Source: Myxococcales bacterium | GTDB lineage: Bacteria; Myxococcota_A; Polyangia; Polyangiales; DASUME01 | Assembly (NCBI GenBank): GCA_047601445.1 | Contig: JASGJH010000001.1 | Location: 2,080,001-2,144,000 of the forward strand | Reading direction: 5' to 3' | DNA length: 64,000 nucleotides | In this document: one piece after another, positions 1-64,000 of the stretch | How positions within the stretch are numbered: the stretch's first letter is position 1 | How the letters are laid out: every line of letters begins with the position of its first letter | The notes under the pieces: model-generated | Told to the model about the DNA's origin: nothing | The model's database searches: none | Seen by the model: only the letters and a program-made list of their open reading frames with translations | Position numbers and translations under genes: made by a program

Positions 1-41
1 TTCTTCGATGCCCCGAAGTCCCGAACAGAATTCCTCGCTGC

Positions 42-542
42 TCAAACCGCAGCCCGTTCCAACCGCGCCTGCACGTTCATGCGGCGCTCGATGTCGCGAA
101 GTTTCTCGACCAGCAGCGCGGAGAGCCTGCGGGCCTCCTCCACTTCGCGCCGAATCAGCGCATCTGCCGTCTCTGGTGCGCGCTCAAGTTGGGACAGCAT
201 CCGATCGACTTCGCGACCGAGCGCATCGATGTCCCCACGTACGAACAAAAAGCGCGTCTGAATCTCTTCGATGGTGAAGCCCTGCCCCATCAGGCGGCGG
301 ATCAGCTGCACCTGGCGAACGGTGCTCGCCGGGTAGAGTCCCTGCGACCCGCGGTGCTTGCCCTTCTTGCCCACGCGCACACTGCGCGGCAGCAGACCGA
401 GCTGGACGTACTTGCGGAACGTGGCCTCGGTGAGCTTTTCCCCGCTCGCGGCGCACGCGTCGACAATCTGCTGCACGCTCATCCCTTCCGGATGCGTGAG
501 CTCGATTTCCTCGTGCTTTCCGTCGTCTGCGAGCTGTCTCAA
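42..542 (-). CDS. MerR-family-like HTH transcriptional regulator
   Basis: Winged-HTH pattern 'LTEATFRKYVQLGLLP...GLYP...VQLIRRLMGQGFTIEEI' followed by a coiled-coil. Start (TTG 542 or ATG 482) is uncertain. Confidence 0.75.
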   Translation of the reverse strand: MRQLADDGKHEEIELTHPEGMSVQQIVDACAASGEKLTEATFRKYVQLGLLPRSVRVGKKGKHRGSQGLYPASTVRQVQLIRRLMGQGFTIEEIQTRFLFVRGDIDALGREVDRMLSQLERAPETADALIRREVEEARRLSALLVEKLRDIERRMNVQARLERAAV

Positions 543-626
543 GGGTCCCCACCCGGCTGAGTTCGCTTGAATATATTCGTTTCAGTGGCGGCTCTGTTGA
601 AGAAACCGCTGCGTATCTGTGCGCCC

Positions 627-668
627 AAGCTATTCCACTGAATAGAGCATGGTCAACGATTTTTTTTT
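627..668 (-). promoter_or_regulatory. sigma70-type promoter with palindromic operator upstream of the MerR-like gene
   Basis: Minus strand: A9 tract (660-668), TTGACC (656-651), 18 bp spacer, TAGCTT (632-627). Dyad CTATTC-N4-GAATAG at 630-645. Confidence 0.55.
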
Positions 669-902
669 GGTAGATCTCGCTCGAGACGCTTTTCGATCAC
701 GATCGATCGATCACGCTCGTAGCCGCACAGTTGCCTATTCAGGCATGTTTGGCAAGCGTATATGTAGGACAAAGTGATCCTAGAACTGGATCGTATCAAC
801 AGAAGCACGATCGCCGTGTAGGGCTCAAGGCGCCAGGTCCTGGCTTGGGGCGTTTTTCAGACGCGCCGGGCGGGCTCGGGCATAGTTGGCGGCAGACGAG
901 GC

Positions 903-1751
903 ATGGGAGATCCGCGGGCGATCCGGCGTTTCAGGCAAAACCCAGGCGCCCGGGTCGGCGCTGTCCTGGTCGGCTTCATCGGGCTCTGGGCCCTGCTCGG
1001 GCCGCTGCTCGCGCCGCACGCGCCGGAACAGCAGTTTCGCGAGGGCATCGGCGCCTACGGCTTGCCGCAGGCCCCCAGCAAGGCCTTCTGGCTCGGCACC
1101 GACCTGCTCGGGCGCGACGAACTCTCACGCCTCCTTCATGGCGGCACCATCTCGCTACAGGTCGCCCTGTTCGCGACCCTGCTGGCGGTGGGCATCGGGC
1201 TCGTGATCGGTGTGACGAGCGGCTACTTTGGCGGGCGGCTCGACGACCTGTGCATGCGTGTCGTGGACGTCTTGCTGTCGGTGCCCTTTCTATTGATCGC
1301 GATCGCCATCCAGCGCTCCCTGGGCAACCCGGGGCTGGGCAGCCTGTGCGTGCTGTTGGGCGCCCTCTCCTGGCCCTCGCTGGCCCGTGTCATGCGCGCC
1401 AAGGTGATGGAGCTCAAGTCCCGCGACTTCGTGCAAGCCGCCCGGGCGCTCGGCGCGAGCACGCCGCACGTGCTGTGGCGGCACGTGGTTCCCAATGTAA
1501 TGGGCCCGCTGATCGTGCTGGGAACGACCCTCGTGGCCGAGATGATCATCGCCGAATCGGCGATGAGTTTCCTGGGGCTCGGCGTGCAACCTCCCGGGGC
1601 CAGTTGGGGCACCATGCTCCACGACGGGCGCGACATGCTGGTGCACGCGCCTCACCTCCTGCTCGCGCCGGGAGCGCTGATCGCGGCCGCGGTGTTCGGG
1701 TTCAACCTGCTGGGCGAGGGCTTGCGCGATGCGCTCGATCCCAAGAGCTAG
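903..1751 (+). CDS. Peptide/nickel ABC transporter permease (DppC/OppC-like)
   Basis: 'WLGTDLLGRD', EAA-like loop 'DFVQAARALGAS', 'FNLLGEGLRDALDP'. Confidence 0.92.
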   Translation: MGDPRAIRRFRQNPGARVGAVLVGFIGLWALLGPLLAPHAPEQQFREGIGAYGLPQAPSKAFWLGTDLLGRDELSRLLHGGTISLQVALFATLLAVGIGLVIGVTSGYFGGRLDDLCMRVVDVLLSVPFLLIAIAIQRSLGNPGLGSLCVLLGALSWPSLARVMRAKVMELKSRDFVQAARALGASTPHVLWRHVVPNVMGPLIVLGTTLVAEMIIAESAMSFLGLGVQPPGASWGTMLHDGRDMLVHAPHLLLAPGALIAAAVFGFNLLGEGLRDALDPKS

Positions 1752-3450
1752 CTGGAGTTGGTTGCTGCTTTCGTGGGTCCTTGCAGCCTGTCCCGGGCTG
1801 CCGGACGGCCCGCGCTACGAGGGCGCAGGCAAGCCGGGGCCGCGGCGCGGGGGCACCTTGATGCTGTCCGAGCAGCAGCGAGTCCGCAGCCTGGATCCGC
1901 ACCTGGTCCACGACGTGATCTCGGGCGCCGTGATCGAGATGTTGTTCGACGGCCTGTATGAGTTCGACGCCCAGATGAAGCTCTCCCCGGACATCGCGGC
2001 GGAGCTGCCCGTGTACGCGAACGACGGCAAGGTGCTGCGCATCCGTTTGCGCCAGGGCGTACGTTTCCAAAACGGACGCGAGATCACCGCCGAGGACGTG
2101 GTGTGGTCCCTCGAGCGCATGCTTCATCCTCGAACGCACTCGCCCGGAGCCCTGTTCTATCGATTGATCGTGGGCTTCGAGGAGTACCGGGCCGGCAAGG
2201 CTTCGCACGTCGAAGGACTACGCGTACTCGAGCGCTACCAGTTCGAGATTCGGCTCTCGGAGGCGGACCAGACTTTCGCCCCTTTGTTGGCCATGCGCTT
2301 CGCCACCCCGGTACCGCGCGAGGAGGTGCTGAGCCGCGGCGCGGAGTTCGCGCGGCGTCCGGTGGGCAGCGGACCGTTTCGGCTTGCGAGCTGGGACCCG
2401 GGCGTGCGCTTGGTGCTGGAGCGAAACCCGCGGTACGGCGCGGGCTTGCCCCACGTGGACCGCGTGGTGGTCGAAGAAGCCATCGCGCTTGAGACGGCGT
2501 TCTTGCGCTTTCGCAACGCCGAAGTGGACGTGATGACGCGCGTCACGCCGGCCGACCGCGCGGTGCTCCAGGGCTCGCGCAAATGGCGCCCCTACTTCGA
2601 GGCATCGCCGAGCGTGGACATCTGGGGCCTGGTGATGAACTGCGAGCTGCCCCCCTTCGACAACGTGCACGTACGGCGCGCCGTGGCCTCTGCCATCGAC
2701 CGGGAACGCTGGGTCAAGGTGCGTAGCGGCAATCTGCGGGCTGCCGGTCAGATGGTGCCGCCACAGCTCATCGGATACGACCCAAAGCTGCCGCACCTTC
2801 AAGTTCTGGATTTGGCGAATGCCCATCGCGAAATGGCTTTGGCCGGGTTTCCCAACGGCTGGCCCGAGCCGGTGACCCTGTGGATCCCGGAAAGCGCCAC
2901 GGCGCGCATTTACGCCGAACTGGCCCAGGCCGACCTCGCTGCCATCGGCATCCGGGCGGAGATCAAAGGCACGACGTTTCCCGTGTTCCTCGAGTCCCAG
3001 GGCACGCCCAAGACCGTGCAGCTGTCGCTCTCGGGCTGGCAGATGGACTATCCTGATCCCTCGAACTTTCTGGGGCTCTTGCACTCGAAGTCACGCGGCG
3101 AGCGCTCGTCCATCAACCGCGCGTTCTACTCGAGCCCCACCCTCGATGGGTTGCTCGACCGAGCGCGCGTGGAGCCCGATCCGACGCAACGTGCACGGCT
3201 CTACCGAGACGCCAACGATCTGGTGGCGCACGACGCACCGTGGGCGTTCTTCGGCAACAACCTGGTGCCTCAAGCCTGGCAACCCTACGTGAAGAACTAT
3301 CGACCGCACGCGGTGTACTGGATGCCCGTGAACGAAGTGTGGCTGGATTTGCCGAAGCGCAAGCTGGAGCAGCTCGCCCAAGCGCTGTCGCCCCTACCCG
3401 GCGCCCGCGTGGAGATGCAGCGCGCCTTCGCGATTCGGGGACGACCATGA
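1729..3450 (+). CDS. ABC transporter substrate-binding lipoprotein, family 5 (DppA/OppA-like)
   Basis: Lipobox VLAAC, 'LRQGVRFQNG.EITAEDVVWSLER', 'PVGSGPF', 'W..DYPDP'. Exact start uncertain. Confidence 0.9.
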   Translation: MRSIPRASWSWLLLSWVLAACPGLPDGPRYEGAGKPGPRRGGTLMLSEQQRVRSLDPHLVHDVISGAVIEMLFDGLYEFDAQMKLSPDIAAELPVYANDGKVLRIRLRQGVRFQNGREITAEDVVWSLERMLHPRTHSPGALFYRLIVGFEEYRAGKASHVEGLRVLERYQFEIRLSEADQTFAPLLAMRFATPVPREEVLSRGAEFARRPVGSGPFRLASWDPGVRLVLERNPRYGAGLPHVDRVVVEEAIALETAFLRFRNAEVDVMTRVTPADRAVLQGSRKWRPYFEASPSVDIWGLVMNCELPPFDNVHVRRAVASAIDRERWVKVRSGNLRAAGQMVPPQLIGYDPKLPHLQVLDLANAHREMALAGFPNGWPEPVTLWIPESATARIYAELAQADLAAIGIRAEIKGTTFPVFLESQGTPKTVQLSLSGWQMDYPDPSNFLGLLHSKSRGERSSINRAFYSSPTLDGLLDRARVEPDPTQRARLYRDANDLVAHDAPWAFFGNNLVPQAWQPYVKNYRPHAVYWMPVNEVWLDLPKRKLEQLAQALSPLPGARVEMQRAFAIRGRP

Positions 3451-4382
3451 CCAAGCACTTGTTGCAGCGACTGCTATGGGCCGTGTTCGTATTGTGGGTG
3501 GTGATGAGCGGCGTGTTCCTGCTCGTGAACGTGCTGGGAGATCCCGCCGTGGCCACCCTGGGGCCGAACGCGGGGCCCGCACAGCTCACGGACTTTCGCG
3601 AACAACACGGGCTGACGCGGCCGCTTCCGCAGCGCTACCTGGAGTACATGACGAGCCTGCTGCGCTTGGATCTGGGACGCTCGTTTCAAGACGATCGGGA
3701 GGTGCTGGATCTGATCGCGACTCGTCTGCCGCGCACCATGCTGCTGGGGGGCCTCACGCTGCTGTTGGAGCTGGCGATTGGCCTCGGGCTCGGGACACTG
3801 GCGGCCGTGCGTCGCAATAGCTGGCTCGATAGCGGGATCATGGGCTTGACCTTCCTCGGCGTGAGCACGCCCACCTTCGTGTCGGGGCTGCTGTTCTTGA
3901 GCTACTTCGCCGTGCGACTCGGGTGGTTTCCGGTGGGGGGTTACGGGGCCGGTACCTGGGACCACCTGAGGCACGCGTGCTTGCCTGCCCTCACCTTGGC
4001 CCTGGCGGGAGCGTCCACCTATGCACGCCTGATGCGCAGCGAGCTCATCGAGGTCCTCGGCAGCGACTTCGTACGAACCGCGCGCGCCAAGGGGCTGTCG
4101 TATCCGCGGGTGGTGCTGGTGCACGGGGTTCGCAACGCACTGTTGCCGGTCATCACCATGCTCGGACTCTCCCTGCGCATCCTGGTCTCGGGAGCCATCA
4201 TCACCGAAGCCGTGTTCGGCTGGCCCGGCATGGGCCTGCTGGCGGTGCAGGCCATCAGCGGTCTCGACCTGCCGGTGGTGCTCGGAATCGTGTTCGTCAC
4301 CTGTGGCTTTGTGCAGCTTGGGAATGTGCTGGCCGATGGATGCGTGGCAATCTTGGATCCACGCGTGCGCGCGGCGGACTAG
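3447..4382 (+). CDS. Peptide ABC transporter permease (DppB/OppB-like)
   Basis: ATG at 3447 overlaps the upstream TGA. '[11 protein letters not shown]', '[12 protein letters not shown]', 'LDPRV'. Confidence 0.92.
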
Positions 4383-4417
4383 CCCGCGCAGCGCGACGAA
4401 CAGGACGGCGGGAGCCC

Positions 4418-5710
4418 ATGCATCGCTACATCGAGAATTTGGCAGACGTTGTGGACCAGGAGGTCACGCTCAAGGGCTGGGTGCGCGGCATTCGCTCGAG
4501 CGGAAAGCTGCATTTCATCACCTTGCGCGACGGTTCGGGCGACGTGCAGTGCGTGGTCTTCAAGGGCGACGTCTCGCCCGAGGTGTTCGAGAAGGCTGGC
4601 ACGCTGAAGCAGGAGGCGGCGGTGGCCATCACCGGCCTCGTCAAGAAGCATCCGAAGCTGGCCGACGAGTTCGAAGTTGGCGTGAAGGACCTGGAGATCT
4701 ACGCCCTCCCAAGCGGGGACTTCCCCATCTCGCCCAAGGAGCACGGCACCGACTTCTTGATGGACCACCGCCACTTGTGGCTCCGCTCGCGCAGGCAGCA
4801 CGCCATCACGCGTATTCGCCACGAGATCATCTCCGCGGTGCGTGGTTTCTTCGATTCGAACGGGTTCACGCTGGTGGACGCGCCTATCTTCACGCCCAAC
4901 GCCTGCGAGGGCACGTCCACCTTGTTCGAGACGGACTACCACGGCGAGCCCGCCTATCTCACCCAGTCCGGGCAGCTCTACGGCGAGGCCGCCGCGGCGG
5001 CTTTCGGCAAGATCTACGTGTTCGGACCGACCTTTCGGGCCGAGAAGTCCAAGACGCGCCGGCACCTGGCGGAGTTCTGGATGGTGGAGCCCGAGGTGGC
5101 CTTCATGGACCTGGCGGGCGACATGGATCTGGCCGAGGACTTTCTCTCGCACATCGTGCAGAAGGTGCTGGCGAACCGGAAGAAGGAGCTCGCCATCCTC
5201 GAGCGCAACCTGGCGCCGCTCGAGCGCGTGAACAAGCCTTTCCCGCGCATTCGCTACAAAGAGGCCGCCGAGATCCTGCGAGCCAAGAACATCCCGTTCA
5301 ACTACGGCGACGACTTCGGCGCGCCCGAGGAGACCGCCATCAGCGAGAGCTTCGACCGGCCTGTGATCGTGACTCACTACCCGATCGACCTGAAGGCCTT
5401 CTACTTCAAGCGCGACCCGAGCGACCCGAGCGTGGCCCTCAACATGGACGTGCTAGCGCCCGAGGGCTACGGCGAGATCATCGGGGGCGGACAACGTGAG
5501 GACGACCTGGCGCGCCTCGAGAAGTCCATCGACGAGCACAAGCTGCCGCCCGAAGCGTTCAGCTGGTACCTCGACCTGCGCCGCTACGGGAGCTTCCCCC
5601 ACGCGGGCTTCGGCCTCGGCATCGAGCGCACGGTGGCCTGGGTGTGCGGCCTCGAGCATGTACGGGAGACCATCCCCTTCCCGCGCATGTTGAGCCGCCT
5701 GCGTCCGTGA
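4418..5710 (+). CDS. asnS: Asparagine--tRNA ligase
   Basis: OB-fold N-terminus, 'YLTQSGQLY', '[21 protein letters not shown]', '[11 protein letters not shown]'. GGAG RBS before ATG 4418. Confidence 0.95.
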
Positions 5711-5719
5711 CCAGCCCGG

Positions 5720-6379
5720 CTAGGCGGCGCCGCCGCCCTTGATTCGCCTGTCCTTGGCCTCCACGGCCTCGAGGAACAGCTTCACGTATTCGCCAGCGCT
5801 GGTGACGGCGAAGAACAGGCTCAGGTAAAGCAGCCAGAGCCCCGCGGTGTTGAAGTCGACCCACTCCGTGAAGAACCAGAAATTGATTCGGTAACGGTGG
5901 TGCAGCATGAGGAACAGCACCGAGACCATCTGCAGAGCGGTCTTGGCCTTGCCACCCTCGCCCGCCGCGATGACCACGCCTTCACTGATGGCGATGGTGC
6001 GCAGCATGCTGATCGAGAGCTCACGCGCCAGGATTAACACGACCACCCAGGCGGGCACGCGGCCCATGCCCACCATCAGCACCAGCGTGGCCATCACGAG
6101 TAGCTTGTCGGCCAGTGGATCCAGGAACTTGCCCACCACACTCACCAGCCCGCGCTTGCGTGCCAGATAGCCATCGAGGGCGTCGGTGATGGTGGCCGCG
6201 GTGTAGGCCCAACCGGCCCAAAAGTTCATCACCGGTGTCCCGTCGTACAGGAGCGCCATCACCCCCGGAATCATCACGATGCGGAACATCGTGAGCAGGT
6301 TGGGAAGGTTGAAGGCGTCTTCCTTCAACCCCGAGACCTTCTGGGTGCGTGCTTCCCTGTCGAGACTGGCTTTCGTCAT
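5720..6379 (-). CDS. pgsA: CDP-diacylglycerol--glycerol-3-phosphate 3-phosphatidyltransferase
   Basis: 'NLPNLLTMFRI' and CDP-alcohol motif 'TDALDGYLAR...GKFLDPLADKL'. Confidence 0.9.
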   Translation of the reverse strand: MTKASLDREARTQKVSGLKEDAFNLPNLLTMFRIVMIPGVMALLYDGTPVMNFWAGWAYTAATITDALDGYLARKRGLVSVVGKFLDPLADKLLVMATLVLMVGMGRVPAWVVVLILARELSISMLRTIAISEGVVIAAGEGGKAKTALQMVSVLFLMLHHRYRINFWFFTEWVDFNTAGLWLLYLSLFFAVTSAGEYVKLFLEAVEAKDRRIKGGGAA

Positions 6380-6634
6380 AGTTTTGCCTGCGCGCCCGCC
6401 CGAGCCTAGCCCACGGCCGAGACTCAGCCATGGCACGGCGAGGCGCGGGACACCAGGGGTGCGGGCCCCGATGAACGCTGATTCGTTGCGCCCCAGGCCG
6501 TACCGGGTCACAAACGCCCGGCACCGGCCGCCAGTTCTTTGACCCCCCCTGGGCCGCCAGTGATAACGGACAGACCAGGCGCACGCTGTTTTCCGGGGCC
6601 AGGCCCGGATCGGCGCCTGACATGGAGTGGCGGC

Positions 6635-7615
6635 GTGACGACCAAGCGAGTGGGCATCCTGATGGGCGGTGTGAGCTCGGAGCGCGAGGTCTCCTTGAGC
6701 ACGGGCGAAGCGATCTACAACGCGCTTCACGAGCGCGGCCACGACGTGGTGAAGGTGCTCGTAGACCGCGACATCGACAGCGCGCTACGCAGCACGCCGA
6801 TCGACGTGGCGTTCCTCGCGCTGCACGGGACGTACGGAGAGGACGGCTGCCTCCAGGGGCTGCTGGAGATGCGCGGCATTCCGTACACGGGCTCGAGCGT
6901 GATGGCGAGCGCGCTCGCAATGGACAAGTTCAAGTCCAAGCAGCTGTTCCGGCTCTACAACGTGCCGACCCCCCCCTACTACGTCGTGTCTGCCGACAAG
7001 CTCGGGCAGCTCGAAGAGATCCACGGCTCCTTCGGCTTTCCTGCGTTCGTCAAGCCACGCTGCCAGGGCTCGAGTGTCGGCGCCGGCAAGGCCACCGACT
7101 TTGCCGAGCTCAAGCGTCTGTGCGAGCAGGCGCTGATCTTCGACGAGTACGCGCTGGTGGAGCGCTTCGTGGCGGGCCGCGAGGTCTCGGTAGGCGTGCT
7201 GGATGGCAAGGCCCTGGGCGCCATCGAGATCGTGCCCAAGGGCGCGTTCTACGACTACAAGACCAAGTACACGGCGGGCAGCAGCGAATACCACTTCCCG
7301 GCGCGACTCTCGCCCACCCGTTACAAGAACGTGCTCAGCCTCGCCGAACGCGCCGCCGAGGCTCTCGACGTGCATGGAGCGGTCCGCGTGGACTTGCTGA
7401 TCACCGAGGGAGAGAACGAGTACGTGCTCGAGCTCAACACGCTGCCCGGCATGACGCCGACGTCGCTGCTACCCAAGATCGCCAAGGGCGCTGCCGGCAT
7501 GGACTTCGGGGTGCTGTGCGAGGAGATTCTCAAGCGAGCCCGCCTGCACCAGCGTCGTCCGGAGGACTCTCGGGCGGCCAGTCAGGCTGCGCAGAAGCAA
7601 GCGGCCGATCAGTGA
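6635..7615 (+). CDS. ddl: D-alanine--D-alanine ligase
   Basis: 'GGVSSEREVSL', 'LHGTYGEDG', 'GSSVG', 'FYDYKTKY', 'ELNTLPGMT..SL.PK'. Confidence 0.95.
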   Translation: MTTKRVGILMGGVSSEREVSLSTGEAIYNALHERGHDVVKVLVDRDIDSALRSTPIDVAFLALHGTYGEDGCLQGLLEMRGIPYTGSSVMASALAMDKFKSKQLFRLYNVPTPPYYVVSADKLGQLEEIHGSFGFPAFVKPRCQGSSVGAGKATDFAELKRLCEQALIFDEYALVERFVAGREVSVGVLDGKALGAIEIVPKGAFYDYKTKYTAGSSEYHFPARLSPTRYKNVLSLAERAAEALDVHGAVRVDLLITEGENEYVLELNTLPGMTPTSLLPKIAKGAAGMDFGVLCEEILKRARLHQRRPEDSRAASQAAQKQAADQ

Positions 7616-8892
7616 TGGGCGCTGTCTGGTTCGACGGCCTTGGGGTCTTCGGCCTGACCTAGCAAGCTCACCCGCCCAAAACCGGCGCGTCCCGTGACGC
7701 TCACGCGCAGCGCACCGTGCCGTCCGCAGAACGCCACCTCGGCCACCATCGCCGAGCTCTCGGCCTGGCCGTACAGGGAACCATCGAGTCCCTCGATGCG
7801 CAGGGTGGCGCGCGAGAGCCCGGGCTCCAGGAGCGCTCGCCAGCGCTCGCAGGCGCCGAGCGGAACCTTGTGCTCGAGCTCCACCACGGCGCCCTGCGAC
7901 AGGGGGAATTCCTGGGCGAACGTGGACTTGTCCGCGCCCTGGGTTGTTTGCTGGGCCGAGCTCGTCTGCTTGGCTGCCCGCCAGGCCTCGCGCGAGGGCG
8001 AAGGTTCGCCCAACCACATGGCGTGGGGCCCTCCGACGGCGGCCTGAGCCGCCCTGAAGCGGGCGATGCGCACCATGCCTTCGCCCGTGCTCGCGCTCAC
8101 CTCCAGCGCCAACTCACGCGCTTGGTCTGCACAGTACTGCAGCGACGCGAGGCGCTCCGCGGCGACCCCGTGACCGAGTTCGTTGTCGCCATCGAGCAAG
8201 CGCAGACTGACTCCGCCGAGTCCTGCGGCGCTCTCGGTGGCGACCGTGTAGCAATCGCCGGCGCGAGCCGAGATGGCCACACGCAACGGCTGCCCGGCGT
8301 TGAGCTGGGCCTCGACGCGCGGTCCTGCGTCCTCGAAGCCGCGCTTGTGCAGTGTCTTGGCGAGCTCGTTGAGGGCAGACTCGCGGGCGGGTTCGGAGAT
8401 GGTCAGCAAGTCATCGGTCTGGATGGCGGGTCTCACGAACTGCGCTGTCGCGTAGGCCCCGACGCCCTGGTAGGCGTGGAGCGAGTAGTAGCCGTCGACG
8501 CGCGTGTCCCCCGCGCACAGCATCAAGCTGGGCCGCGCGTCCGAGCCATCGTCTTCGAGCAGCGCCGTGCCATCCGAGCGATACAAGGAAGCGTCGAGGT
8601 CGATCACGCTCGGCGTGGCCACCGCCACGAAGCGGGCGCAGGTGTGAGGGTCGATGGTCACGGCCCGCGTGGCGCGGCCGTTGGTCGGGAGAAAGCCGCG
8701 ATCCTGGAAGGGAGCGCGCGTGAAGCCCTGATCCCGCAGCGCTCGGGCAGCGGCCTCGACGCGTAGTTCGAGCGCGTCTTCGGTGCCTTCGAGGGCAGTC
8801 ACGGGCGGCGGCGTCGTGCTCAGCACCGGGTTCGCACTCGCGCCCCCGCATCCCAGTCCCAGCACGCAGACGGCAAGCAAGCTCGCCTTCAT
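7609..8892 (-). CDS. Uncharacterised lipoprotein with ~3 tandem Cys-flanked beta-rich repeats
   Basis: Lipobox LGLGC. Repeated unit 'C..fva.....DLD.sL...DG..L..D.......C'. ATG overlaps the upstream stop. Confidence 0.65.
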   Translation of the reverse strand: MKASLLAVCVLGLGCGGASANPVLSTTPPPVTALEGTEDALELRVEAAARALRDQGFTRAPFQDRGFLPTNGRATRAVTIDPHTCARFVAVATPSVIDLDASLYRSDGTALLEDDGSDARPSLMLCAGDTRVDGYYSLHAYQGVGAYATAQFVRPAIQTDDLLTISEPARESALNELAKTLHKRGFEDAGPRVEAQLNAGQPLRVAISARAGDCYTVATESAAGLGGVSLRLLDGDNELGHGVAAERLASLQYCADQARELALEVSASTGEGMVRIARFRAAQAAVGGPHAMWLGEPSPSREAWRAAKQTSSAQQTTQGADKSTFAQEFPLSQGAVVELEHKVPLGACERWRALLEPGLSRATLRIEGLDGSLYGQAESSAMVAEVAFCGRHGALRVSVTGRAGFGRVSLLGQAEDPKAVEPDSAHH

Positions 8893-10241
8893 GGAGTCAC
8901 CATGCCCTGCTCGTGGGCCGGAGGTACGATGGGCGTCGTGCCTACCCACACGGAGACGGCGCCGTCTTGGCCGCGCGCGCGCAAGATGAGGCGAGCGCGC
9001 TGGTCGCGCGTCGCACAGGTGAACAAGAGGGGGACGTTGCGACGCCCTTCATTGCGCGCCACGAGCAGCCCCTCGGCGTCGATCAGTCTGACGTCCACAG
9101 CAGGTGCACCGCCCTCCGCAATACCAGCGAAGGCGTAGCAAAAGCCTGCCTTCAAGGACACCGGCCATGTGTGCGGCATGCTGGCCTCGACCCAGGCATC
9201 CCCAAGCGGCGCCAGCGTGAACCCGCGCGCCTTGGCCACCACGTTGGCCTCGGCCCAAGTCAGCGCGCGTGCGGCCCCCAGTGCCCGGATGGCCGGCGCG
9301 GAGGCCCCCTCGTGCTCGAACGCGCGCACGATGACCACGCCGCGCATGGGACGCGCCTGCACGCGCACGGAGTAGACCCCGGCGAGCTCGGTGCAGATGG
9401 GAAGCTCCACCCGGTCATCCTGGGCCGCCCGAGCGTCCCACTTGCGCTCGGAGGGGCTGGGCGCAGCGACCTCCACCAGCACGCCGCGCGAGACCGGCAC
9501 GTAGGCCACCACTCGATAGCAGCGCTGCGCCTCGAGGATGAGCCCCCCTTCCGCCACTCCAGCGCGCAGCTCGAGCGCGTTGGCCCGGCCTTGCGCGCGA
9601 TAGCCCAGCTCGCGCAGCGCGCTCTCGGCCTGCTCGAGCTTGAGGTCCAGCATCAGCTCGTCCGGAGCACCGCCCACGCCGCGCGTCTGCTCGGCACGGC
9701 CGCCGGCGCTGACGGCGAACTGGATTGCTTCGGGAAGTCGCTCCACGCCACGCGGACCGTCATCGACGCGCAGCAGCAGGAGCTCGCCGCGGCCAGCGTA
9801 GAGCGTGGCGCTGACGTACATCACGAGCCCGGCCGCGCCGCACACGCGCGCGTAGGCCAGCGGCTGTTGCGCAAGGTCTTCGGCGAGCGGTTGGCCCGCC
9901 CGCGTATGCACCGCTAGGTCCACGTCGCGCACCTCGCCCGTACCCAGCGCCAAGAACCCAACGCATTCGTCGCGCTCGAGGCGAACTTCGTGCACCGAGG
10001 CTTCGCTTTCGAACAGGAACGCGCGCGCAACCTCCGATACGCCCGAGGCCCCATGCTCGAGGAGGTGACGTTTCACGGCTGGCAACAGCGCGTCGAGGTG
10101 ATGCTCCGTTGTCGCGGGGCGCACCGCAGGAGCCGGTGAGGTTCGCTGACCTCCGCGTGTCTCGGCTGCGGCGGGACTCAGGGCCGCCCACCAGCACAAA
10201 CCGCCGAGCAACCAGGTCGAGAACCGCCGCGTTGATTTCAC
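8889..10241 (-). CDS. Uncharacterised secreted protein, paralogous repeat architecture to 7609-8892
   Basis: Signal peptide ending AAA. Units 'ECVGFLALG..EVRDVDLAV' and 'FCYAFAGIA..APAVDVRLIDAEG'. Confidence 0.65.
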   Translation of the reverse strand: MKSTRRFSTWLLGGLCWWAALSPAAAETRGGQRTSPAPAVRPATTEHHLDALLPAVKRHLLEHGASGVSEVARAFLFESEASVHEVRLERDECVGFLALGTGEVRDVDLAVHTRAGQPLAEDLAQQPLAYARVCGAAGLVMYVSATLYAGRGELLLLRVDDGPRGVERLPEAIQFAVSAGGRAEQTRGVGGAPDELMLDLKLEQAESALRELGYRAQGRANALELRAGVAEGGLILEAQRCYRVVAYVPVSRGVLVEVAAPSPSERKWDARAAQDDRVELPICTELAGVYSVRVQARPMRGVVIVRAFEHEGASAPAIRALGAARALTWAEANVVAKARGFTLAPLGDAWVEASMPHTWPVSLKAGFCYAFAGIAEGGAPAVDVRLIDAEGLLVARNEGRRNVPLLFTCATRDQRARLILRARGQDGAVSVWVGTTPIVPPAHEQGMVTP

Positions 10242-11176
10242 TTGGGCTTGGCTTGCGCGCCGTCGCTGGTCTTACTGGCCTGCGCGCGCGCCACGATGGA
10301 AGCGATGGCTTCGTTGGCGGCCTTGCGCACCGAGGGCGGCGACCCCGGCGCGGCATAGGGCCTGAGCTTGGGCGTGGCGTCGGACGTACCCACCTGGCCC
10401 AGCGCCGCGATCAGTCGCAGCCGTTGCGCTTGATCTTGGTTCGCGGCGGCCAGCAGCTTGAACAGCGCATCGCTCTTCTGGGGACTCTTGATGGCCGCGA
10501 TGGAATTGGTGACTTCCGCCTTCTCCTCGTCGTCGCGCTCCCCCTTGGACACGTACTGCACCAGCGGCTCGAGAGCGGCCGGATCGCCGATGCGCCCCAG
10601 GCTCAGCACCGCCGAGACGCGCACCGAGCGCACGGGATCGGAGAGCAGGCGAATCACGTCGTGGGTCACGCGAGGCTCACCGATCACGCCGAGCGCCTGC
10701 ACCGACCACTCTCGCACCGCGGGTTCCGAATCGGACAAGTGACGGACCAACGCATCGATGGCCGAGGGGTCCGGCAAGCGCCAGAGGGCCGCCGCCGCCA
10801 CCACACGCACGTCGGGACTCTTGTCTTCGAGGGCCGCAATCAAGTCGGGCACCGCGTCTCGCACGCCAAGCCGGCCCAGGGCTCTGCCCGCCGCAGCGCG
10901 CACCAGCGGCTCGGGATCGCTCTTGAGCAGTGGGCGCAGCACATTGGCGATCTCGTGCCGGACGCGATAGCCGCGACGCCCCATCTCGTCCGCCGCGGAC
11001 GCGCGATCGGCGGCGTTGGGAGACTTGAGGCGCTCGAGGGCAGAACGAAAGGCTTCTTCGTTCTGCCCGCCCGGGACCTGGGCTGGTGCCGGAGCCTGCG
11101 CCCGCGCCGAACCCGCACCAGCCAGCGTCGCCCCCAGCAAGCAGCCGCACAAAGACAAGCGAATTACCCAGCCCAT
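10238..11176 (-). CDS. Exported HEAT-repeat protein
   Basis: Repeats 'DPEPLVRAAAGRALGRLG', 'DKSPDVRVVAAAALWRL', 'DSEPAVREWSVQALGVIG'. Hydrophobic signal-like N-terminus. Alternative start 11290. Confidence 0.8.
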   Translation of the reverse strand: MGWVIRLSLCGCLLGATLAGAGSARAQAPAPAQVPGGQNEEAFRSALERLKSPNAADRASAADEMGRRGYRVRHEIANVLRPLLKSDPEPLVRAAAGRALGRLGVRDAVPDLIAALEDKSPDVRVVAAAALWRLPDPSAIDALVRHLSDSEPAVREWSVQALGVIGEPRVTHDVIRLLSDPVRSVRVSAVLSLGRIGDPAALEPLVQYVSKGERDDEEKAEVTNSIAAIKSPQKSDALFKLLAAANQDQAQRLRLIAALGQVGTSDATPKLRPYAAPGSPPSVRKAANEAIASIVARAQASKTSDGAQAKPK

Positions 11177-11286
11177 GCTCCCCGACCTCGTCGACCCATC
11201 TTCCGCTCGGCCTGGCGCGTCCTCGCGCCCACCGAGCCGGGTCGCACCCTCCCACGACGCGAGGCCGTCGTCATGATTCAGGGGAC

Positions 11287-13068
11287 TCATCGACCCGGCT
11301 TCGCGCGGGTGGAGGTCTCGCCCTTACCGGGAGCCGGCAAACGTGCGGTAGACAACACATCTCGCACCGAAGGTAGGGCACTGAGCGCGCGAACCACCGG
11401 TTCGGCGGCGTCCTGGATGCCGCCCAGGACGCGAGATAGCTCGGTCTCGAGCTCCTCGACCCGTTGCCGCACCTGCTGAAGCTCGGCCTCGGCCTCGGCC
11501 GTGACGATACCGAGTCGCCCTTTGAGCTGCGCGACCTGGAAGTTGAGGTCTTCCCGCTCCCGCTCGGCCGAATGCACGCGTGCACGCAGCGCGGGCAGCT
11601 GCGCCTCCGCCTCGAGCCAAAGCGCCGCCTGTCCTCCGATTTGGCGCAGGCGCTCGGCCAGGGCAGTGTTCATCGCCAGACGTCCGACGCGCGGCTGCGC
11701 CAGCTCGTACACCGCGGAGAACAGTGGCTGAGCCAGCTCGTTCAAGCGCGACTCGGCTTGCGCATAGCCCTCGGCGGCGTCGGCGATACGGCGTGCCACG
11801 CGCGACTCATCTTGCCCCAGTTCATCGACCGCGCGGCCCATCCGCAGACGCGAGGCACGCACGTGATCCTCGTGCTCCTTGGCCCGCAGCAAGTTGTCCC
11901 CGAGTTCCTTGCGCATGGCGCGCGCGCGGTTCACCAACTGTTGCAGCTCGGTCATGCTGGCCCGCACCTCGTTCGGCGGGCTGCCGCTCGGATAGGCGCG
12001 GGGCAACATGTCCTGATACAGGTCCACGCGCGCAGCCCAGCTCTCCTCGGCGGCGTCGAGCCACGGCTGCGTGGCCTGCGGCTCGATCATCGGAACGGAC
12101 ATCATCCCGGAGCGTCGCGGTGGACGCGAAGGGCGGCTGCCTTGCAGCTCGTCCAGGATGGAACTCAGCTCGTCGGCCAAGTGGTACGCGTCGGAGAAGC
12201 GCTCCCCCGGGTGCTTGGCGAGCATGCGCAGCACGAGCGCGTCGATCTTGCCTCGCAGCGGCAGATCCGGGCGCAGCGACGACGGTGGACTCGGCGGCAC
12301 CTGCAGGTGCTTGAGCACCACCTCCGGGCTCGGCCCCTCGAACGGCAAACTGCCCGTCAGCATCTCGTAGAGCACGCAGCCGAGGGCGTACTGGTCCGCC
12401 TGACCCGTCAACGGCTCGCCTCGCGCCTGCTCCGGCGCCAGGTACTCGGGGGTGCCGAAGACCTTCCCGGTGGCGGTGAGCCGGTGTTCGCCGACCACCT
12501 TTGCCAAACCGAAATCCAGCAGCTTCACGAAGTCCGCGCCGCGCCGCTGCTGTACGAAGACGTTGTCGGGCTTGACGTCGCGGTGGATCACGTCGAGTTC
12601 GTGGGCGCGTGCCAGCGCCGTGGCCAACTGGTGGGCAATGGTCAGCGCTCGAACCGGCTCCAGCGGGCCCGCTCCGATGACCTTGCCGAGCGGCTCGCCC
12701 TCCAGGTACTCCATCACCAGGAAGACCAGACCATCGGAGGTCTCGCCAAAGTCCGTGATGTCGATGATGTGCTCGTGATCGATGCGGTTGGCGGCTCTGG
12801 CTTCGCGCAAGAAACGCTCGCGTGCAGCCGGATCACGGGCATAGCGGGGTGACAGGAACTTGAGCGCGACATCGCGGCCCACCAGCTGATGGCGACCTCG
12901 ATAGACCGCCCCCATGCCGCCCGTGCCGATTAACTCGGACACCACGTAGCGCCCGCCGATCGTGCGACCGACAAGGGGATCGGGCAGCGGCTCGAGCTGC
13001 GTGCCGTCGAACGGACAAACCCGTGCCTCAGATGTGAATCGTGATTGGCAGACCGGGCAGTGCTGCAA
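11287..13068 (-). CDS. Hanks-type Ser/Thr protein kinase with N-terminal Zn-ribbon and C-terminal coiled coil
   Basis: CPVC...CPFDG, GTGGMG, VALK, HRDVKPDN, DFG, GTPEYLAPE. No transmembrane segment seen. Start uncertain (TTG 13068; ORF extends to 13131). Confidence 0.92.
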   Translation of the reverse strand: MQHCPVCQSRFTSEARVCPFDGTQLEPLPDPLVGRTIGGRYVVSELIGTGGMGAVYRGRHQLVGRDVALKFLSPRYARDPAARERFLREARAANRIDHEHIIDITDFGETSDGLVFLVMEYLEGEPLGKVIGAGPLEPVRALTIAHQLATALARAHELDVIHRDVKPDNVFVQQRRGADFVKLLDFGLAKVVGEHRLTATGKVFGTPEYLAPEQARGEPLTGQADQYALGCVLYEMLTGSLPFEGPSPEVVLKHLQVPPSPPSSLRPDLPLRGKIDALVLRMLAKHPGERFSDAYHLADELSSILDELQGSRPSRPPRRSGMMSVPMIEPQATQPWLDAAEESWAARVDLYQDMLPRAYPSGSPPNEVRASMTELQQLVNRARAMRKELGDNLLRAKEHEDHVRASRLRMGRAVDELGQDESRVARRIADAAEGYAQAESRLNELAQPLFSAVYELAQPRVGRLAMNTALAERLRQIGGQAALWLEAEAQLPALRARVHSAEREREDLNFQVAQLKGRLGIVTAEAEAELQQVRQRVEELETELSRVLGGIQDAAEPVVRALSALPSVRDVLSTARLPAPGKGETSTRAKPGR

Positions 13069-13142
13069 CGGATCCCCCTCAAACACGTCGAGCGAGCGAA
13101 GACGATAGCGCTCATGGGAATGCCCGAGCAACTGAGCAGGAG

Positions 13143-13174
13143 ATTCTTGACTTTTCCGATGGGTGAACTAGGGT
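13143..13174 (+). promoter_or_regulatory. Putative sigma70 promoter and Rrf2-type operator half-site for the sulfur operon
   Basis: TTGACT (13147-13152), 16 bp, TAGGGT (13169-13174). ATTCTTGACT resembles IscR/Rrf2-type half-sites. Confidence 0.4.
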
Positions 13175-13197
13175 TGTCCGGTTTTCGTGAGGTCTGC

Positions 13198-13656
13198 GTG
13201 AAGCTCTCCAGCCGGGGTCGCTACAGCGTCCGTGCCATGTTCGATATCGCGTTCCACGGCGAAGGCGCCGCGGCGCAGATCAAGGACATCGCCGAGCGCC
13301 AGGGCATCCCGCCGCGGTTCCTGGAGCAGATCTTCCAGGACCTGAGGCGAGCAGGCCTGGTCTCGAGCAAGCGCGGCCCCCGCGGCGGCTACCACCTCGC
13401 CCGAGCTGCCCGTGAGATTTCGGTGGGCGAAATCGTGCGCGCTGTGGAAGGGCCCCTGAGCCTGTGCGCCGGGGAGGAAGACGCAGCAGATAGCGGCGAC
13501 GTCGCGAGCATCGGGGTCACCGAGAACATGTTCCGCGACCTATCCGCGCGCGTGGCCGCCTGTTTCGACCAGGTCACGCTCGAGGACCTCTCGGACCAGG
13601 CCCAGCGCCAAGGTGTTCGCCGGGGCAATCCCGGCGGCTATGTCTACGTCATCTAG
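13198..13656 (+). CDS. cymR: Rrf2-family transcriptional regulator, CymR-like
   Basis: 'KLSSRGRYSVRAM', 'FLEQIFQDLRRAGLVSSKRGPRGGYHLA'. Lacks the IscR three-Cys cluster. C-terminal 'GGYVYVI'. Directly upstream of cysK. Confidence 0.75.
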   Translation: MKLSSRGRYSVRAMFDIAFHGEGAAAQIKDIAERQGIPPRFLEQIFQDLRRAGLVSSKRGPRGGYHLARAAREISVGEIVRAVEGPLSLCAGEEDAADSGDVASIGVTENMFRDLSARVAACFDQVTLEDLSDQAQRQGVRRGNPGGYVYVI

Positions 13657-13671
13657 TAGAGTTCGAACCCC

Positions 13672-14598
13672 ATGACAGCTCCGGTCGTCGACAACGTCCT
13701 CTCTCTCATCGGCAACACGCCCCTGGTGCGCCTGCGACGGGTCGTGCCGGAAGGCGCCGCGGCGGTGTGGGCGAAGTGTGAGCAGCTGAATCCCGGCGGA
13801 TCGGTCAAAGACCGCATCGCGCTTGCGATGATCGAAGCGGCGGAGCGCGACGGCAGACTCAAGCCCGGGGACACGGTGGTGGAGCCCACCAGCGGCAACA
13901 CCGGCATCGGTCTGGCCCTGGTGTGCGCGCGCAAGGGCTACAAGCTCGTGCTGACCATGCCCGAAAGCATGTCGCTCGAGCGCCGCGCGCTGCTGGAGGC
14001 CTATGGGGTCGAGATCGTGCTCACGGCGGCCGAGCGCGTGATGGAAGGGGCCATCGAGGCCGCCCAGGAAATCCTGGCCGAGCGCAAGGCCTTCATGCCG
14101 AGTCAGTTCGACAACCCCGAGAATCCGAACGCCCATCGCCGGCAAACGGCCCAGGAGATTTTGGCGGCGCTCGAGGGCGAACCGCTGCACGCGCTGGTGG
14201 CCGCGGTGGGCACGGGTGGAACCGTAAGCGGCGTGGGCGAGGAGCTCAAGGCCAAGCACCCGAGCCTCAAGGTGATCGCTGTGGAGCCCGAGGCGAGCCC
14301 CGTGCTGGCGGGCGGCGAGCCAGGTCCCACCAAGATTCAGGGCATCGGCGCAGGCTTCGTCCCGGGCAACTTCCATCACCAGGTGGTGGACGAGATCCGC
14401 CAGGTGGCCGATCGAGATGCCTACGAGATGAAGATCCGGCTAGCCAAGGAAGAAGGCCTGCTGGTGGGTATCAGCGCCGGCGCCAACGTGCGCGTGGCCG
14501 CGCAGCTGGCCAAGGAGTTGGGCCCCGGAAAAACGGTGGTCACGGTGCTGTGCGACACCGGTGAGCGCTACTTCAGCCTGGACGAGTACTTCAAGTGA
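13672..14598 (+). CDS. cysK: Cysteine synthase A (O-acetylserine sulfhydrylase)
   Basis: 'NPGGSVKDRIA' (PLP Lys), 'EPTSGNTG', 'GTGGT', 'KIQGIGAGF', 'DTGERY'. Confidence 0.92.
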   Translation: MTAPVVDNVLSLIGNTPLVRLRRVVPEGAAAVWAKCEQLNPGGSVKDRIALAMIEAAERDGRLKPGDTVVEPTSGNTGIGLALVCARKGYKLVLTMPESMSLERRALLEAYGVEIVLTAAERVMEGAIEAAQEILAERKAFMPSQFDNPENPNAHRRQTAQEILAALEGEPLHALVAAVGTGGTVSGVGEELKAKHPSLKVIAVEPEASPVLAGGEPGPTKIQGIGAGFVPGNFHHQVVDEIRQVADRDAYEMKIRLAKEEGLLVGISAGANVRVAAQLAKELGPGKTVVTVLCDTGERYFSLDEYFK

Positions 14599-15344
14599 AC
14601 GCAACGGCACAGACAGTCACGAGCGCCGCGGATGGACGCGGCGTGCTGGTGATCGGAGTCGGCGGACTCTCGTCACCCGCGCTGTCCGTGCTGGTGGAAA
14701 GCGGCGTGCGACGTCTGACGCTGATCGACGCGGACCGCGTGGACGAGACCAACTTGCAGCGCCAAACCCTGTTCTCCGAGGCCGACGTTGGCCGCCCCAA
14801 GGTGGAAGCCGCCGCGGAACGCCTGCGCTCGCTGAGCCCGGAGCCGCTGCAGCTGGAGCTCATCGAGGGCCGTTTTGCCCCCGAAAACGCCCGGGACGTC
14901 GTGGCGGGACATCGCTTGGTGCTCGAAGGAGCCGACAACTACGCCACCAAGTTCCTGGCGGCGGACACCGCCAAGCTCGAAGGACTATCGGTGGTACAGG
15001 CCGGCGCCGTACGACTCTCGGGGTGGGCCCTGGCGGCCCTGCCCGATGCAGGTCCCTGTCTGCGCTGCGTGTTCGAAGACATCCCACGCGGACAGCCCGA
15101 GACCTGCGCGGTCGCGGGCGTGCTCGGTCCGGTGGTGGGCGTGCTCGGTGCGCTCGAAGCGGCCCTCGCGGTTCAGCTCCTGCTCGGTCAGACTCGCGCC
15201 GCCGGCGTGCTCTGGAGCTACGATGCGCCGGCCGGGCGCCTGCGCAGGCGTCGTGTGTCCCCCAGGGCAGGCTGCGCGCTGTGCAGCGGCGAAATCACCA
15301 CGCTCGACCTCGAGCGCTACGACAGCAACCACTGCGCTGCCTAG
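14595..15344 (+). CDS. MoeB/ThiF-family (E1-like) adenylyltransferase lacking the N-terminal RYxR helix
   Basis: 'VLVIGVGGLS', 'DADRVDETNLQRQ', 'GRPKVEAA', 'GADN', Zn pairs CLRC/CALC, 'TCAVAGVLGP'. No rhodanese domain. Confidence 0.88.
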   Translation: MNATAQTVTSAADGRGVLVIGVGGLSSPALSVLVESGVRRLTLIDADRVDETNLQRQTLFSEADVGRPKVEAAAERLRSLSPEPLQLELIEGRFAPENARDVVAGHRLVLEGADNYATKFLAADTAKLEGLSVVQAGAVRLSGWALAALPDAGPCLRCVFEDIPRGQPETCAVAGVLGPVVGVLGALEAALAVQLLLGQTRAAGVLWSYDAPAGRLRRRRVSPRAGCALCSGEITTLDLERYDSNHCAA

Positions 15345-15376
15345 CGGCGCAAACACCTTCTGCAAAGGAGCCATCG

Positions 15377-15652
15377 ATGCCTATTACCGTTCGAATCCCA
15401 ACCCCCCTGCGCACCCTCACCGGCGGAGCCGACGAAGTCACCATCGAAGGCGGCAACGTCGGAGAGGTCATCGAGAACCTCGAAAAAAAGCACCCGGGCA
15501 TCAAGGAGCGTCTCTGCGACGAAAAGGGCAACGTACGCCGCTTCGTCAACGTCTACGCCAACGAAGAGGACATCCGCTTCCTCGACAACCTGGCGACGAC
15601 TCTCAAAGAGGGCGACTCGGTGAGCATCGTCCCCGCCATCGCGGGCGGCTGA
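15377..15652 (+). CDS. Ubiquitin-like sulfur carrier (CysO/MoaD/ThiS family)
   Basis: 91 aa, 'VRIPTPLR', 'RRFVNVYANEEDIRFL', C-terminal 'PAIAGG'. AAGGAG RBS. Confidence 0.92.
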   Translation: MPITVRIPTPLRTLTGGADEVTIEGGNVGEVIENLEKKHPGIKERLCDEKGNVRRFVNVYANEEDIRFLDNLATTLKEGDSVSIVPAIAGG

Positions 15653-15666
15653 AGGAAGAACTCGTC

Positions 15667-16041
15667 GTGCCGCTCAACGCTCGCCAGCGCACTCGCTATG
15701 CACGCCACCTGCTCCTGCCCGAAGTGGGCCTTGTGGGGCAGGAGCGTCTGGTGGAAGCGCGTTTGGGGCTGGGCGAGAGCGCCGATCCGCGCGCTGCCAA
15801 GGTGGCGCAGCTGTATCTCGAGCGGGCCGGCGTGAGCGTGGAGAGCGACGCTGCGCTGCGCGTTCGAGTGGCCGACACCGACTCGGTCCGCCGCCTGGCG
15901 GGAAGCCCCGCGCTCGAGCCAGCGGCAGCGGCACTAGCGGGCGCGCTCGGCGCCGTGGAAGCCATCAAAGAAGTGTTGCAGTTGGGAGCCAAAGGCGACG
16001 TGTCGCTGGCTCCGCTGTCTCTGGTACCGGAGGACGTGTGA
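15667..16041 (+). CDS. Mini MoeB-like protein (N-terminal RYxR helix plus dimerisation helices, no nucleotide-binding motif)
   Basis: GTG 15667. 'RYARHLLLPEVGLVGQERL', 'AQLYLERAGV', 'AGALGAVEAIKEVL'. Stop overlaps the next GTG. Confidence 0.7.
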   Translation: MPLNARQRTRYARHLLLPEVGLVGQERLVEARLGLGESADPRAAKVAQLYLERAGVSVESDAALRVRVADTDSVRRLAGSPALEPAAAALAGALGAVEAIKEVLQLGAKGDVSLAPLSLVPEDV

Positions 16042-16964
16042 GCCGCTTCAAGCGCATCGATTCGATCGTCGAGGCCGTGGGCAACACGCCGTTGGTGCGC
16101 CTGCGCAGCATCGAGCGCGACGCCCCCGGCGTGAAGATCTACCTCAAGCTCGAGTACACCAACCCGGGTGGCTCGGTGAAAGACCGCCCTGCCCTGCAGA
16201 TGCTCACCGATGCGATCAAGGACGGGCGCTTCACCAGGGACAAGATCCTCGTGGACGCCACCAGCGGCAACACGGGCGTCGCGCTCTCTTTATTCGGCGC
16301 TTGCCTCGGCTACCGCATCGCGCTGGTGATGCCTTCCAACGTCTCGCAAGCCCGCAAGAACATCACCCAGGCCTTCGGCACCCAGCTCATCTACAGCGAT
16401 CCCATGGAGGGCTCCGACGGCGCCATCCGCCTGGTGCGCAAGCTGGTGGCCGAGGAACCCGACAAGTACTTCTACTCGGACCAGTACTCGAACCCGAGCA
16501 ACCCCAGGGCACATTACCTCGGGACCGGTCGGGAGATCCTCGAGCAGGTGGGCGACGAGATCACCCACTTCGTGACCGGACTCGGCACCAGCGGCACCAT
16601 GATGGGGACCACCCGTCGTCTGCGGGAGCACTCGCGGAAGATCACCTGCATCGCCGCCGAGCCCGCGGAGGCGCTGCATGGCCTTGAGGGGCTCAAGCAC
16701 ATGCCGAGCTCCATCGTGCCGAACATTTACGACCCGAACCTCGCCGACGAGCTCTTGCCCGTGCCCACCGAGGGCGGCTGGGACATGGCGGACCGCCTCG
16801 CGCGCGAGGAAGGACTGCACGTGGGGCACTCGACCGGCGCCAACGTGTGGGCCGCGCTCACCGTGGCCAAGCGAGTCAAAGAAGGCTGCGTGGTGACCAT
16901 CGCCTGCGACCGCGGCGACCGCTACTTCGCTCCGATGCGCTGGGAGAAGCAGTATGAGTGGTGA
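16038..16964 (+). CDS. PLP-dependent cysteine synthase, CysM-like (probably sulfur-carrier dependent)
   Basis: 'NPGGSVKDRPA', 'DATSGNTG', 'GLGTSGT', 'GLEGLKHM'. Lies between the CysO-like and Mec-like genes. Confidence 0.85.
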   Translation: MSRFKRIDSIVEAVGNTPLVRLRSIERDAPGVKIYLKLEYTNPGGSVKDRPALQMLTDAIKDGRFTRDKILVDATSGNTGVALSLFGACLGYRIALVMPSNVSQARKNITQAFGTQLIYSDPMEGSDGAIRLVRKLVAEEPDKYFYSDQYSNPSNPRAHYLGTGREILEQVGDEITHFVTGLGTSGTMMGTTRRLREHSRKITCIAAEPAEALHGLEGLKHMPSSIVPNIYDPNLADELLPVPTEGGWDMADRLAREEGLHVGHSTGANVWAALTVAKRVKEGCVVTIACDRGDRYFAPMRWEKQYEW

Positions 16965-17451
16965 TCGTCCCTGGATCGCGGGTGACCTGGAGATCTCGCG
17001 CGAAGTGCTGGCTGAAATCGAGGCCCACGCGCTCGCGACCTATCCGAGCGAGTGTTGCGGCTTCGTGAGCGGGCCCCAGAGCCAGGCCAAGCTGCTCGAC
17101 GCCTACGTGCGCGAAGAGAACGAGGCCGACAAATATCACAAGCTCGACCCGGAGACGTTCCCGCGGACGTCACGGACGTACTTCAAGATCAACGAGCTCA
17201 GGGCCGCCAAGGCCTTCGACGCCGGCGACAAGAACGGCCGCCCGATCAAGGTCATCTATCATTCGCACTGTGACGCCGGCGCTTACTTCTCGCAGGAAGA
17301 CGCCGCCACGTTCGCCTCCGACAAACAGCTGATGTGGCCCTGCGCCTTCATCGTGGTGAGCGTGCAGAACGGCCAGCTCGCCGAGCGAAAGCTGTGGATC
17401 CACGTGCCCGGTACCAACGATTTCCGCGAATCCTCCCTGACCGTCCGATGA
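16954..17451 (+). CDS. JAMM/Mov34 metallopeptidase (Mec-like, CysO-cysteine peptidase)
   Basis: 'YPSECCG' and JAMM motif 'YHSHCDAGAYFSQED'. Confidence 0.88.
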   Translation: MSGDRPWIAGDLEISREVLAEIEAHALATYPSECCGFVSGPQSQAKLLDAYVREENEADKYHKLDPETFPRTSRTYFKINELRAAKAFDAGDKNGRPIKVIYHSHCDAGAYFSQEDAATFASDKQLMWPCAFIVVSVQNGQLAERKLWIHVPGTNDFRESSLTVR

Positions 17452-19205
17452 ACGACATCGAAGAGCTTAGTTGCGATCTCCTGATCATCGGCGGCGGTGC
17501 GGCCGGCTGCGTCGCCGCCGTGGAGGCGCGTGAGAAGGCCCCGGACCTCGACGTCCTCTTGGTCGAGAAGGCCCACATCTACCGCAGTGGCTGTCTGGCC
17601 GCCGGCATCAGCGCCATCAACGCGTACCTGACGCCCGGAGAGACCGCCGAATCGTTCCTGCGCTACACCATCCGCGACACCCACGGCATCGTGCGCGACG
17701 ATCTGGTGCTGAGCATGGCGCGTGAGCTCAACGCGCAGTCCCACCGCGTGGAGAAGTGGGGCCTGCCCATCCCGCGCGACGAGAATGGCCACCCGCTCAA
17801 GCGCGGCCGTGCCTCGATCAAGATCCTGGGTGAGCGCATCAAGCCCATCATCGGCAAGGCCACCGAGGCCAGCGGCGCGCGCATCATGAACCGCGTGAAC
17901 ATCACCGGCCTGGCCACGCATCGTGGCCGCGTGATCGGCGCCTTCGGATTCAACATCCGCACCGGGAAGTTCATCTCCATCCGCGCCAAGGCGACCCTGC
18001 TCTGCACGGGGGGCACCGCGGGCCTGTATCGCCCCAACAACCCGGGCATGGCCTCTCACCGCATGTGGTACTCGCCCTTCAACACGGGCGCCGGCCTCGC
18101 GATGGGCATCCGCAGCGGCGCGGAGATGACGAGCTTCGAGTTCCGCTTCATCCCTCTGCGCATCAAGGACGCAATCGCTCCGACCGGCGAGATCGCACAG
18201 TGGCTCGGCGCCAAGCAGATCAACGCGCGCGGCGAGGCCTACCTGGACAAGTACTACCAGCACCTCGGCGGCTCTCGCATGACCACCCAGGATCGCCTCT
18301 ACGCGACGCTGCAAGAGAAGATGGCCGGTCGTGGACCTTGCTATCTGGACATCAGCAACGTGGACCCGCGCAAGCTGGAGGGCACCACGCGCTCGTACCT
18401 CTCGATGGCACCGCCGGCTGCGATGCTGCTGCAGGACGAGATGTACTACGGGCGGGGCGGCGGCTCGATGGCGCCGGTGGAAATCACGGGCAGCGAACCG
18501 CACGTCGTCGGCGGCCACGGTCTCTCGGGCTACTGGGTCGACGTGTCGCGCAAGACGACCCTGCCTGGTCTGTGGGCGGCGGGTGACGTGGCCGGTGGCT
18601 CGCCCAAGAAGTACGCGTCGGGAGCCTGGGCCGAAGGCGTGCTGGCGATTCGCGACATGATCGACGACGTGCGCACGCGGAAGTCTGTGGAGCTCGACGA
18701 GGAGCAGATCCTCAAGGAGCGTGACCGCGTGTTCGCGCCGTTCGAGGACAAGCCCGGCACTTCACCGCGTGAGCTGGAGGAGCGCCTGCAAAAGGTGATG
18801 GACGAGTACGCCGGCGGCATCAGCCAGATGTACATGTACTCGGAGGGCGAGCTGAAAATCGCCGAGATTCACCTCAAGCGTCTCGAGCAGGAGTTCAACG
18901 CCATCACCGCGGGTAGCTTGCACGAGCTGTTGCATGCTCACGAGTTGATGGATCGCGTGACCGTGGCGCAGACGCTGGTAGCTCACATGCTGCATCGCCA
19001 GGAGACACGCTGGCACTGCTATCAGGAGCGTGTGGACTATCCGCAGCGCGACGACGCTCGTTGGAGCGTATTCGTAAACTCGGTTCGCAAGGGCGACCGT
19101 ATCGAGATGGTGGAACGGCCGGTAGAGCGCGCGAATGTCGAAGTCGTGCTGCCAGAGCTCGCCGATGGCGCCATCATTCGTCACAGCACGAGTTCTTCGG
19201 AGTAG
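17448..19205 (+). CDS. aprA: Adenylylsulfate (APS/PAPS) reductase alpha subunit-like flavoprotein
   Basis: FAD motif 'IIGGGAAG', 'RSGCLAAGISAINAY', 'WYSPFNTG.G.AM....GAEMT.FE.RF', 'EPHVVGGH', 'LQKVMDEYAGG', 'ETRW'. Followed by an AprB-like gene. Confidence 0.8.
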   Translation: MNDIEELSCDLLIIGGGAAGCVAAVEAREKAPDLDVLLVEKAHIYRSGCLAAGISAINAYLTPGETAESFLRYTIRDTHGIVRDDLVLSMARELNAQSHRVEKWGLPIPRDENGHPLKRGRASIKILGERIKPIIGKATEASGARIMNRVNITGLATHRGRVIGAFGFNIRTGKFISIRAKATLLCTGGTAGLYRPNNPGMASHRMWYSPFNTGAGLAMGIRSGAEMTSFEFRFIPLRIKDAIAPTGEIAQWLGAKQINARGEAYLDKYYQHLGGSRMTTQDRLYATLQEKMAGRGPCYLDISNVDPRKLEGTTRSYLSMAPPAAMLLQDEMYYGRGGGSMAPVEITGSEPHVVGGHGLSGYWVDVSRKTTLPGLWAAGDVAGGSPKKYASGAWAEGVLAIRDMIDDVRTRKSVELDEEQILKERDRVFAPFEDKPGTSPRELEERLQKVMDEYAGGISQMYMYSEGELKIAEIHLKRLEQEFNAITAGSLHELLHAHELMDRVTVAQTLVAHMLHRQETRWHCYQERVDYPQRDDARWSVFVNSVRKGDRIEMVERPVERANVEVVLPELADGAIIRHSTSSSE

Positions 19206-19244
19206 TGGTTCGCGCGCCGCGTCGCGTGAACGCAGGAGGAGCAG

Positions 19245-19586
19245 ATGGGTATCTTCGTAGACGAGAACGTGTGCAACGGCTGCGGCATCGCCGAGGAGCC
19301 CATGTGCGTGCGCGACTGTCCCGGCGACCTGATGATCCTCAAAGAGAATCGTAAGGCCATCATCCGGGACAACCGCGACTGCTGGGACTGCGCCGCGTGC
19401 GTGAAAGTGTGTCCGACTCAGGCCATCGCCATGCAGCTGCCGAGCTCGGTGATCGTGCGAGGCGTCAAGCTCAAGGGCCGCGCCATCAAGCACAAGACGA
19501 CTTGGAAGCTCAAGCTACGCGACGGCACGGAGCGCGCTTACGAGACGCCCAGCACGGGCAACGCTCCGTTCAACCCGAGCCTGTAG
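19245..19586 (+). CDS. aprB: APS reductase beta subunit-like 2x[4Fe-4S] ferredoxin
   Basis: 'CNGC......CVRDCPGDLM', 'CWDCAACVKVCP', C-terminal 'W.....DG'. AGGAG RBS. Confidence 0.8.
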   Translation: MGIFVDENVCNGCGIAEEPMCVRDCPGDLMILKENRKAIIRDNRDCWDCAACVKVCPTQAIAMQLPSSVIVRGVKLKGRAIKHKTTWKLKLRDGTERAYETPSTGNAPFNPSL

Positions 19587-19603
19587 CGGGCGATGTCGAT
19601 CGC

Positions 19604-19631
19604 CGGGCAGGCCACACACGGGGCCTGCCCG
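19604..19631. terminator. GC-rich hairpin between convergent aprB and rplS
   Basis: Perfect 10 bp stem CGGGCAGGCC/GGCCTGCCCG with 8 nt loop. No U-tract. Confidence 0.5.
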
Positions 19632-19655
19632 TAGCGCGGCGGTCGCGACGGCCCC

Positions 19656-19689
19656 AAAGCAAAACGGCGAACCCACTGGGTCCGCCGTT
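19656..19689 (-). terminator. Rho-independent terminator of the rpsP-rplS operon
   Basis: Minus-strand stem AACGGCGGACCC...GGGTTCGCCGTT followed by TTGCTTT. Confidence 0.7.
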
Positions 19690-19726
19690 CCTGCACACGT
19701 ATCGAGCCCGCTCGGGGCTCGCTCGC

Positions 19727-20113
19727 TCAGCCCTCGGAGGCCGCCGCAGCAGACACGTGCGAGCGGTTGCTCTCGCGGAGGCGGGCCTTCTTGCCCTCGA
19801 GACCGCGCATGTAGTAGAGGCGCGAGCGGCGAACGCGGCCGCGGAAGCCGATTTCGATCTTCTCGATGCGAGGCGAGTTGATGGGGAAGATACGCTCCAC
19901 GCCAACGCCGTAGGACACCTTGCGCACCGCGAAGGTGGCGCCGACGCTGCCCTTGGACTTGCGAATGACGGTGCCCTGGAAGACCTGAACGCGGTCCTTC
20001 TCGCCTTCGCTGATGCGGAAGTGGATCTTCACCGTGTCACCGACGCGGAAATCCGGGAGGGTACGAACCTGTGCCTGCTCGATGGCGGCAATCTGAGGAA
20101 TGGTGCTGGCCAT
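19727..20113 (-). CDS. rplS: 50S ribosomal protein L19
   Basis: '[10 protein letters not shown]', 'RVQVFQG', '[15 protein letters not shown]', '[10 protein letters not shown]'. Confidence 0.97.
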
Positions 20114-20305
20114 GGCCTGGTTTCTCCGTCCGACACACGCGCGAGTCGCGGCGTGAGTGATCAAGGTGACGCGCGCGGGTCTACGGCGCGAGCGACATTA
20201 GGGCCGCCTTCTTGACATGCCCGATGGGGGGCGTCAATCGCCCGCCGGAACTTGGCGAGTTTCCAGGCTCTTGAGCGGTTCCAAGAGCCAAAACTCCGGC
20301 GTTTC

Positions 20306-21613
20306 TCAGGATGCGCCCAGATCTCCGAACAGGCGGTCGAGAATAATTGCGCAAGCAGCGCGCACGGACAGGTGGTTGTAGGTGCCGGGGCGAATCGGGG
20401 GAAGCGCCAGATCCGCCTGCTCCAGGACTTCCTGGGCCAACCCGTGGCCAGTCCCGAACAGGAGCAGCCAGGGGCGGTTCTCGCGGGCCATCTCGGCCCG
20501 CACTTCGCGGAAGGGGGTCGCAGCCACCCCACCCGGCAAGCGGGCTGCCGTGACCACCAGGCGCGGCCGCTGGCCGTGTGCGGCCTCGATGGCGGCAATG
20601 GTGGCGGCAATCGAGTCGATGGGCCGGGCCAGGGACAGGGCGACCCCGCGCTCTGGTACGCGCCGCTTGCCGCTGCCCTCCACCCAGTGCTCGAGGATCT
20701 TGTCCACCAGCGCCCGCTGGGCCTCGATGGGCGTGATCACGTAGTAGCCCGCGAGACCGAACGAACGGCTCGAGCGCGAGATGTCGTGCACGTCGAGGTT
20801 CGTGACGGCGGTGGTCACGATGTTGCCCTCGCGGTCCTTCACCGGATAGTGCACCAGGCCCACGTAGATGGGCGCGCGCTCGGGGGCCCCGCGTTCCCGC
20901 TCGAGCTCGCTCAGCAGCGTGCGGTCCTCGGCACTCAGTGAGGCCTGCCCGAAGAGATCCGGGCGCTGGGTCCGCGTGCGCCGCAGCACCTCCTTGCGGC
21001 GGTAGCGAGCCACGGCGCCGTGATCGCCCGAGAGCAGCACTTCGGGCACACGCTGTTCACGAAACTCGGGCGGACGCGTGTACTGCGGATACTCCAGCAT
21101 GCCGTGGGAATGGCTCTCCTCGTGGGTGCTCTCCATGTTCCCGAGCACCCCGGGCAACAGCCGCGCCGTCGCCTCGATGACCGCCATGGCCGCGACCTCG
21201 CCGCCCGTCATCACGAAGTCGCCGAGTGAAATCTGTTCGTCCATCGCCTCGCGGACACGCTCGTCCACGCCCTCGTAGCGGCCGCACACGAGCGCGATGC
21301 CAGGGTAGGTGGCGAGCCGACGCGCCGTGGCCTGATCGAAGGGCTTTCCCTGCGGAGTGAGCAACACGCGGTGCAAGCGTCCCGTGGTCTCGCGGGACTC
21401 CAGGGCCTCGAGGATGGGGCCCGGCATCATCACCATGCCGCTGCCGCCGCCGTAGGGCGCGTCATCGACGGACTTGTGCTTGTTCTTGGTGAAGTCCCGG
21501 ATGTTGGTGCACTCGACGCGAATAAGGCCGTTCTCGTGCGCCTTGGCGACCAGGCCCTTCTGCAGGAAAGAGGCAAACAGCTCGGGGAAGATCGTGATGA
21601 CTTCGAAGCGCAT
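20306..21613 (-). CDS. trmD: tRNA (guanine-N1)-methyltransferase fused to a C-terminal second SPOUT methyltransferase domain
   Basis: 'DDAPYGGGSGM', 'CGRYEGVDER', 'SLGDFVMTGGE', 'LEYPQYTRP'. Then 'LVHYPV...TTAVTNLDVHDISR...FGTGHGL...YNHLSVR'. Confidence 0.93.
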   Translation of the reverse strand: MRFEVITIFPELFASFLQKGLVAKAHENGLIRVECTNIRDFTKNKHKSVDDAPYGGGSGMVMMPGPILEALESRETTGRLHRVLLTPQGKPFDQATARRLATYPGIALVCGRYEGVDERVREAMDEQISLGDFVMTGGEVAAMAVIEATARLLPGVLGNMESTHEESHSHGMLEYPQYTRPPEFREQRVPEVLLSGDHGAVARYRRKEVLRRTRTQRPDLFGQASLSAEDRTLLSELERERGAPERAPIYVGLVHYPVKDREGNIVTTAVTNLDVHDISRSSRSFGLAGYYVITPIEAQRALVDKILEHWVEGSGKRRVPERGVALSLARPIDSIAATIAAIEAAHGQRPRLVVTAARLPGGVAATPFREVRAEMARENRPWLLLFGTGHGLAQEVLEQADLALPPIRPGTYNHLSVRAACAIILDRLFGDLGAS

Positions 21614-22161
21614 CAGTCGGCCTTGGTGTGCAGCACGTCGAGCTCATCGAGGTGATCGACGACCACGAATCCCGCCTCGACGTCGATCTCCACGAGATAG
21701 CGCTCGGTGTCGGGCACCTCCCAAGCCCCGCCCTCGCCCTTCACCAGCAGGCAGGCGATGCTCGGGTACTGCACGATGTCCTCCACGCGCCCGAACGCCG
21801 CGCCCTGCGCGTCGCGGGCTTCGAGGCCCACGAGATCGACGAGGTACACCTCGCCCTCTTCGGGTTCGGGAAGCGCGGAGCGAGGCACGCAAACCAAGCT
21901 GCCCCGCAGGGCCTCGGACGTGTTGCGGTCCGTCACGCCTTCGAGCGCCAGGATGAGCTGATCGGCGTGGCCCCGGGCACCGCGCACGGCGTAGCTACGC
22001 GTCGTGCCGTCCGGCTGCTTGAGCACGATCTGCTCGAGTTCGCGCAAGAGCTCGCTTTCCGGATTGAACGGCTTGAGCGAGAGCTCTCCGCGCAGTCCGT
22101 GGGCTCGCACCACGGCGGCGAGCTCGACCAGCTCGTCTTGGCCGACAGGCGCACGGGCCAC
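21613..22161 (-). CDS. rimM: Ribosome maturation factor RimM
   Basis: 'HGLRGE', 'R...EALRG', 'EGEVYLVDLVGL'. Canonical position in the operon. Confidence 0.9.
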   Translation of the reverse strand: MARAPVGQDELVELAAVVRAHGLRGELSLKPFNPESELLRELEQIVLKQPDGTTRSYAVRGARGHADQLILALEGVTDRNTSEALRGSLVCVPRSALPEPEEGEVYLVDLVGLEARDAQGAAFGRVEDIVQYPSIACLLVKGEGGAWEVPDTERYLVEIDVEAGFVVVDHLDELDVLHTKAD

Positions 22162-22172
22162 TTGAACCCGCC

Positions 22173-22412
22173 TTATTCGAGGATCTCGAGCACCGCGCGG
22201 CGCTGACGCCGGGCGCTCGCTGCAGCCAACAAGGTGCGAATGGCGCGGGCCGTGCGACCTTCGCGACCGATCACCTTGCCCAGGTCGCTCTTGGCGACCG
22301 TCAGCTCCACCACGATGGTGTTGTCACCGTCGATGGCTTCGACTTCGACCGCGTCCGGGTCATCCACGAGAGAGCGTGCGATGTACCCGATGAGCTCTTC
22401 GATTTGCTCCAT
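22173..22412 (-). CDS. khpA: KH-domain RNA-binding protein
   Basis: 'DLGKVIGREGRTARAIRTLL'. Located between rpsP and rimM. Confidence 0.9.
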   Translation of the reverse strand: MEQIEELIGYIARSLVDDPDAVEVEAIDGDNTIVVELTVAKSDLGKVIGREGRTARAIRTLLAAASARRQRRAVLEILE

Positions 22413-22434
22413 CAGAAGCCTCTTCGCGGGCGCC

Positions 22435-22683
22435 TCAGGCGCTCGCGGCCTTCTTCTTCTCGCGCACGATGTGGCTCACGCGCTCGGAAAGCTGCGCGCC
22501 GACGCCAACCCAGTAGTCGAGACGGTCGAACTGGATGTTCGCGGAAGCATCGGGCTCGTGCGGGTCGTAGGTGCCCAGCTGCTCGATGAAGCGGCCGTCA
22601 CGGCAGCTCGCGTTGTCGGTGGCGACGATGTGATAGAACGGGCGCTGCTTGGTGCCACGACGGGCCAAACGGACGATGACCAT
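22435..22683 (-). CDS. rpsP: 30S ribosomal protein S16
   Basis: 'MVIVRLARRG...PFYHIVA.D....RDGRFIE.LG.YDP...W...GAQ'. Confidence 0.96.
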   Translation of the reverse strand: MVIVRLARRGTKQRPFYHIVATDNASCRDGRFIEQLGTYDPHEPDASANIQFDRLDYWVGVGAQLSERVSHIVREKKKAASA

Positions 22684-22791
22684 GCTGCTCTCTTCTCGCT
22701 GGCGCGCCCGAAGCGCGCTTTGACTTGGGTGTGCGGCCACGTGCCCGGACCGCTCGCACGCTCGAGCGACGGGGCTCGAACGAGGGGCGGG

Positions 22792-22820
22792 AAGCTAGCC
22801 GCTGGTCGCCCGCCGGTCAA
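22792..22820 (-). promoter_or_regulatory. sigma70-type promoter of the rpsP operon
   Basis: TTGACC (22820-22815), 17 bp, TAGCTT (22797-22792). Confidence 0.65.
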
Positions 22821-22959
22821 GTGAGCTTACAGGTGCAGTTACGGGGCAGTTCCGGCTCGAGCAGTGGATCTGGGCAGGCGATCCGGGTCGCTGGAGCGAG
22901 GCGCGAATATCCCCGAGTGGGTGGCGTTAAGCGCCAGAAGTCCCAGGAATGCCTCTTGA

Positions 22960-24597
22960 ATGCGCTATGGTCCCCAATCTGTGCAGCGGTTCAGCCTACC
23001 CCATCTCTGGTTGCTCCTCTTTGTTTCGTCCTGCGCCTGGATGGGCCGCTGTGACGGCAAGACCCAGCCCAGCAAGCTGGCCCCGCCGCGCCCGCCCGCC
23101 GATCTGCGGCTGGTGGTGCTGACCGATCCCAAGGGCTACCTCGAGCCTTGCGGCTGCCAGATGCGCCCCCTCGGCGGCATCGACAAGCTGGCCACCGAGC
23201 TCGAGCAAGCGCGCCGGGGCAAGGCGCCCGTGGTGGCGGTGGCCGCGGGAGATCTCACGTTCGGCACCGTGCTGCGAGCGGAGGACGCCGCGCGTTCCCA
23301 GACGCAGGAGGACTGGCGCGCGGAGACCTTGGTCGACGTGTGGAGTGGGCTGGGTTTGGCCGCTGCCACCCCGGGGCCGGCCGATTTCGGGCAAAAGCCG
23401 GAGACGCTCGCCGGACTCGTGACGCGCAGCAAGTTCCCGTGGCTGGCCGAGAACCTGACCGGACCGGGCACCGATCAGCTCGGCCGCGCGCGCGTGATCG
23501 ACGCGGGAAGCATCAAGGTCGGTCTATTCGGGCTCGTGGCTCCCTCGCCGGCGCTTCACCTACCGAGCGAAGTCACGCTCGACCCGAAGCTCGGCGAGGT
23601 CGCGCGCAAGACCAGCGACGCCCTACGCGCCCAGGGCGCACGCGTGGTCGTGGCCCTGCTCACGGGGGACCGCAAGAGCGCGCGCGAAGTCGCGGAAGCG
23701 GGTGCCGACGTGGTGGTACTCGGCGGCGTCGATCAAGAGAAGCCGCTCGCGCCCGTGCTGGTGGGAGACAGGGGCATCGTGATCAATGCCGGCTACCAGG
23801 GCCAGCGCATGGTCACGCTCGACCTCGAGCTGGACGCCCAGGGCGCCTGGCACGATGCCAGCGAGTGGACCCTGCGCGAGAGCCGCAAGGATCTGGAGCG
23901 CGACGCGTCGGAGCTGGAGCAGAAGATCGCGGCTTGGTCGAAGGATACGCACGTGAAGGCCTCCGATCTCGACGCGCAACGCGGGCGCTTGGCGAGCCTG
24001 CAGAACGAGCTCAAAGCGCGCAGCGTGCCGAGCTACAGCGGGCGCTGGTTCGCAGCCGACGTGACCGAGCTCTCGCCCGACGTGAAGGACAACGCGGAGA
24101 TCCGTAAGCAGATCGACGAGTACAATCGGCGCATCAACGAGCACAACAAGAAGGTCTTCGCGGACGTCAAACCTGTGCCGGCGCCCGAGGGCAGCGCTCA
24201 CTATGCGGGGTCCGAGTCGTGCCAGAGCTGCCATGCCGAAGCCTACGCGTGGTGGAAGAACACCAAGCACGGACGCGCCTACGCGACGCTCGAGAACGTT
24301 CACAAGGAGTTCAACACCACCTGCGTGGGCTGTCATGTCACGGGCTACAACAAGCCCGGCGGGAGCACGGTTGCCTACGTGGACGGACTCAAAGACGTGG
24401 GTTGTGAGAACTGCCATGGCCCTGGCAGCCTGCACAATGCGGCGCCCGACAAACCGGGGCTTGTCGCGCGAGACGCTCCTGAAGCAGTATGCGTGGGTTG
24501 TCACAATCACGAGCACAGCGACCGCTTCGTCTACGAGGCCTTCAAGCCCTTGCTGGTCGTGCCCGGTCATGGCTTGCCCAAGGCCAAGGCGAACTGA
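22960..24597 (+). CDS. Exported protein: degenerate 5'-nucleotidase/metallophosphoesterase-like domain plus tetraheme cytochrome c domain
   Basis: Lipobox-like VSSC, 'GYLEPCGC...LGG', 'AGD', 'FPWLAENL'. Four CXXCH motifs (CQSCH, CVGCH, CENCH, CVGCH). Confidence 0.8.
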   Translation: MRYGPQSVQRFSLPHLWLLLFVSSCAWMGRCDGKTQPSKLAPPRPPADLRLVVLTDPKGYLEPCGCQMRPLGGIDKLATELEQARRGKAPVVAVAAGDLTFGTVLRAEDAARSQTQEDWRAETLVDVWSGLGLAAATPGPADFGQKPETLAGLVTRSKFPWLAENLTGPGTDQLGRARVIDAGSIKVGLFGLVAPSPALHLPSEVTLDPKLGEVARKTSDALRAQGARVVVALLTGDRKSAREVAEAGADVVVLGGVDQEKPLAPVLVGDRGIVINAGYQGQRMVTLDLELDAQGAWHDASEWTLRESRKDLERDASELEQKIAAWSKDTHVKASDLDAQRGRLASLQNELKARSVPSYSGRWFAADVTELSPDVKDNAEIRKQIDEYNRRINEHNKKVFADVKPVPAPEGSAHYAGSESCQSCHAEAYAWWKNTKHGRAYATLENVHKEFNTTCVGCHVTGYNKPGGSTVAYVDGLKDVGCENCHGPGSLHNAAPDKPGLVARDAPEAVCVGCHNHEHSDRFVYEAFKPLLVVPGHGLPKAKAN

Positions 24598-25022
24598 TCG
24601 TCCGCCTCGTCCTGCTGGGCTTCGTCCTGATCGCCGCTGGCTCCTGCTGCTCGGGAATCCGCAGCTCGCGCGCGACGCAGGCCAGCACCACCACGACACC
24701 ACCGCCGCCGGTCGACCCCGCTGGCGGTGAGGTCCTGCGCGGTCAGGCAAGCTTTTACGCGAACTCCCTGCGCGGTCATCCGACCGCGAGCGGCGAGCGC
24801 TACGATCCGCGCAAGCTCACGGCAGCCAATCGCACCCTTCCCTTCGGCACCCGCCTGCGCGTCACGCGGCTCGACAATGGGAAGTCCGTGGTGGTTACGG
24901 TCAACGACCGCGGTCCGTTCGGGCACCGACGCCGCATCCTGGACCTCTCGCGCGCGGCCGCGGAGCAGCTCGACATGCTCGGGGCGGGCGTCGTGCAAGT
25001 GCAAGCCCAAGTCGTTCCGTGA
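24594..25022 (+). CDS. rlpA: RlpA-family (DPBB) lytic transglycosylase lipoprotein
   Basis: 'GQASFY', 'TASGERYD...LTAA.RTLPFGT', 'VNDRGPF', 'LDLSRAAA'. Start uncertain. No SPOR domain. Confidence 0.85.
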   Translation: MIVRLVLLGFVLIAAGSCCSGIRSSRATQASTTTTPPPPVDPAGGEVLRGQASFYANSLRGHPTASGERYDPRKLTAANRTLPFGTRLRVTRLDNGKSVVVTVNDRGPFGHRRRILDLSRAAAEQLDMLGAGVVQVQAQVVP

Positions 25023-25035
25023 AGCTCGCGGCGAG

Positions 25036-25455
25036 CTAAGGGCGCGATTGGACGTTGTCGCGCACCCACTGCACGATGACGTCGAGCGGTGTGCCTGGCG
25101 AGAAAATCCCGCTCACACCGAGGCCGCGCAGGCGCTCCGCGTCTTCCTCCGGAATGATGCCACCACCGAATACCGCGATGTCCTCGGCCCCCCGTGCGCG
25201 CAGGGCCTCCATCACGGCGGGAAACAGCACATTGTGGGCTCCGGACATGATTGAGAGCCCCACGCAGTCCACGTCCTCCTGCAGCGCCGTGGCGGCGATC
25301 ATCTCGGGCGTCTGGTGAAGCCCCGTGTAGATGACCTCGAAGCCCGCGTCCCGCAGGGCGCGTGCCACGACCTTGGCGCCGCGGTCGTGGCCGTCGAGGC
25401 CGGGCTTGGCCACCAGGACACGAATCGATTTGGGTGCCTGCGAGGAATCCGTCAT
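25036..25455 (-). CDS. Stand-alone cobalamin-binding subunit of methylmalonyl-CoA/acyl-CoA mutase
   Basis: '[13 protein letters not shown]', 'GLSIMSGAH', 'GGIIP', 'F.PGT'. Confidence 0.92.
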
Positions 25456-26774
25456 GTCACTCGGCGCAGTGAGAAGCGCCCTTCGCGCTTCAGCAGCATG
25501 CTGGTGGGACGTAACACGAGCCCCCGGGCCAGACCGGTGAGACGTCCGCCGATCCAGACGACCTCATCTCCTTCGGCCATGGCGCGCAACGTGTCGGTCA
25601 TCGGGACATCCGCGTCGTCGACCAACTCGATCCCCGCGTGCGACGCGTCCCGCACATGGATGGGCTCGAGCCCGAGCTTACGCCCGGCAGGCTCGAACAA
25701 GACGAAGGGCTCGGAGGTCCCGGGCGCCCGGCGCGCGATGCTCGCGTAGTAGCTGGCCAGATCGCTGACCTTGGTGCGCGCGAATTCGCTGACACGGCTC
25801 CACTGCTCCTGAGTGGCCTCGGGTGAAACGGTGTACTGCAGGAGACGCAGGCGGCGCGGCTGGACCGCGTCGTCGATCTCGGCGTAGGCGACCTGGACCG
25901 CGCGTGGACAGGGGCCCACGGACGCGTCTTGTTCACCGCGCCGACGCTCCTCGCTGTAGACCTCGCCATCGTGCAGGTCGAGCAGGTAGCGACGCTCGAT
26001 CGACGCGCGGGAGGTGCCCGCGAGCCACTCGCGACCGACCTCGACCAAGGTGCTGTCGGCCAAAGCGTCCAGCGCTTCGCCCTCGCGACGCCCAAGCCAG
26101 CTGCGAAACTGCGCGACCGACTTCGGCGCGGGTTTCTCGGCCTGCACGTCGAAGGCGAGGCGCTGCGCGCCGTCCAGCAGGCGCGCCACCTTGCCGACCT
26201 CCCCCACTGCCAGGGCTTCCGTGACGCGACCGACCCAACGAGCCAACGTGAGGCTCAGAGGGCGCGGCGCGCGCTCGAGCACCTGGTCCAACGCCTGGCG
26301 GATCGAGGGCGAATCGGGGGCGTCGATCCCGGTGCGGGCCATGGCCAGGCAGAGCTCGTCCAGCGCGGTCGCGAGCCCGGTGATCTCCATGAGCATGGAG
26401 GGCGGCGGCGGGCGCAACGAGGAGCGGACGGGAGCCTCGCCGAAGTTGGGAGCGGCGTTGGGCACAGCAGAACCCTCGAGCCCCAGAAAGCTCGCGGCGA
26501 TCTTCTGATGCTCGCAGACCTCAGCGGGCGATTCGCGCGTCCCGAGGCGCTCCTGCGACTCGCGCCCCGCGGCCCCGCGTAGCTCACTGACCTCGCGTGC
26601 GACGCTGCGCGAGTCCGCGGCGCTGCACGTGCACTGCGCGCGCAGCTTGCCGTGGCGCACGAAGAAGCTGACCTGCTCGCCGTTTACCTCGCAGGAAACA
26701 CGGCGCAGGCCTGCGTCAGCGTGCACGAGAAAGCGGGCCACGGCCGGCTCGTGGGCGGCAAACTCCGTGGTCAT
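25452..26774 (-). CDS. Hypothetical protein with SWIM-like Zn-finger motif
   Basis: 'AQCTCS...VCEH' (CxC...CxH with a long insert). ATG overlaps the upstream stop. Confidence 0.55.
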
Positions 26775-28474
26775 CCAGCCCCCAGGACGCGCAGGGTCTC
26801 GTGACGCCGCCCGATCTCGAAGCGCAGAGAGCTCGGCGCGCGCCGCAGGTCGAGCGCCAAGACCTCGTCCAGCAACCCACGCGCGATGGCCAGGCGTCCA
26901 TCGCGCTCCACTTGCTCGGAGCGACGCAGGAAACAACGCGCGACGGCTCGGATCAGCAGCGGATTGCGCTCCACCCGCGCGCGCTCCACCTCGATGGCGC
27001 GCCGGAACAGGGCCAGCGCCTGCGCGTACTCGTCGCGCGCAGCGTGCATCAGGCCCGCGACGATGATCGGCAATGCCCAGTCCGGACGACAGCTCGCAGC
27101 CGCCTCGAAGCGTGCGAGCGCGCGGCCGGTCGCCCCCAGGATGAGCCAGATGCGTCCGCTCAGATAGTGGCGGAACGAGCGCAGCCGGACGCCAAAGGAC
27201 GGCAGCGTGGGCTCGGTGTCTCGATCGCGCTCGGTGCTCAGCACGAGGCCTCCCTCGCCCGGGGGTTCCTCGCCGCGCAGCACCAGACGGGCGCGCGTCT
27301 GATCGGCCGCCTCCTCCGCCGCAGCACGCAGCGCACCGCTCGAGGACTCACGCGCGACGCGCACGAGCTCGAGCAGCGCTCTCCCATCCGCGATGCGCCC
27401 CAGCGTATGGGCGGCCTTGCTGGAGAGCACGTGGTCATCGCCGCGCAGAAAGGGCAGCACCGCCGGCACGTCCTCGGGACCGCCGACCGTGCGCAGGGCT
27501 TCGATCGCGCGCACGAGCACGTGACGGTCCTGGCTGCGCAGCTGCGCCCGCACGTAGTCCGCGGCGCGCACATCTCCGAAACGACCGAGCGCCGCCCCCA
27601 GCGCGATGCGCTCGATGTCGACCACGCTGCGCTCGTAGGCCCGCAAGAGCGCCGGCCAGACTCGCGGGTCGTCGATGCGGCTGATCGCCCGCGCCGCTTC
27701 GATCACCATGCTGCTCTCGCGCTCCTCGAGCAGGGAGACCAGCGACGCTACCAGGCGCGTGTCCCCGGCATAGCGCACCGCCGAGAGCACCGACCTCTGC
27801 AGCTCCACATCGATGGATGTGGTGTTACCCTCGATCAAGGCAGCCACGTGGGCCAGCACCAGGTCGCTCAGTTCCCGGGCGTGCAAGAGCAGGAGCGCGC
27901 GCGCGTCGCCCGACAGCCCCAGCAGTGGGTCCTCGCTGGAATCACCCTCCCAGTAGCGGCGCACGTTGGTCTCCAGCTTGCCAGCCAACGACCTCACTTC
28001 TTGCGCCGTCTCCAGCGCGTCCTTGGCGCGCGGCCCCGACAGCAGCTGCTGGCAGGCGCGCAGCTCAGGCGCGATCTCCACGTCGAGCAGGTGCTCGAGG
28101 ACTTCCTGGATTTGATGGCGATCCTCGGTGTCGAGATCGTCTTCACTCAAGCGCTCGGCCAACCGCCGCGCCGCGACCCGGCGCTGCCACAGCGAACCTG
28201 CCCGAAGCACCGCGAGCAAGGTCGGCACGTGACCCAGCTCCGCCAGGCTCTGCTGGCCAGCCCGACTGCCCTCCGACTGCAGACGCCCCAGGAACGAGCG
28301 ATCGGGGCCCGCCACCGGCGCCGGTAGCTGACTCTCACGCGGCTCGGAAGCCGAGAGCCGCGCAGGCTCCGTGCGCTCGAGCCGGGCGACGTCCGCCGCC
28401 GCGACCCCCGCGATGAGAGCCCGCGAAAGCGCCCGGTCATCCGCCCCCTCGCCCGCGGACAAGGACTCACGCAA
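26771..28474 (-). CDS. HEAT-repeat protein with C-terminal TPR-like repeats
   Basis: 'VIEAARAISRI', 'VLVRAIEALRTVG', 'SKAAHTLGRI'. TPR-like 'ALARFEAAASCRPD', 'YAQALALFRRAIE'. Confidence 0.75.
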   Translation of the reverse strand: MRESLSAGEGADDRALSRALIAGVAAADVARLERTEPARLSASEPRESQLPAPVAGPDRSFLGRLQSEGSRAGQQSLAELGHVPTLLAVLRAGSLWQRRVAARRLAERLSEDDLDTEDRHQIQEVLEHLLDVEIAPELRACQQLLSGPRAKDALETAQEVRSLAGKLETNVRRYWEGDSSEDPLLGLSGDARALLLLHARELSDLVLAHVAALIEGNTTSIDVELQRSVLSAVRYAGDTRLVASLVSLLEERESSMVIEAARAISRIDDPRVWPALLRAYERSVVDIERIALGAALGRFGDVRAADYVRAQLRSQDRHVLVRAIEALRTVGGPEDVPAVLPFLRGDDHVLSSKAAHTLGRIADGRALLELVRVARESSSGALRAAAEEAADQTRARLVLRGEEPPGEGGLVLSTERDRDTEPTLPSFGVRLRSFRHYLSGRIWLILGATGRALARFEAAASCRPDWALPIIVAGLMHAARDEYAQALALFRRAIEVERARVERNPLLIRAVARCFLRRSEQVERDGRLAIARGLLDEVLALDLRRAPSSLRFEIGRRHETLRVLGAG

Positions 28475-28603
28475 GCTGGCGTCTGGATCGCAGCCCAGGC
28501 CAGCGCGCAGACCACGGACGAGGACTTCGGTGTTGGCTGCGCGATCCGTAGGCTACTCCTTCCAAGAACTCAGCAAGCTTTGCGGCGGACGCTACGAGGA
28601 CCT

Positions 28604-29206
28604 TCAAGGCAGGAGATCGGAGCTCAGCTCATCTCCTAATTCGTTGGCGCTCTCCTCTTCGTCCTCATCATCGATCGCGCGCTTCTCGAGCAACCCGTCC
28701 TCGTCGCCGTCCAAGTCGAGTCCGTCCACCATCGGGTCGTCCACTCCCTCGAGTCCGCCGTCATCGGTCAACGATTCGTCGTCGTCCAGGTCCAAGTCGT
28801 CACCGAGGGCGCTCCCCATCCCCTCGCTGTCTTCTGTCCAGCGCTCGTCCTCATCGTCGAGATCGAGCTCGTCCTCGATCTCCAACGATTTCTCGTCCAG
28901 GCTCCAGCGCGACTCCCCGTCGTCGAGGTCGTCCGCATCGAGGAGCTCCGCACCGAGGGCGCCTTCGCCGCGCTCGTCCGCGCCTGTCTCCGCATCGAGC
29001 CCGATCTCCTCTGGGCCGCCCCCGATGTCCGCGAGCACGATGTCGTCCGCGTCCGGGGTTCCCACGAGTTCTTCGTCGCCCTCAAGCTGCGTGTCTTCGT
29101 CGTCTTCCAGATCCGGGAAGACGAGCTCGTCAGGAAGAACTTTGCCCACGATTTCGAGGCTACCAGCCTTGTTGCGTGCTTGCACGCACGGCTGACGGCC
29201 GCTCAC
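28604..29206 (-). CDS. Highly acidic, probably disordered protein
   Basis: About 75 D/E versus 7 K/R in the last 181 aa (manual count). A GTG at 29206 overlaps the udg stop; alternative start GTG 29149. Confidence 0.65.
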   Translation of the reverse strand: MSGRQPCVQARNKAGSLEIVGKVLPDELVFPDLEDDEDTQLEGDEELVGTPDADDIVLADIGGGPEEIGLDAETGADERGEGALGAELLDADDLDDGESRWSLDEKSLEIEDELDLDDEDERWTEDSEGMGSALGDDLDLDDDESLTDDGGLEGVDDPMVDGLDLDGDEDGLLEKRAIDDEDEEESANELGDELSSDLLP

Positions 29207-30012
29207 GGGGTGTCGCGCAGCCGAGCCATCACTTTCTGCAGGTCCTCCCACACGGGGCGCTTGAATTCAGGGCTCCGGAGCAGAAATGCCGGGTGATACG
29301 TCGGCATCACGGGCACCCCGCGAAACATCCCCCAGCGGCCGCGCCAGCCCCCACCCGCGGGGACCAGCCCCATGTTTTCGGCGGCGCAGCGCCCGAGAGC
29401 CACGATGACGCGCGGGGCCACCAAATCCAGCTGCTCCTCCAGGAACGGAGAGCAAGCGCCCGCTTCCGAGGGCAAGGGCGTCCGGTTCCCCGGGGGACGA
29501 CACTTCACCACATTGCAGATGTAGACGTCTTCGCGGCCGTAGCCCATGGCGGCGACCATCTTGTCGAGCAGCTTGCCGGCGGCGCCCACGAACGGAAGGC
29601 CCTGCAGGTCCTCTTCCTGCCCTGGACCTTCCCCGACGAATACGAGGGGCGACTCCGGGTTGCCGCGCGCGAACACCGTCTGAGTCCGTCCTTTGGCCAG
29701 GTCGCAGCGGGTGCAGCCCCGCACCTCTTCGGAGATCGCCGCTAGACGCACCCGACGGTCGCCGATCGACGGGCTCCCAATGTCCCGCACGAGCTGCGGC
29801 GGAGCGCTCACGGACGCCACCATCGGTGTGTTCGGGAGCTCCGTGGCCGCAGGCGCACCGGTCGCTCGCTCGGCCGCAGGCCCACGCTCCGTGCTGCTGC
29901 GTGCGCTCCGCGTTACCTGCGGAATTCCGATGCCTCCGGTCTGGGCCTCCCACTCCAAGTGGGCCCGAATCTCCCGCAGCACCGCCGTGCGTTCGTCCAG
30001 CGCTCGCGTCAC
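29203..30012 (-). CDS. Uracil-DNA glycosylase, family 4 ([4Fe-4S])
   Basis: 'CTRCDL', 'VGEGPG..ED..G.PFVG.AG', 'NVVKCRPP.NR.P', 'TYHPA'. GTG 30012 preceded by GAGGGG. Confidence 0.92.
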   Translation of the reverse strand: MTRALDERTAVLREIRAHLEWEAQTGGIGIPQVTRSARSSTERGPAAERATGAPAATELPNTPMVASVSAPPQLVRDIGSPSIGDRRVRLAAISEEVRGCTRCDLAKGRTQTVFARGNPESPLVFVGEGPGQEEDLQGLPFVGAAGKLLDKMVAAMGYGREDVYICNVVKCRPPGNRTPLPSEAGACSPFLEEQLDLVAPRVIVALGRCAAENMGLVPAGGGWRGRWGMFRGVPVMPTYHPAFLLRSPEFKRPVWEDLQKVMARLRDTP

Positions 30013-30113
30013 CGCCCCCTCGTACCCGTTGTCCGGAGCGCATGCAATGGCACGCTCGACACGGCCCGCGGTGGCGAGCAGCGCTGCCCTCGTGACGGCT
30101 GCCGACTTCTGCA

Positions 30114-31085
30114 ATGACACGGGCGCGTGCTACGGATGGGCCCAACGTGCGCGCCGCCGTCATCGTCAATCCCAATGCAGGCGCCCTGCGCCGAAACCCC
30201 AAGTTGGCAGATCGCTTGAGGGAATCGTGCCGCGGGCGTGCCGAACTCCTAGTCACGCAGGACGACGCCCATCTGGGGGAAGTCGTGCAGACGATCGCGG
30301 ACCACGGTGTCGAACGCGTGGCCGTAGTCGGCGGCGACGGCACGGCCTCGGTGACCCTCACCAGCCTCTGGAAGGCCTACGCCGATCGCCCGCTTCCGAG
30401 CGTGTCCTTCCTGCGCGGCGGGACCATGAACACGATCGCCAACTCCCTGGGCATCAGCCGACGCAACCCTGGTTGGCTGCTCGACCGAACCCTGCAGGCG
30501 TGGGGCAACGGTGAGAGCAGAAAACTGAAAGCCCGCCCCACGCTGCGCATCGGCGATCGTCTGGGCTTCCTGTTCGGGACGGGGCTGATGTACGGCTACC
30601 TGGCCGAATACTATGCCGTCGGAAACGGCCAACCGACTCCAGTGACCGCCGCGACGGTGCTGGCCAAGGCCGTGGGCAGCGCCCTGGTTGGCGGCAAGAC
30701 CTTCGAGCGCATCCTACAGCCGCGCAAGCTCCAGGTGGTGTTCTCGACCGGGCACTGGGAGACACGCAACTACATGACGATTGGCGCGGGCACCGTGGTG
30801 CAGGCGGGGCTCGGATTTCAGCCTTTCTATCGAGCATTCGAGAGCGACGAGCGCTTCCACTTGCTCGCCGTCAAAGGACGAGCCCACGCGGTCGCTCAGG
30901 ACATGCCGAGGATCTGGCTCGGGCGCGGCTTCCGGCCAGAGACCGCCGAGGAGACCACCACAGAATGGGCAGAGCTCTCCTGCGCCGATGGTGCATTTGG
31001 GTACTTCGTCGACGGCGACCTACTCACCGCCCCGGGACACCTGTCGTTGGGTGTGGGCCCGCGATTCAATATCCTCCGCATTTGA
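30114..31085 (+). CDS. Diacylglycerol/lipid kinase family protein
   Basis: 'IVNPNAG', 'GGDGT', 'GGTMN', 'VDGD'. Confidence 0.85.
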   Translation: MTRARATDGPNVRAAVIVNPNAGALRRNPKLADRLRESCRGRAELLVTQDDAHLGEVVQTIADHGVERVAVVGGDGTASVTLTSLWKAYADRPLPSVSFLRGGTMNTIANSLGISRRNPGWLLDRTLQAWGNGESRKLKARPTLRIGDRLGFLFGTGLMYGYLAEYYAVGNGQPTPVTAATVLAKAVGSALVGGKTFERILQPRKLQVVFSTGHWETRNYMTIGAGTVVQAGLGFQPFYRAFESDERFHLLAVKGRAHAVAQDMPRIWLGRGFRPETAEETTTEWAELSCADGAFGYFVDGDLLTAPGHLSLGVGPRFNILRI

Positions 31086-31111
31086 CTTCCACCAGTCGTG
31101 GCTGTTAGCGT
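31082..31111 (+). promoter_or_regulatory. Putative sigma70 promoter of the PP2C gene
   Basis: TTGACT (31082-31087), 18 bp, extended -10 TGtTAGCGT (31103-31111). Confidence 0.45.
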
Positions 31112-31139
31112 CAAGCCCGGGTAATTTGGAGGTTTTCTC

Positions 31140-31907
31140 GTGCGTGTAGAAACGGCTGGCGAGACGAACGTCGGCATGAAACGCAATCACAACGAGGACA
31201 ACTACGCCATCCTCAACGACGAAGACCTCTTCATCGTTGCAGACGGCATGGGTGGCCACGCGTCTGGTGAAGTGGCGAGCCAAATGGCGATCGACACCAT
31301 GCGGGACTTCTTCCGCGCGACCAGCAAGGATCCCGAAGCCACTTGGCCTTACAAGATGGACAAGAGCCGTGGCTATCAGGAGAACCGGCTGATCACTGGC
31401 ATCAAGTTGGCCAACCTTCGCATTTTCGAGGCGGCGCAGCGCAACGCGGGGCAGCGCGGCATGGGCACCACCATGGTGTCCTTGCTCGCGGTGGACGACG
31501 GCGTGCTGGTCGGACACGTGGGCGACTCGCGCGTCTATCGGCTGCGAGATGGCAAACTCACGCAGCTCACCGAAGACCACTCGCTGCTCAACGACTACAT
31601 CAAGATGAAGCGCTTGAGCCCCGAGGAGATCGCCAACTTTCCTCACAAGAACGTGATCGTCCGCGCCCTGGGTATGAAGGAGAGCGTCAAGGTCGACTGC
31701 TTCCTCGACAAGCCCGAGGTAGGCGACGTCTACGTGCTGTGCACCGATGGTTTGAGCGGCCCCGTTACCGATGCCGAGATCGCCGAGATCATGCAGAACA
31801 ATCGGCACGACCTCAACGGCGTGAGCAAGGGCCTGATCGAGCGCGCCAACAAGAACGGCGGCCCCGACAACATCACGGTGATCCTGGCCAAGGTCCTCGC
31901 GGCCTGA
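31140..31907 (+). CDS. PP2C-type Ser/Thr phosphatase (Stp1/Pph1-like)
   Basis: 'R.HNED', 'VADGMGGH..GEVAS', 'HVGDSR.Y', 'LCTDGL', 'GGPDNIT'. Confidence 0.95.
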   Translation: MRVETAGETNVGMKRNHNEDNYAILNDEDLFIVADGMGGHASGEVASQMAIDTMRDFFRATSKDPEATWPYKMDKSRGYQENRLITGIKLANLRIFEAAQRNAGQRGMGTTMVSLLAVDDGVLVGHVGDSRVYRLRDGKLTQLTEDHSLLNDYIKMKRLSPEEIANFPHKNVIVRALGMKESVKVDCFLDKPEVGDVYVLCTDGLSGPVTDAEIAEIMQNNRHDLNGVSKGLIERANKNGGPDNITVILAKVLAA

Positions 31908-31923
31908 GGCCCATGGAGTTGCC

Positions 31924-32820
31924 ATGCTGAGGGGCGCTCATGAGCCGGCCCTCAAGCTCCTGGCGGCAGAGCTCGTGCGGCGCGTGGTGCGCACGCTCAC
32001 GCCGCTCGCTATCCCCGTGATGCCGCTCAAGGGCGTGCTGTGGCAGGCCACGCTGTACGGCCCCCACGAGTCGCGCCCATTGGCAGACGTGGACCTGTTG
32101 GTGCCCGCAGAAGCCTTCGATGCGGCCGCGGCAGCGCTCCTCGCGGCGGGCTTCGTCTACCCGCCGGGTTCCGCGGATTCCCACGAAGACTTCGCGAGCT
32201 GGGAGGGAGCCTTGCCGCTGCCCGAGCTGTGGCGACAGCTCGTCACCGGCTATACCCGCGAGCGCGAGCTCAGCAGCGCGGAGCTGCCTCTGCTGGTGGA
32301 CCTGCACCGCAGTGTATTCGCCCGTGGCCGCTACTCCCTGAGCACGCGCGCGCTGTTCGAGCGTGCCCACCACGACACGGCCTTGTTCGGCGTGCCCGTT
32401 TGGGTTCCCCACCCGCTCGATCAGCTGGCTCATCTCTTGGGACACCTGGCCACCGATCATCGCCCCGGGAATGCCATGTACCGAGCCGACTTCGAGCGCC
32501 TTTTGACACACGAACGCCTCTTGCCGCTGGCCGCTGCGGAGCACCTGGAACGCCACGGACTCGCACGCGCCGCACGCTTTGCGCTGCGGGAGCTGGACAG
32601 CCCGAATACCCAGGGTTGGGTCGAGGCGTGCGTGCGCGAAATGCGGCCGGATCGCCTGGGAGATCTGCTGGCGGAGAGCGCTCGAACCCTGGTGAACCGT
32701 GTGGGGCGATTTTCACCATGGAGCGCCCTGGTCGGCCACGGATTGAACTCGGATCCCCGCCAGATCGCTAAGGCTTTGAGCTGGGCCGCGATCGCCCGGT
32801 TGCGCGCCCGCCTGCTTTGA
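31924..32820 (+). CDS. Uncharacterised nucleotidyltransferase family protein (NTP_transf_5-like)
   Basis: 'PLKG.....LY....RPLADVDLLV', 'VDLH'. Confidence 0.7.
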   Translation: MLRGAHEPALKLLAAELVRRVVRTLTPLAIPVMPLKGVLWQATLYGPHESRPLADVDLLVPAEAFDAAAAALLAAGFVYPPGSADSHEDFASWEGALPLPELWRQLVTGYTRERELSSAELPLLVDLHRSVFARGRYSLSTRALFERAHHDTALFGVPVWVPHPLDQLAHLLGHLATDHRPGNAMYRADFERLLTHERLLPLAAAEHLERHGLARAARFALRELDSPNTQGWVEACVREMRPDRLGDLLAESARTLVNRVGRFSPWSALVGHGLNSDPRQIAKALSWAAIARLRARLL

Positions 32821-32948
32821 ATGCGCGGCCCCTCGCGCGCCACCAAGGAAATGTGATCACCTGCGACATGCGGGGTCGATAGAGGCTGGGGGGCGCCTTG
32901 CGTTAGGGCGGCCGAGATCACAAGGTTGGGGCCAACTCGAGGGGAAAC

Positions 32949-34256
32949 ATGCGCCTTTGTGTGGTCGGTACGGGTTACGTTGGTCTCGTTAGCGGCGCCT
33001 GCTTTGCAGAGATCGGCAACGATGTGATTTGCGCGGATATCGATCGCTCCAAGATCGATCGGCTGCGCGCCGGTGAAATTCCAATCTTCGAACCGGGGCT
33101 CGAAGAGCTCGTGAAGCGCAATACGGCCGCAGGGCGCTTGCAGTTCACGCCCGAGGTCGAGAAGGCCATCGCACAGGCCGACGCTGTGTTCATCGCGGTG
33201 GGCACTCCGTCGCGCTCGGACGGCGGCGCCGATCTCAGCGCGGTCGACGCTGTGGCAGCCACCGTCAAGCAGCACGCTACGCGCGAAGTGGTGATGGTCG
33301 TGAAGAGCACGGCCCCCGTCGGCACCAACGCGCGCCTGCGGCGCATCGTCGAGGGCTCGAAGCACCCCATCCACGTGGTCTCGAACCCCGAGTTCCTCAA
33401 AGAGGGCGATGCGGTCAACGACTTCATGCGTCCCGATCGCATCGTCATCGGCACCATCGATGGCGACAACTTCTCCAAGCAGCTGATGGGACGGCTCTAC
33501 CATCCCGTCTCGCTCAACTCCGACAAGATCATCTTCATGGATCCCGCGTCAGCAGAGCTCACGAAATACGTGGCCAACACCATGCTCGCGGTGCGCATCT
33601 CGTTCATGAACGAGATCGCGGCGCTGTGTGAGAAGGTCGGCGCGGACATCCATCACGTGCGTCACGGCGTCGGTAGCGATGAGCGCATCGGCCCCAAGTT
33701 CCTGTACGCGGGCCCGGGCTACGGCGGCTCCTGCTTCCCCAAGGACGTCAAAGCCCTCGTGCACACTGCGCGCGACCACGGCTTCGAGGTCGAGATGGCC
33801 GCCACCACCGATCGCGTGAACCAGCGCCAGAAGGGCGTACTCGGCCGCAAGCTGCGCGCCGCCATCGGCGAGGACGTGCGCGGCAAGCGCATCGCGGTTT
33901 GGGGTCTGGCGTTCAAGCCTCGCACCGACGATACCCGCGAGTCCCCCGCGTTTACGCTCATCGACGCCCTGTTGGCTGACGGCGCCACGGTGGCGGCCCA
34001 TGACCCCGAGGCCATGCCCATCGTGCGCGGCCTGTACGGCGACAAGATCACGCTGGTCGACAACGCCTACGACGCCTGCAAGGGCGCCGATGCGCTCGTG
34101 CTCGTCACGGAGTGGCGCGAATACCAGAGCCCAGACTTCGAGCGCGTGAAGGGCCTGCTCAAGCGCCCCATCTTGATCGACGGACGCAACATCTGGTCGT
34201 CCTACGGCCTCACGGCCCAGGGCTTTCAATACCAAGGCATCGGAGTTCGAGTCTGA
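32949..34256 (+). CDS. ugd: UDP-glucose 6-dehydrogenase
   Basis: 'GTGYVGL', 'SNPEFLKEG', '[10 protein letters not shown]', 'GLAFKP.TDD.RES'. Confidence 0.93.
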
Positions 34257-35185
34257 TGAATGTTTTAGTAACGGGTGGAGCTGGCTTCGTCGGGTCGCAT
34301 CTTTGCGAACGCCTGCTCAACGACGGACACACGGTGATCGCGCTCGACGACCTGTCGACGGGATCACGGGAGAACATCCAGCACCTCCTGGGACGCAAGG
34401 ACTTTCGGTTCGTCCTCCAAGACGTCACCTCACCTTTCGAAATCCAGGCCGAGCGCATCTTCCACCTCGCCTGTCCCGCCAGCCCCATCAACTACCAGCG
34501 CAATCCCATCAAGACGGTCACCACGAACGTGGTGGGGACGCTGAATGGCTTGAGCCTCGCGATGCGCACGGGCGCCCGGTTCCTGCTCGCTTCCACCAGC
34601 GAGGTCTACGGTGACCCGGACGTTCATCCGCAGCCCGAGAGCTACCGCGGCAACGTGAACCCCATCGGACCTCGCGCCTGTTACGACGAGGGCAAGCGCT
34701 GCGCCGAAACCCTGTGTTTCGACCATCATCGTGAAGCTGCGGTCGACATCCGTGTCGCGCGCATCTTCAACACCTACGGGCCCCGCATGGCCATCAACGA
34801 TGGCCGCGTCGTCTCGAACTTTATCGTCCAGGCCCTGCGCGGAGAGGACCTCACCGTCTACGGCACGGGCTCTCAGACGCGCAGCTTCTGCTACGTCGAT
34901 GATCTCGTCGACGGTCTGTGTCGCCTCATGGACGGTGCCCAGACCGGCCCCATCAACATCGGCAACCCCGGTGAGTTCACGATTCGCGAACTGGCGGAAA
35001 GGGTCATCGACCTGACCGGCTCCTCCAGCAAGCTGATCGAGAAGCCGCTGCCGGCAGACGATCCCAAGCAGCGCCGGCCCGACATCACCAAGGCCATGGA
35101 ACTGCTTGGCTACAGCCCCAAGATCGCCCTGGCAGAGGGTCTGGAAAAGACCGTCTCGTATTTCCGCCAGGCACTCGGGGCGTAG
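34256..35185 (+). CDS. uxs: UDP-glucuronate decarboxylase (UDP-xylose synthase)
   Basis: 'GGAGFVG', 'HLACPASP', 'STSEVYGDP', 'RACYDEGKR', 'DGRVVSNFI', '[10 protein letters not shown]'. Confidence 0.92.
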
Positions 35186-35187
35186 AG

Positions 35188-36519
35188 ATGGACGACGTGT
35201 CGTCGGTTGGCGTCCTGCAGCAGGCTATCGCCTCGAGGAGCGCCAAGATTGGCATCATCGGCATGGGTTACGTGGGCCTGCCGTTGGCGCTCGCGTTCGT
35301 CAAAGCGGGCTTCTCGGTCACGGGCTTCGATACCGACCCCTCCAAGGTCGAATCGCTCCGGACCGGGGAGAGCTATCTCCTGCACATCCCGTCGGAACCC
35401 ATCGCGGCGGCGGCTCGCAGCAAGAAGCTCAAGGCCACCAGCAACTTCGACCATCTGTCGAGCCAGGACGCGATCCTGATCTGCGTTCCTACCCCGCTCA
35501 CCAAGCAGCGCGAACCCGATATGCGCTACGTGCGGGACACCGCCGAGAGCGTGGCCAAGCGGCTGCGCCCAGGTCAGCTCGTGGTGCTCGAGTCGACGAC
35601 CTACCCCGGCACCACGGACGAGCTCGTGCGCGAGATCCTCGAGAGCACGAGCGGGCTCAAGCTGGGCACGGACTACCTGCTCGCGTTTTCACCGGAGCGT
35701 GAAGACCCAGGAAATCCGCAGTTCAACACCCAGACCATCCCCAAGCTCGTCGGCGGAGTGGACAAAGCGAGCGGCGAGATCGCCAATCAGCTCTACGCCG
35801 CTGCGCTGAGCAAGACGGTCCTGGTCGCCAACGCACGTGTCGCCGAGGCCGCCAAGCTCACCGAGAACATCTTCCGAAGCGTCAACATCGCGCTCGTCAA
35901 CGAGCTCAAGCTGGTCTTCGACCGCATGGGCATCGATGTCTGGCAGGTGCTCGACGCTGCGGAGACCAAGCCGTTTGGCTTCATGCGCTTCAATCCTGGA
36001 CCCGGATGGGGCGGCCACTGCATCCCCGTCGACCCGTTCTACATGTCCTGGAAAGCGCGCGAGTACGAGATCGCCACCAAGTTCATCGAGCTGGCGGGCG
36101 AGATCAACGTGCGCATGCCCGAGTTCGTCATCGGCAAACTCCAGGCTGCACTCAACGATCGCGGGAAGGCCGTGAAGGGAGCGCGAGTCCTCGTGCTCGG
36201 TGTGGCCTACAAGGCCGACGTTGACGACTGCCGCGAGAGTCCGGCATTCCCGATCATCGATCATCTCGCGGCCCTGGGAGCCGAAGTCGTCTTCTACGAC
36301 CCATTCGTGAAGGTCCTGCCCAGGACGCGTGCGTGGCCTCACTTGTCGAACCGGCCGAGCGAGGAGCTCACCGAAGAGGAAGTGAAGCGAGCCGACGTCG
36401 TGCTCCTGGTCACCGCGCACGCGGGGGTCGACTACGAGATGGTCGGCGCAAATGCGAGCTTGATCCTGGATACCCGTGGAGTGTATCGAGGCGGACGGGG
36501 AAACGTGGTGGGGGCGTGA
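35188..36519 (+). CDS. UDP-N-acetylhexosamine 6-dehydrogenase (WbpA-like)
   Basis: 'GMGYVGLPLA', 'LESTTYPGTT', 'FSPEREDPGN', 'GGHCIPVDP'. Confidence 0.85.
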   Translation: MDDVSSVGVLQQAIASRSAKIGIIGMGYVGLPLALAFVKAGFSVTGFDTDPSKVESLRTGESYLLHIPSEPIAAAARSKKLKATSNFDHLSSQDAILICVPTPLTKQREPDMRYVRDTAESVAKRLRPGQLVVLESTTYPGTTDELVREILESTSGLKLGTDYLLAFSPEREDPGNPQFNTQTIPKLVGGVDKASGEIANQLYAAALSKTVLVANARVAEAAKLTENIFRSVNIALVNELKLVFDRMGIDVWQVLDAAETKPFGFMRFNPGPGWGGHCIPVDPFYMSWKAREYEIATKFIELAGEINVRMPEFVIGKLQAALNDRGKAVKGARVLVLGVAYKADVDDCRESPAFPIIDHLAALGAEVVFYDPFVKVLPRTRAWPHLSNRPSEELTEEEVKRADVVLLVTAHAGVDYEMVGANASLILDTRGVYRGGRGNVVGA

Positions 36520-36601
36520 GGAAGCTACGCGTCCGTCCCCACAGTCGGGCGGGGGATATCGTCGTGGTGGGGCGGCAAAAGAGCGAGGCAAGCAGGTGGG
36601 T

Positions 36602-37426
36602 GTGAGTGAGCACACCCCGATCGCGGCTGCGGCGTCCAAAGGGTCTGCTGAGCCGGCGATCACCGTCGTCGTCTTGACCTACGACGAGGAGCCCAACCTT
36701 ACGCGCGTGCTCGAGCACCTGCGCTGGGCCCACAGGGTAGTGGTCGTCGACAGCTTCAGTCGAGATCGAACGCTCGACATCGCGCGCGGCTTTCCCAACG
36801 TCGAGCTCTTTCAACGTCCGTTCGACAACCACACCTCGCAGTGGAACTACGGCCTCGACCAGGTCGACACCGAATGGGTCCTCACCCTCGATGCGGACTA
36901 CGTGGTTCCGGCTGAAACCGCGCTCGAAATGCAGCGCTTGGTGCGTGCCGAGGACGCCGATGGCTACGAGGCCGACCTGATCTTCTGCGTGCGCGGAAAG
37001 CCGCTTCGACATGCCATCCTGCCACCGCGACTGGTGTTGTTCCGGCGCTCGTTGGGCCGCTACTTTCAGGACGGACACACCCAAAAGCTCGCGCTCGAGG
37101 GCCGCACCAAGTCGCTCGAGCACGGGATTCTGCACGACGACCGCAAAGCGCTGAAGCGCTGGCTGTGGGCCCAGGATCGCTACGCCGACCTGGAGCTCGA
37201 GAAGCTCACCAACACGCCCACGGCCGCGCTTCCTTGGCGCGACCGCATCCGCAAGAGCGTGGTGATCGCCCCCTGGCTCGTCCCCGCCTACTACCTGTTC
37301 GCCAAAGGCGGCGTCTTCGACGGCTGGGCGGGCCTCGACTACGCGGCGCAACGCGCGATCGCGGAGCTCGTGCTGAGCATCAAGTTGATCGAGGCGCGGG
37401 ATTCGAAGGCCAGGGGTGCGCGGTGA
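36602..37426 (+). CDS. Glycosyltransferase family 2 (KdtX-like)
   Basis: 'VVDSFSRDRT', 'WVLTLDAD'. Start approximate. Confidence 0.85.
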   Translation: MSEHTPIAAAASKGSAEPAITVVVLTYDEEPNLTRVLEHLRWAHRVVVVDSFSRDRTLDIARGFPNVELFQRPFDNHTSQWNYGLDQVDTEWVLTLDADYVVPAETALEMQRLVRAEDADGYEADLIFCVRGKPLRHAILPPRLVLFRRSLGRYFQDGHTQKLALEGRTKSLEHGILHDDRKALKRWLWAQDRYADLELEKLTNTPTAALPWRDRIRKSVVIAPWLVPAYYLFAKGGVFDGWAGLDYAAQRAIAELVLSIKLIEARDSKARGAR

Positions 37427-38925
37427 GTCTGGCGGTGGGTAACGCCCCTGCGCAGGCTGCGCCGCTCAGTCGTGGCCTGCTTCGGCTCGCCGGCTGGGTC
37501 GCTGCCATCGGCGTGGTGTTTGCGCACCTGACGTGGAGCCATCCGCAGTTCGATCTCGAAGCACGACTCTACGCGGGGCTGCTCGGAGCGATGACGGTGA
37601 TGTCGCTGGCGTACCTCAAGCCAGGCCAATTTCCGGCGCTCCCGATGTTGCTGGCGCAGTTCTACCTGGGCATGGGCTTTCCCACCTTCAGTGAGCCCGA
37701 GCTCTTCGGCATCTACGGACGAGTGCGTCTTTCCTCGCGCTGCCTGACCGCCGCTTCCCTGGGTTCCCTGGTCTTTGCGGGCAGCATGGTCGTGTTCAGC
37801 TTTCTCGGTAGACCCTTGGGCCGGCGAGCCGCCCCCAGCGTCATCCGACATCTGGAGCCCGCCAGAGATGCCCGCGGCTGGGTGAGCTCTGCGTTGTTGC
37901 TCGTCGGATGCTTGGGCGCGATCCTCTACATCCTCGTTCAGCGCGGTGGGACGCCTCGCCCGATCGCGTTCATCGCCTACGCGTTCTCCACGCCCCCCAC
38001 GAGCCTGTCCCCGCTTATCTGGGAAGTCGTGCAGACCGGGAGCAGGCGGGCGCGCATCCTTCTGGTTGGAACGACCGGCATGATGGTGTTCGCCGGGCTC
38101 CTGACCGGCATGCTCTCGAACGCCCTCGCTCCGATCTTTGCCGTCGGTCTGGCGTTGTGGTTCCTGCGCGGACGCGCCCCCATGCTCCTTGCGTCGGCGG
38201 GTCTCGTCGTCTTCATCGTCTTGTCGCCGGTGAAGCACATCTACAGAACCCTGACCTGGGAAAAACAAAACCAGGTCTCGACGGAGCAACGCATCGACAA
38301 CTGGGTCGAGGCCTTCGATCGCACCTACAGCAACCGCGATAGCAAAGCCAGCGTCGAGCAGAGCACCAAGATCTCCAAGGACCGGCTCTCGATGCTCACC
38401 CAGGTCGCTCAAGTCTTCGAGTGGGTTCCGCGTTTCGTGCCCTACGCCGGTCCCGAGCTCTGGCTCGCCTCACCACTCGAACTGATCCCGCGCGTATTCT
38501 GGCCGGAAAAACCGTTGCACGTGCTCCTGTTCAACAAGACCTACACGCGCACGTTCCGTCTCCAGAAGGGCAGCTACCGCGAACAGACGACCATCAACCT
38601 GCCTTCCGTAGCAGACGGCTACTGGCGGCTAGGATGGCTCGGCGTGGTGTTCGAGGGAGCCTTGCTCGGTTTTCTCGCGGGCTTCTTCGAAGCCCTGGCA
38701 AGCCGTCGCTCGCTGGCCACCTTGACCCTGGGCGTGACATTCCTCGGCGCGACCCAACCCACCGTTCACGTAATCACCAACGTGACCTCCCTGCCACAGC
38801 TGTGCTTCGCGGTCGGCCTCGTCCTCCTGGCGGTCCGCCTGTGCGGCGTCATCGCAAACCGAGTCGGTCGACCCGTCCTGCTGGAGCCCGCTCGCTCCGC
38901 GGGTAGTGCAGGACGGAGCCTCTAG
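37423..38925 (+). CDS. Polytopic membrane protein, candidate Wzy polymerase
   Basis: About 10 hydrophobic segments. Large periplasmic loop with 'IPRVFWPEKP' and 'ADGYWRLGWLGV', typical of Wzy-like proteins. Confidence 0.65.
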   Translation: MSLAVGNAPAQAAPLSRGLLRLAGWVAAIGVVFAHLTWSHPQFDLEARLYAGLLGAMTVMSLAYLKPGQFPALPMLLAQFYLGMGFPTFSEPELFGIYGRVRLSSRCLTAASLGSLVFAGSMVVFSFLGRPLGRRAAPSVIRHLEPARDARGWVSSALLLVGCLGAILYILVQRGGTPRPIAFIAYAFSTPPTSLSPLIWEVVQTGSRRARILLVGTTGMMVFAGLLTGMLSNALAPIFAVGLALWFLRGRAPMLLASAGLVVFIVLSPVKHIYRTLTWEKQNQVSTEQRIDNWVEAFDRTYSNRDSKASVEQSTKISKDRLSMLTQVAQVFEWVPRFVPYAGPELWLASPLELIPRVFWPEKPLHVLLFNKTYTRTFRLQKGSYREQTTINLPSVADGYWRLGWLGVVFEGALLGFLAGFFEALASRRSLATLTLGVTFLGATQPTVHVITNVTSLPQLCFAVGLVLLAVRLCGVIANRVGRPVLLEPARSAGSAGRSL

Positions 38926-38930
38926 GGTCG

Positions 38931-41408
38931 ATGAACACTGCCTCACAGGGGACCGCTGGCCGTCGAAGCACGGGGGACACCCGAAGTCGTCGCTTGGCCG
39001 CCTACGCGCTGGCCATGCTGGCGATCGTCGCACCGCAAGTTCTGGGTGGGGCCACGCCGGAGACAGAGCTTGCGATTCTCTTCCTGTCGCTGGCCGTGTC
39101 TGGGGCGGTCGCGCTCACGTTCGCTCGTTCGGAGCGCACACTCGGCAAGCTGCCGCTGGCCGGCCTCGCTGCGCTGATCGGCGCCACCTGGACCTTCATC
39201 CAGGCGCTCCCCATGCCCTGTGCTCTGGTGCGCTGGCTCGATCCAGAGCGCCTGGCGGTGCAAGATCAGCTGCTGCGCCTCGGTGCCACGCAGGCGCCCA
39301 CCTGCACCATCTCCTGGGCTCCGGGCTCCACGTGGGCCGCCTTTGGCCTCGCGACGAGCCTGTTCGCGGTGCTGCTGGCGAGCGCCGCGGTCGCGCGCGC
39401 GGGCTACGACCACATCCTGATCCGTGGCGTGGCCGTCAGCGCGCTCGTGATGGCCGTCGTGGCGGTCGGTCACACCGTGTTGGATGCGAAGACCGTGTTC
39501 GGCATCTATCGCCCGGTGAGCGCGAAGCCGGGCTGGCTCCTGGCGCCCTTGCTCAACGGCAACCACCTCGCGGGTCTTCTCGCGCTGGGCTTGCCAGCCT
39601 GCCTCGCTCAAATGCTCAAGGCTCGCGGGCTCGATGCCAAAATTGCCTGGGCGGCCGGCGTGATCACGGTGGTGGGAACCGGCTTCTTCACGCTCTCGCG
39701 CGCCGGCAGTGCCGCGCTCTTGGGCGGTGGAGTGGGCTTTCTCGTGTTGCAGGCCTGGTCGCGCCGCAAGGTCGCGCTCAACCGGGCGCAGCTGCTGAGT
39801 ATGAGCGTCGCCCTCGTCTGCCTGGCACTGGGCGCGAGCTTCGGCATGGACTTGGTGCGGCGCGAGTTCGCCCACACGGCACCCGACCTCGACAAGCTGA
39901 AGATTCCACTCGAATTCGCGGGGCTGCTTCGCACGCACGGTTTGCTCGGCGTGGGACGCGGAGCGCTGAGCGATGCGAGCGCGCGCGTGCTGCCCTGGAA
40001 CGCCCGCGTGCTGTTCACGGAGAACCTGCCCAGCCAATGGTGGGTGGAATGGGGCCTGGTCGTGGGCACCTTGGTGCTGGTCGGCATCACTGTTTCCCTG
40101 GTTCGCTCCTGGAGCTCGCGTCGAGACGAGCTTGCGATGGCTTGTGGACTCATCGCCCTGGCCGCGCAGAACCTGGTTGATTTCAGTCTAGAGCTGGCGG
40201 GCGTCGCGACCGTTGCAGCGGTTGGCTTCGGGGCCCTACTGCGGCGAGAACGTGCGGCGAGCTGGCTCAAGCTTCCCAACCTTCGCCCGCTCCTTGCCCC
40301 CGCCGCCGGACTGGCGGCCGTGGGACTTTTGTTCGCCCTGCCCTGGCTCACCTGGAAGAGTCGCGGCGCGCTGCAGAGCGACCTCAACCAAGCGGTTCAA
40401 CGCCGTGATGGCTCACTGTCGTACCGCTTGAGAGAGGCTTTCGCCGGCTATCCGCTGGATCCCGTGTTTCTCGTCATCGCGAGCGATCAGGCGGCTCATC
40501 CCGGAAATCCCGATGCCTTCGCGTGGCTGAACTTGTCGTTCGCCGCTGCGCCAGGGTGGTCCGCGCCGCATTTGCAGGCGGCCCGTCTGCTCGAAACTTT
40601 GGGGCGACTGGACCAGGCCGCCATCGAGCTGAGCTATGCCGCCGGCCAAGACATCGGTGGCAGCCTCGAGCCGCTGTGCGGTTTCGCGCGCCGTCATCCC
40701 GACCCCGACTTGCTGTGGGAGCTTGCGCCACCCGAACACCCCAACGCGCGCGGTATCCTGGAGCACGTCGAGAGCTGCCTCGCCTCGAATCCGGCGTTCG
40801 AGACCACCCGCACCGCACTGCTACGACGCTTGCTGGAGCTCGCTCCCGAATCCACGCGTGCGCGCCGTGATCTGGTGCTGCTCCTGCTGCGTGTCGGCCA
40901 GGCCGAAGAGGCCTTGAGCCTGGCACTCGCAGGCAAGAGCAACGGCGACCAGGATGCAGCGACCATCCTCCTGGTGGAGGCCTACCTCGGAGCAGGGAAG
41001 CCTCTCGACGCACAGACACTCCTTACCGACGCACCTGCACCCGTCCGCTTGAGCGAGGCAGGCCTGAAGCTCGCCGCACGTGCCGCCGCCGCGCTCAACG
41101 ACCGGGTGGCGCTGGGCAACGCGCTCGAGCTCCTGCTGGCCCGCCACAGTCGCAACAGCGCCATGCGGGCCAATCAGCACCTGTTCGCGGCCTCGCTCTA
41201 CGCGAGCGTCGGAGATTCGAGCAAAGCCTTGTCCCATGCCCAGAGTGCCCAGCGGATTGCTCCCAGCGTGAGGGCCCTCGAGACCGTCTACCGCTCGGCG
41301 CGTTCCGCCGGGCTCGACCAGATTGCGCTACACACGGCACTCGAACTGTGTCAACTTCGACACCAAACGGAGACCTTCTGTACGGTAGCCGGCCAGGCCG
41401 GCCGCTGA
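38931..41408 (+). CDS. O-antigen ligase/Wzy_C-like membrane protein with C-terminal TPR-like region
   Basis: 'LNGNHLAG', 'TLSRAG', 'LGVGRG', 'EN...QWWVEWG', 'NLVDFSLE', followed by helical repeats. Confidence 0.7.
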   Translation: MNTASQGTAGRRSTGDTRSRRLAAYALAMLAIVAPQVLGGATPETELAILFLSLAVSGAVALTFARSERTLGKLPLAGLAALIGATWTFIQALPMPCALVRWLDPERLAVQDQLLRLGATQAPTCTISWAPGSTWAAFGLATSLFAVLLASAAVARAGYDHILIRGVAVSALVMAVVAVGHTVLDAKTVFGIYRPVSAKPGWLLAPLLNGNHLAGLLALGLPACLAQMLKARGLDAKIAWAAGVITVVGTGFFTLSRAGSAALLGGGVGFLVLQAWSRRKVALNRAQLLSMSVALVCLALGASFGMDLVRREFAHTAPDLDKLKIPLEFAGLLRTHGLLGVGRGALSDASARVLPWNARVLFTENLPSQWWVEWGLVVGTLVLVGITVSLVRSWSSRRDELAMACGLIALAAQNLVDFSLELAGVATVAAVGFGALLRRERAASWLKLPNLRPLLAPAAGLAAVGLLFALPWLTWKSRGALQSDLNQAVQRRDGSLSYRLREAFAGYPLDPVFLVIASDQAAHPGNPDAFAWLNLSFAAAPGWSAPHLQAARLLETLGRLDQAAIELSYAAGQDIGGSLEPLCGFARRHPDPDLLWELAPPEHPNARGILEHVESCLASNPAFETTRTALLRRLLELAPESTRARRDLVLLLLRVGQAEEALSLALAGKSNGDQDAATILLVEAYLGAGKPLDAQTLLTDAPAPVRLSEAGLKLAARAAAALNDRVALGNALELLLARHSRNSAMRANQHLFAASLYASVGDSSKALSHAQSAQRIAPSVRALETVYRSARSAGLDQIALHTALELCQLRHQTETFCTVAGQAGR

Positions 41409-41501
41409 ACGGAGGGGGAGAAACGTGCAACTAGCTCCAAGAATGCCTGGCGCTCGGACACGAGCACTGCTTCTGTTACCAACTCGTGCCTCTGAAGCAC
41501 C

Positions 41502-43727
41502 TTGCCGAATGACCCCATGAGCCCTACCTCGTCTTCTCCGACCCCGGATCCCGGCGTTGCCGAAAGCCTCAAGTCCGCCGTGGGCGAGCTGTGGCGCTAC
41601 AAGTGGGTGATCCCCGCGGTCGTGGTCTTGGTGACCAGCGTCCTGGCCTTCGTCACGCTGCGTAAGCCGAAGGTCTACGAAGCGGCGGCCACGCTCGAAT
41701 ACGACCCCAATCCGGCGGTGCCCCTTGGCGACGCCATCGAGGGCCAGAACTCCGGTTGGTGGGACAGCCTCGAGTTCTACGAGACGCAGAACTTCGTCTT
41801 GCGCAGCCGCTCGCTCGCCGAGCGCGTCGTGCGCAAATTGGGCCTCCACCAGGATCCTGAGTACCTGGGCGTTCCCGAGGAGGAACGCGCGACCTTCAAG
41901 GCCTCTCCCGTCGAAGAAGTGGCAGCGGACCTCCAGGGCTCCCTGGATGTGGAGCTGGTGCGCGACACCCGAGTGGTGCAGCTGAGCGTGCAGGACGGCG
42001 ACCCGGACCGTGCCGCGCTACTCGCCAACACCTTCGCCGAAGCCTACATCGAGAAATCACTCGAAGATCGCCTCGGCGCGACGGCGCGGGCTCTGGAATG
42101 GCTCAGCGAGCAAACCCAGAACCTCAAGGGTGAGGTCGAGTCATCGAACCTCGCCTTGTACAAGTTCCGGGAGGAAAACCACGCGCTGTCTTCCTCGCTC
42201 GAGGAGCGCCAGAAAATCATCGCCAACCAGCTCCAGGCGTATAGCAGCACCCTCACCGAGTTGCGCTCCAAGCGCATCCAAACCGGTGCCCGCTTGAGCG
42301 TGCTCAAGGAGCTGCTGGCCGAGGCTGAAGACCCCTCCTCGTTGTTCAGCACGCCGCTGGCCACCGACCCCACGGTCAGCGCCCTGCGCGACAAGGCTCG
42401 TGATGCGGCGCTGACGCTGCAGCGGTTTTCCGTGACCTACGGTGAGGCCCACCCTCAGGTGCAGACCGCCAAGGCCGAGTTCGAGACCCTGCGCAAGCAG
42501 CTCGAGCAACAGATTGTTTCGATGAAGCGCGGCGTGGAGGCCGAGCTCAAGGAGGCCGAGCTCGCCGAGCACGGCATCCAGCAGGCACTGGACGAGGTCA
42601 ACCGCCAGGGTCTCGCCCTCAGCTTGCAAGAGATCCAGTACTCGCGCCTGGATCGCGAGCGCAGCAGCAAGGCCGAGCTCTACGAGATGGTGATGGAGCG
42701 CGCGGCGCAGACCAACCTCACGCGCGCCATGAAGGTCGCGAACGCCCGCATCGTGGACCGCGCAGTGCGGCCGGTGTCCCACGTGAGCCCGCGGGTCCGC
42801 ACCACCCTGGTGTTCGGTGGGTTGCTTGGGCTGGCGCTCGGCATCGGCTTCGCCTTCGCGCTCTCTCAGCTCGACAACAAGGTGCGCGGAGCCAGCGACC
42901 TCGAGGTTCGAGGGCTCGCTGTGCTGGGCGTGCTACCGGCGGTAGAAGGCAGCGCAACGCAGGCCCGCAGAGTTCGCCGCGGGAGCAAGCGTGGACGCGA
43001 CGAGGATTCGGGTCGCGACCTGATCGTGCACTTGCAGCCGCGCTCCACCATGGCGGAGTGCTGCCGAACCATCCGCACCAACATCACCTTCCAGTCTGCG
43101 GATGATCCGCCCAAGACGCTGGCCGTGACGAGCGCCACTCCGCGCGACGGCAAGACGACGGTCGCGATCAGCCTCGCGATCACGCTGGCCCAGAGTGGGC
43201 GCCGGGTCCTGCTCATCGACACCGACCTGCGTCGACCGCGCATCCACCGCGCATTCGACCTGCCCAGCGGGGCCGGCGTCACGTCTGTGCTCGCGGGCGA
43301 GCTGCCCCTGGACGAGGCCGTGCAGGCCTCCCAGGTGCCCGACCTGTCACTCCTGCAATGCGGCCCGCTGCCTCCGAATCCCGCGGAGCTGCTGCACACT
43401 CGCCGCTTTGCCGAGCTGCTCGCCGAAGCGCGCGCAAAGTTCGATACCGTGGTGCTCGATACGCCGCCCATCGGCGTCGTGACCGACCCGGCCATCATCG
43501 CGACGCAAGTGGACGGTACCGTGCTGGTGGTTCGCGCGCGCACCACCTCGCGCGCTGGCTTGGAGGGCGCCCTGCGCCGCCTGCGTGGCATCTCTGCACG
43601 CGTCCTCGGTGGCATCGTCAATGACGTCCGCCAGAACGACGGCGAGACCTACTATGCCCACTACCGTACTTACTACGGCGAAGAGCAATCGCCGCCCCCC
43701 GCGGACGCTGCCCAGTCGAGAGCCTGA
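41502..43727 (+). CDS. wzc: Polysaccharide co-polymerase fused to tyrosine autokinase
   Basis: Two TM segments around a coiled coil, Walker A 'PRDGKTT', 'IDTDLRRP', 'LDTPP', Tyr cluster 'TYYAHYRTYY'. Confidence 0.92.
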   Translation: MPNDPMSPTSSSPTPDPGVAESLKSAVGELWRYKWVIPAVVVLVTSVLAFVTLRKPKVYEAAATLEYDPNPAVPLGDAIEGQNSGWWDSLEFYETQNFVLRSRSLAERVVRKLGLHQDPEYLGVPEEERATFKASPVEEVAADLQGSLDVELVRDTRVVQLSVQDGDPDRAALLANTFAEAYIEKSLEDRLGATARALEWLSEQTQNLKGEVESSNLALYKFREENHALSSSLEERQKIIANQLQAYSSTLTELRSKRIQTGARLSVLKELLAEAEDPSSLFSTPLATDPTVSALRDKARDAALTLQRFSVTYGEAHPQVQTAKAEFETLRKQLEQQIVSMKRGVEAELKEAELAEHGIQQALDEVNRQGLALSLQEIQYSRLDRERSSKAELYEMVMERAAQTNLTRAMKVANARIVDRAVRPVSHVSPRVRTTLVFGGLLGLALGIGFAFALSQLDNKVRGASDLEVRGLAVLGVLPAVEGSATQARRVRRGSKRGRDEDSGRDLIVHLQPRSTMAECCRTIRTNITFQSADDPPKTLAVTSATPRDGKTTVAISLAITLAQSGRRVLLIDTDLRRPRIHRAFDLPSGAGVTSVLAGELPLDEAVQASQVPDLSLLQCGPLPPNPAELLHTRRFAELLAEARAKFDTVVLDTPPIGVVTDPAIIATQVDGTVLVVRARTTSRAGLEGALRRLRGISARVLGGIVNDVRQNDGETYYAHYRTYYGEEQSPPPADAAQSRA

Positions 43728-43754
43728 TCGGCCGAGCCCCAGTTCGAGATCCCG

Positions 43755-45059
43755 ATGTCTTTTAGTTCCGACCGCCCACTGAAGATCCTGGTGCTGAGCC
43801 AGCACTACTGGCCCGAAATCGCCGCGACTGCCCAGCTACTCTCGGACCTCTGCGCCGACCTCGTTCGTGCCGGCCACCAGGTCACGGTGGTATGTGGCAA
43901 GCCGTCCTATCGGACGACACCAGGCGGAGCGGCGCTGCGGGAGAACCATGACGGGGTCGAGATTCAGCGCGTTTGGACCTATGCCCCCCAGAAACGCAGC
44001 ATCCCGCGGCGACTCGTCCACTACGGTTCCTACTTCGGCGGCTCCCTGCTCGAGGCCATGCGCGGCGAACGTCCGGACGTCTGCCTGGTCCTTTCCACCC
44101 CTCCTTTGCTGTTGGGGGTGTCGGGCGTGCTGCTGGACGCCCTGCGCGGCGTGCCTTTCGTCTACTCGGTGCAAGACCTTTATCCCGACATCGCGATCCA
44201 TCTGGGCGTGATCAAAGAGGGCAGCCTGGCAACCCATGCAGTGGAGCGGGTGGCGAGCGCTTGCTATCGCGCTGCGAGTGAGCTCATCACGCTCTCCTCA
44301 GGCATGGAAGAGCGGCTCGCACAGAAGGGTCTGCCGCGCAGCAAGCTGCACGTGATCCCCAACTGGGCCGATACATCGGCAATCACCGAGAGCCCGCGCG
44401 ACAACGCCTTCGCGCGAGAGCACGGCCTCGTCGGGAACTTCGTGGTTCAGTACTCCGGAAACCTGGGCCTGAGCCAGGGCCTGGAGTCGGTCGTCGATGC
44501 CGCTCAGCTGCTGGCGGGACACCCCGTCCGCTTCGTGTTCATCGGCGACGGCAACGCGCGCGAAGGTCTGCAGGCCCAGGTACGAGAGCGAAAGCTGGAG
44601 AACGTCGTCTTCATGCCCCCGCAGCCGCGCGAGCGTCTGTCGGAGAGCTTGGCTGCCTGCGACATCGGACTCGTGCCCATGAAGCGCGGCGTCGGAGGCG
44701 ATTCGGTGCCCTCGAAGCTCTACGGCATCATGGCGGCCGGCCGACCCGTGCTGGCGTCCGCCGAACCGACCTCGGAGGTGGCTCGCGTCTTGCGCGCACA
44801 CGGTTGCGGTTGGCTGGTGGCGCCGGAATCCGGTGAGGCTTTGGCCGAGGGCATCGTGCGTGCACTGGGGACAAGCCCGAAGGAACGCACGCGACTGGGC
44901 GAGGCCGGACGCACCGCCTGCAAGGTCCACTATTCACGGACAGCCATGACGGCACGCTACGCCGAGGTGCTCCAGCGAGCCGCACGCCGCGCCGGAGCCG
45001 AGCAGACCGAGACCTTGCCCGCGTCGCGACCGCACTTGGCTACGAGCAGGGTGTCCTGA
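43755..45059 (+). CDS. Glycosyltransferase family 4 (WcaI/WbuB-like)
   Basis: 'SQHYWPE', 'VQDLYPD', 'YSGNLG..QGL', 'PSKLYGIMAAGRP'. Confidence 0.9.
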   Translation: MSFSSDRPLKILVLSQHYWPEIAATAQLLSDLCADLVRAGHQVTVVCGKPSYRTTPGGAALRENHDGVEIQRVWTYAPQKRSIPRRLVHYGSYFGGSLLEAMRGERPDVCLVLSTPPLLLGVSGVLLDALRGVPFVYSVQDLYPDIAIHLGVIKEGSLATHAVERVASACYRAASELITLSSGMEERLAQKGLPRSKLHVIPNWADTSAITESPRDNAFAREHGLVGNFVVQYSGNLGLSQGLESVVDAAQLLAGHPVRFVFIGDGNAREGLQAQVRERKLENVVFMPPQPRERLSESLAACDIGLVPMKRGVGGDSVPSKLYGIMAAGRPVLASAEPTSEVARVLRAHGCGWLVAPESGEALAEGIVRALGTSPKERTRLGEAGRTACKVHYSRTAMTARYAEVLQRAARRAGAEQTETLPASRPHLATSRVS

Positions 45060-45958
45060 TGAAAGACTTTGCGTTGATTGGCGCGGCCGGCTTCGTCGCG
45101 TCCCGTCACCTGCAAGCGATCTCCGAGACGGGTAACCGCTTGGTTGCAGCCTGTGACCCCAACGAAAGCGTGGGAATCCTCGATCGGTACTTCCCAGACG
45201 CGGCGTTCTTCCGTGAGTTCGAGCGCTTCGATCTTCACCTGGAGCGCTTGCGTCGGCGCGGCTCAGCGGTGGACTACGTCGGCATCTGCTCGCCCAACTA
45301 CTTGCACGCTGCCCACATGCACTGCGCCTTGCGGCACGGCGCGCACGCCATCTGCGAAAAGCCGCTGGTGCTCGACTCTTCGGACTTGGACCTCCTGGGC
45401 GATCTGGAGCGCGAGCACGGTCGCCGCGTTTACACGATCCTCCAGCTGCGTTTGCACCCAGCCGTGCAGGCCCTGCGTAACAAGGTGCTGGAGCGCCTCG
45501 CGCGGGAGCCATCCTTCCGCCCTCAGGTAGCGCTCACCTACATCACGAGCCGCGGTAGCTGGTATCACGCCTCGTGGAAGGCCGATGCAGCCAAATCCGG
45601 GGGCGTGACGAGCAACATCGGAATCCACTTCTTCGACATGCTGCTCTGGATCTTTGGCTCGGTGCAGGAGAGCCGACTCGAGCGCGCCACGCCCAGCAGC
45701 GCGGCCGGCCAGCTGACGCTCGCACACGCCGACGTGACATGGCAGCTGTCCATCGACGCCGCCGACCTCCCGCCAGCTGCCCTGGCGCGTGGCCAACGGA
45801 CCCACCGCTCGCTTCAGATGGAAGGCGAAGAGGTCGAGTTCAGCGAGGGGTTCACCGACCTGCACACCGCGAGCTACCGGCACATCCTGGGTGGTGGCGG
45901 CTTCGGCATCGCCGACGCACGCGCAGCGGTCGAGCTAGTTGCGGGTTTTCGCAGATGA
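45059..45958 (+). CDS. Gfo/Idh/MocA oxidoreductase, WbpB/WlbA-like UDP-GlcNAcA 3-dehydrogenase
   Basis: 'FALIGAAGFVA.RHL', 'ICSPNYLH', 'CEKPL', 'NIGIHFFD', 'FSEGFTDLH'. Confidence 0.85.
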   Translation: MKDFALIGAAGFVASRHLQAISETGNRLVAACDPNESVGILDRYFPDAAFFREFERFDLHLERLRRRGSAVDYVGICSPNYLHAAHMHCALRHGAHAICEKPLVLDSSDLDLLGDLEREHGRRVYTILQLRLHPAVQALRNKVLERLAREPSFRPQVALTYITSRGSWYHASWKADAAKSGGVTSNIGIHFFDMLLWIFGSVQESRLERATPSSAAGQLTLAHADVTWQLSIDAADLPPAALARGQRTHRSLQMEGEEVEFSEGFTDLHTASYRHILGGGGFGIADARAAVELVAGFRR

Positions 45959-46094
45959 GTATCCTTGCTGCCTAGCGGGCGCCCGCGACGACTACGCCGT
46001 ACCGGTGAGCATGAGCCGCTACTGCAATGAGCAGCATGGGTCGGCGCAACCCGCCGCACCGCGGCCGGGCTCCTGAACGAGACGAGGAGGATTT

Positions 46095-46859
46095 GTGGCA
46101 ACTGAAACAGGCGGAAAATCCACTCGCGCTCACGACCGTGTGATCGAGAACTACTTCGAGACCACGTCGGGGGCCCTTCGCTCCGAACCTTTGGACTACG
46201 CAAGGGCCACAGCAGGGCTGCGGCGGGGCTTGGGTGACTGGCTCGACGTCGCCGGGAGGTCGGTCCTCGATTTGGGCTGCGGAACTGGCGAGATGTGCTG
46301 GCTGGCACAGGACCTCGGCGCCGCGCGCGTGGTTGGCGTCAATCTTAGCCAAGGGGAAATCGACTACGCGAAGCGAGGCGTCGACGCAGAGTTCGTTCAC
46401 GCCGATGCGCTCGCATTTCTGCGCGACTCTCCCACGGGCGGCTTCGATCGTATTTTCGCTCTGAACATCTTGGAGCACCTCCCCCACGACACCTTGTTGG
46501 CCGTGCTGGAAGAATGTCAGCGCACCCTCGCACCGGGCGGCACGCTAGTGGCGATGGTCCCCAACGCGACGTCGTCCCACGGCTCCATGACGCGCTACTG
46601 GGACGTCACGCATGTATCCGCGTTCACTCCGAGTAGCGTGCAGCAACTCGCTCGGCTTTCCGGCTTCGGCGAGCCGACGTTTCGAGAGTGGGGGCCAGTC
46701 CCCTACGGTGCCGTGAGCACGCTTCGATATCTGTTGTGGCAGGGCTTTCGCGGCATTACCTGGCTTCGCCTGATGGCCGAGACCGCGTCGGGCAAAGGAG
46801 GCATCTACACCTCCGACATGATCTTTCGTCTCCACAAGCGAAACGTCTCCGGAGCCTGA
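46095..46859 (+). CDS. Class I SAM-dependent methyltransferase
   Basis: 'VLDLGCGTG', 'LEHL', 'LAPGG', 'D.TH'. Confidence 0.85.
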   Translation: MATETGGKSTRAHDRVIENYFETTSGALRSEPLDYARATAGLRRGLGDWLDVAGRSVLDLGCGTGEMCWLAQDLGAARVVGVNLSQGEIDYAKRGVDAEFVHADALAFLRDSPTGGFDRIFALNILEHLPHDTLLAVLEECQRTLAPGGTLVAMVPNATSSHGSMTRYWDVTHVSAFTPSSVQQLARLSGFGEPTFREWGPVPYGAVSTLRYLLWQGFRGITWLRLMAETASGKGGIYTSDMIFRLHKRNVSGA

Positions 46860-46862
46860 AAC

Positions 46863-47951
46863 GTGCATTTAGCGGGTCTACGCGTGCTGGCTTTGACACC
46901 CGCCAGCAGCTTTGGTGGCGTCAATACCAGCGTGGATCGCGTTCGCGCGCTCGAGGCGCTTGGCTGCCGCGTGCGTGTGGTGGATAGCGAAGGCGCACGA
47001 GGACCCGAGGGCTTGAAGCGCCTATTCCTGCGCGCCCGCAGCAAGGCCTTCCGAGCCGGGCTTCCGGTCACCCTCCCCGACCTATGGTCCAACGCATCGC
47101 GCCTGCTCGCGGCCGGTGCAGAGGGTCCCTGGGACATCGTGTGGCTGGAAAAGGCGCTCACCATCGGCGCGACGACCCTGCAGCGTTTGCGGCGTGTGTG
47201 CCCCGATGCTCTCTTCGTCGGGTTCTCTCCAGACGACATGAATGCGCGTCACAACCAGTCCCAGCAGTTCCTGGGCGCGCTCCCCCATTACGACTGGTTC
47301 CTCACCACCAAGACCTACAACGTCGACGAGCTGCGTGCGCGCGGTTGCCCCCAGACCCTCTACGTGGGGAACGGCTACGACCCGGGCATCTTCCGGCCCC
47401 TCCGCCCCACGCCAGAGGACCTCGCGCGGTTTGGGGGCGACGTGGGTTTCATCGGAACCTATGAGCGTGAACGCGCCGAGAGCATGCTCTTCCTGGCAGA
47501 ACAAGGCGTCAAAGTTCGAGTCTGGGGAGGAAGCTGGAGGGAGATTCCACGACAGCACCCCAACTTGCGCCTCGAACACGTTCCCTTGCGCGGCGACGAT
47601 TTCGCCCTGGCCTGCCAGGCGTTCAAGATCAACCTGGGTTTCCTGCGCAAGATCAACCGCGACCAGCAGACCACGCGAAGCGTGGAGATCCCTGCGTGCG
47701 GCGGCTTCATGCTGGCCGAACGGACCGACGAACATCTCGCCATGTTCGAAGAGGGGAAAGAGGCCGAGTTCTTCGGCTCGAACCGTGAGCTACTCGAAAA
47801 GTGCCAGCGCTTCTTGCGGGACGATCAAGCCCGCCTCGCGATCGCCTGTGCTGGACACGAGCGCTGCGTCCGCTCCGGCTACACCAACGTGGAGCGACTT
47901 CGGGTCGCGCTCGAGCACGTCCTCGCCGCGTCACGCAATCGCGCTGCGTAG
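46863..47951 (+). CDS. Glycosyltransferase (CgeB/Glyco_trans_1_2-like)
   Basis: 'FIGTYERER', 'RSVEIPACGGFML.E', 'FEEGKEA.F'. Confidence 0.8.
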   Translation: MHLAGLRVLALTPASSFGGVNTSVDRVRALEALGCRVRVVDSEGARGPEGLKRLFLRARSKAFRAGLPVTLPDLWSNASRLLAAGAEGPWDIVWLEKALTIGATTLQRLRRVCPDALFVGFSPDDMNARHNQSQQFLGALPHYDWFLTTKTYNVDELRARGCPQTLYVGNGYDPGIFRPLRPTPEDLARFGGDVGFIGTYERERAESMLFLAEQGVKVRVWGGSWREIPRQHPNLRLEHVPLRGDDFALACQAFKINLGFLRKINRDQQTTRSVEIPACGGFMLAERTDEHLAMFEEGKEAEFFGSNRELLEKCQRFLRDDQARLAIACAGHERCVRSGYTNVERLRVALEHVLAASRNRAA

Positions 47952-47997
47952 CAGCACCATCGCATCGGATGCTGGGGAGTGAACCTCGCTGCGAGGT

Positions 47998-48648
47998 CTA
48001 GGGCCTCGTAGCCTCTACGTAGACACTCTCGTCGGAGCGCTCCAACAGGTTCAGGCCACCCGGCTCGGGCATGCGCGTCTCCCCTGGCGCCAGGGTTCTC
48101 ACGTCGACGAAACCGCTATCCGCAACCAGAGCCGCAAGGGATTGACCGTCGTACATCCAGTGGTGTCCTCGGTGTCCGAGCAAGGCCAACTTCAACCTCG
48201 AACGAAGGCCGCCATCGGCCTCAACGCTCATCAAGGTCGACGTCATGAACTTATCCGCGTCCCGGTCCTCCAGATAGCTGCGCACCAGCATGCTGAGGTC
48301 CGGCACGACGAGCCGGAGAACGCCGCCTGGCGCCAGCACACGAAACGCCTCGCGCAGAAACGCCCGGACAGCTCGTCTGTCTAGGTGTTCCAGCATGTGC
48401 GAGCTGTAGAGGACCTCTAGCGCGCCGTCCTCGACCGGAAGCTTGTCTGCCGGGGCCCAAATGATCTGCCCGCGCCGAATGGATTCCACGAATGACGCTC
48501 GACCCAACAAGCGCGTGGCGAGCGAGAGCACTGGGTGACGGGCAATCCAGACTGTCGCTGAGTTGTCGAAATTCAGCCAACCGGCCGTGGGAGTGGCACC
48601 GCAACCAACATTTGCCCGAGCTAGCGCGGAGCTATGGAGTCTCGACAT
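47998..48648 (-). CDS. SAM-dependent methyltransferase (type 11-like)
   Basis: 'NVGCG....GWLNFD', 'YSSHMLEHL', 'RVLAPGGVLRLVVPD'. Confidence 0.85.
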   Translation of the reverse strand: MSRLHSSALARANVGCGATPTAGWLNFDNSATVWIARHPVLSLATRLLGRASFVESIRRGQIIWAPADKLPVEDGALEVLYSSHMLEHLDRRAVRAFLREAFRVLAPGGVLRLVVPDLSMLVRSYLEDRDADKFMTSTLMSVEADGGLRSRLKLALLGHRGHHWMYDGQSLAALVADSGFVDVRTLAPGETRMPEPGGLNLLERSDESVYVEATRP

Positions 48649-48921
48649 GGGTACCGATGCTAGCAGCTCCCCCAACTCGTGTCCGCCGACGTTTGCCAGC
48701 CCACCGCGCAGGTGAAATCGCGACTCGAAACGCCTTCTGTCCACCAGCATCGGCAGTCGCGGGCTCGCAGCTCGAACGCCGAATCAACGACCCGACCCGA
48801 TGGCACGCACCCGCACGACCACCGAAGACGCAAGGGATTTCGGCTCCCGAATCGACAATCGGCAATCTGCAGACTGCGCAGGAATTGACACCTCCCCCGG
48901 GCTGAAGCGATAAGGAAGATC

Positions 48922-49641
48922 ATGGATCTCGAACGCGCACGCGAGGTCGGCTACGCAGGCTACGCGGAATGGAAAGGCTGGCTGAAAGGCGAGCACTCGC
49001 ACCTCTCCGACGCGCACGATAGCTTCCGCCGTGAACTCCTTGGGATCGAAGTGTCCGGCAGGCGAGTGCACGAGCTAGGGTTCGGCGACGGGCACTTCCT
49101 CGATTGGGCGAAGTCTCAGAGGGCCGAAACTTCAGGTGTGGAACTCGATGCGGCTCTGGTGGCGGCTGCGCGTGAGCGCGGTCACGACGCCGCCATCGTC
49201 GCGCCGGGAGGCAGCATCGGCCCCCTCTCACCGGGCTCCATCGACGTCATCGTCGCGCTAGACGTACTCGAACACCTTGCCAAGCACGAAATCGCCACGG
49301 TACTCGCGGAGGCGAGCAGGGCGCTGCGTGTTGGTGGTCATATCGTCGCCCGCTTTCCAAACGGCGCCTCGCCCTTCTCGGGGCTCTACCAACATGGTGA
49401 CGCAACGCACGCGACCCAGCTCACCGCAGATGCCCTGGGGCAGCTCTCCCGCGCCCACTCGTTCAACGTGATGAGCGTCCGCAATGCGGCGCGGCCGTTG
49501 AGTGGTCGATTGAGGAAGCGGCTGCTGCGCACGGTACGCTACGGGGTGCAGTCCAGCATCGGTGCGGCGCTCTCGGTGGTGTACTTCGGCCGGCTCGTCC
49601 CGCTCGACCCCAATGTGACCGTGGTGCTTACCCGGGCGTGA
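48922..49641 (+). CDS. Class I SAM-dependent methyltransferase
   Basis: 'ELGFGDG', 'DVLEHL', 'RFPNG.SP', 'GDATH'. Confidence 0.85.
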   Translation: MDLERAREVGYAGYAEWKGWLKGEHSHLSDAHDSFRRELLGIEVSGRRVHELGFGDGHFLDWAKSQRAETSGVELDAALVAAARERGHDAAIVAPGGSIGPLSPGSIDVIVALDVLEHLAKHEIATVLAEASRALRVGGHIVARFPNGASPFSGLYQHGDATHATQLTADALGQLSRAHSFNVMSVRNAARPLSGRLRKRLLRTVRYGVQSSIGAALSVVYFGRLVPLDPNVTVVLTRA

Positions 49642-49724
49642 CGCGTTCCGTGCGCCACACGCCGGCACTCCAGCCTCGGGAACAGCTCATTGCAATTCCG
49701 AAGTGTCCATGGCTAGCATAGGCC

Positions 49725-50450
49725 ATGGTCACACTACGCGAGATTGCACGACAACTTCCGCTGGCCCCTCAGCTCTACAACCAGTTTCGGAGCACGTTGC
49801 TCGCAGTGCGCCCCAAGGGACGCGTCACGGCGCACGGTCCCGCGGGGATTGCGTCCGCAGGACACCGCGAATACGTGGGTGGCATGTGGCACGAGATTGG
49901 TCGCCTCCAGTTCAACTTTCTCGTGAACCAGGGCTTACGACCGAACCACTACCTGCTCGACATTGCGTGCGGCAGCTTGCGCGCGGGGGTCCATTTCATC
50001 CCGTACCTGGACGCCGGCCATTACCTGGGCGTGGAGAAGGAACCCGAGCTCGTCGAGCTAGGACTGCGAGAAGAACTCGGCATGGTCCTCGAGAACCTCA
50101 AGCGGCCCGAATTGCTCGTCAACGGTGCCTTTGAGTTCGAGCGGCTCTCGAACGCCCCTGATTTCGCCATTGCCCAGTCGTTGTTCACGCACACGCCTGG
50201 CGAGGTGGTCGTCCAGTGCTTGCGCAAGCTTCGCCCATGCATGGCGAAGGACGGCGTCTTCTACAGCACGTTCTTCGTCGGACGGGAGAAGACCAAGAAT
50301 GCAAGCCAGGCCCATGACCACAGGAGCTGGTTCTACACGCGCGACGAGCTCGCAGGCTTCGCACGTTCGGCCGGCTGGAGCATGGAATATATCGGCGACT
50401 GGAACCATCCGCGCAATCAGCAGATGGTCGCCTTCCGCGTCGCGGCCTGA
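49725..50450 (+). CDS. Class I SAM-dependent methyltransferase
   Basis: 'LLDIACGSLRAG', 'AQSLFTH'. Confidence 0.82.
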   Translation: MVTLREIARQLPLAPQLYNQFRSTLLAVRPKGRVTAHGPAGIASAGHREYVGGMWHEIGRLQFNFLVNQGLRPNHYLLDIACGSLRAGVHFIPYLDAGHYLGVEKEPELVELGLREELGMVLENLKRPELLVNGAFEFERLSNAPDFAIAQSLFTHTPGEVVVQCLRKLRPCMAKDGVFYSTFFVGREKTKNASQAHDHRSWFYTRDELAGFARSAGWSMEYIGDWNHPRNQQMVAFRVAA

Positions 50451-50456
50451 TCGCTC

Positions 50457-51134
50457 TTAGCCCGGCTTGCGGGCTTCGAGGATCAGCGTGTGCGGTGCCT
50501 CGGGCGTAGATTCGCTCTCCAGCTTCAGCACGGCGCTGTCGACCAAATCGGAGCGGGTTGTTTCCCACGTCGGTTGGCACGGTCGAATATCGACGTAGCC
50601 CGCGTTGCTCAGGAGCTCTTCGAGGTACGAGCGCGACAAGATCGTCAGGTGCTCTCCTCGACACAGGATGAAGTTCGCAAAGCGGCCCCCGACACTGGTG
50701 CGTCGGTCGGGAAAGTCGCTGAACCATTCTGCGTTGCCATTCAAGAACTGACGAGCGGCCTCGTCGCCATTGGGACCGCCGATTCGAATCATCCCACCGG
50801 GCTTCAGGCAGCGGAACATGTCGGCGAGATGGCGCGGCAGATCACTGTCGGGCAGATGCTCGATCACGTGGTGAGAGTAGAAAATGTCGACCGTCCCGTC
50901 GTGGAACGGCAGCGTGTGACGAAGGTTCGCCCAGACCTCGGGCCGGCTCTTTCCGGAGAAGGCGTTGGCGTCGACGTTGATCCAGCCAGCGAGATGATTC
51001 GACTGGCCGGGCCCCAGATGCACCTTCACGAGTCCGTCGCGAGGCGCCGCAAACGCACGATACGCGCGCCCGCTGAGAGCCATAGGGATATCTGCTAGCA
51101 GATAGTAGGCAGCTTTGAATTCTCTAGAAAGCAC
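50457..51134 (-). CDS. SAM-dependent methyltransferase (type 11-like)
   Basis: 'HLGPG....GWINVD', 'YSHHVIEHL', 'RCLKPGG'. Confidence 0.82.
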   Translation of the reverse strand: MLSREFKAAYYLLADIPMALSGRAYRAFAAPRDGLVKVHLGPGQSNHLAGWINVDANAFSGKSRPEVWANLRHTLPFHDGTVDIFYSHHVIEHLPDSDLPRHLADMFRCLKPGGMIRIGGPNGDEAARQFLNGNAEWFSDFPDRRTSVGGRFANFILCRGEHLTILSRSYLEELLSNAGYVDIRPCQPTWETTRSDLVDSAVLKLESESTPEAPHTLILEARKPG

Positions 51135-51193
51135 GGTGCCTCGATTCCCCTCGGGTGGATTCTATAAAATATGAGGGCGGTAGCTGCAAAGCC

Positions 51194-52051
51194 TCAACCC
51201 GACGCTCGTGCCGACGTGGAGGTGACGCAAACCCTCCGCAAAGCGTCGAGGCATTCATCGTGAGCTCGACTCGCGACCTGCACCAGCGCCGGATCCAGGT
51301 CGAAATCATGCGTTGGGCGTGACTTCACAATCGTGCGCGCTTTGATGTGCTCCGACGGATCGCCCGCGTTGCGGCGGCCGGTCGTGTCGAAGACGTCGTA
51401 CTGCGGACGAAGAGGCTCTTGCAGGCCGAGCCAGCGTCCGAGATCGGCGAGAACGGCATCGGAGTCGTCGACGAGCTCGGATGAGTGCAGGAAGAAGGAA
51501 GTGCGCCCGCTGCTGTGCAGCGTGTCCGCGAGGCCTCGCAAAGTCCGCAGCCGCTCCACGTAGTAATCGCTCACCTTGGAGGCGTCGCGATACCAGTGCC
51601 CAAAGTCGAAGCCCACGCCCAGGTTGACGATGCTGCGCAAGGTGCTGGGCGCATCACGAAGCAAGAAGACGACCTTCAGATCCGGACGACACAGGATCCG
51701 TTCGTCGATGTGGAGGTGGCTCCAGAGCACCTTGTCCAAAACGTACTGCCCCGTCAGCTGTCCGCCGTTGTCGACGATGACGCGGCAACGCAGTTTGACG
51801 AGGTCGAGCGGCGTGGAGTACCGACAGTGCATCTCCGCGTGGCCCGTGACTCCGGGATGGCTCCCCAGGATGTGGGCCAACAAGCTGGAGTGACTGCGCA
51901 TGTGACTCAGCACGAGCAGATATTGCTTGGGACCGAAGATGTCGGTTGGCGACCGCATGGCGCCCCTGATCAGGATCGACGCCTTTCGCAAACGGCCGAG
52001 TTGACGTGCAAGCTCGTCCGAGAACGAGACGTCAGACGGCATCTTGTCCAC
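51194..52051 (-). CDS. Sulfotransferase-family protein
   Basis: 5'-PSB-like loop 'HMRSHSSLL.HILGSHP' and 3'-PB-like 'FLLRDA..TLRS'. Confidence 0.7.
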   Translation of the reverse strand: MDKMPSDVSFSDELARQLGRLRKASILIRGAMRSPTDIFGPKQYLLVLSHMRSHSSLLAHILGSHPGVTGHAEMHCRYSTPLDLVKLRCRVIVDNGGQLTGQYVLDKVLWSHLHIDERILCRPDLKVVFLLRDAPSTLRSIVNLGVGFDFGHWYRDASKVSDYYVERLRTLRGLADTLHSSGRTSFFLHSSELVDDSDAVLADLGRWLGLQEPLRPQYDVFDTTGRRNAGDPSEHIKARTIVKSRPTHDFDLDPALVQVASRAHDECLDALRRVCVTSTSARASG

Positions 52052-52946
52052 TCGCTCCCATGCGAGCCTTGCGGTACGCGTTGACCGTCGCTCGACCGAA
52101 ACCGATCCAAGCGATGGGCTGCCGCCATGGCTTTTCCACGTTCTGCCGGCGCAGGGGCCCGTGTCGAAGCGCGTCCCAGAAGAGCCTACCGCGCTCAGCC
52201 ACCGGCAAGTGGTTCGCTACGAACATCCAGTACAGCTTGGAAAAGCTCTTTTCGCTTTCGTCCGTGGGCTGCGTTTCGTCGGCGATGCGGCAACCGCCGG
52301 TCGAATGGACCAGGTGGATGACCGAGGCGCCCGATTCATAGCGAATGCGATATCCAGCAGTGCGGACGCGATGCGCGAGGATTTGGTCTTCGGTGTACGC
52401 ATGCACGGACGAGAGGTTTTCGTCGCTGCCTCCCATCGCAAAGTACACGTCTCGACGAACGGAGAAGTTGGCACCGTAGAGACCCGTGAACTCCTCGATT
52501 GGCTTGCAGTGCGAGAACGACCCGGGAGAATCGACAGGCCCTTCCCCCACGTTCAACACCTGACCGGCGACCGCGCCCACGCGCGGATCGGCGTAGGCAT
52601 CGACGTGCCCGCGAATCAAGTCGGCACCGGGAATGATGTCGTCGTCGAAGTAAAGCAGCAGGGAACCGTTGGCCAGCTTGGCCCCGACGTTGCGTGCATT
52701 CGTGAGGCCGCTGCGGTCTAGGTTCTCGTACCGAATCTTCCCCTCGCTCGCCCATTGTTCGAGCGCTGCCTGAATCGCGGGCGGATGCTCTGCCAGCTGA
52801 TCAATGACGAGCAACTCGGCGCCCGTGGCTGCAACCTGCGGCAATAGGTGCCCGACAGTTTGAACGAGGACGTCGTCCCTTCGGTACGTGCAGATGATCA
52901 CGCTGGCGAGCGGGACGGAGGGTGAACTCTCTAACATGGCCCCCAT
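52032..52946 (-). CDS. Glycosyltransferase family 2
   Basis: 'SVIICTYRR', 'ARNVG', 'YFDDD', 'GANFS'. Confidence 0.88.
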   Translation of the reverse strand: MGAMLESSPSVPLASVIICTYRRDDVLVQTVGHLLPQVAATGAELLVIDQLAEHPPAIQAALEQWASEGKIRYENLDRSGLTNARNVGAKLANGSLLLYFDDDIIPGADLIRGHVDAYADPRVGAVAGQVLNVGEGPVDSPGSFSHCKPIEEFTGLYGANFSVRRDVYFAMGGSDENLSSVHAYTEDQILAHRVRTAGYRIRYESGASVIHLVHSTGGCRIADETQPTDESEKSFSKLYWMFVANHLPVAERGRLFWDALRHGPLRRQNVEKPWRQPIAWIGFGRATVNAYRKARMGASGQDAV

Positions 52947-53034
52947 GATAGCTGCAGAAGGTGGCGCGAGCCAAGCCTGTGGGCATCAGACGAGATGCCG
53001 GAAGGCCCCTGTCTTATCGACGAATTTCAGCAAT

Positions 53035-54207
53035 TTACGTCGAGACATCGCCAGTCAGGGCGCGGTACGCACTGACGATGGAGTCGCCGTACTGCTGCCA
53101 CCCCCCCAACTCTTGCACCCGCGATAGTCCGTTGCGGCCAAGGTCACGGCACGCCCCTCGATCTCGATAGAGACGCTCGATCAGCGCCGCGAGCCGATCG
53201 CTATCGCGAATCGGAAACTCGAACCCATCGACCCCTGGGCGAACGATGTCAGCCCCTCCGGTGTTCGCCGAGTGCAGGACGGCCAAACCACAGGCCATCG
53301 CCTGTGCCATGACGAGTCCGAACCCATCTTCGATGGAGGGCAAGCAGAGCACGTCGCACTGACTCATGTACTGAACCAGCGTGGCGCGATCGGCGTGTCC
53401 CTTCAGGGAGACGCCGCGGATGGCCTCGGGGTTCAGCTTTTCGCGCAGAGAGGGTTCTTCGCTGCCTACGAACCAGAGCTCGGCGTCGGGTAAGTCGAGC
53501 TTCCTCCAGGCGTCCAGCAGGTACTTGACGCCCTTCCGAACGGAGAAGCCTCCGACGAAGATCACCTTGAAGCTCGAGCTCGTGCGCTCCGTTGCGGAGA
53601 ACTGTGACAAGTCGGCAGAGAGCGGTGCCCGGATCAACTTGCTCGCAGCAAATCCCCGCTCGAGGAAGGTTCTCTCCACGAACTTGCTTGGAATGAGGAT
53701 TGCGTCCGCCTCCGCATACTCCTCTCGCTCTCGACGCCTGGCGCGGCTGCTGGACTCGAACGGCATTCCAAGGCGCTCGTACTCATCCGCGAGCAATGCC
53801 GTTTGTTCGTCGCAGTGCGCGCTGTGGCGCTCGACGACCGTTTTGGCACCAAGGCCGCGGGCCCGACGGAGCGTGCTCAAGAAGGCGCCGGCGTAACCCA
53901 CGCAGAGGTCGATATCGGACGGCAAGGCGAAGCTCGCCAAGTGGTCGAACAAGGTGTTGAGCGCGAACTCCACATCGCTCTGCCTGGCGAGCGCCGCGGG
54001 CGTTCGCGTCAGTAACACTCGAAATGCCGCGTGGAGGTGCAACGACGAGAAGCGCTCGCGTGGCAACGTCGAGTGCCGCCGAATGCGAAACCACGGGAGC
54101 GGCGTAATCACGGTGCGCAGATGCCCGCAGCGCTCGAGCTCCATGGCGGTCTCGAACGCGTGAAAGCGGCCTGGCACGGCGAGGGCGACGCGCATCCCGG
54201 TCGTCAT
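53035..54207 (-). CDS. Glycosyltransferase family 4
   Basis: 'FVGGFSVRKG', 'PSIEDGFGLVMAQAMACG'. ATG 54207 overlaps the upstream stop. Confidence 0.9.
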   Translation of the reverse strand: MTTGMRVALAVPGRFHAFETAMELERCGHLRTVITPLPWFRIRRHSTLPRERFSSLHLHAAFRVLLTRTPAALARQSDVEFALNTLFDHLASFALPSDIDLCVGYAGAFLSTLRRARGLGAKTVVERHSAHCDEQTALLADEYERLGMPFESSSRARRREREEYAEADAILIPSKFVERTFLERGFAASKLIRAPLSADLSQFSATERTSSSFKVIFVGGFSVRKGVKYLLDAWRKLDLPDAELWFVGSEEPSLREKLNPEAIRGVSLKGHADRATLVQYMSQCDVLCLPSIEDGFGLVMAQAMACGLAVLHSANTGGADIVRPGVDGFEFPIRDSDRLAALIERLYRDRGACRDLGRNGLSRVQELGGWQQYGDSIVSAYRALTGDVST

Positions 54208-55733
54208 CTCTGGACCTGCCAGAACCTCAATTTGGCCCGCAAGTCCGGCGTCAAACCGCTCCAATAGTAAACGGCACAAAATAGCGCAGCCGACGCCAGC
54301 GTCCGCAAGACGATCGCAAGGTCGTCCGTGCGCGCGCTCAGCTTGAGACTCAGGAAATAGACCATCAGAAACGCCAACGCAGGCACCAACGAAGCCTTCA
54401 CGATGGCCGACACACATTCGAGCAGGGGCGTGCTCGTTTGCTTGGCATAGGCCCAGAAGATGTACGCTACCGACGTGAAAAGGTGGCCAAGAAGGGTGCC
54501 GAGCGGGACCCCCACCAAGCCGAGCTTCGACCCCAGCAGGACCGAGAGCGCCAGCTTGCACGTCACGTCCAGCACCGCACACAGTGCGAGCCCTCTTGGC
54601 TCCCCAGCCTGCACGACGAAGGCCTCGAAGATCGCAACCCAGCTCTGGACGGCGCCGACCGCACAGTAGCTCACGAGCACGGACGCTTCGGGCACCAATG
54701 CGTCCGTGCGCAACCAAGCATGGAACAGGGGCATGAAAGCCCCCCCGAGGCACAGCATCCCGATCGTGCCGATGCCCGCCACCAAGCGTGTCGACTTCAG
54801 CGCGAGCACCCGCGCCTGGTCGCTGTTTCCTTGAGCCCACTGCCGGGCGATGATTGGCGCGATCGCTGCGCCAGTCATCGTCGCGATGTTGAGCACGGCG
54901 GACACGGCCCGCCATGCAACGCTAGCGCGCCCTGACGCCCGCACGTCGAGCAGCATGCCGGCCAACGTGGGATCACTGCCCCAGAGCGCCGTCCCCGTGA
55001 CCTGGATCAACAGGTACCAGAGTCCACTCGCGCGAAACTCGCGGCGCTCGCCTTCCTGGTGCTGGAGCACCGCCAAGCCCACCGGGATGCGCTCGTGAAC
55101 ACGCAGGTACAGGAAGCAGCACAGGTGGCCGAACATATTGGCCGCGCTGAGGATGATCACGGCGAGCCAGAGCGACGGTGGCAGCCACACGAACGCTGCG
55201 GCCGACAGCAGCCGCAGCAACGACACCACGGTGCTGATCGCGCGCTCGGGCCCGACGCCGCCGAGCCCCCTGAGCGCCGCGCGGAACACGGTGAAGGGCA
55301 GCTCGACCAGGAACGTGCCCACCAGGGCCGTGGCAGTCCACATGGCCTCGCGCGCGGCGACGCCATCGAGCTTGAACATGGACGCCCACGGCACGAGCCA
55401 GGTCGCAGGGACGAGGACCACGAGCGCGGGGATACACGAGCGGAGATAGAGCGAGAAGCCGAGCTCGATGATGCGAGCCACCTCGTCGCGTCCCATATGG
55501 GCCCGCGTCGAGATGCGGCTGGAGACCGTCTGGGCCATGCCGAAGTTCAGCACCCAGAGGTACTGGACCACGCCGAGCAACGCTCCCCAGTAGCCGTAGC
55601 GCTCCGCCCCGAATGCCTTGATGAACAGCGGCACCGTCGCGAGGCCCATCAACGTCTGTAAGGCCAGGGCCGCGTAGGTGCCGAGGAGAGCGCTCCGGAT
55701 CACGCGCAGCCTCCTCGACCAGGCCGTATCCAC
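54204..55733 (-). CDS. wzx: Wzx-type oligosaccharide flippase
   Basis: About 12-14 TM segments, 'FGAERYG.W', 'LNFG'. Start approximate. Confidence 0.75.
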   Translation of the reverse strand: MDTAWSRRLRVIRSALLGTYAALALQTLMGLATVPLFIKAFGAERYGYWGALLGVVQYLWVLNFGMAQTVSSRISTRAHMGRDEVARIIELGFSLYLRSCIPALVVLVPATWLVPWASMFKLDGVAAREAMWTATALVGTFLVELPFTVFRAALRGLGGVGPERAISTVVSLLRLLSAAAFVWLPPSLWLAVIILSAANMFGHLCCFLYLRVHERIPVGLAVLQHQEGERREFRASGLWYLLIQVTGTALWGSDPTLAGMLLDVRASGRASVAWRAVSAVLNIATMTGAAIAPIIARQWAQGNSDQARVLALKSTRLVAGIGTIGMLCLGGAFMPLFHAWLRTDALVPEASVLVSYCAVGAVQSWVAIFEAFVVQAGEPRGLALCAVLDVTCKLALSVLLGSKLGLVGVPLGTLLGHLFTSVAYIFWAYAKQTSTPLLECVSAIVKASLVPALAFLMVYFLSLKLSARTDDLAIVLRTLASAALFCAVYYWSGLTPDLRAKLRFWQVQR

Positions 55734-55887
55734 TCTCGCCTGGGCATCGGGAATGCGTGACCCTTGGGCCCCGGTGACTGGTCGATAGGCACGTCTTCCC
55801 GCTGACTTACGACACCCTCTGCGCAAGCGCAAGGTTGCGGAACCGAGGCAGCCTCGATGGAAGCCACAGCTCCGCCGCCCCCTACAA

Positions 55888-56481
55888 TCAGCCGCGAATT
55901 CGCCTCTCAGCCACCTTGATGCAGGGGTTCCCTGCGTACACGGAGTACGGCTCCAAGTCCTGGGTTACGACACTGCCTGCGGCCACCACCGCATGCGTGC
56001 CCACGGTGACCCCGGGAGCGATGAAGGCGCTCGCGCCGATCCAGGCCCCATCGCCGACCACGATCGGCTTGGTGATGAGACCGAAGGCCGGATCGGACCA
56101 GTCGTGGTTGCCCGTGCACAAGAAAGCACGCTGGGAGATGACCACATTCGCCCCCAAGGTGATGGGTGCCAGGTTCATCAGCCACGCGTCCTCACCCAGC
56201 CAAGCGTGATGACCCACCCGCAACTTCCAGGGAAACGTGACCCTCAGCCCGCGGCGGATCACGACCTCCGCGCCAACCGCTGCTCCGAAGCTGCGCAGGA
56301 GCCGCGCGCGTAGGCCGCTGAGGGGCAGCGGGCCGCGTTCGAAACACGCCGATCGCGCCGCTATCCACGCAAGTTCTCGGGCGCTCGAGGCCCCTCGTTC
56401 GAAGTCCGCGTTGTCGAACCGGCTTAGGTCAACGCGGCCGGCCTCCCCCCCCACGGGGTGGCTCTTGGTTGGATGCGGCAT
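55888..56481 (-). CDS. WcaF-like hexapeptide-repeat acetyltransferase
   Basis: 'LLRSFGA', 'FPWKL.VG', 'ISQRAFLCTGNHD', 'YAGNP'. Confidence 0.88.
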   Translation of the reverse strand: MPHPTKSHPVGGEAGRVDLSRFDNADFERGASSARELAWIAARSACFERGPLPLSGLRARLLRSFGAAVGAEVVIRRGLRVTFPWKLRVGHHAWLGEDAWLMNLAPITLGANVVISQRAFLCTGNHDWSDPAFGLITKPIVVGDGAWIGASAFIAPGVTVGTHAVVAAGSVVTQDLEPYSVYAGNPCIKVAERRIRG

Positions 56482-56590
56482 GACTCGCGCGAGATTATAG
56501 GGTCGGCCGTGTGGCGAGGCGACCGGTACACGCGTAGCCTCGCAGTGCGCGCCGACACGGTGGGGAGGCGCAGGATTGGAGCACAGGGAG

Positions 56591-57574
56591 ATGGAGCGAA
56601 TCCTCGTGACCGGCTGCTCAGGGTTCGTCAGCCGGCACTTTCTCGAGTATCTGGCGGCGGAGGGCGTCGATTGCAAAGTATTGGGTGTCTCGAGAGGGAT
56701 ACCGGAGTTTCCGCACGAAAGACTCGGTTCACTACGCTTCCGATTTCGTCAGCTCGACCTGCTCGATCGCCCCGGTGTCGCCGAGGTCATTGCAAGCTTT
56801 CGGCCCACGGCCATCGTGCATCTCGCCTCCTACAGCAGCGTGGGCTTTAGCTGGGTCAAGCCCGTCGAGAGCTTCACCAACAACACCAACGTGTTGCTCA
56901 ACCTGGTCGAGGAAGTGCGCCGCCTCGAGCAGCCCTGCCGCATCCTTTCCGTTGGCTCCTCCGAGGAGTACGGCAACGTGGACCCGGCTTGGCTGCCGTT
57001 GCGGGAAGAAGGTCCGCTCAACCCGGTCAGCCCCTATGCCGTGGCGCGCGTCGCCCAAGAGATGCTGTCGAAGGTCTATGTGTCGGGCTACGGGCTCGAC
57101 ATCGTGATGACGCGGTCGTTCAACCATATCGGTCCCTATCAGCGCGATTCCTTCGTCATCCCCTCGTTCGCCAAGCAACTCTGTGCGATCCGCTATGGCA
57201 ATGCGGCACCACGCCTCGTCACGGGCGACCGCGCTGTCGTGCGCGACTTCGTCGACGTGCGCGATGTGGTGCGTGGCTACCACATGCTGCTGCAGCGCGG
57301 ACGGGCCGGGGAGATCTACAATCTGTGCACGGGCCACGGCACGAGCATCGATGAGGTGATCACCACCATGCAAGGCTTGCTGGGGACCGACGCCGAGCTC
57401 GTGACGGATCCCGCGCTGGTCCGGCCGAGCGACAATCGGGTCATCGTCGGCTCGCTCGAGAAGATGCGCCGCGAGCTCGGCTGGGAGCCCAAGTTCTCAC
57501 TGCATGAGAGCCTGGGCGCCATCCTGGATTGGTGGGGAGGGCGCACCAAGGCCAGTGATGTCATTCCGCGTTAG
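56591..57574 (+). CDS. NAD-dependent epimerase/dehydratase, Rmd/Gmd-like
   Basis: 'TGCSGFV', 'HLAS.SSV..SW', 'GSSEEYG', 'SPYAVAR', 'RSFNHIGP', 'RDFVDVRD'. Confidence 0.82.
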   Translation: MERILVTGCSGFVSRHFLEYLAAEGVDCKVLGVSRGIPEFPHERLGSLRFRFRQLDLLDRPGVAEVIASFRPTAIVHLASYSSVGFSWVKPVESFTNNTNVLLNLVEEVRRLEQPCRILSVGSSEEYGNVDPAWLPLREEGPLNPVSPYAVARVAQEMLSKVYVSGYGLDIVMTRSFNHIGPYQRDSFVIPSFAKQLCAIRYGNAAPRLVTGDRAVVRDFVDVRDVVRGYHMLLQRGRAGEIYNLCTGHGTSIDEVITTMQGLLGTDAELVTDPALVRPSDNRVIVGSLEKMRRELGWEPKFSLHESLGAILDWWGGRTKASDVIPR

Positions 57575-57592
57575 CGTGGTAGAGAGAGACCG

Positions 57593-58597
57593 ATGCGCGT
57601 TTCGTTACTTTCCCGCAAGCCACGAGCACACGGCAATTTCAGCGTCGAGATGATCGTCGACAGCTTGCTCCAGAACATATCACCTGAATTCCAGGCCCAA
57701 GTGCAGGTCTCGCGGTTCGAGAGCAGCGGAGTTCTGCCGCGCCTATACAACGTATTCGAAGCCGCGCTGCGCCAGGGGGACGTCAACCACGTCACGGGCG
57801 ACGTCAACTTCCTGAGTTGTCTGCTCCGTAAGGATCACACGGTATTGACGATCCTCGATTGCGGTCGGATCGACGGCAGGAGCGATTTCCGGAGCCGCAT
57901 CATCAAGCTGGTGTGGTTCCAGATTCCGGTGCAGCGCTGCGCGGTGGTCACCGTCATTTCCGACGCCGTCAAACAGAACTTGCTGAGCCACGTCCGTGTG
58001 AATCCCGACAAGGTGCGGGTGGTCCCCGTCGCGGTGCCGAGCCAATTTCAGGCCTGTCCGCGCGAGTTCAACGCACAAAAACCGGTGCTCCTACAGATCG
58101 GAACGGCCCCCAACAAGAATATCCCGCGCCTGGCACAGGCACTCGCGGGCATTTCCTGTCGCCTCGACATCGTCGGCAAGCTCTCGCCCGAGCAACAGGA
58201 TGCGCTGCGCGAGCACCAGATCGACTTCCGCAACTACACCAACCTCTCGAACGCGGAAATGCAGGAGCGGTACGAGCAATGCGACGTCGTCGCGTTCGCG
58301 TCCACATTCGAGGGATTCGGCATGCCCATCGTGGAAGGCAATCGCGTGGGGCGCCCGGTGGTAACCGGCAACGTGACCTCCATGCCCGAGGTCGCCGGTG
58401 ACGCGGCTTGCGTCGTCGACCCCTTCGACGTCGCCTCGATCCGCGCCGGGATCCGACGCGTAATCGAGGACAGCTCCTATCGGGCGCAGCTCGTGGAGCG
58501 CGGATACGAAAACGCCAAGCGCTTCGAGGCGTCCACGATCGCACGGATGTACGAGGACATCTACCGCGAGGTCTCGCGGAACACGCGAGCACGGTAG
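57593..58597 (+). CDS. Glycosyltransferase family 4
   Basis: 'NKN', 'STFEGFGMPIVE', 'SMPEVAGDA'. Confidence 0.9.
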   Translation: MRVSLLSRKPRAHGNFSVEMIVDSLLQNISPEFQAQVQVSRFESSGVLPRLYNVFEAALRQGDVNHVTGDVNFLSCLLRKDHTVLTILDCGRIDGRSDFRSRIIKLVWFQIPVQRCAVVTVISDAVKQNLLSHVRVNPDKVRVVPVAVPSQFQACPREFNAQKPVLLQIGTAPNKNIPRLAQALAGISCRLDIVGKLSPEQQDALREHQIDFRNYTNLSNAEMQERYEQCDVVAFASTFEGFGMPIVEGNRVGRPVVTGNVTSMPEVAGDAACVVDPFDVASIRAGIRRVIEDSSYRAQLVERGYENAKRFEASTIARMYEDIYREVSRNTRAR

Positions 58598-58632
58598 CCC
58601 GCACCGCCGCGACTCCTGCCTACGGGGGCCTT

Positions 58633-59817
58633 TCAGCCGCGACGCGCACTCGCGGCGAAACGCACGGCATCCAACAATCCATCGGCCGCCGCGACCTCGG
58701 ACTGCGTGTCTCCCTGCACCCGCGCGGCCTGACGCATGTGCGCGTAGCGGGTGTCGTCCGCGAGCACGCGTTCGATACTCGCTGCCAGCGACGCAACATC
58801 GCCGGTCGGATAAACGAGACCGGAAACGCCATCCGCCACGACGCTGCCAGGCCCGTAGCAGCCACAGGAATCGCTGACGATCGCCGGTACCCCCAACGAC
58901 TGGGCTTCGGCGACGACCATCCCGTAGGGTTCGATGCTCGAGCTGAGCACCAGCACGTCAGCCATGGAGAGGGTCTGCGGAATCTCCGACTGATTCACGA
59001 AGCCGAGCATGCGCACACGCTGGCCCCCCTCGCGCTCCAGCTCCTTGCGCAAGGGACCATCCCCCACGAACACACCCACGAGATCCTCGCGGGCGAGACG
59101 CGCCAGAGCCTGCACGATGTCCCCTGGACGCTTCCACTCGACCAGCTTGCCGCAGAACATGACGATGCGCTGATGATCGCGCAGCCCGAGCTGGCGCCGC
59201 CACTCCCTGCGCCCTACGTCGTCGAGCCGCGCTGCACTGTCGCGAAAGCGCTTCACGTCGACCGAGTACGGACAGATGAAGACCGACTCCGGTTTGGCCC
59301 CGTAGAGCTCGAAGTAGCGCCGGCTCTGACCCCCGGCCGCGAGGAAGGCTGTGACGTTGCGAAAGAACACCGACAACGCCGCGCGCTTGAGCGCGAGCTT
59401 GACGGGGCTCTTGTTCAGATTGGTGCGCGGATTGGTGTCACCAAAGCAAAGCACTGGAATATCCAGCTGCCTGCAGGCCATCGCGATGAACCAATTGTTC
59501 AGGTGCGCGTAGCCGCCAATGAACACCGCGTCCCAGCCCTCGCGCAACACGCTCAGGAGATCTGAGTTCAAAGCCCGAGGGCCGTACGCGAGGGGATCGG
59601 TGGTCGGCCACTGCCTCGGAAGGAAGCGATGTTTGTGTCCCTCGAGCAAGTCGATGTTCCACGCGAAGCGGACCCCGAAGTCACGATCGACGGCAGCCTC
59701 GAGCCCATGGCGTCCAAAATAGAACACCTCGAGCGCAACTCCGGGGCGAGTGCTCAGCTCTCGCCAGAGAGGCGTAAAATACTGGATTGGATGAGAGATG
59801 AACGCGGCGATGCGCAT
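58633..59817 (-). CDS. Glycosyltransferase family 4
   Basis: 'SHPIQY', 'FCGKL..WK', 'GFVNQSE', 'EPYGMVVAEA'. Confidence 0.9.
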   Translation of the reverse strand: MRIAAFISHPIQYFTPLWRELSTRPGVALEVFYFGRHGLEAAVDRDFGVRFAWNIDLLEGHKHRFLPRQWPTTDPLAYGPRALNSDLLSVLREGWDAVFIGGYAHLNNWFIAMACRQLDIPVLCFGDTNPRTNLNKSPVKLALKRAALSVFFRNVTAFLAAGGQSRRYFELYGAKPESVFICPYSVDVKRFRDSAARLDDVGRREWRRQLGLRDHQRIVMFCGKLVEWKRPGDIVQALARLAREDLVGVFVGDGPLRKELEREGGQRVRMLGFVNQSEIPQTLSMADVLVLSSSIEPYGMVVAEAQSLGVPAIVSDSCGCYGPGSVVADGVSGLVYPTGDVASLAASIERVLADDTRYAHMRQAARVQGDTQSEVAAADGLLDAVRFAASARRG

Positions 59818-59844
59818 ACGGCAATCTAGGGATGAACTCAGTTG

Positions 59845-60912
59845 TCAGGAAGGCAAGCGGACGAACGCCGGCCGCTCGCCGCCCGTGTGCATCCACTGGT
59901 ACAGCTCCAGATACTTGGACGCAGCCGCGGCCCAAGAGTAGCGCTCGATGACCATGGCGCGCCCTCGCCTGCCCATGGCAGCGCGCTCCTCATCGCTCGC
60001 GTCGAAGGCGCTCGTGAGGGCGGCCGCGAGCGGCTCCACGCCCAGCTCCACCCACCAGCCGGAGCGGGTCTGCTCGAGCTCACTCCAGGGCGTCCCTTTC
60101 GTCGTGATCACTGGCACCTCGCGGGCCAAGGCTTCGGGAACCACGTAGCCGAAGTTCTCGCTGTACGTCGGCAGCACGAACAGGTCGGCCTCGGCAAAGA
60201 GGCGCTCCTTGGCGGGACCATAGATGGGTCCGACGAAGTCGAAGACATGCGAGAGCCCTGCGGATTGCACGGCGCGTTCTACTTCGGCGCGGTGATCCAG
60301 TTCGTCCGGTCCGGCGATCACGACACGCCAACCCGCGGGTCGCAGCAAAGCCCAGGCCGCGACGAGGTTAAGCAGCCCCTTCTTGGGGTGCACGCGAGAG
60401 AGGAATAGCGCGGTGCGCACACGCTCGCGGGCGCGTACTGGACGCTCGCAGGTTTGCGGCGCCTCCATGCCGTGAGGGATCACGGCCACGGGAACGCCAA
60501 GCCCGAGCGCCATCACATTCTGCGCTTCGGCCTCCGAGGCGGTGTGAATCACGCGAGCTCGCTGCAGATCTCTTCGCTGATACAGGTGCCAGACGATGCG
60601 CTTCTTCGTCTGCATGTGAGAAAGGGCCCACGGCTCCAGCATCCCGTCCGGCGAAATCACCAGCGGAGCCCCCTTGCCCACCGCCCTCGAGACCATGTGA
60701 TTGAACGGCAGCCAGATACCGAACGAGTGCACCACGTCGGCGCGCAGCAACTCACGCCAAGACCGCAGCCCCTCGAGGAAACTCGGGGGGCTGGCAGACA
60801 GCAGCGTCGGACGGGTAGCCCGCTCGGCTAGATAGTGACTGACGGCTTGAACCGTATAGGCAGGCCCGCCGCACTCAGCTCCGCTGTTGTGCAGCGCAAA
60901 AACTACTTTCAT
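59845..60912 (-). CDS. Glycosyltransferase family 4
   Basis: 'SP.GML.PW', 'FLSRVHPKKG', 'ENFG.VV.EAL'. Confidence 0.9.
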   Translation of the reverse strand: MKVVFALHNSGAECGGPAYTVQAVSHYLAERATRPTLLSASPPSFLEGLRSWRELLRADVVHSFGIWLPFNHMVSRAVGKGAPLVISPDGMLEPWALSHMQTKKRIVWHLYQRRDLQRARVIHTASEAEAQNVMALGLGVPVAVIPHGMEAPQTCERPVRARERVRTALFLSRVHPKKGLLNLVAAWALLRPAGWRVVIAGPDELDHRAEVERAVQSAGLSHVFDFVGPIYGPAKERLFAEADLFVLPTYSENFGYVVPEALAREVPVITTKGTPWSELEQTRSGWWVELGVEPLAAALTSAFDASDEERAAMGRRGRAMVIERYSWAAAASKYLELYQWMHTGGERPAFVRLPS

Positions 60913-60915
60913 GCC

Positions 60916-62340
60916 CTACTCACCGACGACGGACGCTCTAGCAACATCGAGGGCCAAACTCTGCTTCTGCTGCTCGGTGCGTTCGAGCGCTTTCAGCAGT
61001 TGCTCCACGACGGTGCGCAGAAGCTTGTCGAGCTCACCTTCGACGCAAGCAAAGCGCTGTCTCTCGAACTCGAGCCGATAGGAACGCGACGCGGTGCTAA
61101 TCAGGAACGCCGTCCACGCCGCTCCACCAAGCTCCTCGACCGCCATGCGTCCGCCAGGCCCAGCGAGCACGGTGAGGCGCTGGACAGGGCCTAGCAGCTC
61201 GAGCGCCTGACTGATCTCGCTCTCGTCACTCGCGGCAGCTAGCGCGGTGTGTGCCGCCTGAACGCGCCGACGCAGGGACTTGCGGTCCCGCTCCTCCGGT
61301 GAATCCATCAATCCGGCGCTGCGAACCAGCAGGAACAAGCTGCCGCCCCCCAGCATCAGAAGGACACCCAGTTCGAGCGAACGATCGAACGCCACCGCCA
61401 CGGCAGCCAGGGCCAGCACGATGGAGCCCCCGTACAGCAGAAGCACGACGCGACGGTGGGTAAGCCCAAGGTCCAACAGGCGATGGTGAATGTGGCCCCG
61501 GTCCGCGGCGAAGATGGACTGCCGCGCGAGCGCACGCCGGATCATGGCCAGCATCGTGTCGAAGATCGGCACGCCGAGGGCCATCATCGGAGCGAGAATG
61601 GCCACGGCAGTGGAGCTCTTGGTGGTCGCTCCCTTGAGGGACGTCGCCGCCAACACGAAGCCCAAAAACATGCTCCCGGAATCCCCCATGAAGATGCGGG
61701 CCGGGTTGAAGTTGTAGCGAAGGAAACCGAACAGCGCGCCGGCCAGGCTCGCTGAGAGCATGGCGATGACGTGGTGGCCGCCGAAGTACGAGATGGCGAA
61801 GTTCGACAAGCTCGCGAAGAGCGCGATGCCAGCGGCCAAACCGTCGAGCCCATCGATGAGGTTGAGCGCGTTGATGATGCCCAGGAACCAGAACAGCGTC
61901 ACCACGTAGGTGACGGGCCCCATCTGAAGCGACCCGAGCAAGGGCAGATCAATCGCTTCGATGCGGTAGCCCAGAGCGTAGGCCACCGTCGCGGCCGTCG
62001 CCTGAGCCAAGAGCTTCGGCCAAGCGCCGAGGCCCTTCGCGTCATCCCAAGCCCCTACGAAGACCACGACGCACGCGCCGAGCACGAGACCGAGGATGTC
62101 GCCGGGACTTCTCTCGAGAGCCCCCATCGCCTCGGTTCCCCACAGGGCGAGGCCGGCAAGAGGGGCGAAGAATCCGACGAACAGAGCGACACCACCAAGT
62201 CGCGGCGTGACCTTGGTGTGCACGCGGCGCCCGCCTGGAGCGTCCACCACGCCATGCCTCAAAGCCCAGGCTCGCACCAGCGGCGTCGTGACCAACGTCA
62301 CGAGGCAAGACACGAGCAACGCAGTGAGAGCGCTCAGCAA
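60916..62340 (-). CDS. wecA: Undecaprenyl-phosphate GlcNAc-1-phosphate transferase (WecA/MraY family) with C-terminal extension
   Basis: 'TPRLGG', 'NALNLIDGLDGLA', 'YNFNPARIFMGDSG', 'DRGHIHHRL'. Confidence 0.88.
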   Translation of the reverse strand: MLSALTALLVSCLVTLVTTPLVRAWALRHGVVDAPGGRRVHTKVTPRLGGVALFVGFFAPLAGLALWGTEAMGALERSPGDILGLVLGACVVVFVGAWDDAKGLGAWPKLLAQATAATVAYALGYRIEAIDLPLLGSLQMGPVTYVVTLFWFLGIINALNLIDGLDGLAAGIALFASLSNFAISYFGGHHVIAMLSASLAGALFGFLRYNFNPARIFMGDSGSMFLGFVLAATSLKGATTKSSTAVAILAPMMALGVPIFDTMLAMIRRALARQSIFAADRGHIHHRLLDLGLTHRRVVLLLYGGSIVLALAAVAVAFDRSLELGVLLMLGGGSLFLLVRSAGLMDSPEERDRKSLRRRVQAAHTALAAASDESEISQALELLGPVQRLTVLAGPGGRMAVEELGGAAWTAFLISTASRSYRLEFERQRFACVEGELDKLLRTVVEQLLKALERTEQQKQSLALDVARASVVGE

Positions 62341-62475
62341 ATCGTGGCCCCCCTACGGCCCTGCACGGCAACTACCTTAGCGGACGGCCGCGGGGCGAAC
62401 AATCCACGACAGGTGCCATTGTTCTGTGAGTTGCGCCTGGGGTGCCGAATGTTCAACCCCGCAACATTTCCGAAA

Positions 62476-63078
62476 CTAGAACACTCGTTCGGGCACGAAG
62501 ACGATGTCGCCTGCTCTGAGTGGAAAGTCTTCAGCGTTGCCACGAGTGATCTCGGTAACCGGAATACGGTATTTCTCCAGCTTCCCATTGAGGCGTCTCG
62601 TAACAACTGTGTCGTCTTTGCTAGCCAACGGTGTGAATCCGCCCGAATTGCTCACTGCCTGGACCACGGTCAACCCAGGCACGATGACTTGCGTACCAGG
62701 TTTGCCCACGGCGCCTAGGACGCTGATCCGTTTGGAGTTCGACTGCTCAACGAAGACCGAGACAGACGGGTTGAGCAGGTACTGCCCGTTCTTGAGTCCG
62801 TCACGGATCGCGTTGGCCACCTCGACGGCTTCTTTGCCCGCGACGGTGATGTTGCCCAGGAACGGATAGTTGATCGTGCCGTCTGGTCCTACCTGGTACT
62901 TGCCAGTGAGGTCCTTTTCGCCGAAGACGCGCACCTCGAACACGTCACCCGAGCCGAGCGTGGTGTCCTCCTCCGGAGCCTGAACTGGAGGGGCCGACGC
63001 ACCGCTGTGCGCGCAGGCGTACAGCATCAGCGCGCTCATGAACAGCAGCAGCGCAGCTCGCAGATTCCTGCACATCAT
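62476..63078 (-). CDS. Short OPX (Wza-like) polysaccharide export lipoprotein
   Basis: Lipobox LYAC, PES motif 'LGSGD...V..DGTINYPFLG', one SLBB domain. Ends 'VFVPERVF' without the outer-membrane helix. Confidence 0.88.
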   Translation of the reverse strand: MMCRNLRAALLLFMSALMLYACAHSGASAPPVQAPEEDTTLGSGDVFEVRVFGEKDLTGKYQVGPDGTINYPFLGNITVAGKEAVEVANAIRDGLKNGQYLLNPSVSVFVEQSNSKRISVLGAVGKPGTQVIVPGLTVVQAVSNSGGFTPLASKDDTVVTRRLNGKLEKYRIPVTEITRGNAEDFPLRAGDIVFVPERVF

Positions 63079-63103
63079 TTAGGGGGCTCTCCGGCTCTCG
63101 CGC

Positions 63104-64000
63104 TCAGTAGCTGGCGCGGACGCCGCCGTACAGCTGGAAGTCCAGGAAGCGCGCGGGATCCGGAACAGGTACGCCGCCCGTCGTCGTAGCGACCGACGCG
63201 TACTTGAAATTCGTCAGGTTGGCGAAGGTGGTGAAGTCGGCCATCAGTGCCAGCCAGTTGGTGATGCGGTACTCGGAGCGTACGGCGCCGTCGATGCGGA
63301 CGTCCTTACGCACGGTGTCCCCATTCTCGCCAAGTGCTTCGACACATGCCGTCGTTCCGGGCTGCGGCGGGCACGTCGTGCCCGTGGGCGCAAGCCTGAG
63401 CGCACGTCCGTACGTGGCGTAACCGCCGCCGCCTTCGAGGGCGAGCATGAAGACGCGGGCAAACAGGAACTTCACGCGGGCGAAGCCGCGATCGACACGC
63501 ATCCAGCCGCCGACGTAGGAAGGCGTGACGTTGCCGATGTAGCCAACGTCGAACTGATTCGCTACGCCGAAGCGGTAGCCGAGCACGGCCTCGCCGACGG
63601 CATTTTCGTAGTCGCTCATGTACGAGTTGGTCAACAGCATGGCGCCGTAACCAGCCATCAAGCGGAGCGAGATTTTCTGGGTGAGTGCACCGTTGATGCC
63701 CAGGCGGGTGACCAGGCGCTTGCCGTTCGAGACGAGGACAGCGGTCTCCGAAGGATCGAAGCTGCCGACTTCCTGAAAGTAGTTGTGGAGGTCGAGCTCG
63801 CCGTCGAACAAGAGCGCGGTGTGCGGTAGGAACTTCCACGCCGAACCCACCTGCATGGCGTGGTTGGCGTTGTTGAGGTTCTTGAAGCCCGTGGCATCCT
63901 TCTCGTAGTAGGTGATGACGGGCGCGTACGCGAGGTACGAGGTCAACACGCGGGACTTCGAGCCCACGTTCAAGCGCGCGGTGGGCGTAAAGAAGCTCGC
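63104..64000 (-). CDS. Outer-membrane beta-barrel protein (5' end beyond the window), probable OPX partner porin
   Basis: Frame open to the window edge. Alternating amphipathic strands, C-terminal beta-signal 'YGGVRASY'. Immediately upstream of the short OPX. Confidence 0.7.
   Translation of the reverse strand, partial: ASFFTPTARLNVGSKSRVLTSYLAYAPVITYYEKDATGFKNLNNANHAMQVGSAWKFLPHTALLFDGELDLHNYFQEVGSFDPSETAVLVSNGKRLVTRLGINGALTQKISLRLMAGYGAMLLTNSYMSDYENAVGEAVLGYRFGVANQFDVGYIGNVTPSYVGGWMRVDRGFARVKFLFARVFMLALEGGGGYATYGRALRLAPTGTTCPPQPGTTACVEALGENGDTVRKDVRIDGAVRSEYRITNWLALMADFTTFANLTNFKYASVATTTGGVPVPDPARFLDFQLYGGVRASY

Follow-up and report, generated by a model that had tools for sequence, protein, structure and literature searches.

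Why would one myxobacterial gene cluster hold an Rrf2 regulator, a protein sulfur carrier and an AprAB-type reductase, and what would it make? A preliminary description of the window, by which we mean the whole 64,000-nt stretch of Myxococcales DNA analysed here, had placed all three in a single operon. We consider it probable that the cluster is a single operon that regulates itself and serves both assimilatory sulfur reduction and the synthesis of cysteine, with a split E1 and CymR-like regulation among its parts.

A nine-gene operon with a conserved order

Between positions 13198 and 19586 nine genes follow one another on the + strand (Table 1), with neighbours that either overlap or are separated by no more than 39 bp according to both the ORF listing and direct reading (junctions in 5' to 3' order: +15, -4, +32, +14, -4, -11, -4 and +39 nt). 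This agrees with the earlier account of nine same-strand genes less than 40 bp apart. We identified eight of the nine by Pfam or NCBIfam matches; the exception, E1N, has no Pfam match.

Table 1. Features of the operon and its borders, in window coordinates
Feature	Position	Strand	Remarks
Promoter-like element, conserved	13147..13174	+	TTGACT, 16-nt spacer with CCGAT inside, TAGGGT
Rrf2-family repressor, CymR-like	13198..13656	+	Pfam Rrf2 E 2.9e-37
CysK, O-acetylserine sulfhydrylase A	13672..14598	+	TIGR01139 407 bits (cut-off 351)
E1, ThiF/MoeB-type adenylyltransferase	14595..15344	+	Pfam ThiF, profile positions 23-236 only
CysO-type sulfur-carrier protein	15377..15652	+	beta-grasp fold, GG end; Pfam ThiS E 1.4e-16
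E1N, 124 aa	15667..16041	+	GTG start, 8 nt 3' of AGGAAG; fifth gene of the operon
CysM-type cysteine synthase	16038..16964	+	E. coli CysM (2bht) E 4.5e-69
Mec-type JAMM metalloprotease	16954..17451	+	Pfam Prok-JAB E 1e-16
AprA-like alpha subunit (FAD), MtPAPSR-type (P)APS reductase	17448..19205	+	NF005331 738 bits
AprB-like beta subunit, short ferredoxin, 113 aa	19245..19586	+	8a8o_C E 1.1e-19
GC-rich hairpin at operon end	19604..19631	+	perfect 10-bp stem

Upstream of the first gene, an alignment of nine upstream regions reveals invariant TTCTTG.C and CCGAT columns within the promoter-like element. The element is absent from the output of the consensus promoter scan; it may act as the promoter. 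At the other end, the closing hairpin noted earlier at 19604 is confirmed, with a 116-nt tail that folds at -62.9 kcal/mol (z -3.4), a value equalled by none of 200 shuffles. It is missing a T-run, and the terminator scan has no entry for it.

The gene order is repeated in 10 Polyangiales genome loci, in 5 more genomes of that taxonomic order and in 5 metagenome contigs, with AprA identities of 69-92 % among the loci that share it. It is identical in all 15 complete or near-complete loci of the order Polyangiales as well as in metagenome loci L046 and L049. The cluster is well beyond chance, and the conserved order upholds the proposal of one operon uniting the CymR-like Rrf2/CysK, CysO-CysM-Mec and AprAB-type modules. 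The co-conservation of aprAB had been named beforehand as one point on which that proposal could fall: each of the complete loci studied keeps aprAB together with the remaining modules.

The reductase resembles an assimilatory enzyme

The reductase had been likened to AprAB of dissimilatory sulfur metabolism, a likeness that does not hold. Dissimilatory AprA was rejected for the alpha subunit (354.7 against a TIGR02061 cut-off of 641.75) and dissimilatory AprB for the beta subunit (67.9 against a TIGR02060 cut-off of 135.65). The pair is closest to the assimilatory MtPAPSR of Methanothermococcus thermolithotrophicus (PDB 8a8o, Jespersen et al. 2023, PMC10322725): the alpha subunit scores 738.3 bits against NF005331 (cut-off 557) and aligns with 8a8o_A over 562 residues (E 1.3e-187), and the beta subunit is likewise short, its translation showing 8 Cys for two [4Fe-4S] clusters.

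The two enzymes share an assimilatory context and a Ser at a position that is Gln in APS reductases (Ser123 here, at the position of Gln145 (Af-145) of the dissimilatory enzyme), where Gln clashes with the 3'-phosphate according to an excerpt of PMC10322725. The likeness is incomplete, in that Mt K120/R121/S122 correspond to R121/A122/S123, with Ala in place of Mt Arg121, so that of the three residues proposed to determine PAPS use only two have a counterpart of the same type. The operon enzyme also differs in having a bacterial host and in its gene neighbours, which are cysK, cysO, cysM and mec, whereas the gene for MtPAPSR is linked to ATPS, APSK and PAPP. We infer that the substrate would be PAPS or APS; the latter stays possible because the kinase domain fused to CysN in this genome is degenerate.

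MtPAPSR has been handled under anaerobic conditions, and Polyangiales are known as aerobes. This is a point against the proposed role of an MtPAPSR-type enzyme in these hosts.

The remaining steps of sulfate assimilation are encoded elsewhere

The preliminary description had regarded the sulfur donor for the carrier as unexplained and had pointed to cysDN or sat, cysC, cysH and cysI/sir as genes to look for. The genome searched is 98.7 % complete. Outside the operon it encodes CysD/CysN, a full APS kinase (230 bits) and, far from this locus, a DUF2849-Sir-DUF934 sulfite reductase operon, and the seemingly missing donor is explained by these genes. Sat (PF01747), the partner of AprAB in sulfate-respiring or sulfur-oxidising sets, and CysH have no match in the genome, and the only match to PAPS_reduct is CysD. 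Since neither CysH nor Sat is matched, the AprAB pair of the operon is the only candidate (P)APS reductase of the genome.

From this complement a route can be proposed. APS and PAPS would be made by CysD/CysN and the separate APS kinase, and the AprAB-like flavo-iron-sulfur enzyme of the operon would turn PAPS (or APS) into sulfite, which the distant sulfite reductase would reduce to sulfide. Sulfide would then be joined directly to O-acetylserine by CysK. It may also be the donor when the C-terminal Gly-Gly of CysO, adenylated by the E1, is converted to a thiocarboxylate; CysM would transfer the CysO thiocarboxylate to activated serine, which may be O-acetylserine or O-phosphoserine, and Mec would free cysteine.

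It is conceivable that the AprAB-like enzyme instead works oxidatively or on another substrate, as in sulfite detoxification or the use of organosulfonates, and the dissimilatory AprAB is indeed described as reversible in the excerpted text of PMC10322725. The same excerpt reports that the reverse reaction of MtPAPSR was not measurable. The genome moreover holds CysDN, APS kinase and Sir with no second (P)APS reductase, and of 75 metagenome loci from outside the Polyangiales, 60 have the AprA homologue next to cysD/cysN or sat. We therefore find a role outside sulfate assimilation extremely improbable.

Another possibility, raised in the preliminary description, is that the AprAB-like enzyme passes (P)APS sulfur straight to CysO, for example via protein-bound sulfite or persulfide, with neither free sulfite nor free sulfide. 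Such channelling would fit the tight coupling of aprAB to the carrier genes, where the mec/aprA junction is an ATGA overlap, and the presence of ThiS/ThiF/JAB genes on 21 of the 75 non-Polyangiales metagenome contigs with an AprA homologue. However, the operon has no reductase for the six-electron step from S(IV) to S(-II), a complete Sir operon exists elsewhere in the genome, and MtPAPSR releases sulfite (PMC10322725, in part). The non-Polyangiales loci also argue against it: they carry a small NIR_SIR protein and TusA between the modules (TusA in 18 of the 21 with ThiS/ThiF/JAB), an arrangement suggestive of sulfide that is free or bound to a carrier. Direct channelling is thus very unlikely, and assimilation through sulfite and sulfide is the reading we retain.

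CysO, CysM and Mec point to cysteine as the product

The carrier matches M. tuberculosis CysO (3dwg_C) with an E-value of 3.4e-24 and ends in AIAGG. CysM scores 342 bits against TIGR01138, below the cut-off of 394, and is matched by E. coli CysM (2bht, 236 bits) and by the M. tuberculosis enzyme (3dki, 206 bits, E 6.7e-60). The translation of Mec contains the motif E...HSH-x7-S-x2-D, HSHCDAGAYFSQED, in which we take HxH-x7-S-x2-D to be the JAMM metalloprotease pattern. As judged from sequence, the CysO, CysM and Mec assignments are credible, and the thiocarboxylate of CysO is likely to be accepted by CysM.

The nearest relative of this module is the Mec-CysO-CysM route of M. tuberculosis with MoeZ (PDB 3dwg), reportedly described by Burns et al. 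2005. Common to both are a CysO orthologue ending in GG, a CysM-type PLP enzyme and an adjacent JAMM protease. Here, in contrast, the operon encodes an E1 of its own, which is rhodanese-less, N-terminally truncated and accompanied by E1N, and additionally carries CysK, the Rrf2 regulator and the PAPS reductase.

One could argue that the product of CysO, E1 and Mec is not cysteine but, for instance, a siderophore, a thiosugar or a thio-cofactor, with CysK and AprAB merely supplying sulfur. The second PDB match of CysO, 4n6e_B, is titled only "ThiS/MoaD family protein" and presumably belongs to a 2-thiosugar pathway. Several natural products use protein thiocarboxylates, as an excerpt of PMC6225789 records. 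On the other hand, CysM and Mec adjoin the carrier in every locus, and the operon is flanked by a Ser/Thr kinase, rplS and trmD, with no biosynthetic genes among the flanking genes. For Moco and thiamine synthesis, two further ThiS-family genes are available in the genome, as is a rhodanese-ThiF protein encoded 77 kb from the operon. We regard a non-cysteine product as very unlikely and cysteine as the product to be expected.

The carrier-activating enzyme appears to be split

A MoeZ-type E1, as first suggested, was rejected: the only Pfam match of the operon E1 is ThiF, with no rhodanese domain, and the protein is truncated at its N-terminus. Its alignment begins at residue 30 of E. coli ThiF and residue 32 of MoeB, and all nine aligned orthologues share this truncation, by which the N-terminal RYxRQ arginine-finger helix is missing. 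Invariant in the ortholog alignment are R56, K69, D114, C171 and the Zn CxxC pairs C155/C158 and C227/C230; we take the first three to be the adenylation residues that MoeB has as Arg73, Lys86 and Asp130. Arg73 of MoeB is named in an excerpt of PMC13139853. In the same excerpt, the fingers ThiF Arg11 and MoeB Arg14 reach in from the neighbouring subunit.

The missing helix may be supplied by E1N. This protein belongs to no Pfam family but has 87 homologues of 92-160 aa, and R13 is found in every one of 38 sequences, being the finger Arg among 17 invariant columns. E1N matches the N-terminal 60 residues of a full-length ThiF (hhalign probability 96 %, E 2.9e-9). Its AF2 model is confident (pLDDT 88), with a TM of 0.78 to ThiF clusters (ESM Atlas). 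E1N is a degenerate mini-ThiF-fold protein in which the arginine-finger helix is kept and the GxGxxG loop is lost. It occurs in all 12 loci with a truncated E1 and in none of the four complete operons without one.

One alternative sees in E1N a duplicate in decay or a small protein of unrelated origin, with the truncated E1 acting alone as a homodimer. The E1 might indeed work by itself, because ThiF and MoeB reportedly do not need their arginine fingers for catalysis and E. coli TcdA is without a finger (PMC13139853, in part). E1N also has variable linkers with low-complexity inserts, and hhalign found no similarity between it and the truncated E1. Against this alternative stand the strict co-occurrence, the invariant columns and the confident fold described above, a GC content per codon position of 0.85/0.49/0.77, typical of coding sequence, and a frame that stays open and conserved in 13 of 13 loci, counting those that span this position and either have the truncated E1 or fall within its clade. 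A dispensable E1N is a possibility we weigh seriously and still find doubtful.

The carrier-activating enzyme thus appears to be split over two proteins, and the E1 core is most likely heteromeric, with E1N as an inactive ThiF-fold protein that would bind it and supply the arginine-finger helix. E1-like heteromers with one inactive subunit include APPBP1-UBA3, SAE1-UBA2 and Tcd1-Tcd2, the last being a heteromeric precedent from yeast (PMC13139853, excerpt). In the same manner, a ThiF-fold subunit lacking the nucleotide loop would lend its arginine finger to the active one. E1N differs from these in that it has just 124 residues, is bacterial, belongs to a sulfur-carrier pathway and forms a complex that is only predicted here.

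The Rrf2 protein is probably a CymR-like regulator

The proposed CymR/CysK sensor stands in part. A CymR-like Rrf2/CysK pair is present: as in Bacillus and Staphylococcus, the Rrf2 protein is without the Fe-S cysteine triad, adjoins cysK and has an aromatic/hydrophobic C-terminal pentapeptide with a final Ile. It ends in GGYVYVI, and all 15 loci keep the terminal Ile, in a tail that reads Y-x-Y-[VA]-I or much the same. For comparison, CymR of S. aureus binds CysK through its tail GYMFYI, with a pentapeptide KD of 25 nM (excerpt of bioRxiv 10.1101/2024.09.19.614015). What did not stand is membership in CymR proper, as the protein, at 93 bits, stays far below the cut-off of the NCBIfam model NF047409 (195). 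It also comes from another phylum, and here binding to CysK is only predicted. The Rrf2 protein is most likely a CymR-like, cysteine-sensing repressor, and its Y-V-Y-V-I tail would plug the CysK active site so that repression would be controlled by O-acetylserine.

A variant of a known operon type

A related pathway, HcyS/HcyF/HcyD/MetY of W. succinogenes, was reportedly described by Krishnamoorthy and Begley 2011; the acceptor there is MetY, whereas in the present operon it would be a cysteine synthase.

The suggestion that this combination of genes had not been described in myxobacteria did not survive as far as its kind is concerned. In the portion of Iyer et al. 2006 (PMC1779556) available, similar operons are described in which ThiS, JAB and rhodanese-less E1 genes occur with PAPS reductase, ATP sulfurylase and sulfite reductase, and a SirA/TusA gene is said to be always present. 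With classes 4c and 4e of that study, the operon shares a ThiS-like carrier, a JAB protease and a rhodanese-less E1 clustered with sulfate-reduction genes. It departs from them, as far as the excerpt goes, in the AprAB-type reductase, the split E1, a cluster without sulfite reductase and a genome without SirA/TusA, for which no PF01206 match occurs anywhere. Taken together, the gene combination in these Polyangiales varies a type already known and is not new in kind, and the possible two-protein E1 is the novel part of the operon.

Organization, boundaries and conservation of the operon

The window (G000:C1:2080001-2144000) lies within a 9.5-Mb single-contig genome; among public genomes, Polyangiales MAGs are its nearest kin. 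We listed and translated the ORFs and read the sequence directly, which delimits nine genes on the + strand, with junctions, in gene order, of +15, -4, +32, +14, -4, -11, -4 and +39 nt. Neither flank is related to the operon: a divergent Ser/Thr kinase gene lies upstream, and rplS and trmD, both convergent, follow downstream. The features discussed here are collected in the table.

Features of the operon, its surroundings and the associated pathway genes. Positions are those of the window unless C1, the contig of the source genome G000, is named; L-numbers denote loci compared.
Feature	Location	Strand	Details
Nine-gene operon	13198-19586	+	
Rrf2 regulator	operon gene 1	+	best NCBIfam models IscR 112 bits, CymR 93 bits (CymR cut-off 195)
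CysK	operon gene 2	+	TIGR01139 407, over cut-off 351
ThiF-family E1	operon gene 3	+	249 aa, profile positions 23-236 only
ThiS-fold carrier (CysO)	operon gene 4	+	91 aa, C-terminal GG
E1N	operon gene 5, between cysO and cysM	+	124 aa; open, conserved frame
CysM-type enzyme	operon gene 6	+	TIGR01138 342, under cut-off 394
Prok-JAB protease (Mec)	operon gene 7	+	JAMM motif intact
AprA-like flavoprotein	operon gene 8	+	NF005331 738, over cut-off 557
AprB-like ferredoxin	operon gene 9	+	113 aa, 8 Cys
TTGAC..CCGAT..TAG element	13147-13174		upstream of first gene; common to nine aligned loci
GC-rich hairpin	19604-19631		perfect 10-bp stem; closes the gene cluster
Second strong hairpin	19662-19690		
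Ser/Thr protein kinase	11290-13131	-	
rplS	19730-20164	-	
545-aa ORF	22960-24594	+	
CysD and CysN	G000:C1 ~0.60 Mb (CysN with its kinase-like tail about 600.1-602.0 kb; L002 8131-9984)		
Full APS kinase	G000:C1 0.674 Mb (674,089-674,538; L137)		230 bits; one half of a separate 371-aa ORF
DUF2849-Sir-DUF934 operon	G000:C1 8.91 Mb (L136 7787-11247)		Sir 554 aa; divergent LysR-type regulator

The promoter scan found no sigma-70 site; we infer that the element upstream of the first gene is the promoter, possibly including an operator. At the other end, the operon tail has a folding energy of -62.9 kcal/mol (z -3.4). The hairpin that closes the cluster has no T-run and was not reported by the terminator scan. 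The second hairpin carries a T-run on the minus strand only and is likely the intrinsic terminator of rplS, so that two convergent units would terminate within 60 bp of one another.

Only about 66 bp separate the kinase gene from the Rrf2 gene, and the N-terminal coding sequence of the kinase (ACGATAGCGC block) is kept beside the operon in seven of the nine aligned loci, a hint that the pairing is conserved. Farther downstream, a cytochrome c554/c-prime-like domain (E 4e-15) forms the C-terminal part of the 545-aa ORF, which has no relation to the operon.

The preliminary description proposed that one operon joins three modules: a CymR/CysK sensor, a CysO relay and an AprAB-type reductase. These modules are real and co-conserved. 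A tblastn search with the nine proteins found the identical gene order, wherever the contig reaches, on 10 Polyangiales genome contigs (L012-L021), with AprA identities of 71-92 %. Among 401 genomes of the phylum, six including G000 pass the NF005331 cut-off, all of one taxonomic order, and twelve others score 370-429 bits, under the cut-off. The five genomes other than our own represent two operon forms. One of them (G400) has the full form and four small genomes have Rrf2-CysK-CysO-CysM-Mec-AprA-AprB, lacking both E1, the ThiF/MoeB-type adenylyltransferase, and E1N, the small product of gene 5. In one of these shorter operons (L040) we found no match to Rrf2.

An AprAB-like enzyme as the candidate (P)APS reductase

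The best solved relative of the AprA-like alpha subunit is MtPAPSR, the AprAB-like assimilatory PAPS reductase of Methanothermococcus thermolithotrophicus (8a8o_A, E 1.3e-187 across 562 residues); A. fulgidus AprA is a much weaker one (E 4e-90). For the beta subunit, the match to 8a8o_C has an E-value of 1e-19. On the dissimilatory model TIGR02061 the alpha subunit scores 355 and fails the cut-off of 642.

MtPAPSR is reported to reduce PAPS about 16-fold better than APS, with Lys120, Arg121 and Ser122 proposed as PAPS determinants and the conserved Gln145 of APS reductases proposed to clash with the 3'-phosphate (Jespersen et al. 2023, PMC10322725). In HMMER alignments the determinant positions correspond to Arg121, Ala122 and Ser123 of our alpha subunit. 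The Gln is gone in both enzymes, while one basic residue of MtPAPSR is missing in ours. In the literature since 2023 we found no title or abstract on bacterial MtPAPSR-like enzymes.

The genome (estimated completeness 98.7 %) was searched for cysDN or sat, cysC, cysH and sir. CysD and CysN, an APS kinase and Sir are present, and there is no match to Sat. The only PAPS_reduct-family match in the genome is CysD; therefore no CysH was found, and none lies beside the DUF2849-Sir-DUF934 operon. The kinase-like tail fused to CysN is degenerate (its P-loop is GSGKV, and its PF01583 match is broken into two, with 33 and 30 bits). The scores of three serine-acetyltransferase-like genes, 160-175 bits, fall short of the cysE cut-off of 210.65, and TusA was not found in the genome.

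A dissimilatory AprAB was considered and ruled out by the family scores, the lack of a Sat match and the gene context. We predict that the operon enzyme is of the assimilatory type. Because CysH was not found while CysDN, APS kinase and Sir are encoded elsewhere, it is the only candidate in the genome for the step from (P)APS to sulfite. The sulfur donor, described at first as unexplained, would thus be accounted for, with the operon AprAB taking the (P)APS step.

The carrier, its synthases and the regulator

The best solved relative of the carrier is M. tuberculosis CysO (E 3.4e-24). The CysM-type enzyme matches E. coli CysM at E 4.5e-69 and M. tuberculosis CysM at E 6.7e-60. One alternative is that the carrier serves Moco or thiamine synthesis. 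The genome has two further ThiS-family genes and a 392-aa rhodanese-ThiF protein, which can serve these pathways, and in the operon cysM and mec flank cysO; on both grounds we judge this alternative unlikely.

The Rrf2 regulator reaches neither the IscR nor the CymR cut-off. It has two Cys and lacks the Fe-S triad, and two orthologues have no Cys at all. Its C-terminus reads ...GGYVYVI, with Ile as the last residue in 15 of 15 orthologous loci and a tail of Y-V-Y-[VA]-I or similar. In S. aureus, the C-terminal peptide of CymR (...GYMFYI) is reported to enter the active site of CysK with a KD of 25 nM, and its terminal Ile is common to CysE (2024 preprint, 10.1101/2024.09.19.614015). By analogy, the regulator most likely works like CymR. 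It fails the CymR family model, so we do not class it among the CymR equivalogs.

A truncated E1 and its proposed small partner

The operon E1 has no rhodanese domain, and its alignment begins at residue 30 of E. coli ThiF and residue 32 of MoeB. In all nine aligned orthologues it starts a few residues ahead of GxGGLG, directly after cysK. R56, K69, D114, both CxxC pairs and C171 are invariant.

No Pfam family matches E1N; its NCBIfam matches are weak and fall on the N-termini of MoeB and ThiF (best E 3e-8). Its GC content by codon position is 0.85/0.49/0.77, compared to 0.50/0.86/0.78 for the antisense ORF. We collected 87 homologues of 92-160 aa, all without a Pfam domain; in the ESM Atlas, clusters with 59-277 members come mostly from Myxococcota, as far as a phylum is assigned. 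Of the columns in the alignment of 38 sequences, 17 are invariant, among them R13 (RYARH motif), G24-Q25, those of a YL.RAG motif and those of an AVE(A)IK helix. Two orthologues carry lineage-specific low-complexity inserts, one with SV repeats in the linker (L020 5507-6046) and one with repeated ARE/EQSID units at the C-terminus (L016 6051-6563).

Compared by profile with the full-length ThiF of metagenome locus L084, E1N matches residues 1-60 (probability 96 %, E 2.9e-9), and hhalign detects no similarity between E1N and the truncated E1. Foldseek with the E1N model returned nothing at E <= 0.001, and its ten best rows are Uba4, ThiF and MoeB chains (E 0.4-1.1). E1N is present in 12 of 12 loci bearing the truncated E1 (that of the window and 11 more) and in L019, whose sequence is cut at cysO. 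Stand-alone E1N is absent from all four complete operons without E1, in whose genomes the E1N profile matches only the N-terminus of full-length ThiF.

A heteromeric E1 would have a precedent: yeast Tcd1 is reported to supply an arginine finger to Tcd2, and Arg11 of ThiF and Arg14 of MoeB are described as catalytically non-essential arginine fingers from the neighbouring subunit (PMC13139853). On the basis of this precedent, the E1 truncation, the homology of E1N to the ThiF N-terminus and the strict co-occurrence, we propose that E1 and E1N form a heteromer. Since the finger may be dispensable, we consider a heteromer about as probable as its absence. A more tentative idea, which we lean slightly against, is that the pair is a bacterial E1 that works only as a heterodimer and is specific to the sulfur-carrier operons of Myxococcota; in it, E1N would be a nucleotide-blind 124-residue ThiF-fold subunit that provides the only active adenylation subunit with the arginine finger and the dimer interface.

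AprAB homologues beyond the order

Scanning metagenome contigs by alignment yielded 80 loci, five of them Polyangiales-like; local HMMs made from members of these loci were then run on all 80. Among the 75 non-Polyangiales loci, cysD/cysN or sat adjoins aprAB in 60, and two or more of the genes for ThiS, ThiF and JAB are present in 21, of which 18 also have TusA, MetY and a NIR_SIR protein of small size. Neither feature was found in 16 loci, mostly short contigs.

Pfam annotation of three such loci gave the order MetY-smallSIR-TusA-Trx-ThiS-ThiF(full length)-JAB-TrxR-like-AprA-AprB-CysD-CysN for L084 and a similar one for the other two. From its gene content, the L084-type cluster looks like a complete sulfate-to-homocysteine thiocarboxylate set around an AprAB-like reductase. 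Such clusters with a divergent Rrf2 gene occur in gut and fermentation metagenomes (L084 3199-13598, also L068, L063, L085 and others), and their small SIR is a NIR_SIR/ferredoxin protein. A variant, L056 (8998-16021), reads AprA-AprB-Sat-PHO4-type transporter-TusA-cysteine synthase-JAB-ThiF; our searches detected no ThiS gene in it.

Precedents and significance

Two relevant operon classes were described by Iyer, Burroughs and Aravind in 2006 (PMC1779556); class 4c combines ThiS/MoaD, JAB and E1 with cysteine synthase, and its E1 is fused to a rhodanese domain. A thiocarboxylate route to methionine in Wolinella is also already in the literature. In that route, the adenylate of the carrier is reportedly attacked by bisulfide from Sir. 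Our operon is therefore a variant of this type, which was already in print in the 2006 paper; the preliminary description knew of no account of the combination in myxobacteria. Compared to these precedents, the operon has a cysteine synthase as acceptor and an AprAB-type reductase, has no TusA and no Sir in the cluster, and adds CysK and Rrf2. A literature search on CysO in myxobacteria returned, by title and abstract, only natural products, antibiotics and unrelated organisms.

Judged from gene content, the operon most likely makes cysteine from sulfate, with a protected thiocarboxylate branch and CysK-coupled repression. What is new is an AprAB-type enzyme as the sole candidate (P)APS reductase in a myxobacterium, a predicted CymR-like tail outside Firmicutes and the proposed two-protein E1.

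Through this operon, the assimilatory PAPS reductase of AprAB-like type, described only recently, gains a bacterial setting; in this genome, of the aerobic Polyangiales, the AprAB-like enzyme appears to replace CysH altogether. It would extend the regulatory device of a CymR-type tail entering CysK, as predicted here, beyond Firmicutes. If true, the E1-E1N pair would be a minimal analogue, arisen independently, of the paired inactive and active domains in eukaryotic E1s, and a simple two-protein system for asking what the inactive half of an E1 contributes. In other bacteria, AprAB homologues commonly lie beside cysDN/sat, and often beside ThiS/ThiF/JAB; hence many metagenome genes annotated as "adenylylsulfate reductase" are probably assimilatory, which matters where aprA serves as a marker of dissimilatory sulfur cycling.

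Follow-up and report, generated by a model that had tools for sequence, protein, structure and literature searches.

A candidate two-gene heterodimeric E1-like enzyme with a reduced inactive subunit in a myxobacterial cysteine operon

Results

Genes of the operon

The window analysed, a stretch of 64,000 nt from a Myxococcales bacterium, contains a myxobacterial cysteine-making operon with the gene order cysK-E1L-Ubl-mini-cysM-JAB-aprAB. Its features, in window coordinates, are the following.

13117..13656, + strand: Rrf2-family regulator (CymR/IscR-like); Pfam Rrf2 E 5e-37, TIGR00738 above cut-off; start codon approximate
13672..14598, + strand: cysK, cysteine synthase A; TIGR01139 407 bits, cut-off 351; stop overlaps the E1L start
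14595..15344, + strand: E1L, 249 aa, active-type MoeB/ThiF adenylyltransferase without the N-terminal arginine-finger segment and without rhodanese domain; Pfam ThiF, model positions 23-236 of 238
15377..15652, + strand: Ubl, ubiquitin-like sulfur carrier (CysO/SAMP1/MoaD type) with C-terminal Gly-Gly; Pfam ThiS E 1.4e-16, NCBIfam SAMP1 and moaD_arch above cut-off
15667..16041, + strand: mini, 124 aa, degenerate MoeB paralogue, proposed inactive subunit; NCBIfam MoeB N-terminal match, conservation, fold
16038..16964, + strand: cysM-like PLP cysteine synthase; best match TIGR01138, 342 bits, below the cut-off of 394; start overlaps the mini stop
16954..17451, + strand: JAB metallopeptidase (Mec+-like); Pfam Prok-JAB E 1e-16
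17448..19205, + strand: aprA-like adenylyl-sulfate reductase alpha subunit; NF005331 738 bits, cut-off 557
19245..19586, + strand: aprB-like ferredoxin subunit; best match TIGR02060, below cut-off

The cysK stop and the E1L start overlap in the sequence GTGA, and a GGAGG motif lies at the end of the mini gene. GC3 was 0.77 in mini, versus 0.81-0.91 in the neighbouring genes. The carrier, the JAB peptidase and the PLP cysteine synthase together represent the gene set of the CysO/CysM/Mec+ pathway, and by analogy the operon probably follows the same chemistry. The genome as a whole has three carriers. Pfam and NCBIfam scans of the nine operon proteins revealed no member of an E2 family. The complete order cysK-E1L-Ubl-mini-cysM-JAB was found in 64 of 99 loci.

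E1L is a catalytic copy without finger segment

A sequence-only reading of this DNA had described the 249-aa protein as a MoeB homologue with Gly loop, ATP residues, CxxC pairs and loop Cys, and all of these were found: G21 and G23 of the Gly loop, D45, R56 of the NLQRQ motif, K69, D114, the pairs C155/158 and C227/230, and C171 in the loop. Among 99 orthologues, G21, G23, D45, R56, K69, D114, C155, C158 and C227 were kept in all, C171 in 97 and C230 in 94.

The same reading held that the N-terminal finger segment is lacking, and the Pfam ThiF model, which scored over its cut-off, indeed matched E1L only from position 23 onwards. A hidden upstream start was ruled out, because an in-frame stop is located 10 codons 5' of the E1L start, which itself overlaps the cysK stop. 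No finger segment preceded the Gly loop in any of the 80 E1L loci fetched, so that the RYxR helix, on whose loss from E1L the sequence-only reading depended, was retained in 0/80; from the cysK stop to the Gly loop there were at most 25 codons in 71 of the 74 E1L loci with cysK. E1L is a bare ThiF domain whose crossover loop is short. A Pfam scan detected no rhodanese on it, and the cysteine half-domains and ubiquitin-fold domain that serve E2 transfer are absent.

Two further residues that are invariant in intact MoeB (76/76 for each) are distributed unequally between the two genes. The helix-3 Tyr was present in 89/91 minis and in 0/99 E1L, and the helix-7 Glu in 51/91 minis and in 2/99 E1L. 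In the E1L tree, which had no outgroup root, two changes were needed, and a single origin was recovered in 38% of bootstrap trees.

The mini is a conserved, degenerate MoeB

The mini consists of N-terminal helices, strand 1, helix 3 and helix 7; Arg13 lies in the N-terminal helices and Tyr50 in helix 3. In alignment A1 the Gly loop, NLxRQ, Asp and CxxC were all missing, in agreement with the earlier description of the 124-aa ORF as bearing the N-terminal segments of MoeB and having lost the P-loop, catalytic and Zn motifs. Pfam gave no match, ThiF included. The mini did match NCBIfam MoeB models at their N-terminus (best E 2.8e-8), and its profile matched E. coli ThiF (E 1.2e-7) over residues 2-56, with a weak additional stretch at 198-219. 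When the mini and E1L profiles were compared directly, no significant match emerged: 17 columns in helix 7 aligned, at a probability of 0.2% and E 0.29.

AlphaFold2 predicted a compact fold for the mini with confidence (pLDDT 93). The top three structural matches of this model were MoeB (Z 9.5, rmsd 2.5, 114 aligned), Uba4 (Z 9.1, rmsd 2.7, 119 aligned) and NAE1 (Z 8.4, rmsd 2.5, 107 aligned); Foldseek also placed ThiF rows on top, none of them at E 0.001 or better. The profile match to ThiF and the structural matches establish that the mini descends from the E1 adenylation fold.

The finger Arg was present in 91/91 minis. It was also found in 292 of 295 database minis (the other three have gaps), versus 224/295 for the neighbouring Arg10, the database set having been retrieved with profiles that contain the finger Arg. 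dN was lower than dS in 19/19 disjoint pairs, with a pooled dN/dS of 0.29, and among six operon genes compared the mini evolved fastest and had the highest dN/dS. It is not a chance ORF, since conservation of the gene in this position extends across Myxococcota; this position and the dN/dS also exclude a sequencing artefact or a pseudogene, and the earlier opinion that the short gene is no pseudogene is borne out, the invariant Arg included.

At E 1e-10 or better, the mini family comprised 404 representatives, some of which may be full-length MoeB. Longer minis, found in other orders, retain more MoeB remnants; they form a degeneration series, with partner sizes of about 190, 150, 125 and 100 aa across living intermediates. 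Wherever one of three protein searches named a taxon for a short degenerate match, it was Myxococcota or Deltaproteobacteria, and Atlas clusters in which Binatota is the commonest phylum give only a lead on the range outside Myxococcota.

The mini accompanies E1L

Genomes were scanned with the E1L alignment as query, which avoids a bias towards the mini. The mini was present in 73 of 75 assessable E1L loci; it was adjacent to E1L in 72 of 80 loci, five were cut by contig ends, and one had its mini on another contig. Since the genomes surveyed are related, these locus counts are not independent. Among 41 relatives, 28 genomes had an E1L-type match and 27 of these had a mini, the last one being cut by a contig end; with the queries used, the remaining 13 had neither E1L nor mini, yet full-length MoeB/MoeZ matches were listed for them. 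The mini still stood beside E1L at loci without cysM or without the carrier. Co-occurrence and dN/dS both came out as the sequence-only reading expected.

Predicted complex of E1L and mini

The pairing of the two proteins was also suggested from the sequence alone, and structure prediction supports binding in the geometry of the MoeB dimer. The E1L-mini complex reached a score of 0.92, against 0.06 for the best control; the high value may reflect memory of solved MoeB/ThiF dimers. The mark used for this score was reached by 116/157 solved pairs and 2/215 mismatched pairs. Runs agreed in at least 92% of contacts, with a partner pLDDT of at least 90. The modelling covered this pair and its controls. 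The modelled interface includes mini 9-14 and E1L 51-58, and places helix 7 against helix 7. Mini positions in the modelled interface were more conserved than the remainder (0.50 vs 0.37), a difference reached by 5 of 123 shifted masks. In E1L, conservation was no higher at interface positions than elsewhere (58/239 shifts reach the observed value).

Discussion

We propose that E1L and the mini form a duplication-derived heterodimer with a single active site, a reading to which we give a probability of about 75%. Reciprocal conservation, linkage, purifying selection and the fold are its observed basis. The sequence-only reading had spoken of a split E1. The complementary losses in two genes that it described stand. 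Both E1L and the mini have strand 1, helix 3 and helix 7, which excludes simple fission of one gene and argues for duplication followed by reciprocal loss. Subfunctionalisation into an active and an inactive partner, also part of that reading, is supported by the reciprocal losses, the linkage in 73/75 loci and the complex model.

An ancestral homodimeric MoeB/ThiF gene would have been duplicated inside the sulfur-assimilation operon, and complementary parts lost from the copies. E1L would have retained the ATP site, the Mg-binding Asp, the Zn site and the crossover-loop Cys, and lost the N-terminal helices together with the helix-3 Tyr and the helix-7 Glu. In the mini the dimer-forming half would survive, made up of helix 3, helix 7 and the N-terminal helices that bear the trans-acting Arg13, and everything else would have gone. 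In the resulting 1:1 heterodimer of MoeB-dimer geometry, with its modelled interface and one active site, the mini would cover the dimer face of E1L and place Arg13 beside the E1L ATP loop. The two proteins would bind in the cell, and both would be needed. The pair would adenylate the Gly-Gly end of the carrier, and a separate sulfur donor would presumably convert the adenylate to a thiocarboxylate. CysM would then make carrier-bound cysteine from the thiocarboxylated carrier, and JAB would free the cysteine.

How far E1L depends on its partner bears on the most serious alternative, in which E1L alone is a finger-less homodimer like TcdA, and the mini is an optional binder that either boosts it or acts as its dominant-negative regulator. 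The arginine fingers that MoeB and ThiF carry have been reported as non-essential, and TcdA as having none, in the accessible part of PMC13139853. Moreover, the two mini-less operons (L173 and L187, the latter from an unpublished genome) have the order E1L-carrier-cysM and an E1L with Gly loop, NLxRQ motif and Zn ligands, and alignment A3 found no mini elsewhere in these two genomes. We nevertheless consider an independent E1L unlikely: the mini is retained in 73/75 operons with its Arg invariant, and the helix-3 Tyr is lost in 99/99 E1L. The L187 E1L also deviates from the conserved DNxATKF motif and, in the tree, branches from within the mini-bearing E1Ls, which suggests a secondary loss of the mini. 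For the heterodimer itself, the same report on fingers, as far as its accessible part goes, means that scaffolding may be the main contribution of the mini, and that an Arg-to-Ala mutant may stay active without refuting the pair. A scaffold that also tunes catalysis is the more likely role, rather than a strictly essential Arg donor, and it is rather doubtful that mini R13A abolishes activity.

Two other partners or roles for the mini appear less probable still. A MoeZ-like gene with an N-terminal extension, which we take to be rhodanese-fused, is located elsewhere in the genome. The mini could inhibit or adapt this full-length MoeZ, or MoeZ could complete E1L, gene order then reflecting shared regulation only. 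MoeZ has its own finger, the mini is 33% like its N-terminus, MoeZ is kept in full in both mini-less genomes, and a MoeZ link could supply sulfur to the rhodanese-less E1L. This is improbable, in that MoeZ requires no external finger, the 13 relatives with full-length MoeB/MoeZ matches yielded neither E1L nor mini with the queries used, and the losses of the mini complement E1L specifically. The mini might also serve CysM, JAB or the carrier as an accessory, or be a remnant in slow decay that persists for its translational coupling to cysM. Its stop overlap with cysM and the GGAGG motif, its dN/dS, the highest in the operon, and a mini-JAB fusion (P0112, 6 members) point that way. We regard it as very improbable, given that dN is below dS in every pair, that the mini is kept at loci without cysM or carrier, that its conserved positions fall on the predicted MoeB-type dimer face, and that its predicted fold is compact and confident.

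The proposed heterodimer has close counterparts among known enzymes. It shares with E. coli MoeB-MoaD and ThiF-ThiS (PDB 1JW9, 1ZUD, 1ZFN) the adenylation-domain fold, the Gly loop, the Arg/Lys/Asp set, the Zn site and the Gly-Gly carrier. MoeB and ThiF are one-gene homodimers with two sites, in which, according to the accessible parts of PMC12596934 and PMC12355090, the N-terminus of one protomer completes the site of the other. In E1L-mini, one gene encodes the finger and another the catalytic core, and the chain with the finger is reduced to about half a domain. NAE1-UBA3 and SAE1-SAE2 also have separate inactive and active adenylation subunits and one active site, as described in the accessible part of PMC12355090, and E1L and mini likewise are two genes with reciprocal motif loss. 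Unlike those enzymes, which act in protein conjugation, E1L-mini belongs to a sulfur-carrier pathway, its operon lacks catalytic-cysteine half-domains, ubiquitin-fold domain and E2, and its inactive subunit has about 100-190 aa versus 529 in NAE1. The likeness more probably reflects convergence than ancestry.

In BilD, of the BilABCD antiviral ubiquitination system, inactive and active adenylation domains share one site, to which the inactive domain contributes the key Arg9 (PMC10557695); the mini model aligned with BilD 8TYZ at Z 6.4 (rmsd 3.1, 111 aligned). BilD, whose domains are fused in one chain that includes a CYS domain, has an E2 partner and acts in defence, whereas E1L-mini is encoded by two genes in primary sulfur metabolism. 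From what the accessible part of PMC13139853 describes, the closest functional analogue is Tcd1-Tcd2 of S. cerevisiae, duplicated ThiF-family paralogues in which the inactive member, Tcd1, stabilises the active one, Tcd2, and supplies an arginine finger that is not essential. That pair is eukaryotic, acts on tRNA and has two full-length subunits, and that part of the article does not describe an N-terminal loss in the active one. The literature searched contained no two-gene bacterial E1, its precedents being fused BilD and the eukaryotic pairs; the E1-like superfamily is the subject of Burroughs et al. 2009, which may bear on novelty.

In a stronger form of the proposal, which we hold slightly more probable than its opposite, this is an obligate two-gene heterodimeric E1 of bacterial primary metabolism, found across Myxococcota and perhaps neighbouring phyla, whose inactive subunit has shrunk stepwise to about 100 residues and which works only with that subunit. 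If so, the mini would be a minimal inactive adenylation domain, and the family would repeat, independently and in graded form, the transition from homodimer to heterodimer that is assumed for eukaryotic E1s. With its living intermediates, the pair would allow small soluble proteins to be used in testing how, and for what reason, an activating enzyme that is symmetric turns into an active plus inactive heterodimer, and the mini series may tell what an inactive adenylation domain minimally does. A function is also proposed for a family of hundreds of proteins now named hypothetical.

Carrier, E1-like enzyme, JAB and cysteine synthase occur together in operon type 4c of Iyer et al. 2006 (PMC1779556), and the window operon shares them with the mycobacterial CysO/CysM/Mec+/MoeZR pathway, where MoeZR sulfurates CysO (accessible part of PMC3227635). 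The mycobacterial E1 is a single intact chain fused to rhodanese, whereas E1L has neither rhodanese nor finger and has a partner gene. Unlike the mycobacterial pathway, the window operon adjoins cysK and aprAB.

An operon with a putative two-gene MoeB-like enzyme

The operon reads, on the forward strand of the window, Rrf2 regulator, cysK, E1L, sulfur carrier, mini, cysM-like synthase, JAB peptidase (Mec+-like), aprA and aprB.

14595–15344 (+): E1L, a 249-aa MoeB/ThiF-like adenylyltransferase
15377–15652 (+): sulfur carrier of 91 aa, with Gly-Gly at its very C-terminus
15667–16041 (+): mini, a 124-aa degenerate MoeB paralogue
17448–19586 (+): aprA/aprB-like pair at the end of this cysteine operon, in what looks like an assimilatory context
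19727–22740 (−): convergent ribosomal cluster meeting the operon, by its translations presumably rpsP, KH protein, rimM, trmD and rplS; its trmD-like protein has a long C-terminal extension (435 aa)

E1L carries the Gly loop, D45, NLQRQ, K69, D114, two CxxC pairs and C171, and its alignment to Pfam ThiF begins only at model position 23. The cysK stop overlaps the E1L start, and 10 codons before that start the frame is closed by a stop codon. Mini has no Pfam match; NCBIfam MoeB models hit it with their N-terminal parts, and its profile aligns to ThiF residues 2–56 (E 1.2e-7) and, weakly, 198–219. The same genome encodes a full-length MoeZ-like protein with its own finger (the N-terminal arginine segment completing the partner protomer's ATP site), a third, weaker ThiF match, three ThiS/MoaD-family carriers, a single PF01507 gene and two genes with NIR/SIR domains.

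Occurrence in other genomes

E1L-type proteins were the best match in 28 of 41 related genomes. Mini was present in 27 of these, the remaining one being interrupted by a contig end; it followed the carrier in 26 (two read from DNA only), and in L021 it lay on the next contig. In the other 13 genomes, the E1L and mini queries returned only full-length MoeB/MoeZ matches, with neither E1L nor mini among them.

An E1L-anchored scan of GTDB genomes yielded at least 587 relatives among at least 599 stretches, with titles mostly of Myxococcota, Polyangiales, Polyangiaceae, Sandaracinaceae or Deltaproteobacteria MAGs. Among the best 80 of these relatives, which were fetched, mini followed in 72; five loci were cut by a contig edge (one shows its start), and in one it was on a different contig (E 2.3e-4). 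It was absent from two operons, L173 (3501–4205) and L187 (2932–3648; genome unpublished), and alignment A3, used as query, found none in either genome. The L187 E1L deviates from the conserved DNxATKF motif, and that of L173 has Arg for the usual Lys, as in intact MoeB. The cysK stop lay at most 25 codons from the Gly loop in 71 of the 74 loci with cysK.

Twenty regions hand-picked from a 301-genome phylum search comprised 18 E1L and mini loci, including other orders and classes, and two full-length MoeZ. Within the limits set by score thresholds and locus ends, the complete order cysK-E1L-Ubl-mini-cysM-JAB was found in 64 of 99 loci, and mini was kept beside E1L without a cysM match in 10 (E1L-Ubl-mini-JAB) and without a carrier in four. 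Protein searches gave 130 matches with the first alignment; at an E value of 1e-10 or lower there were 404 representatives.

Reciprocal losses, selection and descent

The sequence-only reading had proposed complementary losses, and these held up: catalytic and Zn residues are kept in E1L, and the finger Arg in mini. In 99 E1L sequences nine catalytic or Zn positions were invariant (C171 97/99, C230 94/99), and in 91 mini sequences the finger Arg was universal and the first Arg present in 80. Helix-3 Tyr and helix-7 Glu, found in all 76 intact MoeB/MoeZ, occurred in 89 and 51 minis and in 0 and 2 E1L; Arg counts in the intact set are circular, because it was chosen on those Arg. Among 295 short database homologues, 292 had the finger Arg and three a gap, with search bias possible. 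Mini Arg13 corresponds to MoeB Arg14 and ThiF Arg11, by alignment to ThiF and the numbering in PMC13139853. E1L orthologues keeping the RYxR helix had been named as telling against the proposal; in none of the best 80 of at least 587 relatives was the Gly loop preceded by a finger motif.

Nei-Gojobori dN/dS values, rough in this GC-rich DNA, were taken from 19 disjoint pairs among 73 complete loci, picked on carrier similarity. Pooled, they were 0.29 for mini, 0.17 for E1L, 0.10 for JAB, 0.10 for the carrier, 0.09 for cysK and 0.06 for cysM. Mini had dN below dS in 19/19 pairs and is conserved beside E1L, which, in line with the original argument against a pseudogene, speaks against decay. The arrangement is real, conserved and under selection.

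Partners of 130–190 aa, in other orders or classes, retain more MoeB sequence, one of them a CxxC. Together with the reciprocal losses, this points to duplication with stepwise decay rather than to gene fission. In a tree of 24 intact MoeB/MoeZ and 32 E1L, a 100/97 branch set 23 of the former apart from all E1L, which may have a single origin. The exception, database protein P0118 (247 aa, finger intact, E1L-like motifs), fell near the E1L base and is a candidate for the pre-duplication type. L187 was nested among mini-bearing E1L, and L173 branched off first within the Polyangiales group.

Predicted structures

The AlphaFold2 model of mini (pLDDT 93.1, pTM 0.85) was closest, among 48,161 chains, to MoeB (Z 9.5, rmsd 2.5, 114 aligned), Uba4 (9.1, 2.7, 119) and NAE1 (8.4, 2.5, 107); the best non-E1 row had Z 6.3. 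Foldseek ranked ThiF first, but no match reached E 0.001.

Modelled with ATP and Zn, E1L and mini scored 0.92 versus 0.06 for the best of three controls. The mark, roughly applicable here, was passed by 116 of 157 solved pairs and by 2 of 215 mismatched ones. Runs shared at least 92% of contacts, with partner pLDDT of at least 90. The predicted interface sets E1L 179–190 against mini 85–97, and also involves mini 9–14 and E1L 51–58. As MoeB and ThiF dimers are already solved, the pass may reflect structures memorised by the predictor, and the score indicates likeness rather than binding or specificity. Interface positions were more conserved than the rest in mini (0.50 versus 0.37; 5/123 shifts) and not in E1L (0.61 versus 0.57; 58/239 shifts).

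Proposed mechanism and alternatives

Comparative evidence and the model give good support to a heterodimeric E1-like enzyme, most likely a 1:1 pair with a single active site (probability about 0.75). Mini would occupy the place that a second protomer has in the MoeB dimer, covering the E1L dimer face and bringing Arg13 to the ATP loop, and the enzyme would adenylate the carrier. Sulfur would come from a donor outside E1L, either sulfide via aprAB and a sulfite-reductase route or a persulfide. CysM and JAB would finish cysteine synthesis, by analogy with the mycobacterial CysO pathway as described in PMC1779556 and PMC3227635. The split might keep MoeZ from cross-pairing with these proteins; entrenchment by neutral evolution once the gene had been duplicated would fit equally well.

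That E1L is active alone, with mini optional, is unlikely given how regularly mini accompanies it, though it is the likeliest of the alternatives. The two mini-less operons count against strict dependence, as do data in PMC13139853: the MoeB and ThiF fingers are reported not essential, TcdA lacks one, and Tcd1 R59A costs 26%, although Tcd2 stability needs Tcd1. MoeZ, encoded in the same genome with its own finger, is improbable as the true partner. Least probable is that mini is a CysM/JAB accessory or a remnant: it evolves under constraint, and it persists beside E1L where cysM is unmatched.

The E1L-mini pair would work like NAE1-UBA3, SAE1-SAE2, BilD and Tcd1-Tcd2 but belongs to none of them, having two genes and no cysteine half-domains, ubiquitin-fold domain or E2. 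No description of a two-gene bacterial E1 was found in the largely open-access literature searched, and the accessible text of PMC12596934 does not contain the word 'heterodimer'. Related work for comparison is in PMC2888440, PMC10557695, PMC12355090 and PMC11354881.

Variants at other loci

In L094, L100 and L104 the E1L frames continue at the C-terminus for about 75 aa; this extension has a Cys-Pro motif, resembles a TusA/SirA sulfur-transfer domain and could be the sulfur donor in these lineages. E1L runs in frame into the carrier in L108 (reverse strand, 2084–3169), with mini immediately behind, and mini is fused to JAB in database protein P0112 (268 aa; cluster of 6 members). Many carriers (L006, L010, L011, L014, L015, L017–L023) have 1–4 residues beyond Gly-Gly; before such carriers could be activated, JAB would have to remove these residues. 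Extra DNA of 0.7–1.3 kb separates E1L and carrier in L059 (about 2170–2870), L105 and L107; the L059 insert holds a Cys-rich open frame.
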